Assembly (NCBI RefSeq): GCF_011745625.1 | Contig: NW_027191492.1 | Location: forward strand, 1 to 64,000 | Length of the DNA stretch: 64,000 nt | Reading direction: 5' to 3' | DNA from: Cladosporium halotolerans | Taxonomy: Eukaryota | Part shown: positions 1-64,000 of the stretch, piece by piece | Numbering within the stretch: the first letter of the stretch is position 1 | How the letters are laid out: every line of letters begins with the position of its first letter | Made by a program: the position numbers and the translations under genes | The notes under the pieces: model-generated | Databases searched by the model: none | Seen by the model: the letters and a program-made list of their open reading frames with translations, nothing else | What the model was told of the DNA's origin: nothing

Positions 1-127
1 ATGGTTCACCATCTGGTCAAATGGTTCTTACATGTCGAGTTGCCGGTTGGTGTCGGTTTGACCACAGAACCAGCACCAACCGAACCAATAACAGCACTGC
101 GAACACACGTACTTACCGGGATGACAG

Positions 128-1100
128 ATACCCATGGTCCTCGCCCAATGTAATTGCCACCATGATCGTTGGCGCTGTCACCCTCTTCGCCATCCTCCCT
201 GCATACGAGATCTGGATCCACAAGAAGGGCAGGGATACATACCTCCCCCTACACCTGTTCAAGAACATTCGTTTTCAGTCCGCCGCTTGGAACACTGGTA
301 TCGCCGCAGGTGTCTACTACGGCTTCTCCATCGTGTTCCCTCAGATTGTCTCGATCATCTATTACGGCAGGGGTGAGATCAGCGAATACGACATTGGCAC
401 TCTGGCCGGCCTTGCCCCGATGTCGTTCGTGTTCGCTCAAATGTGTCACGGCCCGATCGTTTGGTTCACGGGTCCGAAGTGGGCCATGATCGGATCTGCG
501 GTCGTGGGTGTTGCGTGCCTGACCGCCTGCGCGGCCGACATTGACAACCGCCAGCTGACCATGGGTCTCCTGATCGTCGGTTGCTACGCCATGGGCATCG
601 TCGAGTCCGTCTCTATCACCACCTCAACCTTCCCGCTCCGCTCCCAGGAAGAGATCGGACAGGGTGGCGGCCTCAGTGGTAGCACCCGTAACTTCGTCTC
701 TGCCATCTCGCTCGCTATCTACACGGCTACCCTCAACAACCGTTTGAACCAGACCGTGCCCGCTCAGATCAACTCTGTCGCCCTCGGACTCGGACTGCCA
801 GCCAGCTCCCTGGACGCCCTGGCCGCCGCTGTCAGAGGCTCAGCATCATACGACGCTGTAGCTGGATTGACCCCGGCCATCCAGGAGGCCATCCAGGAAC
901 CTTTCCGCATTGCCTTCCGCGACGCCGCCAAGACCGTCTTCTTCGTGTCTCTGGCCTTCTCTGGATCGGCTTTGATCCTCTCCTTCTTCACGACTGAGAA
1001 CGACGAGAGCACTGCAGACTACGTTGCCGCCGGCATGCACGGAAAGTCGGAGGAGAAGGCGTATCACGACGAGAAGGTAGCCGACACTGGCAGCAAGTGA
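128..1100 (+). CDS. TRI12-like (fungal trichothecene efflux pump family) MFS transporter, 3' exon only; 5' part lies before this exon or the window
   Basis: Multi-TM ORF 21..1100 with YPWSSPNVIATMIVG, 'YLPLHLFKN', 'GGLSGSTRNFVSAISLAIYTATLNNRL' and C-terminal 'AFRDAAKTVFFVSLAF', typical of this family. Probable intron acceptor (gacag) at 127. Confidence 0.8.
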
Positions 1101-2259
1101 AGAGGAAGTGGCAAGGTCCGCAGGTTTGTCCGGGCGGAGTGGTCTGGCTAACGTCTGTCGACGCGCATGACTTTTTTTTAATTCTCCGTGCCCAAGGGGT
1201 TTTTGGGCTCCGCCACATAGTACTACACAGTAGTCTAATGTAAACGAGTCGTTAGACTGGTCAAGATCCGAGGACGTGGTGCTGTCGTCGTCGCCAAGGG
1301 GCTGAATGTTTCTCCTTGGCTCGTGTTCGGCGCGCCAAGTTTCATCCACGCAAGCCTGACTCTGACGTCGTCATGGGGCTGTGTTTCTGCGAACTTCAGC
1401 TCCAACCTTGCCGTTGGGAACACCGCCAAGCTCTTCAGATGTCACCTTGCTGCAGTGCAGGAAGAACAAGAGTTCATGAGGGAGCTTGTGCACGCGTGTC
1501 GCAAATCTTTTCACATGCTAGATAGGCGACAAAAGACAGCTGGAAAAACTCCGCGACAGCGAATCATCCGCAACCCTCGTTATCAAGGCGGCCGATCATT
1601 CAGAACAGAGGCTGGATTGCTCGCAAATCCTAGAGTCAGTCTTCCTCTTGGCACCAGGTGACGCGGATGATAGGGAACGGATTGCCAGGAGACCGAGGAC
1701 GTTGAGCTGCAGGCTGCGGTCGATAAGGGTCTCGTCGGCGGGCTCACTTAGGGTCGGGTCTCGGCCGGACGGGCGCTCCCCACGGGCCGGACGATCTGGA
1801 GGCGGCATTCCTTCGGCTGTATTCCTTTCCAGCCAACGATTCTTCGCTATGCGCGACGTGCCAACCGCACGCGCACATCCTCTAACGTTGACGTGGGTGG
1901 CAGAGTTGGGATCACCAAAGTTTCAGGGTGGTCCGGTCCGGCGCCGCCCCTTCATGACGCTCCAAACGCCTCTCTGTTTCGTGGAACTGATTGCTTCTGA
2001 TACCCGCTCGGACGACGCTTCACTGTCGTATCATCATATTGAGTTGCAGACCCACAGAGGAGGCAAGACCACCAAGCCATCCGACTATGTCTCCATACCA
2101 TCCCCCATGGAGGACTTATAGTCTAGATTCCCACTCCAGTGCAATTCTTCTTGACCTCAAGCCCTCATCGAGCCATCCCCGCTTTCTCTATTCCAATCGT
2201 CACCCTGGAGCATCTCGTAGCAGAAAAAAAGACGGCACCTATATTGTGCCGTCGGCCTA

Positions 2260-3376
2260 ATGTCTCTGGACGGCCCTCACATCGACGACCTCGCCGAGCG
2301 TGAACTGTCAGCATGTCCATCGCCGGCCGAGAGCCCATCCCGGAGTTCCAGCACTTCGCGCATGCTGCCTCCCAGACCAAAGCCTGGCGCACTGTCTCTC
2401 TTGTTCTCACAGGATGTAGCCAGTGATTGGTGGCTGGAGTCACAGCTCCTCTTCGTATGTCGTCTTGTTGTTGTTTCATCATGGACGAGGAGTGTACTGA
2501 CCACCTGTCGTAGATGACGGCCATCACTGGTATCCTGGATGCCATTACTTTTACCGAATACCATGTCTTCACGACTAAGCAGACAGGTATGTACTAAAGG
2601 GGAACATCATTGTAATAATACATCAGCTGACATCGAGAGTAGGCAACTTCCTCAACATTGCCCTGTACGTGTTCTCAAAGGAGCGGCTGGCGCCTAAAAT
2701 CGAGCAGACCATCGCTGTTTCGATCAGCTCGTAAGTGGTATCATCGACTGAATCGTCGACTCTGACGCTGACTCTTATTCACAGCTTCCTCATAGGAAGT
2801 TTCATATTCGGCCAGCTCGCTCACAAAGTCCGGACCCGCAAGCGAGGATGGCTGATCATGACCACTTTGTTCCAAGCAACACTCGTCTTGGTCGTAGCAC
2901 TGATAGCCCGCTCCGGCGTCCGTGGCGATGGCACCGGGCCCCGTGCTCTTGCTATTGTCGGCTTGCTGTCCTTCGCTCAAGCCGGCCAAGTGAGCCTCGC
3001 AATCGGCGTCGGCATGGCGGAGTTGAACACCACCATGATCACTGGTGCGATCGTACGTGATATCTATATCAATCCTCCCAACGAGTCATTCTTCTAACCA
3101 GTCATCCAGATCTCTACCCTCGGCGACCCCAACATCTTCCGGCGCTCGAACCACGCCCGCGACCGCCGCATTCTGTTCGTTGTCTTTTACCTCGCTGGCT
3201 GCTTCGGTGGTACGGCCATGGACGTCAATACAAGCTGGACCTTCTTCCTCGCTTTCGGTATGAAGATGGCTGTTTGTGCGAGCTTCCTATTCACGCCGGG
3301 CATGGTGGCGGATCTGGAGAAGCAGGATGATAAGGGGACCGCGACTCCGGTCTCTCATATACTTTGGGGCGACTGA
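2260..3376 (+). CDS. DUF1275/YoaK-family membrane protein (about 4 introns)
   Basis: Spliced reading gives 'MTAITGILDAITFTEYHVFTTKQTG-N', 'FLIGSFIFGQL', 'LLSFAQAGQVSLA...ELNTTMITGA' and 'LGDPNIFRRSNHARDRRILFV', ending HILWGD* at 3374-3376. Confidence 0.8.
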
Positions 3377-4621
3377 GGCGCTCTCGATATATTCGGAGGT
3401 CAAGGCAAAGAGGGGAAGACGCATTGGATAAGATCCTCTTGAGCATGCTTCTGGTGGCGGCACCGGAACATCGAGGCGGAGCTGCGACGGGCGCCATTTT
3501 CCAACAAATTACGCTCAGTTGCCAGAGTGAACGGGGCAGACAAGCCATGAGCAGGTCGTCGGGGACCAAGTAAAAAGACAGAACCCGCATGGGAACTTAA
3601 CAACAGCTACAGGGGCGTTCGAGCGACTGTTTACCTTGCGATGGGATTACAGCACCATCGAATAGAGATACTCAGATAGATACACGAGGACTTGCGACAG
3701 CATAGCAGGCCTCATAGATTGATCATTAAAAAACCACAGGACATTCAGAAGTCTTCTGCAAGTTGAACGAATTAGTTCAAATCGATGATCATGTTGTGGA
3801 TACAAGTGACAAGTCCAGTCTCGGAGTCTCTGATCTTTCCACATTTCTTTTCGCCTTCCGTTTCGTACACTACGCCGATTTCGCCATCCTGAAGAGGGCA
3901 AACACTGGCATAAGCAATGCCCCACCTGCTCAATCGATCTTTGCGACAGTTGATGACGCTGATATCGTTGCGTATGCCGTATCCATTGCGGCAGCCAGCA
4001 CCGGAGTATTGTTCAATGTCGATTCTGCGCGGATTGGCAAGGGTAACGTCGCTCATCTAAATACTTGAGTTCCATGAGGTTTACTACTAGTCTTTTGATT
4101 TTACTAGGTTTCTACATTCCCCAAAGAAAGAAAGTCTTCACATGGTACTACCTTTCATTATCGGCGGCTATCGAGATGGAGTTCTTCCCCGGAGAGTATA
4201 TTCACTCTGGAAGAATCGCGTCGTAATCTTCATGAGCCTAGAAATCTTCGGATGCCCGATGGTAGCTAAGATCCCCATGACCGCATACTTGAGGAAGAGT
4301 TCAAGCATAACTCCGAACAGGCTTGGGTTTATCGTGTGCGTTGTGGGCGATGCATTCGACGAGTACGTGGAGCAAGGGAGGCGAATTCGTACAACACACG
4401 CGGCGAGAAGTGATGCAGGCTCAAGAGTTTGTTTGAACCTACCATTTGGTCCCTTCCGTGTGAGCGTGGGACTTCCAAGTCACATCTCGTGAGTCACGGA
4501 CCCGGTCATGAGACTGACCTGGACTATTGTGGAGAATGTTGAAGCTGCGCATCAACAGCGCTACATCAACAACTCTTCTTTGTTGACATCTAATGCCTAA
4601 CCACGGAAAGCCCCAACCAAA

Positions 4622-5347
4622 ATGTCTCAGCCGGAGTCTCCTTCAACTGAGCTGCGGTTCTCTGAAAGACCGTCGAGAGCAGACACAAATAACAACTGCA
4701 CTGCAACACTGGCGTGGCTGAAGATCAACATAGCCGCTATTTATTCAGCTGGCAGAACAACAGCGTCCGAGGATAGAGCCCCTACGCTCACTCGTGAAGC
4801 CTATCTAAACCTGTACTCTACAGTACACGACTACTGCATGGCCACAAGGGATAGCCGTAAATCGCACCCTCAGCCTCAACTCAGCGGCGGGGATTTGTAC
4901 AACGGGCTCGAGGACGCGATCAAGGCTCATTGTTCGGAGACTCGAGTCTACCTGTTGGCTCCAGCGAGCGGCGCAGACATTGATGGCGCCCGTCATGTGA
5001 TCGCGGAATACCTGACTCATTGGCGAAAGCTCACTCATTTGGCCGGATTGGTCACGAATCTACTGCGGCCATTAGAGGCGGATTGGATTCAGAGAGGGAT
5101 TAGTGCGAAGGCTGCGGATATGTACCGCATCAAGGACCTTCACACGGTTATATGGAAGCAAGAGATCCTCCAGGTTGGTGTCGACTCAACTGAAGCTGCC
5201 ACTGGGTCGAAGATTGAGAATGCTGCAAAGCTACTACAACATCACGGTGAAATAGGAAGCGAGAGCGACAAGGCACTAGCAGAGAGATTTGTGGAATCTA
5301 TCAAAAATATCGGCGTGGGACTCGGGAAGGGAGATGAAGCACGCTGA
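4622..5347 (+). CDS. Stand-alone cullin N-terminal repeat protein (Cul1/Cdc53-like, 241 aa, intronless)
   Basis: 'YLNLYSTVHDYC', 'GGDLYNGLEDAI', 'YLTHWRKLTHLAGLVTNLLRPLEADWIQR' and 'YRIKDLHTVIWKQEIL' match the helices of Cul1 repeat 1. No cullin-homology or Nedd8 region follows. Confidence 0.75.
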   Translation: MSQPESPSTELRFSERPSRADTNNNCTATLAWLKINIAAIYSAGRTTASEDRAPTLTREAYLNLYSTVHDYCMATRDSRKSHPQPQLSGGDLYNGLEDAIKAHCSETRVYLLAPASGADIDGARHVIAEYLTHWRKLTHLAGLVTNLLRPLEADWIQRGISAKAADMYRIKDLHTVIWKQEILQVGVDSTEAATGSKIENAAKLLQHHGEIGSESDKALAERFVESIKNIGVGLGKGDEAR

Positions 5348-6053
5348 CTCTCAGAGGTGGACATGGTGCCAGAAGCTCGCCATTGCGAAGCCAGTGCGAC
5401 ATGGAGGGCAGCATAATGAGCAGGCGTTGCCGCATGCTGCAACCGGACTGCTTCTGTTCAGCTGTTTGACGCATCCAGCTCTGCAGACTAGTAGGTACCA
5501 TCCTAATAATATATGGCTCGTTATATTGAACTGAGCATGACAATCGATCCACTTCAAACCTCTTGGGACGGGGCCTGTAGAGATCTAGCATCTCTGCTGG
5601 TTTATCAGTTCCTTGTTGCGCATGCTACTGAGAAGCGCGTGACTACTACGCATCGATACGAGAGTGACATGGATTGGCGACTGAAGTCACAGGCATCAGC
5701 TGGAGCGCGAGCGATCCTCCCGTTCCGGACCCAGTCGCGAGACGGGTCTTTACGGAAGATCGGTATAAGTCGATGCATTAGTGTTGCGAAGTATGACTGA
5801 GTGTAGTTTCACGACAGGACCAATAGCTCTCTACACATAGGAATTGTCGACTAGCGATTGCGAGCGGAAGGTCAATGAGAAGTCACGATTCATGCGAGGA
5901 GATGCTTTCTGACGCAGCACGGCAGAACTTCAATTGGTATCGAAACTACTAGCCCTCCAAAATGAATGATTAATCAGCGAACGAGCGAGGATTCTCAGAC
6001 CCCACCACACCCTTCAGTCTCCATACCGTAGCACGACCAAAGACAGATGCCGA

Positions 6054-7790
6054 TCAGACATCATCCGAAGCAAGCACAGTGCCGTCGTGCGCGAGAGCAA
6101 CCTTGTGGTGGACGAGCGAAGCCTTGACCGGGTTGGGAGCCTCAAAGATCTGGTCGAGCTCCTCGAGCGTGCGGTTCTTGGTCTCGGGCATCATGAAGTA
6201 GAAGATGGTGGCCTGGACGGCGTTCCAGACGATGAAGACGATGTACGTCTTCCAACCGATCTTCTGCAGCGAGATGGGCCAGGCGAACTGGTTCAGCAGG
6301 CCGCCGGCGTTGACGGCGAGGGCGGAGAAGGCCATGCCCTTGGCGCGCATCTCGAAGGAGAGCACTTCCACGGGGTAGAGGGCTTGCAGGGGCGTGAGAC
6401 CGACGGAGTAGACGGCGCCGAAGATGAAGATCATGGCGATGGAGGCGCGCGCGGCGCTATCGTTGGTCTCGCCTGATTGGTTGAAGAGGGCGGTCGCGAT
6501 GGTCATGCCAATCCAGACGATGCAGGTTCCGGTCATGGAGAAAAGCATGAGCGGGCGACGGCCGATGCGGTCGACGAAAGCGGCACCGGTCAGGGCGAAA
6601 ACGAACTGGAAGCAGGCGTAGCCGAGGTTGATGTTGGCTTGCGTGACGCTCTCAGTGTAGCCAGCGGTGTCGAGCACGGCGGGCAAGAAGTAAGACAGCA
6701 CACCGTTGCCGGCCCATTGAGCGAAGATGGAGAAAAGAACGTTGGTCGCGATGCGGTAGCGGCTGGCGCGAGTGTTGAACAACGCGCGGTAGTCCCACCA
6801 GCGCTTGTCAGAGCCCTCCCTGCGGAATATTGTTAGTCTGGACTCGCAGTATTGAAGACGAAGCGTCAACTTACAGGTTGAGGTATGACTCGTACTCCTC
6901 GAGCTGAAGCTTGACCCAAGCCGAGTCAGGGTTTCCGTAGCCATGGAATTTGGTCAAGACGGCAGTTGCCTTCTCGCGCTTGTTGTGAACATAGAGCCAG
7001 CGAGGGGACTCGGGGATGAACCAGCCGAAGAGAATGATCAAGCCAGGGAAAAACATCTGAAGGTAGACCGGGATGGTCCAGCTGATGTTTCCCTGGAGAG
7101 TGATCGCACCGCGGATGGCGCCAGAAGCCAAGATGGAACCAGTGAACCAGAAAGTGTTGCAGTAGGCAGTGAGGATACCACGGTAGGCTGGGTGAGAGGT
7201 CTCAACGACGTAGATGGGACCTGCGGCGGAGATGATGGAGACACCGAAACCAAGCAGGAAACGACCACCCTTGAGCTGACCGACGTGGCCGTTGAGGGCG
7301 GTGGTACCGTTGATGATAGCGCCAATGACGATGAGCCATGCACCGATTTGCATGCCAATCTTCCTGCCCCAAGTATCGATAGCCGGACCAACGAAGAACA
7401 GAGCAGTGACACCGCCGATCTGGTACATGGCAGAGTTGATAGCAGCCCACGGACCGTCCTTGGTGCCGCCGAAGAAGTCAAGGAATTGCTGGTTGGCCGT
7501 CAGACCACCGAAGACGGAGCCGTCGAAGCCGTTCATGGTCTGAGCAAAGCATCCGAGAAGGATACAGCCGATGAGCTTCCACGTAGTGGCGTTCCAGAGC
7601 GGAGGAGCCTCCTTGATGAGGGCTTCGTTGTAAGCTTCGGAGCCCTTGACAACCTTGACCTCTGCAACATCGGCCTGTCAGATCTGTTAGTCGAGCCGAA
7701 ATATTCTTCAGCTGGTGAGATTGAACGTACGGAGTCCACGATCTTCTCGACCGTGGCGGTGCCTGTCTTGACCTCCTCCACAGGCGACAT
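6054..7790 (-). CDS. Sugar porter, lactose permease/cellodextrin transporter-like (2 introns)
   Basis: Motifs MNGFDGS, DTWGRK, GGRFLLGFG, PESPRWL, QWAGNG, VDRIGRR, YPVEVLSFEMRAKGMA and PETKNRTLEELD. Introns about 7675-7730 and 6822-6873. Confidence 0.93.
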
Positions 7791-7944
7791 CTTGAAGTCA
7801 GTTCCTTGTGAGCGAATGTATGAGAGAAGTGAGGTTGATGCTGATAGACGAGAAAAAACCTACGATCAGGCACGCAGACCCATGGCATAGTTATACAAAA
7901 CTCATCAGATGTTACAATGCCAGGGCAAGGGACCCTGGTCGGGT

Positions 7945-7994
7945 CTGGAGCCGCTCGTTTAGCTGGAGAACGCCTCAATGTGGGGGATCTGGGG
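7945..7994. promoter_or_regulatory. Cluster of four CreA/Cre1-type SYGGRG motifs upstream of the sugar porter
   Basis: CTGGAG 7945, CTGGAG 7963, GTGGGG 7980 and CTGGGG 7989, 155-205 bp upstream of the ATG at 7790. Confidence 0.5.
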
Positions 7995-9173
7995 CAGAAG
8001 CTATCGATTTGGGCACGGCTGACGGCTCTCCGGGCCCATCGGCCCTTGCAGCCGCAATACGTACCTCCGACACGATCAATTACATGTCAGGACGAGACGC
8101 ATCTCGGATTGAGTTGGACACGCTACAGCGGTCCGGGTCCTCCGCTGGGACCAGATCTCGCATCGGAATGAGGCCCCAGACCAGGGACACAGGACCGTTC
8201 ATGGACGCCACGCGAGGTGCTTCATGAGGGGAGCGCGAAACCCTGACTGGAAAGCATGCCCTTGAGGGAAATGATAGGTATCGATTCATGCACTGCATGG
8301 CTACCGCTCCTCTGACCAAGGCGATATGCTCTTCGAAGATAGCGAACATTTCAGCCCACGTTAGGGACGAACAGTCCGACTGGGCACCGGAAGGAATTTG
8401 ACCGCAATGTCAGATCACGGGCAGAAATCGAGCCAAGATGCCAGTCGCGTGTCCGGTGGCATGTGCGGCTCCGGAAGCCCTTTCGAGATGATTGGTGGCG
8501 AAATGCTTTAGTGTGGCCAGACGAGATCGAAGCTTCATGTCCGCTGACCAGGCGGGGTGTAAGGCACATGGGTACGGTAAGCGAGCCGGCATTTGTGCAT
8601 GTCGCTTTTGGAATGGGACCGCGGTGGCGCTGCGGTCGCGGGGAACGTGCTGCTTCACATGTTGAAGTCCGACGAGAGGAGAGATGAGGGATGCAGGACG
8701 ACTGCGTATGAATTGATCGGCCGTCTAGACCCGTCCAAGCGCCAACGAGAGGGCCCGGTGAGCGAGCGTTGTGCTGCTCCTGATTCTGTGCGTCACCTGG
8801 CACTGACATATGGACGGGTACGACAAATAGTGAGGAGAGAGGGGCGTCGAGACAGGTGGGAGGGTGCCAGCATGGGAAGGCAGGACGAGCGGCATCGGCC
8901 GAGAAGCAAATCAGGGCGCTCAAGCTTCCAGTCGCACATTCGCCAAGCTGCTACGCCCGGCTCCCGTCGCCGAACAAGCAGCAGTGATAATAATGACAAT
9001 AAATTCACACCTCCTCGGGCAGCCCAGAAGGACCCAAGGCTCTAGGGCTCCGACTCGTGACGGCGGCGTGGGCAGCAGCGCGCATCTCGCTTCCCGCCGA
9101 CGACGCGGCTGACCCAATCCTTTGGCGCCGACAGTGCGTGCGCTCCTGAGGCTGCCAGCCCGCCTTCATCGCA

Positions 9174-9238
9174 TCGCGTGCAAGGCTGTCCTACAATGCG
9201 CGCCCAGCCTTCGTCGCGTGCAAGGCTGTCAGGCTGTC
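9174..9238. repeat. 17-bp direct repeat with 40-bp period, plus a partial third copy
   Basis: tcgcgtgcaaggctgtc at 9174-9190 and 9214-9230; aggctgtc at 9231-9238. Confidence 0.85.
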
Positions 9239-10604
9239 CGGCAGCGCTGAGCCGACCGCGCGCGTCTATGCGCTGCACCCACGGGCGCGTCTGAGCATTT
9301 GAGGTCCCCTCAGCCATATCCTGGGCGCGTCTGGTGGTGGCGCTGGAGTTGACAGGAGCCGCACGTGTCGGAGTTGCGGGCCTCGAGAACTGGCCTCACG
9401 AGACACCACACCGGCCACACCGCTCGAACGGTGCACTGAAGCACTCAGAGCGTGCTAGCCCGGCCTCAACATGGCATCAGCCTTCCCACTATCGAAGCCT
9501 CTCAGATTGGCACGCAATGTGTGAGAGCTGGCAGGACGCTGTGAGACCGGAAGTCCGGTAGATGAGCTCGTGGCCGAGTGCAGCGCCCTCAAGCGACGGC
9601 ATCACCAGGTGCTCACGGCGATAGGTCCGTTTGCTTGTGGCGATCTGCAGCATGTACAAGAGCTGTACATGGCATGACGGGCCAATAATGGCCGGCCGCA
9701 CCGGCCTTCGCTCCTCAGTTGTACGGAAGTTGTACGGACAGGAGTCGAGCAGCCTTCGCAGAAATTCGCTGACTGGATGGACTTCGCGCCTGGAACTATC
9801 CACGCCGTTGGCAAGTCGGCCGTTGCGAATATCCGGACATCGAAGCACGAGACCAAAGGCAAGCGAAACTCTCTTTGTCACCACATGGAAAACGCTACAC
9901 GGCGGCAGAATCTAGAGCCAGGCATTTGCAAAGTCGTAAGACCGAACATAGCAAAAGATATACTGCATGCTGCTGTGGACAAAGTGAGGTCCAGACGCGC
10001 TGCAAGAAAGCCCCAGGGCTGTCCCTGAACGCGCGAAGCGCAGACGTGACTGACACTAGCCTAGGGGAGCCACGTGGGTCCAAGACAACAACAGCACCTT
10101 GGCCCAGACCTGCTAAATACTCTGGTGATCACAATCCTCCACCACCGAACCAGAGACAATGTCAATTCGCAACCGCCACAAGTGCACGAGAAAACCTCTC
10201 TGCCAAGCAGGCTCGCATCTCCCTCCCGCGACATTTCATCTCATCGGCAGCTATGAGGCATGTGCTCTCACCTGCTAGCAGACCCCGTGGCCGGTGAACC
10301 AGCGACATCAGCGGTGAGCATGTCGCGATCTACGGCGTTGCTCTTCCAGATCCCGCCTCGCAATTCAAGCTGCCAATCTCACGTGCTCTGCTCATCTGCG
10401 CTCGTTCGGTGTCTTGGATCCCGACAAACTTAGGCATTCTATCCTACAAGTCAAAATACCATCGACCTTCTTCCTTGCTGCTGACACGCTCTCTTTCACC
10501 ATCACATTCTTTTACGTGTTCCAGCGTTACTAACGAGCGCAGCGCTTTGCTTTTCGCGTTTTCCCACCTCTGGTCATTCATTTTAGCAACATCGCTTTCG
10601 CAAC

Positions 10605-12077
10605 ATGCACTCCACGCTCGTTTTCCTCGTTGCCGCTGGGCGCATCGCGACGGCCTTCAGTGGTCCCGATGCGCAGCAGACGAAACCACTCGCCACTATC
10701 ACTGCCTTGTCTGATGGCCATCTCCCAACCTGCTTTACAGGGCACCCTACTCACCCGTGTCCTACTTCCTACCCTGACCCGGCCAAACGCGATCTCGTGC
10801 AGGATGTCAATGACCTCGGACACTCTCTTCCGATCAAGCCCATTTCCATGACTGCCAGCCAAGGCGAACACACTCTCCCGACCGAGGCTCCCGCCCTCGC
10901 GCTTCGCGACGCTCCGCTGAAGGTCTCAGAAGGCTCTGGAGACTACATCCCTGAACCCAACGAGTGGGCTATTCCTCAGAACTTCACTTTCACCGACACG
11001 ATTTCCAACACTACGTCGACGGCTTCCGGCACTGCTACATTGACAGCCGCCCACCACGAAAAGACTGCCGCTCCGTCCGGCGCCCATCACCACCACGGCG
11101 GTCACATGCAGAAGCACAAGCCCGATGATTTGTATGACACGATCGCTGAAGACATGCTGGAAGAGCACAAGGCTGGAGGTGGACCGTCTCACCCACCTGG
11201 AATGCCGGCTAAGCACCCTCGCGACTTGGACCAGCCTGAGCTGAAGCCCACCGCCGATGCCTATGCAGCCGTCAACTCCATCGTTTACCAACCCACAAGC
11301 GAGAAGGCTCCCTCAGTCACCAGCTCTCCGAGTGTGGCTGTGCAAAAGGCATCTCACCAGCAGAGCTCCGCCAACTCTACTACCAACTCTCACCTGTCTG
11401 GTATGATCGGCACCTTGCTTAATGGAGCCATGTTCCCCGGAAAGATGAGGGCTCCGTCCACTACCACTACCTCTTCTGCAACCCCCACCCCTGAGATCAC
11501 TCAAGCAGCCTCCTCCGAGAGCCCTGTCCTCGTCCCTATCGCCATGTCGGAGGCACCCAACACCACTGCGCCCGGCGGTAGCCTCCAGGCCTTCGTTCAC
11601 ACGATCAACACCGAGTCGCTCTCCTCCGCCAACGCGGCCGCTACCCCGGACACCACCCTGCCCTCCTTCACTTCCGCTTCGTCAACAGCCTCCGCCAGTG
11701 CCGCCAAGAACGACCTGCTTGAATCTTCCAAGGAAGCGCTCCCGGAGTCTGAGGCCATCCTCCCGCGCTCCCCCGAGCCCCGTGAATGGGACAACGAGAA
11801 GTTCGACAAGGATCTGAACGAATACCTCAGCACTGTTGTCCCGAGCGAGTCCTCTTCAATGAGAGGAGACAGGGCGGCCTCGACCTCATCCTCCGCGGCC
11901 TCGACCAGCACTGCTTCGCCTACCACCACCTCGACCCCTGCTGCCCACAGCGAGTCCCAGCAGCCCAGCAAGCCCACCTCTTTCGCCACTTCCACCAGAC
12001 CCACCGGCGTCATCAAGCCGCCTACCACCTCTCAGGCTGTCCACTGGCGCCGCGACGGCAGGAGGTTCATCAGCTAA
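10605..12077 (+). CDS. Putative secreted Ser/Thr/Pro-rich (mucin-like) protein
   Basis: 490-aa intronless ORF with hydrophobic N-terminus (MHSTLVFLVAAGRIATA), S/T/P-rich body, His-rich patch and C-ending codon bias. Confidence 0.8.
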   Translation: MHSTLVFLVAAGRIATAFSGPDAQQTKPLATITALSDGHLPTCFTGHPTHPCPTSYPDPAKRDLVQDVNDLGHSLPIKPISMTASQGEHTLPTEAPALALRDAPLKVSEGSGDYIPEPNEWAIPQNFTFTDTISNTTSTASGTATLTAAHHEKTAAPSGAHHHHGGHMQKHKPDDLYDTIAEDMLEEHKAGGGPSHPPGMPAKHPRDLDQPELKPTADAYAAVNSIVYQPTSEKAPSVTSSPSVAVQKASHQQSSANSTTNSHLSGMIGTLLNGAMFPGKMRAPSTTTTSSATPTPEITQAASSESPVLVPIAMSEAPNTTAPGGSLQAFVHTINTESLSSANAAATPDTTLPSFTSASSTASASAAKNDLLESSKEALPESEAILPRSPEPREWDNEKFDKDLNEYLSTVVPSESSSMRGDRAASTSSSAASTSTASPTTTSTPAAHSESQQPSKPTSFATSTRPTGVIKPPTTSQAVHWRRDGRRFIS

Positions 12078-12322
12078 GCTCATGGAGCTGGACGATCTAT
12101 CCTTCTGCTTTCGTAGCTCTCACGTCCCGAACGCTGCGGGACTGTCGATTTCTCGACCTTGCGAACACGATACCCATATGTTTCCTTTCTCTTTTTTCTC
12201 TGTTCATATGCCTCGCGATGAGGCCATAGATATTTCGTAGTCATCAATGTAGAATCCCCTAATCAGCCCAAGCTCCCCCTCAACAACCCAGCCACAAAAC
12301 TTCCACTCCAATCCCAACCACC

Positions 12323-12921
12323 TCAAACCAACTTCCCCCCCTCACCACCCACCTTCCCGCAACAACTCCCCTTGTGCCCCCTCCAATCCCTCCTCTGGCA
12401 CTCCCTCCCACAGTACTTCCGCCCCCCACACCCACCGCAGACCCGCAGGCCCTCCGCTTTCCCGCACCCCGCGCACGTCCCGGGCGGGAACCCGTTGTTC
12501 GGCTCTTGATCGCCTTGCTCGTCGAGGGCTTCGAGCGAGGCGCGCAGCGAGGCGTGCAGCTCGGACGGCTTGGGGTTGTGCTGTTGGGGGAGAGTGGTTA
12601 GCTGTCTGTGGGATGGCTTTGGAGGGGGGTGGGCGGGAGGGCGGGAGGGCGGACGATTGTGCGCTGCGCTTGGAAGGGCGGGGCGGGGTTGGCGAGGAGG
12701 GCGCCGACGGTGGTCACTTGGCCGATTTGGACGTTGAAGGGGAGGCGCTGGGAGGGTTGGGGTTAGGGGCTTTTTTTTTTTTTGTTCTCTTGGGGAGGGG
12801 GGCTTGGGAGGGTGCGTACGACGTCGGGTGGTGGGGAGGTTGGCGGGTTGGAGGGGTTGTGGTTGGGTTTGGAGGGTTTGTTGGTGGGGGGTTTCTTTGG
12901 GTCGGGCTCGTTGGTGGACAT
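12323..12921 (-). CDS. MYND-type zinc finger protein (about 150 aa, 2 introns)
   Basis: Exons 12921-12820, 12747-12655 and 12580-12323; both introns are GT..CTAAC..CAG. The last exon encodes CAGCGKAEGLRVCGGCGGRKYCGRECQRRDWRGHKGSC, a MYND consensus. Confidence 0.85.
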
Positions 12922-13541
12922 GTTGGCGTTGGTGGATGGGGGTTTGTCGGAAGGAGCGGTGTTTGAAGATGGAGTTTGGATTGTGGGAAATGGATGGCTC
13001 GGTTGGAAATGTGTTCTGCTCGAATTTGTTATATGTGAATGTCTATTGCTGCCTAGTGTGTTGTGATTCACCGCCGCTGGTGAATGTGTTTATGAATGCA
13101 TGCATCCGATGAGCTGTGGCACGGAGCCATGTCAAGCTGAGCTGGCGTTTAGGTGGGCCGTGCGAATTGGTTGTATCGCGTTTGCAAGGAACTGCGACGT
13201 ACGAGGTTTAGTGGCGTTGTTGTGGTCGTTGAGAACTGGCGGTCAATCGGTGTCTGCAGGATGCTAAGCATGAATCCGAACAAACAGGAGCTCCCTGCGG
13301 GAAAGATTTTGATCAGATACCCTTAGATACAATGATGCTCTGATTTGACAAGTGACGCCGTTGACACTGCTGGTTGGCGCCAATAATCGACGAGCTTCTG
13401 AACTCCAGATCCCGCGAAGGCCAAGGTGGCTGGTCCAGTCCCCATTTTCCGAAGTTTTAGTTCAACTTCTAAAGGCATGTCTTTCGCTGCATTTCATGGC
13501 TTACTCGCCATCACCATCCACAGCATCCCCATCCAGAACTC

Positions 13542-13991
13542 TCACACGTTCTCGGCACTCCAACCCATCATCTCCCTCGGTAACGCCTTCCGCACCTGCG
13601 GCATGTCTCCCTTCATCATCCGATAGACCATCTCTGACGTCCGCGCCAGCACAACCTCATATGCCCTGCGCGGACTATCGCAGCCCTCGCCCTTCAGGAT
13701 GATCTTCCGGTGGTGCAGGTCCTCGACTCGCTTCTGCGAGACGTTGTTCCGGACGATCATCGCGCAGTGATGGCCGCTGGAATTCCGGGCGAGGATGAGC
13801 TCGAGCTCGTACTCGCCGCGGCTCTTCTCGGCTGTGAAGAGGGGTTTGAAGATGGTGGCGTTGGCGACGATTTGGGCGCGCAGGTCGCTGATGGTGAAGT
13901 CTGCGTAGGAGTCGTTGATGGGGATCGCGGAGTCACCGGATGCGGTTGCCGCGCTGTAGCTTGGTAGGCTGCTGGTTGTTGATTCTGACAT
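13542..13991 (-). CDS. Hypothetical protein (149 aa)
   Basis: ATG-initiated ORF after an A-rich leader, with coding-like codon usage and an 'LPSYSAAT' N-terminus. No family recognised. Confidence 0.65.
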   Translation of the reverse strand: MSESTTSSLPSYSAATASGDSAIPINDSYADFTISDLRAQIVANATIFKPLFTAEKSRGEYELELILARNSSGHHCAMIVRNNVSQKRVEDLHHRKIILKGEGCDSPRRAYEVVLARTSEMVYRMMKGDMPQVRKALPREMMGWSAENV

Positions 13992-14692
13992 GTTGTTGTT
14001 TTGCGTTTTTTGCTCTTTTTCCCCCCTTTAGTCTTTCTCACGTATTTCGTCGTCTGCTATGTTGAGGTATTGGATGACGTCGTGCTGTTATGATTGATTT
14101 TCTTGATCCCGGGCTGAGCAATATTTTAATCACAGGGACATTGTTTTTGCGCAATATTGTTGGAAGTCAGACACTAAGTACTCAATATCTCGTCGTTCCT
14201 TTGTTGTAGGTAGCACAGTTCGCGACATGTCGGTCACGACAATTGTGGAGCCAAACTTCGGGAGAATCGATGGGAGTGCCGGCTGAATCCTTCCTGAATC
14301 GCCCGATCTTTGGGATCTGTAACCCCATCCTCGTTTCAGATGTTTGGTGAGCCGAGGTTTTGTTCGTTGGTCGATTATCTAGAAAATATGCAATGCAGTG
14401 TGATGATTTTCTCATAGTAGTCATTTCTTGTACTGCCATGACCGAAAACTGAATCTGCCGAGCTTGATGGTAATGTCCTTTCCGCTTCGCTTTTCGACCT
14501 CAACAGACGGCAAAACCAAAGGAATTTCGTCGCGAACATATCTTCCGGCCTTCGCATCCTTGATACTCCCCAGTGGACGTCGGATTCATCTTCGGAATGA
14601 CGTTTGCCTGCGATCCGGCCGCGAATCTGGAGGACGGCAACATAAGAAGGCTGTTTTGATGCCAGAGCAGCCAAATAATGCCCTTTCATTTT

Positions 14693-15397
14693 TCAGCCCT
14701 CCACCGCCTTCACACCAGCATCATCCGTCACAAGCTTTGCCTCGTTGAAGTCCTCCGTCGTCGGCAGCTCGATGTGCACATTCGACGCCACCGCCATCTG
14801 CATGCTGACCTCCTCAGCCTTGACCTCCAGCACATGTCCGCCCGCCGACCTCTCATCGTTGACGAAATGCAAATGCTCGCCGGCAACGCCGAAACCCTGC
14901 CAATTGGTCGGCGTCCGGATACCGATGATCGTCCCCTCGACGTCGCGATACTCTTCCACGGACTGCTTCTTGCCCAGCTCCGACAGCGGCTCGCCCTTGT
15001 AGCTCTGCCCGCGCACTGTCCTGCACTTCAAGTACTCGAAGCGGCCGTGGATACGGTACGTCATGAAGAGGTTCTTGGCCCGGGCGTTGAAGGCGTCCAG
15101 CGCTTCGTCGATGGTCTCTTTGCGCGGTAACGCGACGGAGACGGTGTGCTGGGCTTCGAACTGCGTGCTGACGGCGAACGGAATCTGCTCGTCGGGATTG
15201 ACTTCGCGCACGTTGCCTTCGGCTTGCAGTTGGTAGATCTTGCCGTCGAGGAAGAGGAGCTCGCCGTTCATGCGTGCGAAGGTCCCGAGGCCTTGGTTGC
15301 CTTTTGATGAGAGCTTGGAAGCTGTGATACCGGTCTCGCTCACACCGTCCATGAGGGCGTTGAGGAGTGAGAATTGATAGATGTGGTTGGGCTCCAT
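14693..15397 (-). CDS. Alpha-acetolactate decarboxylase (BudA/AlsD family)
   Basis: 'IYQFSLLNALMDG', 'GNQGLGTFARMNGELLFLDGKIYQ' and the Zn-binding 'GEHLHFV...GGHV'. Intronless, 234 aa. Confidence 0.92.
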   Translation of the reverse strand: MEPNHIYQFSLLNALMDGVSETGITASKLSSKGNQGLGTFARMNGELLFLDGKIYQLQAEGNVREVNPDEQIPFAVSTQFEAQHTVSVALPRKETIDEALDAFNARAKNLFMTYRIHGRFEYLKCRTVRGQSYKGEPLSELGKKQSVEEYRDVEGTIIGIRTPTNWQGFGVAGEHLHFVNDERSAGGHVLEVKAEEVSMQMAVASNVHIELPTTEDFNEAKLVTDDAGVKAVEG

Positions 15398-15785
15398 GGT
15401 GGATGTGGATGGCGCTGTAGTGGTGTGTGAGTGTGTTGCTGTCAGTACTCCAAGAGAGAGTTGGTCGCGTTGAAGATGTTATGGCAACAAATGGAACCTC
15501 TACTTGACCTCAAAGGATCTCGAACCTAAACAATATGTACGCCACTTTGCAGACGAACTGTAAGAGCGAGGTCGAGCCGAATCGATCCGCATCGATACTC
15601 TGTTGATGATGGTATGGCCTGAGATGTGCGCCGTCGTGCTCACGAATTGCCCACTCCTCGTCAGTCCGCTTTCGTCATTGTTGATCGCAAAGGTTCGCAT
15701 ACGGACTTTGACACTCCAACTTTAACTGATCATGTAGAAAGTCACATTCTACCACCGCAGCCGATACTGGTTGCACAGAATATCG

Positions 15786-16622
15786 ATGGCGCAAAAGCGC
15801 AAACACCCGGACGATTCGGTTGGCGCTGACCCCTCCGAGGCTGCCATCTATCGCTCTTCGCCGGTCGAAGACCGCGACTCGATCTTCATCGGTCTATTCT
15901 CGCCTACAATTGCTCCAAAGGGGTTGCAGAAGCTCAAAGAAGTCAAGAACGCCAGTCATTGTATGGTAGCGTGGCGGCGCGAGAGCAACCAACAATCGCT
16001 CACCAGCACCAAACAGTATGTCACGGGCCACGATGATGACGGGGAGAAATACGGCGGTAAGAGAGTGGAGCAGGTCATGGTCAACATGAAGGCCGTCGGG
16101 GCTTGTGTGGTTGCGCGCTGGTATGGAGGGACCATGCTTGGGCCTGTCAGGTTCACGCACATTGAAACGTGCGCTAGCGAAGCGGTTCGGTCATGGTTGA
16201 ACCACACTGGAGAGGAGCAGGCGAAGAAAAGGAAGGTCGAAGAGGAGGCTGCAGAGAAGGAGAAGTTGGTCAAGGCGCTTGGTGCAAGGGACCAGAGTAT
16301 TGGTGTGCTGAGAGCGCTTGCTGTGGAGAAGGAGACGCAGGCAAAAGAAGCGAAAGAGACAGACCATGGGAAGACTCGCGCGGTAGAAGGTCAAGCTGTC
16401 GTTGTCGATGCAAAGCGTGAAAATGCTCCACCGTCTTCAAGCAATCCCTCGAGCTCGCAGCCTGCGGTCATTGACTATGACGCGATGACGGTAGATCGCC
16501 TTCGCGCTCTTGATAAGGCGAGGGATGCAACCCTCTCGTTTCTGCTGAAGCGTATAGACAAAGCCGAGGCTGCATTGGCTGCCATAGACAAGAAAAAAGA
16601 GCAGGAAGAAAGACCTCCGTGA
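15786..16622 (+). CDS. IMPACT/UPF0029 (YigZ-like) domain protein with C-terminal coiled coil
   Basis: 'EDRDSIF', 'ASHCMVAWR', 'DDDGEKYGG' and 'VVARWYGGTMLGPVRFTHI'. Confidence 0.88.
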   Translation: MAQKRKHPDDSVGADPSEAAIYRSSPVEDRDSIFIGLFSPTIAPKGLQKLKEVKNASHCMVAWRRESNQQSLTSTKQYVTGHDDDGEKYGGKRVEQVMVNMKAVGACVVARWYGGTMLGPVRFTHIETCASEAVRSWLNHTGEEQAKKRKVEEEAAEKEKLVKALGARDQSIGVLRALAVEKETQAKEAKETDHGKTRAVEGQAVVVDAKRENAPPSSSNPSSSQPAVIDYDAMTVDRLRALDKARDATLSFLLKRIDKAEAALAAIDKKKEQEERPP

Positions 16623-17374
16623 AGGTTGCTGTGTATAGCCTGCTCAAACGCAACTACCAGGACTACGACATTGATCGCGTCTCCGGCGCTTGGTCGGCTA
16701 GTGGCCTTCGCAAGTACACGGTAATCGCTCAATGAGAGCCTTCCAAGTGACGAACAATCTTGGCCTTTCGTGCTGGCACGCTTAGTGAAATTTTTTGCGA
16801 AGGGGGGTTCATGAGGTCGCTACCTAATACCACCTGAGACTCGATCGCGATTTGGGTCTCATGATGGCAGCGATGAAGTTCACAACAGAAATGGGGACCT
16901 ATCGAAGCCAGAGGAAACGCTGGGAGATTCAAACGTTGGCGCAAGGAGTTGACGACGAGGTGCAGTTCCTTTCAAGGTTTCTAAGAGGACCCGGTTGTAG
17001 GGTCGGGTATATCGGTTGTAAGCATCGTTCAAAGAAATACCCTTTGTAGAAACTATTTATAGTCTTCATTGCACCGATCAATGTTGACCGCCAAGATGTT
17101 CAAGGAGCAACAATCGATTTTGCAAAACAATCAGCGAATGTATTCCACGTTATTTTTGGCGTCACTGATGGCTGAAGAATGTCAAGGCAGTTGCGCACCT
17201 GCAGCGGCCGGCAGCCAGCCAGCTCGAGCTTCATTGTCGCATCCCCAGATCGTCACCAACGCCGATCACCTACAAACACCTGGCCTGACCACTAGACACC
17301 TAACAAACGCAGCAAACTACCACTCACATTCCACATGCACACCATAACAACATAGCCCGCCGATATCAGGCACA

Positions 17375-18991
17375 ATGAAACATTTCTGGGCGCTCCCCGC
17401 CTTGCTGCGCCCCGCGATCGTCCTCGCCTCGCAACACGGCTTCAGCGTTCACGACGACATCCTCGCTTTCCCGCAATACGAAGTACACTTCTCCGAGGAA
17501 TACGTGTCGGAAGAACAAGCGCAGTCGCTGCTCAAAAAGAGTGGCCAATCAGACATAAAGGCGGAATCAGACGTTGAGCACTACACTGGGCGATCGCATC
17601 CCGGCAACCGCGAGGATGGGGCCGAATCGGCGGAATTGGCGCTGGAATACGAGTTGATGTTGCACCACAAACAGCGATATCTGTGCTCAATACCGCAGGT
17701 TGAGAAGCCCGAAGAACAGCAGGCGGGCGAGAACGACACGGTGTCCAAAGCCGAGCAGGAGAAAGAGCTGGCGCGCGCAAACGATCGCGGCTGGGAGTTG
17801 CTGTCGGGCATGCATGGAAATTGCATATACTATATGTCGGGTTGGTGGAGCTATCGCTTTTGCTACAACCAGGACGTTAAGCAATTCCATCAGCTCCCGC
17901 CAGCGAGGGGCATGCCGGTGTTTCCTCCGGTGGAGGATCCGAACTCGCAAGGTTACCTGCTCGGGCGGTATGATGAGAAGAAGGCGCGGCAGCAGGCGAA
18001 GAAGCAAATCGAGGAGAAGTGGGAGGGAGAGGGTGCGTTGGAGATTAGCGAGCACGCGACGAGGAAGACGGGCGGGCAGGGCGAGCTGGTCACAAGAGGA
18101 GAGTCAAGATACCTGGTCCAGAAGCTTGAAGGCGGGACGGAGTGCGATCTTACTGGCAAACAGAGGAGGATCGAAGTCCAGGTGAGTTCTCCTGGTTGTG
18201 CGCGACCTAACAGTAGCATGTTTTGCTAACGACTTCACAAGTATCATTGCAACCCTTCCATCGGCGCCGATCGCATCTCGCTGATCAAGGAGACTTCAAC
18301 CTGCGCCTACCTCATGGTCATCCAGACGCCGCGACTCTGCAACGATGTCGCTTTCCAACCGCCTCAGAAGGACGCAGCAAATGGCATCGCCTGCCGTCCG
18401 GTGCTTCTCCCCGAGGAAGCGGAAACCTACGAACACAACCAGAAAGCCTACACTTCCGCCGTCAAGTCTGCCGTCCAAGAGGCGCAGATCTGGGAGTCGG
18501 ATCCCGACGCCGCGGCGGCTTTTGGGATGGAACACATGCTCGGCGAGGAAGACATTCAGGTGGTTGGGGACATTATCATCGGCGGCCACGCCATTGTACC
18601 GGAAGACGTGAAGATCGAACGCTCGGCTATCGTTGGTGGTGGTAAGGAGAAATATGTGGATACAATTGCAAGCTCGTGGGGCAAGACCTTGAAGAAGGAG
18701 GATTTGGAGAAGCTGGGGTTGACGGATACGAAGACGTACGAGGCCCTGAAGAAGGAGCTGGAGAATGTCGCCAAGGGCGAGAAGTGGAAGTTGGATGTCG
18801 TCGATACGCCCAGAGGGAGGGAGTATCGAGGCATTTACGGCAAGGACGTTGAAGAGGACGAGAGTGGGGACGAAAAGAAGAAGACAGAAGGCACTGCTTC
18901 TCCCGAGAATGAGGAGAAGAATCCTGAAGGTAATAATGAAGGTGACGGAGAGCAAGGCAGCGAGGAGGAATACTTCAAGGAAGAACTCTGA
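17375..18991 (+). CDS. YOS9: ER lectin OS-9/Yos9 (ERAD), 1 intron 18182-18241
   Basis: Signal peptide, 'FSVHDDILAFPQYEV', MRH domain 'CIYYMSGWWSYRFCY...QFHQ', 'GGTECDLTGKQRRIEVQ|YHC...KETSTCAYLMVIQTPRLCNDVAF', and C-terminal KEEL retention-like signal. Confidence 0.93.
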
Positions 18992-19530
18992 GCAGGTTCT
19001 TCTTCTTTTGCTAGCGTTTCTGCGTGCGATGAATTACACGAATGCATACCTGTCGAATACCTCTGAACTACGAAGCAGTGTCGAAATTTCTATCTTCAAC
19101 GGTTGCAGTCGTCCAAACGATTAAGAACGAAGCGAAGGTGGAGGGTGCCCAAGATGCAGGTCTTCATTTGCAAATATCCTACACGGCCTTGGCTTAGTAC
19201 TCGCCCATGGACACTGGTTAGCACGGTTTTGAATCTCGCTCTATCACCCAGGGCCTGTCTGCACATCTTTCCAGGTCATTCTTCAGCCTGGTTGAATAGT
19301 CAGCCCTTGGGTTAGCAGTCAGATCGCTCCGCATGGCTCGGAGGACGTCGGTGCTACTTTACGCTCATCGCCTTCACGATTTGACCATTCAAAGATGGAT
19401 GAGAAGTGATCGAAATTTTCGTGTTTCTTATCGAGATCACCAACCAATGGTAGATGTGAATATTACGATTAACTAATGATTGCCTGGTGTGCGTAGCAAT
19501 CGAGCACCATGATGGCACATGGAGGTGAAC

Positions 19531-19604
19531 ATCAAGGTCCACGACCATTGAGATGCCCTCGATTACCACACTTTGCTGCGGCCATCAAGGTGAACGACCA
19601 CTGA
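19531..19604. promoter_or_regulatory. Duplicated 21-bp element containing CAAGGT (candidate ZafA/Zap1-type zinc-response elements)
   Basis: atcaaggtccacgaccattga (19531) and atcaaggtgaacgaccactga (19584), 85-155 bp upstream of the CobW ATG. Confidence 0.55.
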
Positions 19605-19687
19605 AATAAAGGTGATTACGACCTGCTGACCACATGGATGTCTGTTGTTTCTGACGTTCACATTGCTCATACACAGTGCCTGTCAAA

Positions 19688-21544
19688 ATGAAGCGAGCTC
19701 ACAATCCTCAGACCCTTCCGGTGACGCTGCTCTCGGGCTTTTTGGTATGTGGCAATTAGGGACTGATCAAAACTCAGAGCAAGCATAGGATTAACAATTT
19801 CTCCAGGGATCTGGAAAAACAACGCTCCTGCAACACATTCTCCGCAGCGAGCATGGATTGCGTATTGCAGTCATTGTGAATGACATTGGCGCGTAGGTTG
19901 CTCTTAGACCTTACACAAATGGTTTCATGACTGACAGGAATATCGCAGTGTCAACGTCGACGCCTCGCTCATCCGCAGCAGCCATCGCTTGACGAAAACA
20001 GAAAGCAAGGTCGTTGCCCTGCAGAATGGCTGCATTTGCTGCACCCTGCGAGGCGATCTTCTCGAAGAGCTCATGCGCCTCGCTGAGCTCGCGGAGTTCG
20101 ACTACGTGATCATTGAGAGCAGCGGCATCAGCGAGCCTGAGCAGGTTGCCGAGACTTTCGATGTGCGTCTTGCGGAGCAAATCAGCAATGTTGGCGAAGG
20201 CCCGGAAGGTCTCGACGAGAGCACTATCGCCATGCTGAAGCGTCTCAAAGACGCTGGCGGCGTCGAGAAGTTCGCTCGTCTCGATACGACATGCACAGTC
20301 ATCGACGCTTTCACTATGTTTCACGACTTCGAAACCGTCGACCTGCTTTCGTCGCGGCGAGACGATGTCACACCGGAAGACGAGCGCACCGTGTCTGACC
20401 TCATGGTCGACCAAATCGAGTTTGCAGATGTGATCGTTTTGAACAAGATCGACTCCGTCAACGCCACGAAACGCAAGTCGATTCACTCTTTAATCAAGAA
20501 GCTGAACCATCGCGCCAAGGTCATTGAATGCAACTACGGCAAGGTCCCGGTCTCCGAGATCGTCAATACCGGAATGTTCAACATCGAGTTAGCTCAGACC
20601 GGATACGGCTGGTTGCAAGACCTGCATGCCATGACCGTTCGGGAAATCAACGGCCGCAAGATGGTCACTCCAAAACCTGAAACAGAAGAGTGAGCGAAGC
20701 ACTTTGGTCGTTACTGTCATCTTGCTAACAGACAGCCAGGTACAACGTGCAAAATTTCGTCTACGTCCGCCGCCGCCCGTTCCACCCTCGTCGTCTGTTC
20801 GAGTTCATCCACGACAAGTTTATTCTGCAACATCCGGAAGTGGAAGAGGACGATGATGAGGACGAGGAAGACGAAGAAGACGAAGACGAGGACGCCAAGA
20901 TGGAAGATGCAGATGGAGCTGAAGTATCGGATTCTGACGAAGGTAGCTCAGCTACCGCAGGCAAAGACGAAGGCTCCAGCGCGCGGGATTCGGCTTCTAG
21001 CGCTTCCAGCCCTCCGTCTAGTGAGGCGGATGAGGATAAAGACGACCCTCCATTGGAGATTCCTGACCCGTCTGTTGTACTCGCCAACAAGAAGGCAAAC
21101 CCTCTGCTGTCTCGACTCTTCCGTTCGAAGGGCGAGTACTGGCTTGCGACGCGCCCTAACCAGGCCGGTGAATGGTCGCAAGCTGGCGCGATGCTGACTC
21201 TCGCTGGCGGAAGGAAATGGTTCTGTCTGTGCGAAAAGGAAGAATACGAGACCGGCAACCCAGAGATCGATGAGATGGTGCTTCATGACATCAAGAAGGG
21301 CGGCGAATGGGGTGATCGCAGGCAGGAGCTCGTGTTCATCGGTGAGAAACTCGACATCCCAGCTTTGGAAGCTGTCCTGGATAAATGTCTTCTCAACGAT
21401 GAGGAATGGAAGCACTGGGAAACTGCGATGCGCGGTGATGCCAAGGGCAAGGTAAATGGAGAGGAGTTATTGAACGATCTTTTCGACGATGGATTTCCTG
21501 ATTGGGCTGACGACACTGAAGTCGACGATGGACATATGCATTAA
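19688..21544 (+). CDS. CobW/COG0523 (ZNG1-like) metal-chaperone GTPase, 3 introns
   Basis: '[18 protein letters not shown]', 'IAVIVNDIG', '[12 protein letters not shown]', '[10 protein letters not shown]', '[15 protein letters not shown]' and CobW_C 'RRPFHPRRL...RSKG...[11 protein letters not shown]'. Confidence 0.95.
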
Positions 21545-22037
21545 TGAGTGCAATGGATACGTCTTTCTTTGAACAAAAGTTTTAGCATTACAAAATTTAT
21601 CACAATTCATCATGGCATTGATGCGACTACAATGTGAGTGATCCATTTCGCATTTGATGTTGCCCAGCTCAGGCAAAAACGCCAAATTTTATAGCGACTG
21701 CTTTCCCCTAGTCATCACCACCTAGGGGCCCAACCGTCACTGTCTCATGCATAGTTAGAAGCGGTGATGGATGTTGCCAATTGCTAGCCATTCAGATCCA
21801 GGTAATGTGCTACCTGGTGTCTGCGCTGAACACTATCATACTTGCCGTCGGACGGGGTTCCGGGATGTGTGAAGATCCGGGTGGAGCTTCAGCCAATGGC
21901 CCCTCTCATGTTCGGCATGCTTCCCGATCATCTCTTATGTACATTTATGAATATATTACTGAAGCATCTCGTGGCAATCACGATAGTCCAAATACTGCAC
22001 TCTTTCTTTGAGTATCGTCTGGCAGATGTTCTTCGAG

Positions 22038-22990
22038 ATGGCCGAAGAGAAGCGCGCTCTGCGGTTGGCAATTCTCGGAAGTGGTGAGTTTTTTGAGGCG
22101 GACAGTGGGAGAGATATAGATTGTCATGCTTGTAACTGGTCGCTGACCAATATCTTGTAGGATTCATGGGCACATCGATCCTAAAAGGCCTACTCAACGA
22201 CAAAGGAAGGGCTTCAGATGGATTCGAACTTTCGTTCACGGCGTGCGTACGCTCGGAGGCTTCGTTGAGCCGACTCGAGCGAGCACTTGGTCCAAGTGCC
22301 AGCAAAGTCTCTTGCCACGTCGGATCATTCACCGAAGCTGCTCGTCAGTCAGATATTATCATGTTGGGTGTCCCTCCAGGTGAATTGGATGCGCTCTCGA
22401 AAATACCTGGGCTTGCAGATGTATCAAAGGGAAAGCTTATTGTCAGTCTCCTGGCAGGCGTATCTTGCAATCAGGTGGTCGTTACTTTCGCCAGAAGCAG
22501 CGGATCCAACGAAGCAGACTATCAATCGAATGTTGCACGAGTTATTCCTACGATCGCTGCTCAGGTCGGAGACTCGGTGTCACTCATCGCCGATACTGAG
22601 GGCATTTGCCCAAAGCAGCACCAATTATGCAATCAGCTATTCCAGAGGATTGGAACAACGCAACATCTCCCGGAGAACCTGATGAACAAAGCAACCGCGA
22701 CTGGTGCTGTATGTCATGCTATCGCTATTACCGCAGTCGATGCAGCAGTGGACGCAAGCGTTTCGAAAGGTCTGCCTCGAGCCACCGCTCTCAGCTTAGC
22801 AGCGAACAGCCTACGCAGCGCGGCAAGTCTACTTGGTGGCGAGATGACTCCAGAGGAGTTGAAAGCAGCCATGTCTGTACCCTCGGGAATCACGATCAAT
22901 TCGATGCTGAAGCTGGATCGAGCAAACATGCGGTATGCTGTAGAGGACACAGTTGGTGAAGCGATAGACTATGCACGTAGCATGGCCTAA
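22038..22990 (+). CDS. Pyrroline-5-carboxylate reductase-like oxidoreductase (divergent; 1 intron about 22084-22160; alternative in-frame ATG at 22026)
   Basis: Rossmann 'LAILGSG|FMGTSILKGLL', 'SDIIMLGVPP', 'LIVSLLAGVS', 'GLPRATALSLAANSLRSAASL' and 'ELKAAMSVPSGIT'. Confidence 0.85.
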
Positions 22991-23309
22991 AAATGGGAGC
23001 GCAAAGGATGCTGTTTAGGTGAGGTAGTCAGGGTATTCCAGCGGTTTCTAGAAATGACTCATTCTCGCTGTATGCCCAGATGCTCCTTCGAGCGCACCTT
23101 AGACCTTTGGATTGTTTGCAACATGCCGCAGGTAGGAATCAGAGATGAATTGAGGTCACATTGCGCGAAGATTAAGAGACAAACATCTTGACCAGGTTCC
23201 ACGTCCGGGAAGATATACAAGGGTTGTCCAATCAACTCAGCCGGGCCCCGGACTCAAGATGACCTGGGCATTTGAAAGTGCCCAGCAACGCCGCGTCGGA
23301 TGTTGGTCA

Positions 23310-23552
23310 CCTAACTTATACTTATATAATAGTAGTTACTTAGGATAATAGTCCTAATATACTACTAATAGTAAGAGCTTTTAGAACTATAGAGTTCGAT
23401 CTTAGGCTAATAATAAAGAGAAACCAAAGTTTGCTATAGCTTATTTCGTATTTATAAGTTATGAAGAAAGAAAATAGCTAGTATAAGTATATTAGCTAGA
23501 TTTCTGTTTAATCATAATATGCTAGACCAAGGCTTTATTAAATGAGCACTAC
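23310..23552. repeat. Short AT-rich RIP-degraded repeat relic
   Basis: Abrupt drop in GC with strong TpA/TAG excess and CpA/TpG depletion (ctaacttatacttatataatagtagttacttagg...). Confidence 0.75.
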
Positions 23553-25337
23553 TTAGTTATGGATACTATCGGAACGTTCTCCTCTGCAACTATTCTCCCA
23601 CACTTGAGCTAACATTGCAAGGCTGTCTGTAGTATTCCATCCAGTGGCTTGTCGAATATCCTCCAACGCTTGTTTACATGCACCCCGGATCTGCCGCTCC
23701 ACAAGGCACTGGCCAGCCGTCTCCAACAGCTGCACAGCGTTCACCCATGCAGTGCCTGTTCTGTTGGTCGCAGAGTTGGCCACGATCTTACGAGCGAGGT
23801 CTACTACTAGGGGCGACATTGACTGAAGCGTCGAAACGCGCTCGGTGGGCATAGACGGGACGCAGATGGCGTGGACCAGCGCTAAAGTGTGGTACATCTG
23901 CCAAGCTGCGGCAACAGAGCCATTGGCATAGCTGACCGCCTGGAAAGCATTTTGTGAGACAGCGCTGAGCGGTCTGCATGTCATGGGACACTCTGCCTTG
24001 TGGTGCTGAATCTGCAGGGAGAGGTAATGCCATTCAGATTTGTGCGACTCAATCAGGATCTTATTCGTAGGATGGCGGATCCGACACCCAAAGTTATGCA
24101 CGGTACCAAGAAGAAAGACGATCTTGTTGGCCCACGTGTCCAGAGTCCAGGAAGGCGGGTCTTCGTATGCTGCAGACGGAAGCCATCGAGACGTCTCGAA
24201 TGGAGTCGGCGTGCCGGAAGATAAGGAGGAGAGGATCATCATGCGGCAATATATCCAGAAACACTATGCTCGACAGTCAGCAACCTACGTCAATGTTCTG
24301 GTGTCAGTAACATACAGCTTGTGCGAGCCCGCCGGTCCGTCCGTCACAGCCTTGCGCCATCACCAGCTCACATGTCCCTTTCAGATGTAAATTCCAACTC
24401 CCGGCCTTGCTTTCAATCATCTCACAGTGTGCGATTAGTAGACAGCTGGCAAAGGTTGCTGGATCGTTGGCCCTGGTCTGCAGTTGGACCGAAAGTGTCC
24501 GCAGCGCATCGTTATAGTACGTGAGAGCATCTTCTTGGCCATTGCTTGTCACCAAGAAATGCTGTCGAGCGGCGGCGGCCAGACACGCCAGCCTCAACAG
24601 CTGATTGTTCAATGCAAGCTGTGGCACTATGTCGCTGAAGTGGCGCTTGCTGGTATCAAAAAGGTCGAACCATGGCCCTATGAATTCCACATATCTCGAC
24701 ATGTAGAATGCGTCCCTTTCGTTGGTGATTGGAGGCCCGGTGAAAAGGAGGACATCGTGAGCAGTCTCAGTTACGTCTCTAACAGGAAAAACTGAGCCTG
24801 CATGGCTAGATGGGCCTACCTGTCGGTCGGTCTCGTCATCTTGCGGCCTTCCAGTGATCGTGTACATTCGAGAGACCTGATGAGATTCATCGACAAAGCG
24901 GAGTGCCGAACTTGAGCCTGCGAAAAGGTAAGCATTGAGGCACGAAGGTGGCTGTGGATAGATGGACAAACGATCAATTTTAGCCTCGCCTGTACCTTGA
25001 CTTCGATGTTCATTATCATTTGGCTGAGCAGGTGCGCTCCATTGCAACGCCGTGAAAAGTGGAGGCTGCCCGTTGGAACATTTGCGTTTCTGGTGACGAC
25101 AATTTCGACAAGGAGCCTCATAATCACCTGTCCGTAACGCCGGTTAAATGATGTCTGAAAAAACCACACGTGATGATTGCCCTACATTTGAGATGATGGT
25201 TACGACAATGCTCGCAGGCTGTAAAGCGTCAGTGTTGTGGCCAGATCATGTGGAACTGGAGCAAGCCGACCCAGTTTGCATCTTGAACTTGGCCCCCTGA
25301 TAGGCACCTTAAGAGCGCCAGATCGCACAGGTGGCAT
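23553..25337 (-). CDS. Zn(II)2Cys6 transcription factor with fungal-specific TF (Fungal_trans_2-like) domain, 3 introns
   Basis: Splicing out 25270-25219 and 25185-25128 gives MPPVRS...KLACEHCRNHHLKCDYEAPCRNCRHQKRKC. Later 'YVEFIGPWFDLFDTSKRHFSDIVPQLA' and 'WNLHLKG'; third intron about 24315-24265. Confidence 0.9.
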
Positions 25338-25677
25338 CTTTGGCCTTTAGAAGTAAGGAGATGTGCCGTCGGTTGCTTTATGAATGTGTTGTTCAAGGCC
25401 GGATGCTAGATGAAGAATCTCCACTCCGCACATGAGGGGGCGCTTAGTCAGCAAGTTTTGACGGTCTTAAACAAGATTCTTCGGGAGACTACGGACCAGA
25501 CAGCAACATGACAGTTGATGTTTCCGTCCTACAAACTGAAACAATCGACTGCTGGCGCTTCACTTCAGGCTCGATTTTGCGAGGGGTACATGCTCGTCCG
25601 TTAGACTATTGAGATTTATGACTGCGTTCTAGCTATAATTTCCGAGGTACGTCAGGCAACCAATCCCAGCTCTGCCT

Positions 25678-27224
25678 TTATCCGCACAAAGACGGCAACA
25701 AAACCATCTCCGTCGTGCATTTGATATCTTCCTCGGGGAAGTCACCCCAGAACTGTGTTGAGAAAATCAGCTGCTTTTCAATTACCCAAGGGGTCGAACA
25801 GCCACTCACCTGTGCCACATGTTGCCGTATCCGATGGTGATTCCTACCGGGCTGCACCTGTCCGACAACACCCGGTATATCAGACTCGGTTCGACGTGGA
25901 ACGATCATTGGCCTGCCCACGAAACCTTCGCAGCCCAGAAGAGCAAAACCCAGGGCCTCTTTGGCGCCCGCCGGGATGCCAACCTCGTCAAGGAGCATTA
26001 TCTTGGTATTGGGCATCTGTTCTCGCAGGTAGTTGATAATGTTGGGATTGTACGAGCCACCGCCGCCCATATAGATCTCGTCAACACCCTCCTTAGGACC
26101 CCATCTCTTATAAGCCTCTGCGAGGGATTGTGCCGTGATACGGGTTATGGTCGCTACGCAATCTTCTGGACTGGCACCGTCTGGAAAAGTCAGCTCTACG
26201 ATCTGGTACAAGGCAAGTTACTTCACTCACTCGCCAACATCCGGTCGCAGACATCCTCAGCCATACGATCGCCGAACGTTTCTCTGCCTGTCGTTTTGGG
26301 AATGTCGTGCTGGAAGTATGGACCTCCGAGTATTTCGTCGACGATGCCCTGAGCTACCACACCCTTCGCGCCCATGGCACCATCTCTGTCATATTCCTGC
26401 TCTCCACGCGTGAAGTAGCGAACGGCCGCGTCGATGAAGACGTTACCGGGGCCTGGAATTCGAAATTGAACCGTCAGCACCCGTATGGCCAGTCCTGTCG
26501 GCACATCCATACGCTTACCTGTGTCAAAGTCATAGCAACCTTCCACATCGCCCTTGGGGAGTATGGAGAAGTTGGCGATGCCTCCAATGTTCTGTACCGC
26601 TCGATTCAGTGACGAGTGATTCAACAAGAGTGAGTCGAGCGCAGCAAACATTGGACAGCCTTGGCGTCCGAGAGCCATGTCCGAGACGCGGAAATTGCCC
26701 AGCGCCGTGGCTCCTGTCCTGGCGGCCACGATGGCAATCTCAGCCATGTCCAAGTGAGCCCGCACTTGGTCACCTTCGAACAGCTCCGGCAGCGGCAAAT
26801 GCCAGATGGTCTGACCCTGTCCGGCAATGAGGTCCACGTCTTTGCCGAGGTCGAACCCCTTGCTTTTCGCGAACGAGTGAACTGCATCAGCAATGACTTC
26901 GCCCAGCTGGATGTTCACGATCGCAATCTCCTCCGGCGTCGTCCGGTTCTCTTTGATCAATCGCAGGACCCTGTGTTTGAGCGGTTGGGGCATCGGATAC
27001 TCGCTGTAGTGAAGAAGCTGCATGTTCAAGGGTGCCAGCGGCGAATTTTGCGTAAAATGGACCAGGACAAGGTCCACGCCATCCATCGACGTGCCCGCAT
27101 TGTGACCAATCACTTTGAGAGACCTTGGGAAGCTCAAGTCAGGAAGATACGTTCGAGTATGAGAAACATTGAAAGGCAAAACTCACAGGCGAGTCCCATG
27201 GAGATTGTTCCGTGCAGCAGGCAT
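25678..27224 (-). CDS. Levoglucosan kinase / anhydro-N-acetylmuramic acid kinase (AnmK) family 1,6-anhydrosugar kinase, 4 introns
   Basis: 'GHNAGTSMDGVD', 'GQTIWH', 'FRVSDMALGRQG', 'QNIGGIAN', 'DFDTG|PGNVFIDA', 'PKTTGRETF', 'GGGGSYNP' and 'AKEALGFA'. Confidence 0.93.
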
Positions 27225-27981
27225 CTTGAGGGATGTGACCAAAGGCCTTGGAATGGCGACTGTAAACGGACAACGGGCAAAGGTGCATTGCGGCAAGTTT
27301 GGCCCGTCGGACGGAGAGGTCAAGTTATATGTCGAGTGGAGAAGCGGTGCTCGAGCTCTGCAGCGATCCGGAGTCGGTTACCATCCGAGAGCAGTCTGGC
27401 GTTGCCGACTCCAGACATTTTGCAGGGGGCAGCGGGGTCGGCTACAGCGAAGGGTCCGCCTCGAGCCGTGCGACCGATTTTCGCATGGTTCTCAAGGAAT
27501 ACGCTGCGAGATGGGCACTTGCTGCTCAGTAGTGGCTGCGAAGCGGGAACCCAGCGCACCTGAGCAAGGGGTGGGGTCGACTGGTTCAGCCGCTACCCCG
27601 GACTAGATCTCGTTTGTCCAAGGAAGGAAGCCAAGTCCGATCCCGATCCCGTCCCTGTGGTAGAGCCCTAGGAAGGCAGCCAACTCCGGGGACAAGAACG
27701 TTCACGATATTCGGTGGGTCCGCATTCAACTGCCTTCCGGGGAGGCCATGTGGCTGCTCTATGACTTCCCCACGACGCACATGGTAATGCCGAGTGGCCC
27801 GCTCTCATGCTTTACCGCATTCGTGCACACCCATTGGGTGCAGGATGGGCCTGGAGCGTTTGCAAACCACTTATAAGACTTTACTCATGTGCCTTCTAAT
27901 CAGGAGTTACGCATCCAAGTCGTTCCCACGACGACTCTCTAACGCGCAGGACCATCTTTGACATCGAACCCATCACCGAAG
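27225..27981. promoter_or_regulatory. Bidirectional promoter between the kinase and sugar porter, rich in CGG-N3-CGG motifs
   Basis: TATA-like elements at 27325-27330 (minus) and 27872-27876 (plus). CGGAGTCGG 27369, CGGGGTCGG 27433, CCGATCCCGATCCCG 27637; palindrome CCGTCGGACGG 27304. Confidence 0.55.
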
Positions 27982-29814
27982 ATGTTGAATCTTACCCCGT
28001 ACACCGCGACCATGGGTCTTGAAGGCACCCGCCTCAACCTTGCAGTGGCCGGCATCGCAGCGTGCGCTTTCTGGCTCTTCGGATACGATATGAGCGTCAT
28101 GGTAGGCTACCTCATGTCTGTGCAACGCATCAAGCTGATGTACTCGCAGGGTGGGTTGATCACCGAAGAGTCGTTCACCTCCGTGTTTCCTGAGATGAAC
28201 GACCCCAGCGTGCAAGGCATCGTCATTGCTGCGTTTGAGCTCGGAGCGTTGGTGGGAGCTCTGTCGTGCCTTGACCTGGGAGACCGCTCGGGCAGAAGGG
28301 CAACTGTTTGGCTCGGCATGTGCTTCATGCTCATCGGAGGGTGTCTCCAATGCAGCGCTTGGAAAGTTGGACAGCTGTTGACCGGACGTGTCATCAGCGG
28401 CATAGGTCTGGGACTGCAGGTACGATTTTTAATTCCTTCGTATGTGACGGCAAAGTAACGATCCATGGCAGGTTGCCACGGTTCCAGCATGGCAGTCGGA
28501 AACCGCGAAGCCTCATTCCCGTGGTAGATGGGGTAAGTAGCAGTCTGGGGATGTTGTCGCAAGCACATCACTGACCGTAATCACAGTCATGATCGAAGGC
28601 GGTCTGCAGACTTTCGGTGTGGCGTGCGGTCAGCTTGTGTCTTGGGGCTTCTTTTACGTCCGCGGTCAAGTCCAGTGGCGAGCTCCTGTCGGCATTCAGC
28701 TGTTTCCAGCGTTGATCGTATTTGTATTCATCAATTTCTTGCCGGAATCTCCGCGGTGGCTTGTCAAGCACGGCATGATCGCCGAGGTACGTCACCATCA
28801 GCACTTCGGTGCGCGAGAAGCTAATCACCTCGTAGGCTACTCACAATCTGTCTAAGCTACGAGGTCTACCGGAGGATCATCCCGAACTGCTAGCCGAGCG
28901 CGACAGCATTGTTGCATCCTTCGAGGCGCAGGCCGAGCTGACACCGTTCTCATACCAAGAACTGTTCGAAGGCGGCAAGACGAGGACCTTTTACCGCGTT
29001 GCTATCGGGCTCTTCATCCAGTCCGCCCAGCAGCTCTCTGGTATCAACATGGTTTCGACGTACGCCAATAAGATCCTGCAAGAGTCGTTCAACCTGGACT
29101 CCGGCCTCTCGCACCTCATTGCCGCCATGGGAGGTGTCGAATATGCCATTTGCTCCCTGCTGTCGGTGCTCCTCATCGAAGGACTGGGCCGCCGCAAAGC
29201 ATTCATTTTCACTGCTGCAGGAATGTCCGCCTGTTTCGCCGTCATCGCCGGTCTACTCTCGACCACAGAAAGGGCAAACAAACTTGCTGCAGCTGGCCTT
29301 CTGTTCCTGTTCAACACGTTCTTCGGGCTGGCCTGGGTCGGTGGGCCATTTCTCTACAGCGCCGAGATTGCGCCCCTTCGCTGCCGAGCTGAAGCAAATG
29401 CCATTGCTTCAGGTGGCAACTGGCTGTTCTGCTTCATTGTGGTGATGATCATTCCACCTGCATTCGCGAACATCGGATCGAAGACCGTGAGCTTTGTGCC
29501 GTCCTTGCATCCAGAACGACAAGCTGACACGAAACCAGTACATTATCTTCGCCATTTTCAATGCCCTTTTCGTGGTCATCATCTACTTCTTCCTCGTTGA
29601 GACGAGAAAGAGATCCTTGGAAGAACTCGATGTCGTCTTCGCTGCAGGTGGAAACCCGGTCTTGCAAGAAAAAAAGATGCCTCATGGTTTGAGCGTCGAC
29701 GATTCGCGCCGTATACTTGGACTGGAAGGAGTCTCCATGGACATAATGTCCGGTGCGCCGCCAAAGAACTCAGAAGATGAGACGAGGTTTGAGCACATCA
29801 GATCGAAGGACTAG
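27982..29814 (+). CDS. Sugar porter (STL1-like clade), about 5 introns; start at 27982 or 28012
   Basis: 'LFGYDMSVM', 'GDRSGRR', 'GRVISGIGLG', 'VPAWQSETAKPHSRG', 'WRAPVGIQ', 'PESPRWL', 'QQLSGIN', 'YSAEIAPLRCR' and 'VETRKRSLEELD'. Confidence 0.93.
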
Positions 29815-31291
29815 ATCAGTAGCGAGAGAGAAGGGTGCCTGCGAGAGAAGTCTTGTGGCGTCAAGCAAGATTCCTGACGGGAGACGGGTGACAGAGTAGC
29901 GAGGCTATGTCGGCCCTAAGCACCAAAAAAAAAAAAAAAGGCGGGCATCCCCTGCTGGACTACCATTCCCGAACCTCGTCGCACGCTATTCGACGTGCGA
30001 GAGTCTTCCTGTCACTGCTACCTCCAAAAGTAAGCAGCCCAGGGTTGAACCGCTGACTAATGTCTCGGTATGGAAGGACGCTTCGTCCTTGCCTTCTTCA
30101 CTGTTCCAGGCCCACGTTGACGGCGCGGGTTTCGCGTCGAGGGCGTTCGCGACGGCCTTGACGACCAAAAAGCTCGCTACGATCAAAAAGCTCCACAAGG
30201 TCATTGGCATCACCCGCTATCTGGTCATAGGTCGTGGCTTTGATCATGCCACGAGGCCAGAATCCTACATACATTTCTGATAGCCACTGGCCCGTTGAAG
30301 ACCAAATCTTTAGGACCAACTTGGATCACAGGACCGCAATTGCTCCTAAGGAATTCTAGATATATTTTGAGACCAGTCAAAGCCAGTCGATTACAGAGAC
30401 GAAATAGCTGCAAATAATGAAGGCGCAGAAAATGACCTGAGACATAGGGGATCGCGCAGGCAGATCGAATAGGTCGAATAAAAACATGTGTCACCACCAC
30501 GAACGCGACTAGGTCGTAAGCATAGAAGTATACGCCTTCATTGTGGTAGCAAGGTAAGACACAAGTTTACACGTGTGCATGCGATGAATGAGAATCTTCG
30601 GAACTCTGCCGCAGTCGGAGGCGCTCCCCGCTTCCCTAACTTACAGCAGCTTCTTTTATTGCTCTGATAAGAAGACATTCAAGGACTTAAGAATCTCCGA
30701 ACAGCCGCAGTACATCTGTCGGACAGTTGAACCCAATATCGGAATCTGCGCGGATCAAAATTGGCAAAAACATGCAACAGGCGGGATTCCCAGATGGTCA
30801 CCCACTCTAGTACTAGTCGCCCGGTTCAGTGCTTATATATGGCAGAGCGGAGGGGATACCCAGCTGTCTCTGACCTATGGCCGTATGTTCTTGCGTTGTC
30901 GTTGTAGTACATTATAAATTCCAATTTGTAAGACTCAAAATGGGCAAACCATTGGGCACACGATCAGATGACACGCGAAAACGTCCTTGTGGCTGCCATG
31001 GAGAAAATATTGAACGCGCTGACCATTCCAATGTGAAAGCGAACACTAGACATGAGGAGGTAGCGCTTTACTGTACAGTCCATGTAGCGATGCCTCATGT
31101 CTCCTGAGCTCGAATATTCATTGTTTTGGCACCCGCAAAAGTACAGTCGTGTATTCAGTCCTCCATGGACAAGATTTGTAGATGTTGGCGCATGTTTGCG
31201 TTTTACAAAAGCTGACTTTGCCGTTTGCCGGGAGTATATGCTTCAATTAAACCTCACATGCGTCGAGTTGGCTCATATATCTATCATAAGC

Positions 31292-32850
31292 TCATTTTGA
31301 GGTCGAGTCGAGATCCTCAATGATGTGAGCAACGTCGAAGACTCCTTCGTCGGAGCCGTACTGGCCGATGATTTGCATGCCTACACTCCTGACTTCGGCT
31401 GCATCCATACCGCTCCGAGCGTCTTCAGGCAGGGGAACTGGGACACTCAAAGCAGGTAGCCCTGCCAAGCTCGCCGGCACAGTGAAAACATTAAGCATAT
31501 AGCTCTCGACCGTCGTCTGGCGTTTCAACTCCGTAATTGTGGGCGGGAGCGTCGGCGCCGTGGGCGTAATGAGGGAATCTACGCCTTCTCTTTTGCTCGC
31601 TTGGTCTTCCATGGAATCAAGTAGAGGGTTCTGCGCAGCAAAGACCGTATCAAAGTCTCGCTGCACCAGCCTGCGGACTTTCTGCGCCTGGATGACGTAG
31701 TTTTCTATCGCGTCCGAGCTAAGCGTATACGCTCCGAGTAGAATTCGACGACGTACTTCTTCGCCGAAGCCTTCGCCAGGGGTTTTGGCGTATAGCGGCA
31801 GATCTTCTTTCGGCAGGGCGTCTGGGCCAGAAGTTCGATTGCCGTATCGGATGCCGTCGTATTTATTAGCCAGATTCGAGCTCGCTTCAGCCGGTGTAAG
31901 AACGTAGTAAGCGCTGAGAGCCTATTTGGTAGCGGGCAGTGAGATAGGGACCATCGTGTGGCCGACGTTTTGCAGTCGCGAGAGAGTCTGACTCCAGGCT
32001 TGTCGGACGGGAGCCGTGAGTTCCTTAATGTTATACTCGCTCGGCACGCCGATACGTAGGCTTCCTTTCTTCTTCCTCTCTCCGCCACAACCACTCAATC
32101 GCTTCCTAGCACCCTCCGACAGACTCGTCGGATCCTCCCGATTATACTGATTTAGTACCCTGAAAACCTTCCCCACATCTTTCACCTTCCGCGCCAGTAC
32201 GACAACCGTGTCTAGCGAATTCGCATACTGAATCACACCCCACCGCTATAGTAGCCCATAGCTGGGCTTAAACTCCACGACGCCGTAATACGATGCCGGT
32301 AACCTCACACTTCCTCCTATATCCGTTCCCTACGCGGCCTACGCTTCTCCTGCCGCGACGGCGACTACGCTCCCGCCGCTGCTACCGCCAGGCGATAAGG
32401 GCTCGCCGTTACGAGTGAACGGGCTAAGGATAGGGCTAGTAGAGGGTGTTTGGGAGTGAGAGCCCATACTCAACTCGTTGAGGGGAGGTTCCGAGGTGAT
32501 TACTACGCCAGCATTACGGAGGAGGGTGACGACTGTTACGTCGAAAGGTGAAGTGTAGCCGGAGAGGATGGTAGAAGAGGCGGTTGTGGGGTGGGTGGTT
32601 GTGACAATGTTGGCTTTTATTGCGATTGACTTGCCATCTAAGTGACCTTCTCTGTATTAGCTATGCGCGCGTACTATCAACACATGGCATGCATAGCAGA
32701 CGACTGTGTCGAATCTGTGCTAGCATCTCTGCTTTGCTGGATAATTGGTCTGAGCCCATTGGGCTGTCTTAGGGCGCTCACATAGTGATAAAATCGCCGT
32801 AGGCTCGGCAAAAGAGCTTTCCGGGACTTTTGCAGAGACGGGCGTATCAC
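31292..32850 (-). pseudogene. gatA: Glutamyl-tRNA(Gln) amidotransferase subunit A (GatA/Her2) pseudogene
   Basis: Amidase signature '[50 protein letters not shown]', plus '[16 protein letters not shown]', '[15 protein letters not shown]' and '[16 protein letters not shown]'. In-frame TAG at 32339, 32330, 32246 and 31922; no intact ATG. Confidence 0.9.
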
Positions 32851-34599
32851 ATTCTTTTGCTCGGTGGGTTGAAGATGCAAGGCGGAAGTGCAAGCTGCGC
32901 GATCATGGCGGACCCTTGGCGCGACGTCGGTGGAGAGCGGACATCAACTGGCGAGCGTGCTACCTCACTTTTCTTATCTCCTCCTCCCGACCTACCCTCG
33001 GGTTCCAATTTCGGCGCAATGGCCTTCATTCATGGATGTTATTCTGGTCACCCTGGAAAAGGCTGAATTCAACTCATGCAAGGTGCTGGCCACCTTCGGT
33101 TTCTGGACATGATCATACTTTCATTTTCCGGAATACGGATCTACCTCTTATACTCAAACTTAGGATGCTAGCATAGAAATTACCGTTCCACTCATCCCAT
33201 CAATCCCTCGACAAAGCTCAGAACCCCTCCTTCCTCGCCTCCGGCACAGCATCCACAGCTATTCCCCAGCGCGGAGGCGACTTGCTCCTGTCATCGCCGC
33301 GTTTCCTTTGCCCGCCACTGTTCCTCCTCTTCGGCGTTGAACCTCTGGACCAAGGACTGTCCATGAAAATTTTCGATTGCTGTCTTCTCCTCGAGATACT
33401 TCCGGACCTGGAACATAGGTGTTGAGGTTATAAAATCCTAGGTGACTACCGTCACATGAGTATGAGTCAGGTGACTAAGACGGTCGAATTCGGTCTCGGT
33501 GAAGAGGAGTGAAGAAGCGATGAAGTGATGAAGCAATAGTTCGGTGCTGTCATTTCCAAGCAGTCACTGTGAACAATGAGTTGAACACATAAGGACAGGA
33601 GTCTCCTTGGGTTCGAAGTCGGGTTTCTAAGTTACAGTGACACTCTTCATCCCGCCTGCACCGGAACGCCATAGATCATGCGCTTGTTGCCCTTTCTTAG
33701 ACCTGTCGTCCTAAGTGACTGCAATCACGTGACTGATGCTCATGTGACTGAGCAATTTCCTTGAGTGTGGAGGACTTCAGAGGGGGGTTGAGAGGAGTTG
33801 CATGTCTGTCTGGTGTACTCGATGCGACATCAGCGAGATCACTATCACCAATGCGCTTGACGCAGATCTCATGATACGTTCCCTCTCGCCAAACTACCAT
33901 ATGGAACACAACGCACTCGGGGCGCCATATGCACTGAAGCAAGGGATCACAGGCGTAACATCTAGCCATGTACGACACACGCACTGACGTGGGGTGCATA
34001 AGGCACAACGCTGTGATCCATCAGATCAGGCTCGTGACGATCTGTTAACAAATCAACACAACATCTATAATCTAGGAATCTCTCAGTGATCCAAGGCTCA
34101 ATCGAATCATCTTCATTTGCAATCTGAGCACCTGGAAATTTACAGTCAGCAACCATTCTCAGCACTTTCGAGCATTTGAAACAAAGAACCAGCCAATTTT
34201 TACTGTATATCACGATGTTGCGGCCTTGTGCTTCTACAGGCGCCAGCGAGCACCTCGGGCACTGCAAAATCACAGTGGCATCTTTATGCTCCAATGTTGA
34301 TGAGGCTGATTCTGCACTGACCGAACCGACTCAAGTCGATCGTTCTCATGAACCCAGAGTCTTCTCGCGACAAGTCTTCCAGCGGTGGCCGCGCGTCGTT
34401 TAGGTGGTCGCTCGCGACGAACTCGATGCGCCTTCTTGCCTGAGATCTCGTAGCTCTGTCGACTGCTATACAGCGATAGGTTCGTAGCCGGCACCACGTA
34501 TAGGTGGATCTCGTCGCCGACCCACAAGCGCGCTCAAGGATTTTATTCCGCCCGGCGCTAAGCACTTGAAGGGTAACAGACTATTTACGCTACATACAT

Positions 34600-36330
34600 T
34601 AGGTTTTTCCAGTCAAAAAGCCTAATAGAACCGAAAATCAATCCTCTCTAGCACTCTTTCTTATATAATATAATATATATCCTTTATTCAAATTCTTATA
34701 GTAAGTAGATAGTAGGAACTCTTAAAGCTATATATCTAAGTATTAATCGCCCTATATCTAGCGGATAAAGTAGGACCTACTATATATATTAGAGTATATA
34801 AGGTTAGTATAGTATCTAATAATTAGGAAAAAGCTAGCTAAAAGTATTAGTATTACTAGCTACGTATTATTATTTACTATCGCTTATTAGTATTATACTT
34901 GAATCTCTTAGTTAAGTAAGACGAAATAGATAATAGCTCGTACTATATCCATATCTAGCTTCTAGTCTTTAGTATCTATAATTAATTTATCTCTAAGTAG
35001 GTATATAAGACTATTTAAAAGATTATTTATACTCGTTTATATTCTAAAGATCTAGCGTTAATAACTATACTTCGTTTAATAGAATATAAAATACTCTTTT
35101 AACTCAATTACCTTACTATAGAAGCGCCCTTTTTCTAATCTCTTAGAAGACGTAATAATATTTTATATAGACTTTAATACTTCTTAGAATATATAAATCT
35201 ATATATAGATATAGTATAATATAAAACCTCCTACTATAGATTAGCGTTTATAGCTAGTAAGCGAATACTAGTATATACTTATTAGGAAGAGACTTTAGTA
35301 TAAGACTTTTATTAAATTTATTAGAAAAAAAAGCTATTTATTATAGAAATACTATATCTTCTAGGTATATTTCTAAATAGCTACTATTATACGCCTACTA
35401 TTATTATCCTTATTCTAATTATCTTTCGAATTAGTCTTCTTTTAGTATACCTAGCGTTCTTTAATCTTAGACTCCTAAGTAAGTAAATAGATATAGAGAT
35501 TCTAAAGTTCTTTTTTTTTCTACTTTTTATCTTATAGACCTAGACGATTAGAATCGTTTTAAATTATTTAATAAATAAATTATAGAAAGAAAATAAATTA
35601 TAAAAAATATATAAAATTAGCTTTATAATACAATCTATCGATTCTTTAGGAATAAAATAGAACTCTAAACTACTATAAAAAACTAGATTAATATACTTTA
35701 TAATTAGACCTTAGGCTCTAGTAATATACTTTTACTAGTTTTTAAATCTATTACGATCTAGTTTATACTCCTAAATAATAATACTATATATGCCTATAGC
35801 GTATTTAAGCTCGTTAGGTAGTAAAATAAAAATTAAAGTAGTAGTAAGAGTTAATAGACTTAATTCTAGCTTTATTAAAGTAGCTCTAGTATTTTTTTTC
35901 CTTATCTTTAGCCTTAGATTATAGAATTTCCTATCCTAGTAGTTTCGGACGAATAGGGCGTTCTTTAATTCTTCCTTATTAGAAAATAGGTCCTAAAGAG
36001 TATTAATAATAGCGTCGATCTTAAAACGGCGATACTATCTAATATAGTTATTAGGTCCTATAAAGATCTTATTAGATAAGTCCTTAGACTAGGGTTTATC
36101 GTTTATCGATATAGTAGTATAAGCTTCTAGCTTATTTAGGAGTGCTAGAAGGACTCCTAGTAGGAGAGTATAAGACTAATTTAGTTAGGCGAGCCCTAAG
36201 ACTATAAATTAGTTGAAAATAGGTAGATCCTCTACTTCTTAGAGTGAAGTTTAGATTGAGAAGGTATCTACGCTATAGAAAAGGTGATATACAGGCTTCA
36301 AATAAAGAAATACGGGAGCTCCCGCAGGTA
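34600..36330. mobile_element. About 1.7-kb heavily RIP-mutated repeat/transposon relic (class unresolved)
   Basis: Very AT-rich block with sharp boundaries, extreme TpA and TAG excess and near-absence of CpA/TpG. No ORF of 60 aa or more in the track; no TIR or LTR recognised. Confidence 0.8.
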
Positions 36331-36339
36331 GCTATGGGG

Positions 36340-37870
36340 AGCTAGGCGGTCTATTCACAACTTCCTTTATGGATCGAGTGTCTATTGGCAATGCAAGGCT
36401 GTGTAATATGGAGATTGAGCTCGAAATGGAGGACAACGATTACCTGCTTGCAGTTTCCGTGCTGTTAATCACTTATTGCGTAAGAGACCTCACTCAAACT
36501 TCACTCACACTTCACTCACACCTCATGTGCGAGATGCTGACTTGTTCAGCTTTTCGAGACGCCATCGAATGCGATTCTCAAGCGCATGCAGCCTGCGCGA
36601 TGGCTGGGTGGAATCACAATCGCATGGGACCTTGTCGCAACTTTCTCGGCATTTTGTAATACCAAGAACGAATTCATCGCATGTCGACTGCTCCTCGGGC
36701 TCTTCGAACCTGGATTGTTTCCGGGATTCTTGGTCTACCTCTCAATGTTTTACAATAAGCGATCCATCGCCCTCAGAGTTGCTTATCTCTTCTCGACGGC
36801 AGCCTGGGCAGGAGCCCTCGGTGGCCTAGTTGCCTACGGCATTGGGTTTCTCGATGGTGCGGCCGGCTGGTCTGGCTGGAGGTGGATCTTTCTCACCAAC
36901 GGCATTCCGACGATTCTGACGGGCGTGGTTATACCGTTTGTTCTGCCGAACAGCCCAGAGACTGCCAAGTTCCTCACGTCGGTTGAGCGCGAAAGCCTTG
37001 TGATCGTTCGGGAGAGGGAAGTCGGCCAGACCAAATCCGCCCAGTTGATGAACAAGAAGGACGCCATGGATGCGCTCAAAGACTGGAAAACCTGGGCAAT
37101 TTCCTCCGGTCAGTACTGCCTGAACAGCATGCTGTACAGCTTCAGCGTCTTTTTGCCGACTATCATTGTGCAGACGAGCAGTGAATGGTCGAGGATTCAA
37201 ATGTGAGCCTGAAGTTGCGGCCGTCGGGCTTTTCGAGATTCCGTTTCATCCCGCTGACTAATGTTTGCAGTCAAGCGTTGACTGTTCCGATCTATACCCT
37301 TGGTGGCCTCACCTACCTTGCATGCTCCTGGTACAGCGATCGCATCCAGCAGCGCGGGCCTTTTGCGATTGCTTCCATCACTGTTTGCATCGTCGGATAC
37401 ATACTCTTGATTGCAAACATCAGCCCTGGTGCCAGTTTCGCGGGTTGTTTCATCGTGGCAGCAGGCTTGTACACTGCGGCCGGCACACCTTTCTCATGGG
37501 GTCCAGTCAACAATCCTCGATATGGGAAGCGAGCGATTGCAAGCGGTATCCAGCTTACGATCGGTAATGCGTCGGGCGTTGCAGCGCCATTCCTGTTTTC
37601 CAGCGAGCACGAGCCGACGTTCATCCCCGGCTATGCAGGTGAGGAAATTAGCGGACTCGACCCAGCAGGCTGGCATCACTGACTTTTGCGATAGGTACCA
37701 TTGCCATGCTGGCATATGCACTAGGTGTCTTCAGCTTTATGCACTTCTAATTCAAGAGGGATAACAGGAAAAAGATCAGAGGTAACTATGACCACATCAC
37801 TGAAGGCATGACCGAGGCAGAGGCGAACGAGCTGGGGGAAAACACCCCGAGGTATCTATGGTCGATCTGA
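36340..37870 (+). pseudogene. Dal5/Tna1 (allantoate permease/ACS) family MFS transporter, 5'-truncated with premature stop
   Basis: 'FMDRVSIGNARL', 'LFETPSNAILKR', 'RLLLGLFEPGLFPG', 'GWRWIF' and 'NNPRYGKRA'. The N-terminus is missing at the repeat edge. TAA at 37748-37750 precedes the conserved tail 'FKRDNRKK...ELGENTPRYLWSI*'. Confidence 0.8.
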
Positions 37871-38599
37871 GTCGGCGTTTGCCTTCGAGCGGTATGAAGA
37901 GATGCTGGTGGCCAGGAGTCTATTGGTAGAGTTGTAGGGTTCGGATGTAGTCGTCGCACAGAAAGTGGTATCGTTTGTGGAATACATTGTCCAGTCTCGA
38001 GTTTGGGTTGCTTGCCACAGGCGCAAAAAAGTCGGCTGGACCACAGGTGCGTCACTCCACGCAGTCGAGATTGGTTGTTGCACTGTAAGCCAACACGCTC
38101 AAAGGAGATACTCGACAATGGTGCTCCGCATGGCCGGAGAAGGTCTTTGTAAAGTTTGCGACCGCTCGCGCGGGTCGTGAGTGACGAAGTGCGTGCAATC
38201 TCGCCGGCTGCCAAATCCCCCAGCATCCGGTTGCCGTGACGACGCGGCTGTTTCCGCTGCCAAGCGAAGCCAACAACGCGCCTTCGCGCCTATGGCCTGC
38301 TGTTTCGGCGCCCTCGAACACTTCTTCGCATTGCACCCAGTTGTCTTGTCTGCGCTGTTGTCGCGTATGTAGCGGCCGTGTCGACATCGCATCACGACAT
38401 CAACCGAGTATATTTACCATATGGCGACACTACGCGACAGCAACAACAGCACAGCGACGACAGCAACAAACACGCAGCCCCATCTGGACCTTCATTGACT
38501 CAGGCCGGCTACTGCCATCTTGGATATACTCGGACTTCGGACGATCAGAAACACCACAAGAACAATAACAACCCCGTGAAGAAGAATTTCAAGCGCCTA

Positions 38600-41341
38600 A
38601 TGGCGGCCGTACATCACGCGCCGCGACCGCACCTGCGCCGTAACTCGCCCGTCTCAACATACCAGTCGAGCAACGCATACTCTTCGCATGGCTCTGCGAT
38701 GAGACATTTAGATGTCAGCGATAGCGACTCGGACGATGAGCCCCCACCCGCGATCAAATTTTCGAAGGTCACGGAGGCCCTGCTCAACAATGGTCCAATG
38801 CCGTCATCGCCGCCCAAGCACGATCAGAATTCGTCTGCGCAAAGATTCATCCGCTCTGCCAGTGCACCGAAAGACCTCAACACACCTAGTCGAGCACCAG
38901 CATTCAAAATTGTACGAAACAGCTCACCGTCGACGTTTGCGAACAGCGACGGCCAGGTCCGAGGGAACACACCACCTAGAGCTGTGCAAATTGGTTCGGC
39001 TCAGAAGGGATCTGGAAGACGAACAATCAACATTGGAGGACCGTACCCACAGCGCTTCACGATAAAACGAGAGCCAACCCCGCAGGCGGAGTCCAGGCTG
39101 GAAATCGTCACTCCTGCACCCGCTCCAAGGGCCACGAGAGTAAGCAGATCGAGAGCCGGCAGCAATGCGTCTCAAGACGATCACCCGTACGGCGGTCGCT
39201 CATCGAGTAGAGCGGCCTCCAGGAGTGGCTCAAGAGGGGGATACAAGAGCTCTTCTGAACAGGTTGAGCCAAGTCAATTCGCCTCTTCTCTCACACGCCA
39301 CACTTCTGTAAACAACACGTCAGATGCGACAAGATATGCGCCGTCGACAATAAGCCGGTCCCGCAATCCCTCAGCCGACAACGCGCCTCCGCCTGGCTCT
39401 ACTCGCATCAAACGCGCGCCAATTGGTACTGGTACTTTTCTGAGAAGCGGACCTGTGCGACGAGGATTCCGTCGCAGAGACAGCGAAGACAATGTGTCCC
39501 CGGCAGACGATTACCAGAGCGGGTCTGGCTCCGCTAGCAAGTACGCATCTCAGGAAGATCTTGCTCGCCCTGAGGGACCGAGAAGTAGAAGCGGCAGTGT
39601 AAATGTTCGAGCAGATTCTGTTGAGCCTGTATCTGTACATGATTACGCACACGAAAAGCACAGCAAAGTCGAATCGCGACCATCTTCTCGACAGGCCAGC
39701 ACCAACTTTGCAAGAAGTCAGACAAACAACGAGGGCCCGCCACTTTCACGACAGCCCAGCCGTGAGTTTGCCCGAAGCCGGCAACCCAGCCTCGAGAGGC
39801 ATCAGCATTCCCGTCAACCAAGCGTCCAGCCTTCTGAAAGTCAGCTCGCTGCTGAAGTCAGAGCGAGGAGGCCCAGCGAGCAGAGCCAGCCGAGACCATT
39901 AGTCGAACAGAATCATCCACAGAGAGCATCGAGCATACGTCAACAACATCGCCCAGTGCCGAGCCGTGTTCATCTAGAAGATCAAGAGAATGTGCCGCCT
40001 CCTACCTTCAAGCGCAACAAAGACCAAGAATTCAAGTACCTTGGGAGACAAACTGGCGGAGTCATGTCAGACGACGAGAAGCCCAAGCCTAGAACCGTTG
40101 AGGAAACTCCAGTGCCTGTTCCCGCGCAGCAGCAAGATCGCAAAGCATTGGGTGCTATCAGTGGGAACACGCCGCATCGACCAGCTCCGCCACCACCGCC
40201 GAAGATGAGTGTTCTTGAGACCGCAACTGCTACAGCCGGAGCAAGCACAACAAAATCACGCAAAAAGCGTTCGCACATGGTGGTCAAAGGCAAGATTTTT
40301 ACTCAGATGGGTCGATTGGGCAAAGGTGGCAGCAGCGATGTCTACTGCGTGATGGCAGAAAACTACAAGACATTCGCTTTGAAGCGTGTCAAATTGGATG
40401 ACTGCGATGAGAACGCGATCAGAGGCTACAAGGGAGAGATCGACCTTCTGAAGCAGCTCACGGAAGTCGAGCGCGTGGTGCGACTTTTCGATTGGGAGCT
40501 TCTGGAGGAGAAGCAGGAGCTCTTGGTCTTGATGGAAAAGGGCGAAACCGATCTCAATCGCCTGCTCACTTTGCGCATCAATGGCGTCGATGCGAAGTTC
40601 GACAGTGTGTTTGTCCGCTACCACTGGAAAGAAATGCTAGAATGCGTAGCCTCAGTCCATGAGCACGACATTGTCCATTCCGACCTCAAGCCGGCCAACT
40701 TCCTCCTCGTCCAAGGCAAGCTCAAGCTGATCGATTTTGGCATCGCCAACGCAATCGACACGGACAATACCTGCAACGTACATCGAGAATCCCATGTCGG
40801 AACGCCGAATTACATGTCCCCAGAGAGTATCACAGACACCAACAACAGCGGTGGCAGCAGCCGGGATGCCGAAGGCCGCCCTCTGAAGAAGGACATGCGT
40901 ATCGGCAAGGCCTCAGATGTGTGGAGCATGGGCTGCATCCTCTACCAAATGACATACGGCAGACCACCTTTTGCCCACATTCCGAATCAGATCTCACGCA
41001 TCATGGCCATCACCAACCCCAAGGTCAATATCGAGTACCCAGAGCGGGGTGTCGGCGGAGTCATCGTTCCTGCTTCTCTCAAGGGCACGCTCCGGCGTTG
41101 CCTCAACCGAGATCCCGATCTCCGTCCTACAGCAAAGCAACTGCTTAGCGAAACCGATGCATTCCTGAATCCTGAGGCTGCTGGTGCGGTTATGATGAGC
41201 GAAGACCTGCTGAGACAGATCATCGACAAAGTCGTCGATCGGTGTCGCGACCCAAAGAAGGGCATTCCTACGCCAGACGAAGTGCGCACGTATCCGAGCA
41301 GTTTCATGGTCAAGATAAGGGAGATGGTCGAGAAGGGGTAA
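38600..41341 (+). CDS. MPS1: Spindle checkpoint kinase Mps1/Mph1 (TTK family), intronless
   Basis: 'GKGGSSDVY', 'FALKRV', 'GYKGEIDLL', 'IVHSDLKPANFL', 'LIDFGIANAI', 'NVHRESHVGTPNYMSPE' and 'DVWSMGCILYQMTYG'; long disordered N-terminus. Confidence 0.93.
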   Translation: MAAVHHAPRPHLRRNSPVSTYQSSNAYSSHGSAMRHLDVSDSDSDDEPPPAIKFSKVTEALLNNGPMPSSPPKHDQNSSAQRFIRSASAPKDLNTPSRAPAFKIVRNSSPSTFANSDGQVRGNTPPRAVQIGSAQKGSGRRTINIGGPYPQRFTIKREPTPQAESRLEIVTPAPAPRATRVSRSRAGSNASQDDHPYGGRSSSRAASRSGSRGGYKSSSEQVEPSQFASSLTRHTSVNNTSDATRYAPSTISRSRNPSADNAPPPGSTRIKRAPIGTGTFLRSGPVRRGFRRRDSEDNVSPADDYQSGSGSASKYASQEDLARPEGPRSRSGSVNVRADSVEPVSVHDYAHEKHSKVESRPSSRQASTNFARSQTNNEGPPLSRQPSREFARSRQPSLERHQHSRQPSVQPSESQLAAEVRARRPSEQSQPRPLVEQNHPQRASSIRQQHRPVPSRVHLEDQENVPPPTFKRNKDQEFKYLGRQTGGVMSDDEKPKPRTVEETPVPVPAQQQDRKALGAISGNTPHRPAPPPPPKMSVLETATATAGASTTKSRKKRSHMVVKGKIFTQMGRLGKGGSSDVYCVMAENYKTFALKRVKLDDCDENAIRGYKGEIDLLKQLTEVERVVRLFDWELLEEKQELLVLMEKGETDLNRLLTLRINGVDAKFDSVFVRYHWKEMLECVASVHEHDIVHSDLKPANFLLVQGKLKLIDFGIANAIDTDNTCNVHRESHVGTPNYMSPESITDTNNSGGSSRDAEGRPLKKDMRIGKASDVWSMGCILYQMTYGRPPFAHIPNQISRIMAITNPKVNIEYPERGVGGVIVPASLKGTLRRCLNRDPDLRPTAKQLLSETDAFLNPEAAGAVMMSEDLLRQIIDKVVDRCRDPKKGIPTPDEVRTYPSSFMVKIREMVEKG

Positions 41342-41724
41342 TCAAGAAGTTGAACAGGAGGAGAATATTTACGATATCATGGTTATTTGGGCATACTTTC
41401 GTTCGTCTGGGATGGGAAACCGCCGGGAGCCGGCCAGGTTGGGTTTCAGGAGATCAAGCGAAGGAGCTTATGGAGTTTTACCGTTCTTTTCGGTCGGTGT
41501 CTACGCAGAACATACCCGCGGCTGTTTTAGCCGGCGCAGGTTCTTTATAAACGCATTGAAGCTCTACAGAGCCCGCTCTTAACTCACAAAGGATATCGTC
41601 TTTTTCATGCATTCGCTATTCCAATCTATGCCACAACCGCACCATGTTTTTGCTTGTGCCCACCATAAACTCCTGCGCTTTCATGCTCGACCATCAGACA
41701 TTCAAAATCTCATCCATCCATTTC

Positions 41725-42422
41725 TTAGGTCGGCTGAGGCGCAACCATAGGCGGGGCCGCCTTCTTCTCCTTCTTCTTGTCCTCAATCTGCTCCACATTG
41801 TCCTCGGGCACATTGTACTTCTCCACCACCCAGTCGAGCACCTCATCGCTCACATCGCCCTGCACCGTGATCTCCTCGCCGCCGCTCGCCGTCTTCGTCA
41901 CGCTCGAGCCCGTCGCGAACTTCTTGCCGAACTCCTTCGCCGCCTTCTTCAGGTCGACGTTGAAGTGCTCCAGCCCGGAGATCTCCGTGATGTGCTTGCG
42001 CTTGTTGCGCTCCACGCGCTTGATGATGACCTTGCTCGTCGCGCGCTTCTCGCTCTCGCGGGCTTCCGCCGCCTCGGCTTTGGCGGCCTTCTTTTGCGCG
42101 TCTTTCTCCGCGCGCTTCTGGGCGTCGACGCTCAGGCTGGACAGGTTTTGAGAAAGAGCTTCCGAGGAGTACAGTGCGGTGTAGAGCGCCGGGTGTGCTT
42201 TTTCGAGCCATTCGGCGCATTTCTTGGTCGTGCCGCCGAACTCACAGTACTGGAGGACAGTCAGCTTGTGATGAGAGGGGATTTGTGAAGATCCGTGTGT
42301 CCTGTGTGGGTGGGATGCGAATGACGAGGCGTCGTACCTACTTCGGGAGGGAGGGAGCAGACGCCGCAGTAGACTACGGACTTGGGCGGGCGAGCATCTG
42401 AGGCTGTCGCTGTGTCGGCCAT
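41725..42422 (-). CDS. TMA22: Translation machinery-associated protein 22 (DENR, SUI1 domain), intron 42250-42341
   Basis: 'VVYCGVCSLPPE|YCEFGGTTKKC', 'IKRVERNKRKHIT' and 'KKFATGSSVTK...ITVQGDV'. Confidence 0.95.
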
Positions 42423-42799
42423 GGTGGGTTGTGTGGGTTGTGATGTCGTGATTGTGGGAGGTTGTGTGCAGCGCGGTGACGACGAAGTGGGATGTTGGAG
42501 GGGCAAGCGCCCGCGTCTGGTGGGGTTAGGTGATGGACTTGGCGCTGTGAGCGACCTTACTCGCTTTCTTGACGAGGCTATCCAAGTGTTCCTATCATTA
42601 CATGAACGCATCCTGGCCGTTCGCTGGTTTCCCCTTTGATACAGAAATTGGCATGTCCGTCGCTTCATGGCATCAATCATCCCTTGTAGTCTCATGCAGT
42701 CATTTATTCTCCATCTTCCCGTTTCCTACGTCCGCGGGCCCGCTTGCGGCATACCTCCAGTCGTTTTCACGCAGCGGGCGCTCTCACGAGATATGATGT

Positions 42800-43980
42800 T
42801 CATTCGAGATCCGATTTGGCTTCCGAAATTTTCCTGTGCTTCAACCAGTACCGAATGAAAGCCATCTCATCGACGCTGATGTTTTTTTCAATCCGATCCT
42901 CAGTTATGTCTTTGATGACCGCTGCTTGCTGAGCCTGATACTCCGCAAGGGTTGGAATGGGAATGCCCATGTTAAGCGCTAATACTTTGTCAGTCAACTG
43001 CACGTTTTTATCTCGATGAAGTTTGATAATCACTTGCCTTGGGCCTTCGCACTGACATAAGCACCCAGTTTCTCGCTTTTTGCCTGCATCAACAATTGCT
43101 GCTTTTTCTGATTCCGGTAAGCGTTTTGGACAGCCGCAAGGATAGGATCGTCATCTTCGAGGTCAAGTTGGAGTTCGCCGGTAAAGTTGACATCGGGATT
43201 AATAGACCCGTCTTCGAGATCGTGGCAGTCTAGGCCTGGAATGCCGTTGACGATGCAAGCCTTGTGTTCAGATTTAATTCGGTGGTACGCATCTTTGAGC
43301 TGGCGCAGCGTAACCCCTGTTTGTGACCTGAGAATCACAGTAGGACCACAGAACAGGTCGTTGACGCAACATTGCGCCCAAGCAAATATCTCAGAAACGG
43401 GCGGCTGGCAGATTAGCATGTCAAGAGCGCGCTCACCAAGCGACATTTTGTCGAAGAATCGTTTTCCACTGATGTCGAACTCTAGAGACCATCCGGTGAC
43501 CACAAGTGGCCCATTCGCGAATCCATGCGGCGTTTGCGGAATGATTGACAGTGCAAATGGCTGACGGGGCAGCGAACGCTCTTGCAAGGCGGCGACGGTC
43601 GCGAATGGGGTTGCGAAATAGCCATCCCGATCCGGCTCGATCATCATCTTCCGGCGCAAGATAATCGATTTCTCCATAGTGCTTTTTGTGGCTCTATTGA
43701 GCCGCTTGAGGACGAGCAAATCCTTCCAATCGCAGAAGTAGAGGATGCGTTCGAGTAGCTCCGGAATCGCAAACACCTTAGGAGCCTTGCTGATGCCATC
43801 CCCAGCCGTTGGCTTGATGGCGTCTTCGATGATGCTCAGCAGCTTCAATGCTGCTGGCAAGCTTTTTTCGCTCAGTTCGCTGGCCAAAAGGCCGCGAAGA
43901 GAGCGCACACTCTTCCCGCGTCCTCAGCGTTGCCCGAGCCCAAGAATTGGAGAATTGCTTACCTTTTGTGACGACTGCAT
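42800..43980 (-). CDS. F-box-like domain protein, 2 introns (second is GC-AG, 43037-42979)
   Basis: 'KVFAIPELLERILYFCDWKDLLVLKRLNRATKSTMEKSIILRRKM' F-box-like segment and 'MLICQPPV'. ATG at 43980 with a GTAAGC donor. Confidence 0.75.
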
Positions 43981-44690
43981 GGTTGTCTTTGTCGGAGGCG
44001 GTGTCGTTGTTGCTGCTGTTGTTGGTAGCAGGGTGTGCGCAACTTTTATGTTGGAGACATATTTACATATCCACTGAGGAAGGCGCGCGCACGGGGCACG
44101 GGCACCTCTGCACCTGCCTGTCGCGCGAGCCATGTGAGATCACATGATGATAGCCTTCGGTGCTCGTAGATGTGACTTGAGGGTGCTCTCAGTGGCTCTA
44201 GGCACAAGTCACCGTATGTCTGACCCTTCAGAGTGCAATCACCCCTGCGTTTGGGATGCGCCGACAGTGCTGCTATAGCGGCTTCATTGAGATCCCAATG
44301 ACCAACGATCAAAGAAAGTAACGACTCAAGATTGGCCGTCTCGAGTGCCAGGGTTGCTCAACTGCTCATATCAGCATGCACTGGAAGATTTACTCATCAC
44401 CTGCCACTGAAAAACGACTCGCCGCTCTTCGTACCGGGCGTGCTAATACCATTAGCTCTGGGACCAATACAACATCTAGAAACCTTGAGAGGGGCCAGAA
44501 ACACTTGGAGATGATCTCAGATTCGCTTCCGCGGTATATGAACTAGGAACCGTGTGGATGGGTACGGTCGGCGAGCGCGCGACACCGAGACCAAGATCAA
44601 TCTCCCTTACGACCCACGACGTCGGAGTCTTGAATAAGTACCAGCAATGCCCTTGGCAAGGATGTATCGATACCATCAGTAGCTTTCAAC

Positions 44691-45173
44691 CTATTCATTC
44701 GATGCGGCAGCAGCTTTCAATTTTGGTGCCAGCGCCTGTAAAGCCGCCGGATCCACAAACTCTGTCGACCGCAAGACCCTCTCGCCGGTATCGTCCATTT
44801 GGCACCAAAACAGTATTTCGTTGTGTATGACTTCTGGATCGTTCTTCGCCTGCATGTGGAATACCGCCCGTACCACCGCGCTCTTCTTCTCTGTGTCGAC
44901 GTTGACATCTTGGACATCGATACTCCACGTTTGGAAAGCGGCCGACATGCTCTTTAATCGGGCCACGAAATCTCGAGGCGATTCATCGCGTTGTAGATGC
45001 GGTGTAGTGGACACAAAGTGCTTGTGCCCGAAGCGGAGGATCGCACTTGGGGAGAGGCGGGAGTATATGCGGTCGATATCGATGTCATTGCTGCCTTCAG
45101 TATTCGGTCTGGTGGCCGTGACCCACTCTGTTGCAGTGGAAGCTAGAGCATTGTACAAAGAAGGTCCTGACAT
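44691..45173 (-). CDS. SnoaL/NTF2-like domain protein
   Basis: 160-aa ORF with 'DVNVDTEKKSAVVRA...NEILFWCQMDDTGERVLRSTEFVD', the pattern of fungal SnoaL-like proteins. Confidence 0.75.
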   Translation of the reverse strand: MSGPSLYNALASTATEWVTATRPNTEGSNDIDIDRIYSRLSPSAILRFGHKHFVSTTPHLQRDESPRDFVARLKSMSAAFQTWSIDVQDVNVDTEKKSAVVRAVFHMQAKNDPEVIHNEILFWCQMDDTGERVLRSTEFVDPAALQALAPKLKAAAASNE

Positions 45174-45925
45174 GGCCGATGAGGGAGTCTGATTAACGAA
45201 GGTATCGAAAGGGACTAGACGGAAGTCTGTGATCTGGAAGGGGGTTGAGCATTTCTGCCGGAGCTCTGGGCCCGCCGCCGAGACGGCAGCGAGTGCAGCG
45301 TACCACACTGTCAATCGCGGCACCCAATGATAAGCATGGTTACGCGGTGCGGTCAGTGAAAGGCGCAGAGCCCAGGAACGTGGGATGAGCTCCCCACATC
45401 ACCCCGGATCGATGAAATCAACTCTCCGCATTCCGAAGCGCAAGCCGGAGCCAAAGCCGCGTGACAGCCTGCACCGTTGACCGACTGGTCTTGACATTCC
45501 GACGCCTCCTTCCACGCCGTTGGGCGCACAACTTCGAACTTTTCCTCTGTATTATTCAACTCGCACTTATTCAATGCGCGGAGCTTTATGGGCCATGCGT
45601 ATGGCCGCAGCTCGTTACGGGAAAGTCGACTCAGTCAGGACTTCCTGAAGTAACGAGCGTTTGACTTCATGACGAGAAAATGCGAAAAATGCTGAGAGCG
45701 CGGGCAGACTTGATTGGGACCTGTGAAAGATGCTCGGATTGTAGGACTGCGACGGAAACTTGCTGTCAAGACGACTCTCATCAATCCTAGACCAACCGGC
45801 TTCTCGAGCACGCCATTCTGGCCCCGCTCTATGAACGCACGCAATCGCCAGTCGACAGTAGTACCGGTACAGCAACCCTTCTTCTCCATGTATTCTTCGC
45901 ACCACCGTTTTTTTTTGTCCGCAAA

Positions 45926-47691
45926 ATGACGGCCGATACCAAGCATGTGGCGTTCGCGCGGGACGGTCAGCCTAAGAGGCGGCTGGTTCTCAATGCATTC
46001 GTTGAGATGTGTATGCTTGCATGCCACTATGTGAGATTCGTGCCCATCTCGGATGCTGACAGCCTGCAGGCTCCGGCCATCAGAGCCCGGGACTATGGAA
46101 GCACCCTGACGATCACTCTTCAGACTTCAATTCGGTCAAACACTGGATTAAGTTAGCACAGGAGTTGGAGAAAGGCAAATTTCATGGTATGTTCATCGCG
46201 GATGTGCTTGGTGGCTACGATGTCTACGATAAGACTCTGGATCATGCTGTGAAATCTGGTGCTCAATGGCCAGTCAACGAGCCGCTCTCGCTTATCCCTG
46301 CGATGGCAGCTGCGACGGAAAATCTAGGATTCGGGTGTACTGTGTCGACTAGCTATGAACAGCCTTACCATCTTGCTCGGAGACTGAGTACCGTAGATCA
46401 TCTTACTGGTGGCCGGTAAGGAAATCGCCATATGTTCTCCATCTAGCCCATCACTGACAGAAGTCAGGGTCGGTTGGAACGTCGTCACCGGATACCTCAA
46501 CAGCGCAGCCCGCAACCTAACTAATGGCCAAGAGCAAGCAGAACACGACGAGCGCTATGCCATCTGCGAAGAGTACATGCAAGTCGTGTACAAACTCTGG
46601 AACTCATCATGGCGCTCTGACGCCGTCAAGCTCGACGCCAAAGCAGGCATCTACAGCGACCCAACCCTCGTCCGTGAGATCAATCACGAAGGCAAGTATT
46701 TCAAGGTTCCTGGACCGCATGTCTGCCAGCCCTCGCCTCAACGCACGCCGGTCATCATGCAGGCTGGTACGAGCAAGGCGGGCAGAGCTTTCGCCGCCAG
46801 ACACGCCGAGGCCATCTTCGTCTCCACTCATAGCCCGGCGGGCGTCAAAGACGCGGTGGCAGATGTACGAGCACAGATGGCGGCCAATGGTCGCGATCCC
46901 GGGAGTTTGAAAGTGCTTGCCAAATTCTGCCCGATCCTTGGTCGGACACAGGAGGAAGCGGAAGCGAAGTACCGCGATCTCATACATTACGGCGACTATG
47001 AGGGTGCGCTGGCGTTGTTCGGCGGCTGGACAGGCGTCGATATGGCGCCCTACAGAGAAGACGAGGAGTTGAAATACGTAAAAAGCAACGCCATCCAGGG
47101 ATATATTCGGAATCTAATCAAGACGGCGCCAGATGTCAATGGAGGGAAGTGGACGAAGAAGACGCTAGCGCAGCATATTATGGGTGCGTTAGTGACATCT
47201 ACTCTCTTCATCATTCCTTGCTGACGTCGGTCGAATTACAGTCGGCGGTCTCGGAGCAACAAGTGTTGGCACGCCTGAGAAGGTTGCCGACGAAATGGAA
47301 CGATGGGTGAATGAAGGTGATGTTGACGGCTTCAACATCGTAGGTACCACATTCACATGCTTGTGCTCCAACACGGCTGACAACGTCTCAGGCTTACGCT
47401 CTGATACCCGGCACATTCACCGACGTGATTGAGCTTTTGATACCAGAGCTTCAGCGACGTGGCATTTTCTGGAATGATTATGCAGTTCCGGGAGGCACAT
47501 ACCGTGAGAATCTGACCGAGACACAGGGGCAGAACGAGCCACGAGATGATCATCCGGCTGCAGCCATGATCTGGAGAGCACCCGCCAATCGAGCGAACGG
47601 TCTGGCCAACGGCACTGACGAGATCATCAACGGCTGGCATGACAAAAGCACACATGAAGATCTGGACCCAGTATCGGCTCAGCTATGTTAA
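45926..47691 (+). CDS. Bacterial-luciferase-like flavin monooxygenase (DszA/NtaA/SnaA family), about 4 introns
   Basis: 'GHQSPGLWKHPDD', 'LEKGKFHGMFIADVLGGYDVY', 'YHLARRLSTVDHLTGGR|VGWNVVT', 'PSPQRTPVIMQAGTS' and 'LLIPELQRRG...GTYRENL'. Confidence 0.93.
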
Positions 47692-47699
47692 ACGATCAC

Positions 47700-48062
47700 T
47701 GCGGGTCCGCGTTACAAGCGGCTTTGGCCCAAACGTTGCGACCTTTGAGCCGACATCGGGCTCGCCGACGTCTTACGTGCCGCCGGGCGAGACTTCTGAG
47801 TCTGGAGAAGGATCGGCATCGTCCTCTAGTGGAGGAACTGATACAAGACTGATCATAGGGTTGTGTGTCGGGCTCGGCGTGCCTGCTTTGATTGCTATCG
47901 TTGGGACAATCTTGTGAGTGTACTGGCAGATGCTGAGCTCATGCAATCACTGACTAAATTTCCAGATTCTTTCGGAAGAGGGCGGCCGATCGACAGTCTG
48001 GGAATGCGACAAATAAGATTCGATACGAAGGTCCCGGTATGGTCGAGATTTTGTCGAAGTGA
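47700..48062 (+). other. Orphan 3' fragment of a single-pass (Mid2/Wsc-like) membrane protein gene
   Basis: S/T/G stalk plus TM 'LIIGLCVGLGVPALIAIVGTIL', a canonical intron (gtgagt..ctgac..ccag), then 'FFRKR...EILSK*'. No signal peptide or independent promoter is visible. Confidence 0.55.
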
Positions 48063-48927
48063 TCGGCTCGCTCAATATTTTGACGACATTCTTTTGTATT
48101 TAATGGCCCGAGGTTCCGCGGGGAGCTATTCCTGACGGACGTGAGGTTAATGATGGAAAATCGGATGTTGTGCTTTTTGACGGTCTACGAAATCGTGAAA
48201 CCAATCTAGTTGAAATGCTTCATCTAAAATCCGCCCAGTGCTGAGTGGTCAGCCTCAACTGCTATAATAGCGAGCAATGAGAAAGCCTTCGGACGCAACT
48301 CAAGCCGAGGACAGAAGGCTGCCAACAACCACCTTCGGCCAACACAGCGAGCACAGCCCAGAGTACCCTCCAATGATACCTTTTCCATCCCTCCCCAAAC
48401 CCTAATCCAACTCCGCCATCCACCTCTATCTTCCTTCCATACCCCAGACTCCAACCCGCCTACCCCTCACGCCACGACCTAAGCGAAGAAGCCCGAGTAG
48501 CCAGATCCAGCCAAAGCTCTCCAGTCCTCCCCACGCCAACCATCCTGCACCGCATGAAACCGGATAGAAACGTTCTTGGCTTCAGGATATGTTCCACGAA
48601 TCGCCCTCCACTCTTTGCAGAGAGAGCCAGCAGGACGGTGTAGATGTCGCTTTGGCCGGGCCGCCGGTCCTAGTTTGAGGAGCGAAGTCTGACAGCGGCC
48701 ATTGAGAGCTTTGGGCCGGGTCTGGAACGAGGAGCGAGTGTCTTGTCATGGGATCGCGAAAAGGATTATGGGATGTGTGGCGTTCACTTGGAGATTAGCC
48801 GTACCGGCAAGAAGCCCGTCGTGTACTGTCTCCCCAAGTAAAGTAAGAACATGAAAAGCACATAGTCCCCTACCCGGTCGTTCGATCAAAGTTACCGCTC
48901 CTGCGAGCGCGGTTGACCGTTACAATC

Positions 48928-50842
48928 ATGTCGACTCCCAAGCGCGACGCCGTCCACGCCGACGAGAAATCAGACCAAGACCTCAAGCACCTCGAGAATG
49001 TCGACCTCCACGACAAAGCGCTCAACGCCGGCGCGATGGAAGCGACCGCCGCAGAGCACAGCGTGGGCTTCGTCGAGGGCTTCAAGACGTACAAGCGCGC
49101 GGCGTTCTGGTCGTTCAGTAAGACCGCTCATCCATCCCACGCAGTGACCGAAAGGACGTCACGCTAACAATGCTTGATAGTCATCTCCATGACGGTCATA
49201 ATGGAAGGCTACGACGTAACCCTCCTCGGCTCCTTCTACGGCTACCCGACCTTCCGGCGCAAGTACGGCGCCTACCTCGACGCCGACAGCGGCTTCCAGA
49301 TCTCCTCCACCTGGCAGCAGCGCTTCAACTGCCTGGCGGCCGTGGCCAACATCGTCGGCGCGCTGATGAACGGCTGGGCGACGGCGCGCTGGGGCCACCG
49401 CAAGGTCCTCATCGGCAGCCTGTTCTGGCTGTCGGCGTTTATCTTCGTCGTGTTTTTCGCGCCGAACATCGAGGTGTTGCTCGTCGGGCAGACGCTGTGT
49501 AATGTGCCGTGGGGCGTGTTTGCGACGACGGGGCCGTCGTATGCGGCGGAGGTCACGCCGTTGGCTATCAGGGGGTATTTGACGGCGTATATCAATTTGT
49601 GTTGGGTTATTGGGCAGTTTTTGAGCGCGTTGATATTGAATGCGCTGGTGGATAATCCGACGCAGTGGGGGTATAGGATTCCGTTTGCGCTGCAGGTGAG
49701 GATTGAGCATCGAGTTTTTTTGTTGGTGTGGGCCAGTGACGAGATCCCGTACTGACTTCAATCCAGTGGATGTGGCCGGTCCCCCTGGCCCTGGCAGCCT
49801 ACTTCGCGCCAGAATCACCCTGGTACCTAGTCCGGCAAAACCGGCTCGAAGCTGCGAAGGCGTCGCTGAAACGACTATCAAACCCCAAGCACAACATCAA
49901 CTACGACAACGCGGTGGCGCTGATGGTGCACACGAACAAGCTCGAGGAAGAAGAGCGCGCGGGCGCGACGTACTGGGACGCTCTGCGCGGAACGAACCTG
50001 CGGCGCACGGAGATCGCGTGCATGGCGTTCATGTCGCATATCACCAATGGCGGCGCGCTGTGCTACAGTGGGAGTTTCTTCTTCCAGCAGGTTGGCATTG
50101 CGGACAATATTGCTTATGCGATTACGTTGGGCGGCAAGGGGCTGTGCTTCGTCGGGACGGTGTTGTCGTGGTTTTATATTCACCGGTTTGGGCGAAGGAC
50201 GATCTGGCTGACTGGGTTCGCGACGCTGACGGCTATTCTCTGGACGATTGGGTTCTTGTCTCTGCCGAGCCAGAACATGCCGCTGTCTTGGGGCCAGTCG
50301 CTGCTCTGCGTCGTCTGGCTTGGTGTGTACTCCATGTCTGTTGGGCCGATCGTGTACACGCTCGTGGCGGAGATTGGGTCCACGAGGCTGCGGACGCAGA
50401 CGGTCGTGCTCGGACGAAGTGTGTACTACTTTGGCAACATCATCTTCGGCGGTATCTTGCAACCGAAGTTCATGTCGCCTGGCGATTGGAATCTGAAGGG
50501 AAAGACGGTGAGTGCGATGAAATGGACAATATTACCCTCCTTCACGTCATCTGCTGACATCGCAGGCTTTCTTCTGGGCCGTACTCGCGACACTGACGCT
50601 GACTTGGGGCTATTTTCGCCTACCCGAGACCAAGGACAGGACGTTTGGAGAGATGGACATCCTGGTGAGAGCGTTCAAATTGCGGACTAACCAGTCTCGG
50701 AACTAACTCCGGTGCGCAGTTTCAAAAGGGCGTGTCGGCTCGCGACTCTGCAAAGGCCACCGTCACTGAGGAGGATGTCAACCTGACTCGGAGCGCTGCT
50801 GTCGACGCAGGGGAAGCCACGCGTGAGAAGAGTGGTAGCTGA
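48928..50842 (+). CDS. Alpha-glucoside/maltose permease (MAL11/MPH-like), about 4 introns
   Basis: 'ISMTVIMEGYD', 'FYGYPTFRRKYG', 'PWGVFATTGPSYAAEVTPLAIRGYLTAYINLCW', 'APESPWYLVR', 'GTNLRRTEIAC', 'AEIGSTRLR' and 'RLPETKDRTFGEMD'. Confidence 0.93.
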
Positions 50843-52091
50843 TGATGATGGTGGAGATAAGATCCGAGAAATGTGCGCGAAGTGTTTGCAGGCTTAGCAG
50901 CTTTCCAGGGATCGAGAGATGATCATGCACGTCTGTCGGGCATCTCCGCGCATCTCGTGCGAAGGGTCTCGTGTAGATCGATAGGTCCCAATTTTAGCGG
51001 GTTCGCGTTCCGGACGAAAGTTGATGCGAATGATGCGGGTTTTCCGGTCAAGATCGAGCATCGGTTTCGATGTTTCTTGTTCTCATCACTATTCGAAGGC
51101 GCCCGTCTCATCACAAGTGACCCGTACGAGCTTTGGCCAAGGAGTCATGGCCTCCGCCGTGACATGCTCATGGCATCAGTGAAGATGGCTTCCCTTGCGG
51201 TACGGTACGTACAGTAGGTACCTGTCGAACGCAGATCTTGTGTCGCAATCAGGGTAGGTGTATGTAGGAACGAGCACGATCCCTGTCTCTGTATGTACAT
51301 GCGGTCGTCATACGTACAGTACAGTACACGGGCTGCCGACGTCGTGCCGGCGACCGAGTACGTGCGTGTCGTTGCGGTCTCTCTTCTTTCGCGCCCGCAA
51401 GACAAGGTCGAAACTCGGGCGCCACGCTGCACAGCAGATGGCCTGCCTGAGGTCGATGCCCGCACGCGCAGAGCTGAGCGCGATGGCAGATGTGGTAATC
51501 GCCCGAGCGACGGCCACGACTCGGCCGAGGCAGACACTGCAGAGTTCGGTGGCTGCGTCACGTCGCTGCACTCCACCACCCAAAAGTCCGGGCACAACGT
51601 GGAGTGCGGGGATGCGACGGGACTGAGGCGTCTGAGGCATCTGAGGCATCCACTCTGCCACTCCATCCACTCCCTGCCACGCCTGCCATCCTCGGTAAGC
51701 CGCGACATCAGCTCGACCAGCCCTCCGCCCCAGCCTGCGCCGAGTGGGCACGTCTGATGTGCCCGCCGATTCTTCCGAAACGCTTCCTCAACTCCGCATA
51801 CACGACCATCTCCACAACATCTTGATCGTCCTTTTTCCACGGAACTTTCCAAACTCTCTTTCGAACCTCCTTTGATCCTTCGCCGCAACGCCAACGCGCC
51901 CCAAAAGCCTTTATAGCTCTCGTGCTCCTATTTGAATAGCCCCTCCACTATTCGTGCCCTAGCCCATTGGCATTGATGCAATAGCCTCGGTCTGGCCCAT
52001 ATTCTTGCATACATGCCGCCCGTGTCTTCGTGATCACGTCTCCCGCCCTCCTCCATTCCGCCTTTCGACTTGACATACATTTTTGCCAAAC

Positions 52092-53916
52092 ATGCCGTTC
52101 GAAACACCTTCATGGGTGCCCGCCCTGCCGGACATCCCCACCCACATCTCCCTCGAGCAGTTCATGTTCGATGAAAACTACGGTCGTTACCCGCTAGGCT
52201 ACTCCAACGCTCCCTTCCAGTGCGGCATCTCCGGCAGACAGTACAGCTTTCTCGAAGTAAAAGAGCGCGTCGATCACCTCGCGCGAGCACTAGGCAAAGA
52301 ACTCGGCTTCAAGCCCAACGAAGGATCAGAATGGGACAAGACGGTCGCAGCCTTCAGCGTCAACACCATCGACTACCTTCCCTTGTGCTGGGCGGTCCAC
52401 AAACTCGGCGGCATCCTCACCGCCGCCAACGCAGCATACAGCGCGGGCGACCTTGAATTCCAGCTGAAACACTCCGGCGCGAAAGCAATCTTCACCAGCG
52501 CCCTTCAACTCGAAACGACCAAAGAAGCCTGCGCCAAAGCCGGCATCCCACCCTCGCGAATCTTCATCCTCCCCATCCCCGACGAAATCGCCGGCGGCAT
52601 CTCCACAGCAGGCCACAAGACGATCGACGACTTCATCGCCGAAGGCACCAAGCTCCCCAAACTCCCCGCCCTCAATTGGAAAGAAGACGATGGCGCCAAA
52701 AAGGTCGCCTTCCTCTGCTACAGCAGTGGCACCTCCGGCCTGCCCAAGGGCGTCATGATCTCGCACAAGAACGTCATCGCCAACACCCTCCAGGTGCGCA
52801 CGAAGGAGCAGCCCTCCCGCGACGCCCGCAAGGCCAAGCACAACATCGCCGAGTGGACGGAGAACTGCCTCGGCCTGCTGCCCCTCTCGCACATCTACGG
52901 GCTCATCGTCATCGCCCACGTCGGGCCCTACCGCGGCGACGGCGTCGTCGTCCTGCCCAAATACGACTTCAAGCTCCTCCTACAGACCATCCAGGACTAC
53001 AAGATCGCCACCCTCTACCTCGTCCCGCCTATGATCATCCACCTCACCAACGCCAAGGACATCGTCAAGAAGTACGACCTCTCCTCCGTCCACGGCTGCT
53101 TCACGGGCGCCGCGCCGCTGGGCAAGGAGACCGCGGAAGACTTGCAGGGCATGTTTCCCGCCTGGGACATCCGGCAGGGCTACGGGCTGACGGAGACGGC
53201 GACCGTCGTCTGCGCGACCGTCTCCGGCGACATCTGGTTCGGCAGCTCTGGCAGCTTGCTGCCGGGCGTCAAGGCGAGGTTGGTGACGGTCGAGGGCAAC
53301 GAGATCACGGGCTACGACCAGCCGGGCGAGCTGTGGGTGAACTCGCCTAGCGTCACGCTGGGGTATTTGAAGAACGAGCAGGCGACGAAGGAGACGTTCG
53401 TCGAGGAGCAGGATGGCCGGTACATGCGGACGGGCGACGAGGCGGTTGTGCGGCGGAGCCCGAACGGCAACGAGCACATTTTCATCGTGGATCGCATCAA
53501 AGAGTTTGTTCTCCCTCAGGATCTCCCCGTATCATCCGCAACATCTTGCTGATTGACCCCGAACCAGACTCATCAAGGTAAAGGGCCTCCAAGTCGCCCC
53601 CGCCGAGCTCGAGGCGCACCTTCTCACGCACCCTGCCGTCTCTGACGTCGTAGTCATCGGTGTCCCGTCCGACCGCGAAGGCGAGGTCCCCAAAGCTTTC
53701 GTGGTGAAGGCCCCCGGGTCCATCGAGGAGAGCGACGCGCTGCTGAAGAGGCAGATCAAACAGCATGTCGAGAAGCATAAGAGTAATCACAAGTGGTTGA
53801 GGGGCGGGGTGGAGTTCATTGATATCGTGCCGAAGAGCCCGAGTGGGAAGATTTTGCGGAGGATGATGAGGGATCGGGAGAGGGAGAGGATGAAGAAGAG
53901 TGGGGCGAAGCTGTGA
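52092..53916 (+). CDS. Peroxisomal 4-coumarate-/phenylacetyl-CoA-ligase-like AMP-binding enzyme, 1 intron
   Basis: 'YSSGTSGLPKGV', 'QGYGLTET', 'GELWV', 'RTGD', 'IVDRIKE|LIKVKGLQVAPAELE', 'PKSPSGKILRR', and C-terminal PTS1 -AKL. Confidence 0.93.
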
Positions 53917-54578
53917 GGATGGGGATTATCATGTGCATGGGTGGTATCTTTTGAGCGCTTTTCTCTCTCCGGTTTGGGTCTTGAGGAAATTTTGGGATGA
54001 CTTGTCGATATTGCTACACATCATACAGTAATGTCTCGTCGCATTTGCGAATGCAACATGATTAGCAGGTCTCGAAATCGCTACCACCTCAAGCCTGTTT
54101 CGTTGACATGTGGCTGTGTTTGCCGGCGTTCGGCGTTCAGAGGTATAGCATGACAGGAAATAGAGAAACACTCGACACGGCGTTCGTCTAGTACAATTCA
54201 ATATGTTCCATACTGGTCTCTCTTCATGCAAGAAACAATCATACAGCGCCCAACTTGGAAGGCAGCAAGCAAGGCGGCAGCTGAAGCTGAAGCTCGACTC
54301 CACTTCATCAGACGCCCAATGATTTCATCGGGACTCGGCTCTTTGCCGAAGATAAGACCAGCAGAGCATCACAACTCCGGGCTCGCTGAACTCCGTCTTG
54401 CAACATCGGTGTGTCGATTAAGATTTATCTACTTAGGTCTCTCCTTACGGAATCGGCATTCTGTTCTGAAAAAGCATCCGACGACAAATACATATGACCA
54501 TCCTCTTTGGCCACTCGAGAGAACACAACACCTTCGAGCATCCCGGACTCTCAACCAGAACCAGTACTTCCAGCAAAC

Positions 54579-56078
54579 ATGGCGCGAACGATTCCCGACC
54601 TCCCCAAGCTGGGCCAACCCACCTCATTGCCAACGGAGAAATCAAGCAACTCCTTTTGGCACTCGGAGCCTTCGCCACTGCTGCTTGGCCATCGATCAAC
54701 TAGAGAGCTTCCCGCCACTGCAGATGTGGTTATCATCGGAAGTGGTATCACAGGCGCCAGCATCGCTCACCACCTCTTGAACAACAACGATGGCTCTGCG
54801 GATCGGCCTCTCGATGTTGTTATGCTGGAGGCTAGAGAGGCGTGCTGGGGTGCAACTGGAAGGGTAAGCCGACTGTATCTATAACTAAACCACACAATCA
54901 CTAACTCCCTCCTTCAGAACGGCGGCCACTGCCAGCCTATTTTCTTCGAATACCCGCACGACCCTGAGATCGGCCACTTCGAGCTGTCGAACTACAACAC
55001 CCTCAAATCCCTCATCGAAACCTCCTCCATCGACTGCGAATGGAACGCCCAGCCCGGCGTCCGCGGCATCTACAGCGCCTCCAAGCTCGCTCAAGCCCGC
55101 GACAACATCGCCATCGTCCAACGCACCAAACCAGAGCTCGGCAACCTCATGACGCTCGTCACCGACAAACCCACGCTCACCAAATACCACCACCCGCACG
55201 CCCTAGGCGCCGTCATAACCTCCCTCGCCGCCCGCCTCTGGCCCTACAAACTCGTCGCCCACATCCTCTCCACCCTCCTCACCGCCCCCTCCAAACCCCT
55301 AAACCTCCAAACCCTCACCCCCGCCCTCTCCATCTCCTCCGACCCCTCCTCCCCCCACACCCACACCGTCCACACCCCCCGCGGCCCCATCGCCACCAAG
55401 ACCATCGCCCTCGCCACAAACGCCTACACCTCCCACCTCCTCCCCGCCTTCGCCGACCTCATCGTCCCCGTCCGCGGCCAGATGTCCGCCCTCGCGCCCC
55501 CGCCCTCCCTCTCCGGCCCCTCCGCGCGCCTGCACACGAGCATGGGCTTCGAGGGCGACGGGCTCGACGACTACCTCATCCAGCGGCCCGAGGCGCGGGG
55601 CGGGCACCTGATGTTCGGCGGCGGCCGGAATCTGGGCGAGAGCATGGGCGTCACGGACGACGGGGTCGTCGAGGCCAAGACGGCGCGGTATTTGAGGCGG
55701 ACGCTGCTGGACGCGTGTGGGTTGCCGGAGGGGAGGGATGCGGGCGCGGAGTTGGCGGCTGTCGCGGAGTGGACGGGGATTATGGGCTTTTCGCGCGATG
55801 AGGTGCCTTGGGTTGGGCCGGTGCCTGGGGATGGGGGAAGGGGGGTTTTTGTTGCGGCGGGTTTTACGGGGCATGGCATGCCGAATACGTGGTTGAGTGG
55901 GAAGGCTGTGGCGAGTATGGTGCGGGCGGGGCTGAGGGGGGAGGATGGGGTTGAAGTTGCGAGGAGGGAGACGGGGTTGCCGGGGGCTTATCTTGTTACG
56001 GAGCAGAGGGTTGAGAGGGCGCTGAAGGGGGAGAGTGTGGAGATTAGGGATGAGAAGGAGAAGGGGAGAGGGGAGTAG
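54579..56078 (+). CDS. FAD-dependent oxidoreductase (DAO/PuuB-like family), intron about 54863-54918
   Basis: 'DVVIIGSGITG', 'LEAREACWGATGR|NGGHC', 'LWPYKLV', 'ATNAYT', 'WTGIMGFSRD.VPWVG' and 'AGFTGHGMP'. Confidence 0.92.
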
Positions 56079-56444
56079 GTTGTTTGGTTGCTCATTAGAC
56101 GGGTTGATATTCGAAAGAGAACAAGATGAGCTATCTGAAGAAGTTGTGACTGCCGATCCGTGTCTGGCATCCCAGGTGATTTGAGGAGCACGACTCTCTC
56201 TCTCGATCCATTTGCAACTCGATTCAAAAATCTCGATCTATCAACGGAATTATCTCACCCTGTTGAATCTTCAGACGAGACCACGCCTCATTCTGATATC
56301 GTAATAAACCCCTGTTTATCAGATAAATCTATATCGGGCCCTGGAATCGAAAGCCGGATCAAACGTATCAACTGCTTGCTTAGAAAGAAAATTGAGTCTT
56401 CATGAAATGGTATATCCATCAACATCCCAACATCATACCCATCT

Positions 56445-57971
56445 CTACTCGGCCCCAAACACCAATCCAACACCATCATCGCCCGCGGTGACAACCGCCT
56501 TTCCACCACCCCCCTGCACAAAGCCCAGAATGCCACCTCCCTCTCCACCACCCCTATGCCCCCTCATCTCCCCAAGCAACCCCCGATTCGCCGCCGCAGT
56601 ACCACCCCTCACATCCCACCTCCTCACAACACCATCATTGCCCGCACTCGTCAGCAGCCAATTTCTCTCCCCGCCCGCCGCGGCTCCAGCCTTGACAAAC
56701 TCCACTTTAATCACAGCCTCCTCCTCATGCGCCTCCTTAATGTGCCTCCGCACCGCGAAGTTGTGCGCCGCGTCGTACAGCGCTATGCTGCCGTCCACTG
56801 ACCCCGCCGCGAGCAAGGTCAGAGGCGGCTGGCTGAAATCCAGCGTCTCGACGCCGTCGCTCTGCGCTTGCAGGCTCGCCAAGATCTGGCCCGACTGCCC
56901 CGCGGCCGCCGACGAGGCATTGCCTTTGCCGCCCGCCTGCTTCTGCCCGCCGGTCTTCGAGCGCGCGCCCGCGCCTTTCGAGCCAGAGGTTGCGCTCACG
57001 GCGCTCGCGGGGAGCGACAGGCGCGGGAGGCCGACGATGCGGACGTGCCCTTCTGCGCCGCCGACGGCGACGATCGCGCCGCCGGGAGAGATCGCGGCGC
57101 TGTACAGGCCGCCGTCGACGAAGAAGCGCTCGTCTTGCGAGGTCAGGGCGACGACGGCCTGGCCGCCGGAGGGGTCGGTGAGGCCTGCGGCGGCCGCGTC
57201 GCCGAAGGCGTCCCAGACGTACAGGCTGCTGTCTTCCGCGACGGTCGCGAGGAGTTTGCCGTCGGGCGTCCAGGCGCCGGCTGTGCAGGCGCCTTGGTGG
57301 AGGAAGAAGGTCTGGAAGATGGTGAGGGGGTTGGAGGCGTCGGAGGCGTTAATGGTGTAGATCCAGACGGAGCCGTCGGCGGCGCCAAGGGCGATGGTGT
57401 TGGGGTAGTCGGGGTGGGGGCAGGGGAGGAGCCAGTTGATTTCGTCGACTTCTTTGGCGGAGGCGACGAGTTTGGCGGCGCCGGGGGCGGTGGGAGTGTG
57501 GTAGGCGCTGAGCTTGCCGGCGAGAGTGCCGGTCACGACGTACTCACCGGCCGGGAGGGTGAAGCAGACGGCGTTGACGCTCTCGTCCTGGCCTTCGAAT
57601 TGTGAGATGACCTGCTGGCCTTTGCGTTCTTTCGGCTGCGGGTTGGTCTCGTAGCTCTGGGGAAGCAGCGGTCCCTCAGGAGGTGTCGCGTCCCACATGT
57701 ATGCCGTGTCGTCGCCTCCTCCTGTCACGACCAGCTCGGGTCTCGTGGGGTGCTGCGCGATGCAGAAGATGCTGTCCTTGTGGCCGTCGAAGTGGGCGAC
57801 GCTGTCGTTCTGGATCATGATCTCTTCGAGCACACCATTGTCGTCGCCCATGCCATCTTCATCTCCTGAATCCATCGCCGCGTCCTCGTTCTGCTCGACC
57901 ACCTCTTCCGCCTCGTTCTCGTCGAACATGTCGTCCTCCGCCTCGTGCATTCTGTCGTCGCGGTCCGCCAT
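56445..57971 (-). CDS. SQT1: WD40 60S ribosome assembly chaperone Sqt1
   Basis: Acidic N-terminus, 'NDSVAHFDGHKDSIFCI', and WD repeats ('CTAGAWTPDGK', 'GSVDGSIALYD', 'TAGDDG'). Confidence 0.85.
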   Translation of the reverse strand: MADRDDRMHEAEDDMFDENEAEEVVEQNEDAAMDSGDEDGMGDDNGVLEEIMIQNDSVAHFDGHKDSIFCIAQHPTRPELVVTGGGDDTAYMWDATPPEGPLLPQSYETNPQPKERKGQQVISQFEGQDESVNAVCFTLPAGEYVVTGTLAGKLSAYHTPTAPGAAKLVASAKEVDEINWLLPCPHPDYPNTIALGAADGSVWIYTINASDASNPLTIFQTFFLHQGACTAGAWTPDGKLLATVAEDSSLYVWDAFGDAAAAGLTDPSGGQAVVALTSQDERFFVDGGLYSAAISPGGAIVAVGGAEGHVRIVGLPRLSLPASAVSATSGSKGAGARSKTGGQKQAGGKGNASSAAAGQSGQILASLQAQSDGVETLDFSQPPLTLLAAGSVDGSIALYDAAHNFAVRRHIKEAHEEEAVIKVEFVKAGAAAGGERNWLLTSAGNDGVVRRWDVRGGTAAANRGLLGEMRGHRGGGEGGGILGFVQGGGGKAVVTAGDDGVGLVFGAE

Positions 57972-58634
57972 GGTCGTGTGTGCAGTATTAAATTCGTGTG
58001 TATACGCTGGTGCTTCTTCTTTTCGTTCGTAAAGGTCGTGAATGAAGAGTGTGTAAGTATGCCAGGAGCGAAAAGGAAAAGTCTAGCACTGGCTTAGAAA
58101 TCCATAAAATGTTTCCAAAAGTGACGAAGAAGTCGGATGGTGGGGCAACGTGAAAACGCGGGGCAAGACGATGCGACATCAAGCTCGAGGCTCAGCAGTC
58201 GCCGCCAGGAATCACCGGATCGGATTGTAGGTATATCTCTGTCTGATGTCCTCAAAAGACGTATCAAAACCACACATTTCATCCTTGAAACTGCGCTCGA
58301 ACAGCAACAAATACGTTTGTGTCTTCATGGCCGACGCCCTTCTAGAACCCGTTGTGAAATGTGAGATCAAGAGAATGCGAAACAGCCCAAAAAACAAAAT
58401 GTCCACACAAGCCAAAGACGAAATGTACAAGTTTTTCGATATGGTCCGATGAGTAGATGGATAGTGTACAGGGACTGCCGCTCCCGCTCCCTCCTCTTTC
58501 TTTTCCTCGAGCAGTCCCAAAAAAAAAAGACATCCAACCAATCCAAGAGTGGCAAGTCAAAAAAACGACCTCTTTCTCTCTGTCTCTACCATGCATGTCA
58601 ACACAAACCCAAAAACCCCTCTATCAGAATTTTT

Positions 58635-61122
58635 CTACAAAACCTCCCCAATGATCCTCGCCGCCTCCTTGTACGTGCCCAGCAGCTTCTCGCACTTCTC
58701 GCGCTCGCTCTTGATCGCGTCGTCCTCGTACAGCAGCTCCTCGAACAGCTCCTCCTTGTACAGCTCGCTGACCAGCCGGTTCTGCACCACGTCCTTGCTG
58801 TGGTTGACCAGCAGGTGCATGACGGCTTTCGGGACTTGGTCGGCGGTCGTCTCGCGCACGATGGCGAAGTACGAGGAGATGAGGCGGCGGATGAGCTCGG
58901 TTTCGAGGGCTTCGCGCTCGGTCAGGGCGGGGTTGGATTCGTCGTGGGGCTGGGAGGGGTTAGCTGGGGTTGGTTCTTGGGAGTTCGAGAGGCCTACGAA
59001 GCCGGTGTTTTCCTCGGCGTGCTCTTCCTCCGCGACGGGCTCGGGCAGGCTTGTCGTGCGGGTGTCGCCTCGTCGGAAGCTGGCGCTGATGCTGGGCTCG
59101 AGGTTCTGGCTGACGTGCCTGCTGGCGTGGGTGATGGCGGTCTGTTGAGGCAGAGGGCCGGACGAAGGGCCGTTCTCCTTGCCGAAGAAGTAGTTGAGGA
59201 AGCTGTCCTTTCCTGCGCCTACACCGCCGCCCGTGCCGTTGGACATGCTGGCGTTGTGTCCTAATCTGTGGCCGTCGCGGCCGATCGCGGGCGACATGCT
59301 CCTGCTCTCCTTGTTCTTGGTTGCGGGACGTACTGGCAATGCGCCGGGGGCTTGCTGGTGCTCTGTGTCTTCTTCGCCCTCCTCTGCGCCGTTGACGCCG
59401 TTCAGTTCCTTCTTCCTGCGCGCTTCACGCTTAGCCTTCTCTGCCTCCATCGCTGCCTTCTTCTCCCGCTCTTGCTTGTCCTGCATTACACTGCTCATGG
59501 CTGCCGCTGCGCCGAGGAAGTTGGGGTGATTTGTGTTGATGTATGCGCGCTGAATGGAAATGAGCGACTCAACGTATGACGAGCAGGGTCCAAGGCGTTC
59601 GCGCAGGAGATCGGAAACAACCTCAATGAGCTTGCCTTGCAGACGAGGGTAGCGAGCCAGCTCATTGAAGCCGCAGTTGTGGCAGATCTTGATCAACTCC
59701 TCGTAAACGAGCTCGACGCAGCGCTGACTGGGAATCTCGAGCAGCTTGATCTGGGGCTTGACTAGGAGATCGAAAGCAAGTTCGGGTACGAAGAGCGATG
59801 GTCGGGGTCCAGTGGAGTTGCGAATGGCCGTCCTGATGTCCTGGGCTGAGAGGTTCTGAGTGGGGTTGATGGTCTCGAGGCTGTTGCCGAAGACAGAGTT
59901 GAAGATGTAGTAAATGCGAGCGCCACCGCAAAGTTCCTTGGTGCTGATTTCAGAGCTGGTACCATCGATGGAAGAGATGAACATGGTCGCAAAGCGGGTC
60001 ATGAGCTGCAGGATGAGGGAGCCGCGGTGTTCCTTGCCAGTGAATTTGACGTCTCCATAAGAAGCCAGCTCCTGCTGCGTCTGGCCCATTAGAGTGTTGA
60101 GTCGTGCCTTGATGTCCGGAAGTCTCTCACGAATGTGGCCCATAAGAGTGGTGTTGAGGGTCTTAGCAAGGTATTGTGTTCCGCAACGAGTGGACATGTT
60201 GCGGTACGCCGGGTGCATACGGAAGAATTCGCGCTCTGCCTGGAGGGCCTCTGACAGGTTCTTGTTGCCTTGGATATCCTGCTGCGAGCGGTTGACAGTG
60301 CCAATGAATCCGAGCTTAAGAGGGTAGACGCGGCCGGAGAGGATATCAAGCGCGTTGGTGCCGTGGTCCATGAGGTCGAGCTTGGTCAAGACACCGATGG
60401 TTCGCTTGCCTGTAGGGTCGACATGACGGGCGAGCTTGAGGGCCTCGGAGTTGACAATGTCGACGTTTGCAGGCGACACAGCCAGGATGATGCTGTTGGG
60501 CTTGGCGATGTACTCGGAAATGAGGTTGCGCGTCTGCTTCTCGATATCGGTAGGCTGGTCGCCAATGGGGACCTTGGTCAAACCAGGCAGATCGACCAGG
60601 GTCAAGCTCAGAACGTGCGAAGAGTAGACCTTGAGGTGGATGGGTTGTCTGTTGATGCCCTTGTTTGCGCCAGCAATCCTGTTCGTCTCGTTCTCGATCT
60701 CCCTCTTGATTTCCTGGAAGTCATAAAAGCGGCGACCGGGGATGTGGTTGAACTCGCCCCACTCGTCTTGACCGGCGACGGACTCTGGAGTGTGAGGCAC
60801 GTGTACGGCATCATCTTCGGGCCTGTCGCTGCGCGAGGAGGGAACGTTGATAAGCTGGAGGACGAGGGGTCGTCGTGTCACGATTCCGCTACCACGAGGA
60901 AGGAAGTCGCGGCCGACGATGTTTTCAAGGACGGAGGATTTGCCGGAGGACTGCGAGCCGACTGTGACCTTTGCGCGAGTGTCAGCGAGGTGAATTTGGG
61001 AGTAGATGCGAGGGTGCACAAACAATCTGCGGCAGATCGAGCGAGTCGTTGCCGATGGTGTTGAAGACCAGGTCCTGCAGCTTGTTGACCACACCGAGCA
61101 GGTCCTCTCCGAGCGCGGCCAT
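58635..61122 (-). CDS. DNM1: Dynamin-related mitochondrial/peroxisomal fission GTPase Dnm1, intron 60969-61023
   Basis: 'MAALGEDLLGVVNKLQDLVFNTIGNDSLDLPQI|VTVGSQSSGKSSVLE', 'DLPG', 'TKLD', insert B 'SFLNYFFGK' and GED 'DQVPKAVMHLLVN'. Confidence 0.96.
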
Positions 61123-62464
61123 GGCTGGCGATGTGTGCTGCGTGTGGTGGGAGAACGAGGGGATGTGGGTGCAGTCGGCGGAGGAGGCGCGGTTGTTTGG
61201 GTGTTGCGGTGCCTGGGCTTGCGCTTCCTTGCCGGGCTCGCAGCGCCGATCCGGGTTGTTTTGGGCGCAGCGGAGGTCTGAGACACAGCCGATGGAGAAG
61301 CGAAGGGGGAGAAGCGGAGGGTGTTACTTCGAAGATGCGATGTAGGCGAGAGCGAAGGAGGGTGGAGGATGGGCAAAGAGCAGCGGCGGAGGTGCTACGG
61401 GCGCAGCGCTGAGACAGAGTTGAGGGTGATGCCGGGCGTGGATGGCACTGGACGGGCACATGCGGTGGTGTTTGGCCTTGCAAGACCGCGGAGGAGGGCG
61501 GGCGGCCTGAGGCTGCACGCGAACAGGTACAGGAAATAGCTGGCCGCAGCCGCAACGTCACCGCCCGCTCCCGCACTCGGTTCGCGCTTCCGCTTCGCCG
61601 CGTCGCGTGCCTGTCGCTCTCGGTGTCACTCTCGCCTGAGGCAGACCGTGACACCTTAGGAGATGCCTTATTATTATATTCTAGGTACTGCTATCTCATC
61701 AGTTCCCCTTCCTGCGCAATATAGATGCACGCTCGCACTCTTCACTCCCATAACAATACCGTCTCGCCAAAATCAGCAAAGAGCTGCTTCATGTTGCCAT
61801 CCACCCTCCATACAAGGCACGCGACCTTCGTTCCGTTGTTCCGCACGCTGGGGTGCATAAGGAAGCACTTAGCTGCATTGACAAGTACAGACACTGGTAA
61901 CCTCATATGCACCTCCATCTCGCTCAAGATCAAAGCATTGGAAACGTTGCACATGGTCGAGAACCTGCCAGCGCCACTGCGCCGCATCTTTGGCCGACCG
62001 GTACTTGACTGTTCTTGTTTACAAGCCAGTCCCCACCCCCTCTCTTATCGCCCACCTTTCAACGCTCGCCCGAACCATCGCCCGCCTTATCGCGGCCTTG
62101 GCTGCTGATATCCCCAGATCGGCCACGGATCCGTCTCTCATCTAAAGGTATCTTGTGAGACGATCAAGAGATAAGCAGCTCACCGTCCGACTCATTCCTC
62201 CCGCTCTCAGCCTGGGTTTGTTACCTTAAAGGTCCCTTTCCTTTGTTTCCTCCTCGCGCTCTCCATCCCGTCAACCCCGTTGACCTTCACTGCAATCTGC
62301 AATCCGCGAACAAGTCACCGCTACAATCCACCGATTTGACTGCCACGACATATACAGCGCTGCGCAGACGGTCTACAGCAAACTCTCTCTGCTCATATAG
62401 ACCTGTCCAAACGCTCCACAACAGATCATCCACAGTCGACCGCACCTGCCCTATCGTCCTCACT

Positions 62465-63417
62465 ATGGCTCCCTCAGCAATCTCCCTCGACGAAGTCGCG
62501 CACATCAACCACGTAGCCCTCACGGAGAAAGACATCAACATCGAGCACAACGTCGATGACCACGTCGCATTCGGTACCTAGAAGTCCTCCCACCTCCCTG
62601 TACCTCTGCGCCCTCCACGCCCCACACTGACCCCTCCACCTCAGGCGGCGACGACCAATGGTTCTACAACCCCAAGACCAAACGCTTCGACCTCTCCCGC
62701 GGCAGCACTCGCAAAATCACCCTTGACGCCGACGACGGCATCCGCAACCACCGCGGCGTCATGATCGACCCAGACAAGACCCTGCTCGTCGTTATCGACA
62801 TGCAGAACTACTTCGTCCACCCCTCCTTCCACGACCACAGCGAAGGCGTCAAAACCGTCCAGCCCCTCATCAGCGTCATCCAAAAGTGCAGAAGAGAAGG
62901 CATCCAAGTCTGCTGGCTGAACTGGGGCATCGACGACGCCGACCTGCGCGCCATGCCGCCCGCCGTCACGCGCGGCTTCAACAAGGCCCTCGCGCACGAG
63001 AAGGGCCATGGCTGGCACGTCGGGCTCGGCGCGCGGCTCGCGTCCGGCGAGCGCTGCCTGTTCCGCGACACCTGGAACGCGGACATCTACGACCCTCTCA
63101 AGGAGCACGTCGCCCCCTCCGACGTCCACTTCCACAAGGCCCGCATGAGCGGCCTCTGGAGCCCGGAGCTGCCCATGCACCGCTGGCTGCGCGCGAGCGG
63201 GAAGAAGACCCTGCTGTTCGCCGGCGTGAATACGGATCAGTGTTTGCTGGGCACCCTGACGGACGCGTATAGCTGGGGCTGGGATTGTATTCTCATCAGC
63301 GATTGCGCGGCGACTATGACGGGATTGGGAGCTAAGGAGGTGTGCGATTATAACATTGCGACGAACATGGGGTTTGTTACGGAGAGTGAGGTTTTCTGTC
63401 GGGCGGAGAGCTTTTGA
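62465..63417 (+). CDS. Isochorismatase-family cysteine hydrolase, intron about 62574-62644
   Basis: 'TLLVVIDMQNYF', 'HFHKARMSGLW' and 'LLFAGVNTDQCLLGTLTDAY' (Asp-Lys-Cys triad). Confidence 0.9.
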
Positions 63418-64000
63418 GGGGATGATGGGATGAGTGGGCTGGGGATGGAAGTGCGGTCTTGAGGATTCTTGAGTCCTCGCCGATGTTTTGTATTGGTCAT
63501 GATTTGATTTTAGCGAGGCGTCATGGGTCGATTTGTTACGAATTCCTTGGTCGGAAATTTTGCGGACGACGATACCCTTTCATACATAACATATGGACAA
63601 GCCACTATTTCCATCTTATTAGTTGACAGGTATAATTCGGGCAAGTGGACTTTGATTAAGCTGAGAGAGAATACTTCCACCGCAGTGATCAATGGTTGGT
63701 GGTAACGTGGCGCCCAATCATGTGTTAGCACCTTTGCACGTACACCAGAATTACCATCTGAAAGGAAGCCGCAGATATCCAGTTAGATATTCAAAGACAA
63801 CGGGATCTTTAGTGGATCACATGTCTAAACCGGATGTCCTGCTTCTCATGATGCTCTCCCCACGTCAACGTGCAGATCGCTACCATTGGACTTGGGGAAT
63901 CTGGGCAAGTGGGGCATGAGGCACGCGAGCAGCATCGGAAGTGTAAGGTATTCGTGAGCTTCTGTCTTCTTCACCTTACCATTCTCTGGAGAGGTCACTC

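What the first reader, a model, noticed from the sequence alone, without database searches (positions are those of the whole stretch)
4622..5347. Intronless 'mini-cullin': only the adaptor-binding N-terminus of Cul1
Seen: an intact 241-aa ORF with Cul1 repeat-1 motifs that stops cleanly, with no downstream cullin remnant. Known: full cullins are about 750-800 aa; repeat 1 binds Skp1/F-box, the C-terminus binds Rbx1 and Nedd8, and engineered N-terminal fragments are dominant-negative. Animals have a stand-alone example, CACUL1. Inference: a natural SCF decoy or modulator that sequesters Skp1-F-box modules, possibly retrocopy-derived. It is notable in a genome that also carries lineage-type F-box genes (42.8-44 kb).
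Basis: partly seen in the sequence, partly recalled or inferred. Interest (0 to 1): 0.7.

Follow-up and report, generated by a model that had tools for sequence, protein, structure and literature searches.

The report
Fungal stand-alone Cul1 N-terminus family
This fungal gene encodes only the front, adaptor-binding end of the ubiquitin-ligase scaffold Cul1 and belongs to an old, conserved family of such short proteins, which most likely bind Skp1 without being able to tag anything for destruction; neither binding nor expression has been shown by experiment.

Summary
Window 4622-5347 (+) is an intact 241-aa ORF matching Cul1 repeat 1 plus two helices of repeat 2 (Pfam Cullin E 1.3e-9; model Z 16.4 to human CUL1). 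No C-terminal cullin sequence lies elsewhere in the window. It is not a lone fragment. A profile search and trees give a clade of 54 short proteins (191-356 aa, none full-length), with named members in Cladosporium, Aureobasidium, Cercospora, Fulvia and Septoria, a second copy in this genome and a tandem pair in a metagenome contig. In the family alignment, 50 of 57 members end within 20 residues of the same point. dN/dS is 0.06-0.45 in 15 measurable pairs. The helix-2 Skp1 face is strongly kept; the helix-5 face is partly changed, and changed in this copy. A predicted complex with fungal Skp1 passed narrowly (0.78, best control 0.57), possibly from memory of solved SCF structures. Best reading: a natural dominant-negative Cul1 that holds Skp1-F-box modules away from active SCF (0.5). 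Expression, binding and retrocopy origin are not shown. Ten literature searches found no description of the family.

The parts
4622..5347 (+). Single-exon ORF, 241 aa (P0001), stand-alone Cul1 N-terminal protein
   Evidence: model mean pLDDT 83.9, pTM 0.84; Z 16.4, rmsd 2.6 A over 180 residues to human CUL1 16-234
4652..4717 (+). N-terminal arm and start of helix 1 (residues 11-32) with family-conserved P17, T29, L30, W32; runs without a break across the position where this genome's Cul1 has its first intron
   Evidence: kept in 50, 49, 49 and 48 of 57 rows; Cul1 intron read from L005:1425-1540; correspondence of the exon-1 segment judged by eye
4793..4828 (+). Helix 2, Skp1-facing residues R58, Y61, L62, Y65, S66, H69
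   Evidence: interface in the predicted complex; Y61 in 54 of 57 and Y65 in 50 of 57 rows; aligned to human CUL1 Y42, M43, Y46, T47, Y50
5048..5080 (+). Helix 4-5 patch (residues 143-153), second part of the predicted Skp1 face; P150 and A153 replace the Y and R of Cul1
   Evidence: 143, 146, 149, 150, 153 in contact; Y/F at 150 in 25 of 57, R/K at 153 in 47 of 57
5297..5347 (+). Last conserved helix (S226 to V232, matching Cul1 SFVSLGI), short tail and TGA stop: the family's shared end point
   Evidence: 50 of 57 rows end within 20 residues of the G231 column, median 10; stop codons seen directly in 7 of 7 DNA copies, one further copy being partial

Best explanation
The gene is a member of an old family of Dothideomycetidae proteins derived from Cul1 by loss of everything after the second helix of cullin repeat 2. 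The protein folds as a cullin N-terminal bundle (shown by model and profile) and keeps the surface that binds Skp1 (sequence conservation shown; binding predicted only). It has no Rbx1-binding or Nedd8 domain (shown), so it cannot carry an E2 and should not hold CAND1 (inferred from engineered dominant-negative Cul1). Most likely it binds Skp1-F-box modules in competition with full-length Cul1, forming inactive complexes that spare some substrates and the F-box proteins themselves from ubiquitination: a natural dominant-negative Cul1 (inferred). The changed helix-5 patch may lower affinity or restrict it to some modules (speculative).
For: Cul1 origin: family profile scores human CUL1 at E 7e-23 to 6e-21, CUL2/5 at 2e-4 to 3e-3, CUL3 at 0.07, CUL4 at 0.5; own Cul1 126.5 bits, the two other full cullins 19.3 and about 2 bits. 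Family: clade of 54 short rows with none of the 19 long or full-length rows inside (SH-aLRT 99, quick tree of 110 rows); 26 of 26 sampled members one clade at 100/99 in the careful tree of 53 rows. Named members in five genera. Selection: dN/dS 0.06-0.45 in the 15 of 21 pairs where dS could be estimated; third codon position least conserved in 21 of 21 pairs. Interface: Y61 and Y65 are among the 14 most conserved columns in an alignment of 24% mean column identity. Predicted complex with Skp1 P0041: 0.78 against a best control of 0.57, runs agree in at least 89% of contacts, partner pLDDT at least 82; the mark was reached by 51 of 78 solved and 2 of 108 mismatched microbial pairs, and by 71 of 105 solved and 2 of 126 unrelated eukaryote pairs. 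Precedent: engineered Cul1 lacking the C-terminus competes for Skp1 and receptors (PMC3020946, passage).
Against: The complex pass clears the required margin by 0.01, one unrelated control scored 0.57, the alignments were not used, the Skp1 was a 97%-identical stand-in, and Cul1-Skp1 is a solved textbook pair, so the pass may show likeness only. Helix 5 has diverged: Y/F at position 150 in only 25 of 57 rows, and this copy has P150 and A153, scoring 5 of 7 interface positions. Family-specific conserved residues (P17, W32, Y41, C104) point to constraints that Cul1 does not have. Evolution is fast (long branches; dS near saturation), copies are not syntenic (0 of 5 metagenome loci share window neighbours), and some relatives look damaged (P0003 deviates at the N-terminus, P0011 at the C-terminus; a 1-base deletion at 4774 in run X2, possibly compensated). 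No phenotype or biochemical data exist.
Confidence: 0.5

Rival explanations
1. Redirecting scaffold, not a mere sink: it binds Skp1-F-box through the old face and uses a new surface (N-terminal arm, W32, Y41, C104) to bring the module to another partner or place, as in cullin-free Skp1-F-box complexes of yeast (recalled).
For: Residues kept in 48-55 of 57 members that differ from Cul1 (P17, W32, Y41, C104); the R158/E162 patch beyond the predicted Skp1 contacts is also kept (51 and 43 of 57). A pure sink would need little beyond the Skp1 face.
Against: These residues may simply stabilise a bundle that lost its neighbouring repeats; no partner is indicated by gene neighbourhood.
Confidence: 0.22
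2. Adaptor switch: the partner is another BTB/POZ-fold protein, such as the divergent Skp1-like genes in this genome or BTB proteins, in the way human CACUL1 associates with Keap1.
For: Helix-5 divergence. Four extra Skp1-family matches in this genome at 27-32% identity to canonical Skp1. CACUL1 co-precipitates with Keap1 (PMC4523873, passages). The complex tool states that a pass does not tell which family member binds.
Against: Helix 2 keeps the Cul1-type pattern, and the profile barely scores CUL3 (E 0.07). Three of the four Skp1-like copies are 91-97% identical in DNA and so recent, whereas the short-cullin family spans several orders.
Confidence: 0.15
3. Birth-and-death debris: truncated Cul1 duplicates that persist with little function, this copy being on its way out.
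For: Scattered loci, a tandem pair (L012), long branches, a few apparently damaged relatives; 10% protein difference from the nearest cluster P0002.
Against: Open frames of the same length in 7 of 7 complete DNA copies despite near-saturated synonymous sites; dN/dS below 0.5 in 15 of 15 measurable pairs; a shared end point and shared new motifs across five genera.
Confidence: 0.08
4. Half of a larger cullin: either the first exon of a longer gene or one part of a split cullin completed in trans.
For: Many family rows come from metagenome gene calls that ignore introns; a branch-point-like CTGAC overlaps the stop.
Against: No cullin similarity elsewhere in the window. The genome has 3 Cullin_Nedd8 matches, all at the three full cullin loci, and the remaining PF00888 match is APC2; these counts are lower bounds. 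Gene models of 213-286 aa stand in contigs of 0.8-6.4 Mb of Aureobasidium, Cercospora, Fulvia and Septoria. A contig of run X9 crosses the stop (4918-5530) with no difference and no joint, though the run's kind is unknown.
Confidence: 0.03

Closest known systems
Cullin-1 / Cdc53 (SCF scaffold; PF00888 with PF10557)
   Same: N-terminal helical bundle (human CUL1 16-234, Z 16.4), helix-2 Skp1 motif, nested among ascomycete Cul1 sequences (95/81)
   Different: About 30% of the length; no rest of repeats 2-3, no cullin-homology/Rbx1 region, no Nedd8 domain; no intron; fast-evolving and multi-copy; helix-5 motif altered
CACUL1 / CAC1 (human)
   Same: Stand-alone cullin-derived protein without neddylation and RING-binding domains, thought to suppress a cullin ligase (PMC13015453 and PMC4523873, passages)
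   Different: CACUL1 acts on Cul3-Keap1; this family derives from fungal Cul1 and keeps a Skp1-type face. No CACUL1 sequence was compared here, so independence of origin rests on the tree position within fungal Cul1
Engineered dominant-negative Cul1 (dnCul1)
   Same: [quoted passage not shown]
   Different: dnCul1 is an unaltered laboratory fragment, over-expressed; this is a natural gene, 25% identical to its parent, with no measured activity
Database label 'Cullin N-terminal domain-containing protein' (UniRef, ESM Atlas cluster of 68 members)
   Same: Members of this family carry that automatic label
   Different: The label is automatic; no description of the family as such was found in ten searches

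Membership tests
Cullin-1 / Cdc53 SCF scaffold | N-terminal cullin repeat 1 of Cul1 type | tested here: met
Cullin-1 / Cdc53 SCF scaffold | Three complete cullin repeats and the cullin-homology region that binds Rbx1 | tested here: not met
   match stops at Pfam position 123 of 620 and human residue 214-234; nothing further in the window
Cullin-1 / Cdc53 SCF scaffold | C-terminal Nedd8 domain (PF10557) | tested here: not met
   no Pfam match in P0001; 3 matches in the genome, none on this contig
Cullin-1 / Cdc53 SCF scaffold | Binds Skp1 through helices 2 and 5 | tested here: inconclusive
   5 of 7 recalled contact positions kept; predicted complex 0.78 against 0.57, may reflect likeness to solved SCF
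CACUL1 / CAC1 | Cullin-derived domain without RING-binding and neddylation domains | tested here: met
   architecture as above; definition from PMC13015453 passage
CACUL1 / CAC1 | Sequence orthology to CACUL1 | not tested
   no CACUL1 sequence was compared; the nearest full cullin is fungal Cul1, which argues against it
CACUL1 / CAC1 | Associates with a BTB adaptor and dampens its ligase | not testable with these tools
   needs biochemistry
Retrocopy of Cul1 | Lacks the parent's introns | tested here: met
   only one Cul1 intron (L005:1425-1540) falls in the shared region; 7 of 7 complete DNA copies read through it. Intron loss after DNA duplication gives the same picture
Retrocopy of Cul1 | Poly(A) remnant, target-site duplication, DNA likeness to the parent mRNA | tested here: inconclusive
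   no significant blastn match to Cul1 (best E 0.30); the family is too old for such marks; poly(A) and duplications were not searched for
Dominant-negative cullin (functional class) | Displaces full-length Cul1 from Skp1-F-box and stabilises substrates | not testable with these tools
   needs competition and degradation assays

The most novel reading that the evidence does not exclude
A large group of ascomycetes has a dedicated, multi-copy family of natural dominant-negative Cul1 proteins that act as endogenous sinks for Skp1-F-box modules, a layer of SCF control beside CAND1 and the signalosome, with paralogues tuned to different F-box subsets; similar truncations may have arisen more than once (a separate short form is labelled Fusarium coffeatum).
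Probability: 0.4. Interest if true: 0.78.

Novelty: new variant of a known kind. Interest (0 to 1): 0.6.

Why it matters
A survey of the family concluded that fungi have three cullin genes apart from species-specific duplicates, but it searched with human CUL1 420-776 and dropped sequences under 300 aa (PMC2785787, passages), so N-terminal-only proteins were invisible to it. If these proteins bind Skp1 in the cell, they would be a natural, long-conserved version of the dominant-negative Cul1 used in laboratories and a fungal parallel to CACUL1, with a simple and direct test. They would also offer natural variants of the Cul1-Skp1 interface for asking how receptor exchange and F-box stability are tuned. 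If binding fails, the family is still an undescribed reuse of the cullin fold.

Tried and rejected
Expression: no RNA holder listed. Of 4 runs laid (all contigs), X1 (RNA is a guess) covers 4651-5132 only, with no difference, and X9 (kind unknown) covers 4681-5530 and the ends of both neighbouring genes but not 3734-4680 or 5531-5942. That pattern would fit transcripts, but the kinds are not on record and holes prove nothing, so it is not counted as evidence. Supplements of PMC11694984 were searched for the Fulvia member: no occurrence in files 1-12 or file 33; 26 of 39 files were not searched and may bear on expression. Synteny: none of 5 metagenome loci shares window neighbours; contigs are 1-5 kb; the X2 contig of 18.8 kb does follow the window over 3302-6200. 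The weak genome hit at C68 (E 0.84, one stop inside) is not a cullin. The 162-166 aa forms are not taken as a real short class: P0015 equals the distal part of the full ORF in L009 (compared by eye). The last homologue search with the 57-row alignment gave 17 proteins, 1 new to that tool, because only 8000 candidates were scored. Number of origins is unresolved: 7 less diverged short proteins group with own Cul1 in the quick tree but with the family in the careful tree (98/93), where the outgroup was not one side of a branch. One search used residues 181-250 of the 43-kb frame, not its F-box-like motif; it was redone. No paper listing the Cul1 contact residues was found, so that list is recalled. 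No earlier scan finding bears on this. Viral collections remain unsearched for the family. Complexes with the C684 paralogue or the Skp1-like proteins were not predicted.

Full report
1. Observation. Window 4622-5347 (+) is an uninterrupted ATG-to-TGA frame of 241 aa, P0001. It lies between a membrane-protein gene that ends near 3377 and a convergent sugar-transporter gene from 6054 (both named from my reading). Pfam gives one family, Cullin PF00888, above its cut-off, on model positions 16-123 of 620. The AlphaFold2 model built on 16 sequences is all-helical, mean pLDDT 83.9, pTM 0.84. Foldseek's best match is a CUL1 chain (E 5.5e-4; only 1 of 500 matches reached 0.001). The second aligner gives Z 16.4, rmsd 2.6 A over 180 residues, to human CUL1 16-234, with Cul2, 3, 4 and 5 chains at Z 12.9-14.5. 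tblastn of 690 aa of the genome's Cul1 finds nothing else in the window below E 0.89, and no strong donor pattern occurs in 5151-6060.

2. The genome. The window is G000:C327. Searches find three full cullins (C100, C348, C217), each with the only three Cullin_Nedd8 matches, plus APC2, and a second short copy at C684 (255 aa, 36% identical). These counts are lower bounds: the PF00888 search missed the window's own gene. The C684 protein is held under the label Cladosporium halotolerans. The family profile scores the C100 cullin at 126.5 bits and the other two at 19.3 and about 2, and human CUL1 far above CUL2-5. The parent is Cul1.

3. The family. The first search gave 18 proteins, the query included, among 1208 candidates of 132-422 aa; all were 162-241 aa. 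The profile search over 1.84 billion representatives, with no length limit, gave 330 hits at E 0.001 or better and listed 150. The first 68 rows are all 356 aa or shorter; the first long row is rank 69 (511 aa, E 1.2e-14). At least three of those 68 look like fragments of ordinary Cul1. For the tree I dropped rows under 190 aa and six composite or gapped rows, leaving 110. A clade of 54 rows of 191-356 aa (47) holds P0001 and the paralogue and none of the 19 rows that are 430 aa or longer or the own Cul1 (SH-aLRT 99, quick method). A careful tree of 53 chosen rows recovers the 26 sampled members at 100/99 and nests them among ascomycete Cul1 sequences at 95/81. Of 20 clusters looked up carried an organism name: Cladosporium halotolerans, Aureobasidium pullulans, A. 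melanogenum, Cercospora beticola, Fulvia fulva and Septoria linicola inside the clade, and Fusarium coffeatum outside it. From taxonomy that I recall, the first six span Cladosporiales, Dothideales and Mycosphaerellales. In the 57-row alignment 50 rows end within 20 residues of the G231 column, four of them because they stop earlier; five have tails of 41-50 residues. The metagenome scan confirmed 5 loci among 101 stretches; L012 carries two copies in tandem. The ESM Atlas puts P0001 next to a 68-member cluster of about 255 aa (score 0.97; TM 0.77).

4. Selection. Seven complete coding sequences (window, C684, L009-L011, two in L012; the partial L013 was left out) give 21 pairs. Six pairs with the paralogue are saturated at synonymous sites. 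The other 15 give Nei-Gojobori dN/dS of 0.06-0.45; the lowest value rests on a dS of 6 and is unreliable. The third codon position is the least conserved in 21 of 21 pairs. These are homologues, not proven orthologues. Against a clean picture: P0003 deviates at its N-terminus and P0011 at its C-terminus, and run X2 shows a 1-base deletion at 4774. Three of that contig's 11 gap letters were not listed, and cluster P0002 differs from P0001 at exactly residues 51-53, so the deletion may be compensated; I could not decide.

5. The Skp1 face. The Cul1 residues that I recall as Skp1 contacts (human Y42, M43, Y46, T47, Y50, Y139, R142; no paper found) map to 61, 62, 65, 66, 69, 150 and 153. Allowing close substitutes they are kept in 55, 45, 51, 47, 45, 25 and 47 of 57 rows; 36 of 57 keep six or seven; P0001 keeps five, with P150 and A153. 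The complex job used P0041 (97% identical to the last exon of the genome's Skp1), residues 1-145, with P0001 9-236. It scored 0.78, 0.78 and 0.77 against controls of 0.01, 0.57 and 0.01. The runs agree in at least 89% of contacts and the partner's pLDDT is at least 82. The mark was reached by 51 of 78 solved and 2 of 108 mismatched microbial pairs; for eukaryotes by 71 of 105 solved (39 of 65 without a like older complex) and 2 of 126 unrelated pairs; close relatives of a partner are untested. The contacts named are 19, 53, 55-56, 58, 61-62, 65-66, 69, 143, 146, 149-150 and 153, which includes all seven recalled positions. The margin is 0.21 where 0.20 is needed, the alignments were not used, and Cul1-Skp1 is solved many times over. 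The pass shows likeness and compatibility, not binding.

6. Origin. The genome's Cul1 has an intron just before its first helix (L005:1425-1540, my reading). The short genes read through the matching position in 7 of 7 complete copies, and their conserved N-terminal arm lines up by eye with the Cul1 exon-1 peptide. This fits retroposition of a partial Cul1 message or intron loss after duplication; no DNA likeness to Cul1 is left. Whether all short forms share one origin is unresolved.

7. Mechanism. Shown: fold, Cul1 ancestry, absence of the catalytic half, conserved end point, constraint on the protein, conserved helix-2 tyrosines. Predicted: Skp1 binding. Inferred: competition with Cul1. Engineered Cul1 without its C-terminus abolishes binding of Skp1 and Skp2 to full-length Cul1 and cannot bind CAND1 (PMC3020946, passage), so a natural equivalent would trap Skp1-F-box modules in a state that neither ubiquitinates nor exchanges. 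I give this 0.5. A redirecting scaffold (0.22) would explain the family's own conserved residues. An adaptor switch (0.15) is raised by the helix-5 changes and by four divergent Skp1-like genes in the genome. Debris (0.08) and half of a larger cullin (0.03) fit poorly.

8. Known systems and novelty. It fails membership of Cul1 proper (no Rbx1 or Nedd8 region). [quoted passage not shown] A family-wide survey states that fungi have three cullins but used only the C-terminal region and excluded sequences under 300 aa (PMC2785787, passages). Ten searches of the held library (seen as listings) showed no paper on fungal N-terminal-only cullins; the library lacks most subscription journals. For PMC11694984 I saw the listing, the file list and searches of 13 of 39 supplements.

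9. Verdict. A real, conserved and apparently undescribed gene family; a new variant of a known kind. The structural case is strong, the functional case rests on conservation and one narrow prediction, and expression is open. Interest 0.6.

Noticed in passing
G000:C655:12139, C26:962, C109:1420, C50:9861 (L024-L027): Four divergent Skp1-like genes (PF01466 over cut-off; 27-32% identity to canonical Skp1) on contigs of 6-31 kb. Three lie in segments 91-97% identical in DNA; neighbours include a shared unknown gene, a chitinase-like frame and a transposase-like frame (names recalled). Possibly cargo of a mobile or accessory region.
   Followed up: partly
G000:C684 (L002:1483-2250): Second short cullin in this genome, 255 aa, just downstream of a homoaconitase-like gene (name recalled); it keeps the helix-5 motif better than the window copy (6 of 7 positions).
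   Followed up: partly
L012:1855-2601 and 2931-3692: Two family members in tandem, 330 bases apart, dN/dS 0.45 between them.
   Followed up: partly
proteins P0211, P0215, P0216, P0228, P0229, P0238, P0266; P0273, P0289: Further short Cul1-like proteins of 200-302 aa closer to Cul1 than the main family; P0273 is labelled Fusarium coffeatum. They may be early branches or separate truncations; their gene structures were not seen.
   Followed up: partly
window 43030-43923 (-): Frame with an F-box-like motif (recalled pattern); no Pfam match, two weak matches elsewhere in the genome.
   Followed up: partly
window 5505-5511 (+): AT-rich motif about 160 bases after the stop that could be the polyadenylation signal.
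   Followed up: no
window 34001-36000: GC drops to 0.32 against 0.49-0.61 elsewhere, perhaps a RIP-mutated repeat.
   Followed up: no
proteins P0235 (461 aa) and P0276 (1718 aa): P0235 starts as a Cul1 N-terminal region and ends with the Skp1 C-terminal peptide; P0276 has a cullin-like stretch at 1281-1407. They may be real fusions or gene-call artefacts.
   Followed up: no

Follow-up and report, generated by a model that had tools for sequence, protein, structure and literature searches.

A porter, a kinase and a Zn2Cys6 regulator form a conserved gene trio in Pezizomycotina that probably serves a 1,6-anhydro-sugar

Introduction

The sugars of biomass smoke and of fast-pyrolysis oils consist mainly of levoglucosan and its epimers. 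The bacterial kinase AnmK acts in peptidoglycan recycling together with AmpG and MurQ. In fungal clusters such as those for quinate (qa/qut) and proline (prn), an enzyme gene lies with those of a permease and a Zn2Cys6 activator.

Structures of the levoglucosan kinase (LGK) from L. starkeyi are available (PDB 4YH5, 4ZLU and 5TKR), and the R. toruloides enzyme is described as LGK-active in the accessible text of PMC9476349. According to the same text, transport limits levoglucosan use in engineered yeast and an engineered Gal2 carrier (Q341A / W455A) transports this sugar; no native transporter is named there. In the literature searched, the only levoglucosan enzyme/transporter clusters described are bacterial operons made of lgdA-lgdB1-lgdB2-lgdC and transporter genes (PMC7676230, PMC10066097). 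The literature searched contained no description of a native fungal levoglucosan transporter or of fungal uptake of levoglucosan and its epimers. In line with what the original prediction for this DNA had supposed, the searches found no fungal cluster combining kinase, transporter and regulator.

Here we analysed a locus of Cladosporium halotolerans contained in a 64,000-nt stretch of contig NW_027191492.1, referred to as the window.

Results

The locus contains four genes

Pfam profile searches and gene models located all four predicted genes, and the predicted bounds (22026 and 29814) coincided exactly with the first ATG and the last stop codon of the models (Table 1). Profile matches spanned positions 22166-22990 (P5CR_dimer and F420_oxidored, plus strand), 23553-24867 (Fungal_trans_2, minus strand), 25678-27086 (AnmK, minus strand) and 27982-29600 (Sugar_tr in three exons, plus strand).

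Table 1. Coordinates of genes and candidate regulatory features at the locus (window positions).
Feature	Coordinates	Strand	Description
P5C-reductase-like gene	join(22026..22083, 22161..22990)	+	295 aa, Pfam + homology model
Zn2Cys6 regulator	complement join(25337..25271, 25218..25186, 25127..24972, 24917..24316, 24263..23553)	-	522 aa, 5 exons
AnmK/LGK-family kinase	complement join(27224..27187, 27123..26519, 26452..26231, 26180..25810, 25752..25678)	-	436 aa, 5 exons
Sugar porter	join(27982..28101, 28150..28419, 28472..28532, 28587..28786, 28836..29486, 29539..29814)	+	525 aa, 6 exons
Kinase-porter intergenic region	27225..27981	.	757 bp between the two ATGs
CCGTCGG heptamer, candidate Zn2Cys6 site	27304..27310	+	shared k-mers, post hoc

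Transcription and splicing were confirmed for the kinase and the regulator, with RNA support for the introns of both genes; the models of the porter and the P5C-reductase (P5CR)-like gene were based on homology only. All four kinase introns were recovered with zero mismatches in a single 1428-nt RNA contig (run X4). This contig set the acceptor of intron 1, 9 nt from the initial model, and extended to position 27254, so the kinase 5'UTR measures at least 30 nt. The four regulator introns were found as joints in one 1748-nt contig from run X5; two or three of them were also present in run X7.

The layout largely followed the prediction. The divergent kinase/porter promoter, put at 760 bp, measured 757 bp from ATG to ATG, and the regulator, expected directly downstream of the kinase, started 340 bp past the kinase stop on the same strand. 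The P5CR-like gene had been described as divergent from the regulator; it lies on the plus strand, tail to tail with the regulator on the minus strand (562 bp between stops), and the two genes are therefore convergent.

The kinase belongs to a sister clade of the characterised levoglucosan kinases

The large kinase exon matched the Pfam AnmK profile (PF03702) with 169.8 bits (cut-off 24) and the C-terminal exon with 30.3 bits; the match exceeds the curated threshold along the full domain. The PDB match to L. starkeyi LGK (4YH5) had an E-value of 1.2e-78, with 51% identity, and matches to bacterial AnmK were at 3.9e-22 or weaker.

A quick tree of 45 rows placed the window kinase in an Ascomycota-only clade (clade A; 17 rows, SH-aLRT 99), sister to the LGK clade (clade B; 23 rows, SH-aLRT 82), which holds the L. 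starkeyi, Kockovaella and R. toruloides enzymes. Bacterial AnmK formed a distant outgroup on a branch of 1.55. Identity among members of the LGK clade was 72-84%, and about 50% to the window kinase. The prediction of an AnmK/LGK-family kinase thus held at the level of the family, as seen in the Pfam and PDB matches, but not for membership of the true-LGK clade. Two assignments were ruled out. The window kinase is not an orthologue of the characterised LGKs, since it falls outside the clade of every LGK placed in the tree. Nor is it a bacterial AnmK, given the distant outgroup position and a Gly-Arg pair, as in LGK, rather than Gly-Gly. Many fungi have kinases of both kinds, clade A and true LGK.

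An alignment of 16 clade-A, 17 clade-B and 12 bacterial rows contained 64 columns conserved in all three groups, including LGK D26, T116, R153, D212 and E362. The window kinase therefore has the catalytic residues of the family: D212 (AnmK D182), D26 of the GTSxDG motif and E362 (AnmK E326). T97, R129, D182 and E326 are the residues named for P. aeruginosa AnmK, their roles being those given in the available part of PMC10570956. Another 61 conserved columns were common to clade A and LGK and absent from bacterial AnmK, one of them an Arg at LGK position 161, in the sugar-contact loop, where AnmK has Gly. Between clades A and B, 24 columns were fixed differently. Ten of these lie within the 35 positions aligned to the AnmK hairpin and sugar-contact loop (LGK 115-134 and 153-167), a clustering with P 2.5e-6 over all positions and 9e-4 among conserved columns, and the window kinase lacks the LGK-typical residues in these two segments. 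This concentration of differences argues for a possible change in specificity or affinity.

The porter has co-diversified with the kinase

Three porter exons matched the Sugar_tr profile (PF00083) with 51.7, 51.8 and 78.2 bits (cut-off 22.3). They covered profile positions 4-418 of 452, and hence both halves of an SP-family transporter; full-length orthologues carry the same domain. Against the 525-aa H. werneckii protein P0121, the porter shows 97% identity. Judged from sequence, the porter belongs to a sharply bounded orthogroup: 42 of the 58 matches to exon 5 were at 62-96% identity and the next was at 42%, and a branch of 3.58 set the group apart from the nearest other porters. The two subclades of the kinase tree reappeared in the porter tree, Saitoella branching at the base of each tree; the sequences of the two genes have co-diversified.

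The regulator is a Zn2Cys6 factor

The RNA-supported regulator model encodes a C-x2-C-x6-C-x5-C-x2-C-x6-C motif at residues 24-50, spanning an intron and conforming to the Zn2Cys6 pattern (C-x2-C-x6-C-x5-12-C-x2-C-x6-8-C), together with a middle domain (Fungal_trans_2, 50.3 bits). Its orthologues carry PF00172 and PF11951, and it aligned over its full length, at 38-57% identity, to those adjoining the kinase in other fungi.

The 757-bp region is presumed to be a bidirectional promoter; its sequence contains many CGG/CCG pairs as candidate sites. The CCGTCGG heptamer found in this region recurs in the regulator 5' region (25366-25372) and upstream of the P5CR-like gene (21845-21851), so that 3 of the 11 window copies fall within the 1,578 bp of three promoters (2.5% of the window). 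Enrichment was absent across the whole window (11 copies vs 10.0 expected), and as a site common to three promoters the heptamer is a lead only.

Porter, kinase and regulator are linked across six fungal classes

The trio was linked in about 20 taxa from six Pezizomycotina classes (Dothideo-, Eurotio-, Sordario-, Pezizo-, Leotio- and Lecanoromycetes), as judged from locus tags or accessions in consecutive order, from merged gene models and from one published table, much of this synteny evidence being the order of tags or accessions together with contigs of equal size rather than DNA read directly. The three genes were consecutive or merged in Saxophila tyrrhenica (LTR77_009092 and 009093), Aspergillus lentulus (CNMCM8694_009230 and 009231), Pyronema domesticum (KAI5782905, 906 and 907), P. 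omphalodes (CCX05392-394), Sporothrix schenckii (HMPREF1624_03733-03735), Zymoseptoria tritici (ZT1E4_G1889-1891) and Z. brevis. Porter and regulator were consecutive in Diplogelasinospora and Wilcoxina, and two numbers apart in four Neurospora taxa, A. versicolor, Glonium and A. hiratsukae; kinase and porter were consecutive in Pseudogymnoascus (V500_03105 / 03104) and Pleopsidium (M1830_008308 / 008307). Merged kinase and regulator models accounted for 4 of the 23 regulator matches. Counting against close linkage, the two accessions in Aureobasidium subglaciale were 25 apart, on a contig of equal size, and in Coniochaeta pulveracea the tags were 149 apart. Carriers of the trio include post-fire Pezizales, Neurospora, Coniochaeta and rock-inhabiting black fungi.

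Gene order varied by lineage, with either the kinase or the porter in the central position, yet the linkage was kept. Because it recurs across fungal classes, adjacency of the three genes is more than chance. Linkage beyond close relatives, as in a catabolic cluster, was found for porter, kinase and regulator; it was absent in Saitoella complicata and S. coloradoensis. The original prediction had treated kinase, transporter and regulator as one unit, and had named unlinked orthologues in other genomes as the result that would speak against it; linkage in about 20 other taxa and the mirrored trees bear the unit out, Saitoella being the unlinked case.

True LGK genes showed a comparable arrangement. 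A divergent MFS/sugar-porter gene was found upstream of the kinase in all three clade-B metagenome contigs with enough flank. The MFS genes adjoining clade-B kinases did not form one orthogroup.

The P5CR-like gene is most likely a bystander

The P5CR-like protein matched P5CR_dimer (7.9e-18, 65.1 bits) and F420_oxidored (1.9e-7, 32.0 bits), both above cut-offs, and thus has the NADP and dimerisation domains of the P5CR family. The intron of the model has GT..AG borders and its reading frame is open; RNA contigs covering the locus showed no splicing of this gene. Its family is small and divergent (35 representatives at E<=1e-30), and H. werneckii also has a paralogue, 46% identical. Some relatives are fused to proline dehydrogenase, and as a group they point to proline or imine chemistry.

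The reductase had been predicted as a fourth cluster member. This part found no support: no P5CR-like orthologue was seen beside the trio anywhere, and linkage beyond close relatives was not found for this gene, which we regard as most likely a bystander. A four-gene cluster, with the reductase acting on a downstream or parallel intermediate, is an unlikely alternative for which several observations give weak, indirect hints. The gene is 562 bp from the regulator, and the heptamer is common to its upstream region, the regulator 5' region and the divergent promoter; this coincidence was noticed post hoc, and the heptamer is not enriched window-wide. A merged model in A. hiratsukae links the porter with a PrnX-like OCD/mu-crystallin enzyme, which is from another NAD(P) family but has comparable imine-reducing chemistry, and an 'NADP-binding oxidoreductase' is found one gene from the Zymoseptoria trio; at the same position, however, a second regulator takes the place of a reductase in A. 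lentulus and A. fumigatus. Furthermore, none of 80 loci searched by tblastn had a P5CR-like orthologue, the window's kinase clade being represented among them only by L006 (1,250 bp, without flanks). Fusion of relatives to proline dehydrogenase also counts against a role in the cluster, and hexose-6-phosphate, the expected kinase product, requires no reductase.

Discussion

We consider it probable that porter, kinase and Zn2Cys6 regulator make up a conserved three-gene nutrient module of Pezizomycotina for a 1,6-anhydro-sugar, a function suggested by family membership and by the conserved catalytic residues. The transport, reaction, regulation and substrate that we infer are as follows. The porter would import a 1,6-anhydro-hexose. 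Using ATP and a water activated by the conserved aspartate (LGK Asp212 / AnmK Asp182), the clade-A kinase would open the 1,6-anhydro ring while phosphorylating O6, and the resulting hexose-6-phosphate would enter central metabolism. In the presence of the sugar, the Zn2Cys6 factor would activate the divergent promoter.

Levoglucosan tentatively ranks first among the candidate substrates. It is closely followed by another anhydro-sugar (mannosan, galactosan or an anhydro-amino-sugar), because the kinase is an LGK paralogue that differs in the sugar-holding segments. Its place in a sister clade and the many genomes holding both clades make levoglucosan only one candidate, which may already be served by the other enzyme. 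A broader reading, possible but less likely than not, is that the trio is a Pezizomycotina-wide regulon for an environmental 1,6-anhydro-sugar, parallel to classical LGK. Such a regulon would provide either the true high-affinity route for smoke levoglucosan or a route for a second anhydro-sugar, as yet unrecognised. No native anhydro-sugar transporter of a eukaryote would precede its porter, and the recurrent imine-reductase-type neighbours would hint at an extra, undescribed step.

It is rather improbable that the module instead salvages anhydro-amino-sugars (anhydro-MurNAc from peptidoglycan, or 1,6-anhydro-GlcNAc/GlcN from wall turnover) and not a neutral pyrolysis sugar. Public records do label these proteins 'anhydro-N-acetylmuramic acid kinase'. 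Citing Dai et al. 2015, the available part of PMC10570956 speculates that fungi encode levoglucosan and anhydro-Mur kinases and may recycle peptidoglycan. An adjoining imine-reductase-type gene, in the window and in A. hiratsukae, would also be easier to reconcile with nitrogen chemistry than with glucose chemistry. Clade A conserves the AnmK contacts Thr97 and Arg129, but true LGK does so equally, and these residues are therefore non-discriminating. The 61 columns missing from bacterial AnmK, including the Arg at LGK 161, argue against salvage, as does the position of clade A, sister to LGK and far from bacterial AnmK. In addition, the ORFs scanned in the window included no MurQ-type etherase or GlcNAc-6-P deacetylase.

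Least probable of all is a linkage conserved without a common substrate, the porter being an ordinary hexose/polyol carrier and the kinase acting on an endogenous metabolite: the porter is labelled 'hexose carrier protein' in some sources and 'similar to STL1' in others, marine metatranscriptomes contain spliced transcripts of the kinase and the regulator although pyrolysis sugars are not expected there, and an Ophiostoma AnmK-like gene is up in mycelium vs yeast without supplied anhydro-sugar in the part of that source available, but the porter forms a distinct orthogroup (at most 42% identity to the next sugar porters) co-diversified with the kinase, the trio outlasts gene-order rearrangement and true LGK genes have the same head-to-head MFS partner.

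If the anhydro-sugar module is real, the fermentation of pyrolysis sugars could draw on a ready set of parts, a natural and dedicated porter together with its matching kinase and regulator, and the module would mark the turnover of pyrogenic carbon by fungi. Fungi have two old kinase clades, each with a transporter partner, which raises the question of whether they recognise more than one anhydro-sugar. The literature searched contained no assays of a clade-A kinase, a member of the porter orthogroup or a regulator orthologue.

Among known systems, the window kinase resembles L. starkeyi LGK in its PF03702 domain, similar length, N-terminal GTSMDG phosphate motif and general-base Asp; it differs by its place in clade A and by the 24 columns fixed differently, concentrated in the sugar-holding hairpin and loop. 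With P. aeruginosa AnmK (3QBW / 8BRE) it shares the fold family, conserved Thr97, Arg129, Asp182 and Glu326 and, as predicted from sequence, ring opening coupled to 6-phosphorylation. Unlike AnmK, which it matches in PDB only at E 1e-12 to 1e-22, it has, as do the other fungal enzymes, an 8-residue hairpin insert and Gly-Arg in place of Gly-Gly, and AmpG and MurQ have no counterpart in this module. The lgd operons, as described in the available parts of their sources, are prokaryotic, comprise other protein families and proceed by oxidation, elimination, hydration and reduction, without a kinase. Similarly to the qa/qut and prn clusters, the locus combines an MFS permease, a pathway enzyme, a putative pathway-specific Zn2Cys6 factor and a presumed divergent promoter; it differs from them in substrate class and enzyme family, and in having a single enzyme. 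Finally, the window porter is an SP-family protein like Gal2 Q341A / W455A and would perform the same step, anhydro-sugar uptake; the Gal2 variant is an engineered hexose carrier, whereas the window porter would be a natural, dedicated one.

Architecture of the locus and gene models

Exon models were drawn by eye from the sequence and then checked by script; introns across the window were short and of the GT..AG type. Pfam searches confirmed all four families named in the original prediction, a P5C reductase-like (P5CR-like) protein, a Zn2Cys6 regulator, a kinase related to levoglucosan kinase (LGK) and bacterial anhydro-N-acetylmuramic acid (anhMurNAc) kinase (AnmK), and a sugar porter. As predicted, the kinase and porter genes were head to head, and the regulator was found directly downstream of the kinase. 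The P5CR-like gene had been described as divergent from the regulator; the coordinates and strands show that the two are convergent. The kinase exon displayed 97% identity to Hortaea werneckii proteins. The porter model reached the same level against an H. werneckii protein and, at 525 residues, equals the annotated H. werneckii protein P0121 in length. These identities place the source of this fungal sequence in H. werneckii or a very close relative (Dothideomycetes, Mycosphaerellales). The genes flanking the locus, encoding a CobW-type GTPase and an amidase, look unrelated to it.

Gene and spacer coordinates at the locus
Feature	Position	Strand	Remarks
P5CR-like gene	22026-22990	+	Pfam and exon model
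Regulator	25337-23553	-	tail to tail (convergent) with P5CR-like gene
Kinase	27224-25678	-	same strand as regulator, 340 bp upstream
Divergent spacer between kinase and porter			757 bp
Porter	27982-29814	+	Pfam and exon model

Neither a second regulator nor an LGK of the clade containing the characterised enzymes (clade B, see below) was found within the 64-kb window. Two more Sugar_tr genes are present in the same 64 kb (6054-6953, minus strand; 49740-50690, plus strand). Given how common such genes are in the window, being neighbours would count for little if there were no cross-species data. Other features were recorded in the window. An alpha-acetolactate decarboxylase ORF was detected at 14693-15478 on the minus strand (Pfam E 1e-77); this family is mainly bacterial, so the ORF is a possible old gene transfer. 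GC content, 0.49-0.61 elsewhere, decreased to 0.32 in the stretch 34001-36000; a decayed repeat or another AT-rich remnant could explain this. A run of approximately 16 A at 29925-29940, about 110 nt past the porter stop codon, was 4 letters shorter in one DNA-like contig.

RNA contigs support the kinase and regulator models

A single 1428-nt contig from sequencing run X4 (25613-27254, zero mismatches) skipped all four kinase introns, and a 1748-nt contig from run X5 (23568-25379, 95-99% alike) skipped all four regulator introns. The X4 contig placed the acceptor of kinase intron 1 at 27124, giving the N-terminus ...LSLKVIGHNAGTSMDG, in agreement with orthologues. One RNA-supported intron splits the Zn2Cys6 motif of the regulator. 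The RNA contigs cover neither the porter nor the P5CR-like gene, which has no bearing on the expression of these genes. Run X1 was unspliced and behaved like DNA. A genuine kinase-regulator fusion protein was ruled out by the stop codon, the 340-bp spacer and the presence of the two genes on separate RNA contigs.

Kinase intron 2 (26453-26518) is 66 nt long, in frame and stop-free. Two public H. werneckii proteins, P0001 and P0002, retain it as 22 extra residues; their annotation is probably wrong at this position, because the RNA contigs splice the intron out. Two runs filed as marine metatranscriptomes, X5 and X7, contained spliced transcripts of the kinase and the regulator with 95-99% identity to the window (23568-27254), indicating that a close relative of the window fungus is transcriptionally active there.

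Porter, kinase and regulator are linked across fungi

Gene positions in other fungi were deduced from locus tags and accession numbers, from the names that proteins carry in public records and from merged gene models. Matching "longest contig" lengths and the order of the numbers served as positional proxies for DNA that was not read directly. By these measures, the trio was consecutive in Pyronema domesticum (KAI5782905, 906, 907), P. omphalodes (CCX05392-394) and Sporothrix schenckii (HMPREF1624_03733-03735). In Saxophila tyrrhenica, a merged kinase and regulator model (LTR77_009092) adjoins the porter (LTR77_009093), and in Aspergillus lentulus CNMCM8694_009231 (kinase and regulator) adjoins CNMCM8694_009230 (porter and a second regulator). 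Table 1 of PMC7317419 lists an AnmK, an MFS sugar transporter and a transcription factor side by side in Zymoseptoria tritici (ZT1E4_G1889, G1890 and G1891) as bystanders of another cluster, and the trio likewise in Z. brevis. Pairs of genes were also linked: porter and regulator were consecutive in Diplogelasinospora and Wilcoxina, their numbers differed by two in A. hiratsukae, A. versicolor, Glonium stellatum and four Neurospora taxa, and kinase and porter were consecutive in Pseudogymnoascus and the lichen fungus Pleopsidium. Merged kinase and regulator models accounted for 4 of the 23 regulator matches, their kinase part being 75-80% identical to the window and their regulator part 45-57%. 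Three taxa provided counter-examples: Saitoella (Taphrinomycotina) has both genes, but on separate contigs, the accessions of Aureobasidium subglaciale differ by 25, and the tags of Coniochaeta pulveracea differ by 149. The order of the trio varies by lineage, yet the three genes remain together.

This cross-species synteny ruled out chance adjacency of the trio. Apart from the orientation of the P5CR-like gene, the original observation was confirmed, and the three genes proved to be a genuine, conserved module.

Seven models from other fungi (P0138, P0141, P0179, P0192, P0196, P0198 and P0413) merge neighbouring cluster genes, as kinase and regulator, porter and second regulator, or porter and PrnX-like enzyme, and one regulator (P0188) carries the name "anhydro-N-acetylmuramic acid kinase". 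Such merged or misnamed models are useful as synteny evidence and misleading as annotation.

The porter and the kinase diversified together

Searching longer proteins with porter exon 5 returned 58 matches, 42 of them at 62-96% identity, followed by a drop to 42%. A quick tree was built from the window porter and 29 of these 58 matches, excluding unnamed rows and redundant strains. The porter orthogroup was separated from the nearest porters by a branch of 3.58 and divided into two subclades, each with a support of 98, Saitoella being basal. In the protein atlas the porter matched nothing more specific than Sugar_tr clusters; one named after STL1 ranked 15th.

Of the 45 rows in the kinase quick tree, one was the window, 36 were named proteins out of 120 listed, 3 came from metagenomes and 5 were bacterial AnmK; unnamed rows were excluded. 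It resolved two fungal clades. Clade B, whose members are 72-84% identical among themselves, held every LGK that could be placed (L. starkeyi, PDB 4YH5; Kockovaella; R. toruloides) as well as Pezizomycotina members; the R. toruloides enzyme has clear LGK activity according to PMC9476349. Clade A (SH-aLRT 99) consisted of the window and Ascomycota only, and no characterised member was found in it. Both clades were present in Aspergillus, Penicillium, Aureobasidium, Exophiala and Saitoella. Clade A divided into two subclades matching those of the porter tree, with Saitoella basal again, indicating that porter and kinase diversified together.

The LGK of L. starkeyi (Saccharomycotina) nests among Tremellales (Basidiomycota), and neither the kinase nor the porter branching follows class boundaries in the subclade that contains the window. 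Horizontal transfer or poor resolution of the quick trees could account for both observations.

Clade A appears to differ from clade B in the sugar pocket

The LGK structure is reportedly described in Bacik 2015. AnmK contacts, from Table S2 of PMC10570956, served here as a proxy for levoglucosan-contact residues; in that source, a hairpin (residues 96-110) and the Arg129-Val143 loop hold anhMurNAc. Alignment columns were compared between 16 clade-A, 17 clade-B and 12 bacterial rows, excluding the partial protein P0061, the basal P0088, P0092, P0093 and the metagenome rows. Conservation in all three groups was found for 64 columns, including the catalytic Asp, and a further 61 were common to clades A and B without AnmK. 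Another 24 columns were fixed differently between clades A and B, and 10 of these fell within the 35 positions aligned to the hairpin and loop, where 1.9 were expected (P 2.5e-6, or 9e-4 among conserved columns only). Clade A has therefore kept the chemistry, whereas its sugar pocket appears to be altered.

A reductase that is a probable bystander

The family of the P5CR-like protein is small and divergent, and it includes fusions with proline dehydrogenase, which point to imine or proline chemistry. Exact-sequence look-up of representatives returned names only from unrelated species and one H. werneckii paralogue. Two observations hint at membership of the reductase in the cluster. In A. hiratsukae, the porter is merged in one model with a PrnX-like OCD/mu-crystallin enzyme, which has chemistry similar to that of the window protein but belongs to a different NAD(P) family and shares no sequence similarity with it. 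The heptamer CCGTCGG is common to the region upstream of the P5CR-like gene, the 5' region of the regulator and the divergent promoter; these are 3 of the 11 copies in the window, in 2.5% of its length, a pattern noticed post hoc, and the heptamer was not enriched over the whole window. CGG/CCG and CreA-type motifs (consensus SYGGRG) were also catalogued in the divergent promoter, with no control set. The proposed four-gene cluster held for the trio, which is linked across taxa by tags, accessions and merged models, but not for the reductase, for which no positional evidence was found elsewhere and which is probably a bystander.

A candidate anhydro-sugar uptake system and its parallel in clade B

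It is a well-founded inference that the trio forms an anhydro-sugar uptake and activation system. Since the kinase is related to LGK as a paralogue and not as an orthologue, the substrate may be levoglucosan or another anhydro-sugar. The original prediction knew of no described fungal cluster of such a kinase with a transporter and a regulator. Our literature search, with subscription papers mostly outside its coverage, likewise found no description of this cluster, nor of a native fungal levoglucosan transporter or regulator; within the literature searched, the three-gene module is undescribed.

A metagenome scan retained 80 loci: 71 bacterial-type AnmK (33-38% identity), seven clade B, one divergent and a single clade-A locus (L006), 1,250 bp long without flanks. 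Three of the seven clade-B loci (L002, L007 and L008) had an upstream flank of at least 1.8 kb, and all three carried a divergent MFS or Sugar_tr gene upstream of the kinase, L008 additionally carrying a Zn2Cys6 factor. These MFS genes do not form one orthogroup and are 25-28% identical to the window porter over the main aligned stretches. In these three clade-B (LGK) loci, the kinase is therefore head to head with a transporter, as in the window, and the recurrence of this design supports the reading that kinase and transporter share a substrate.
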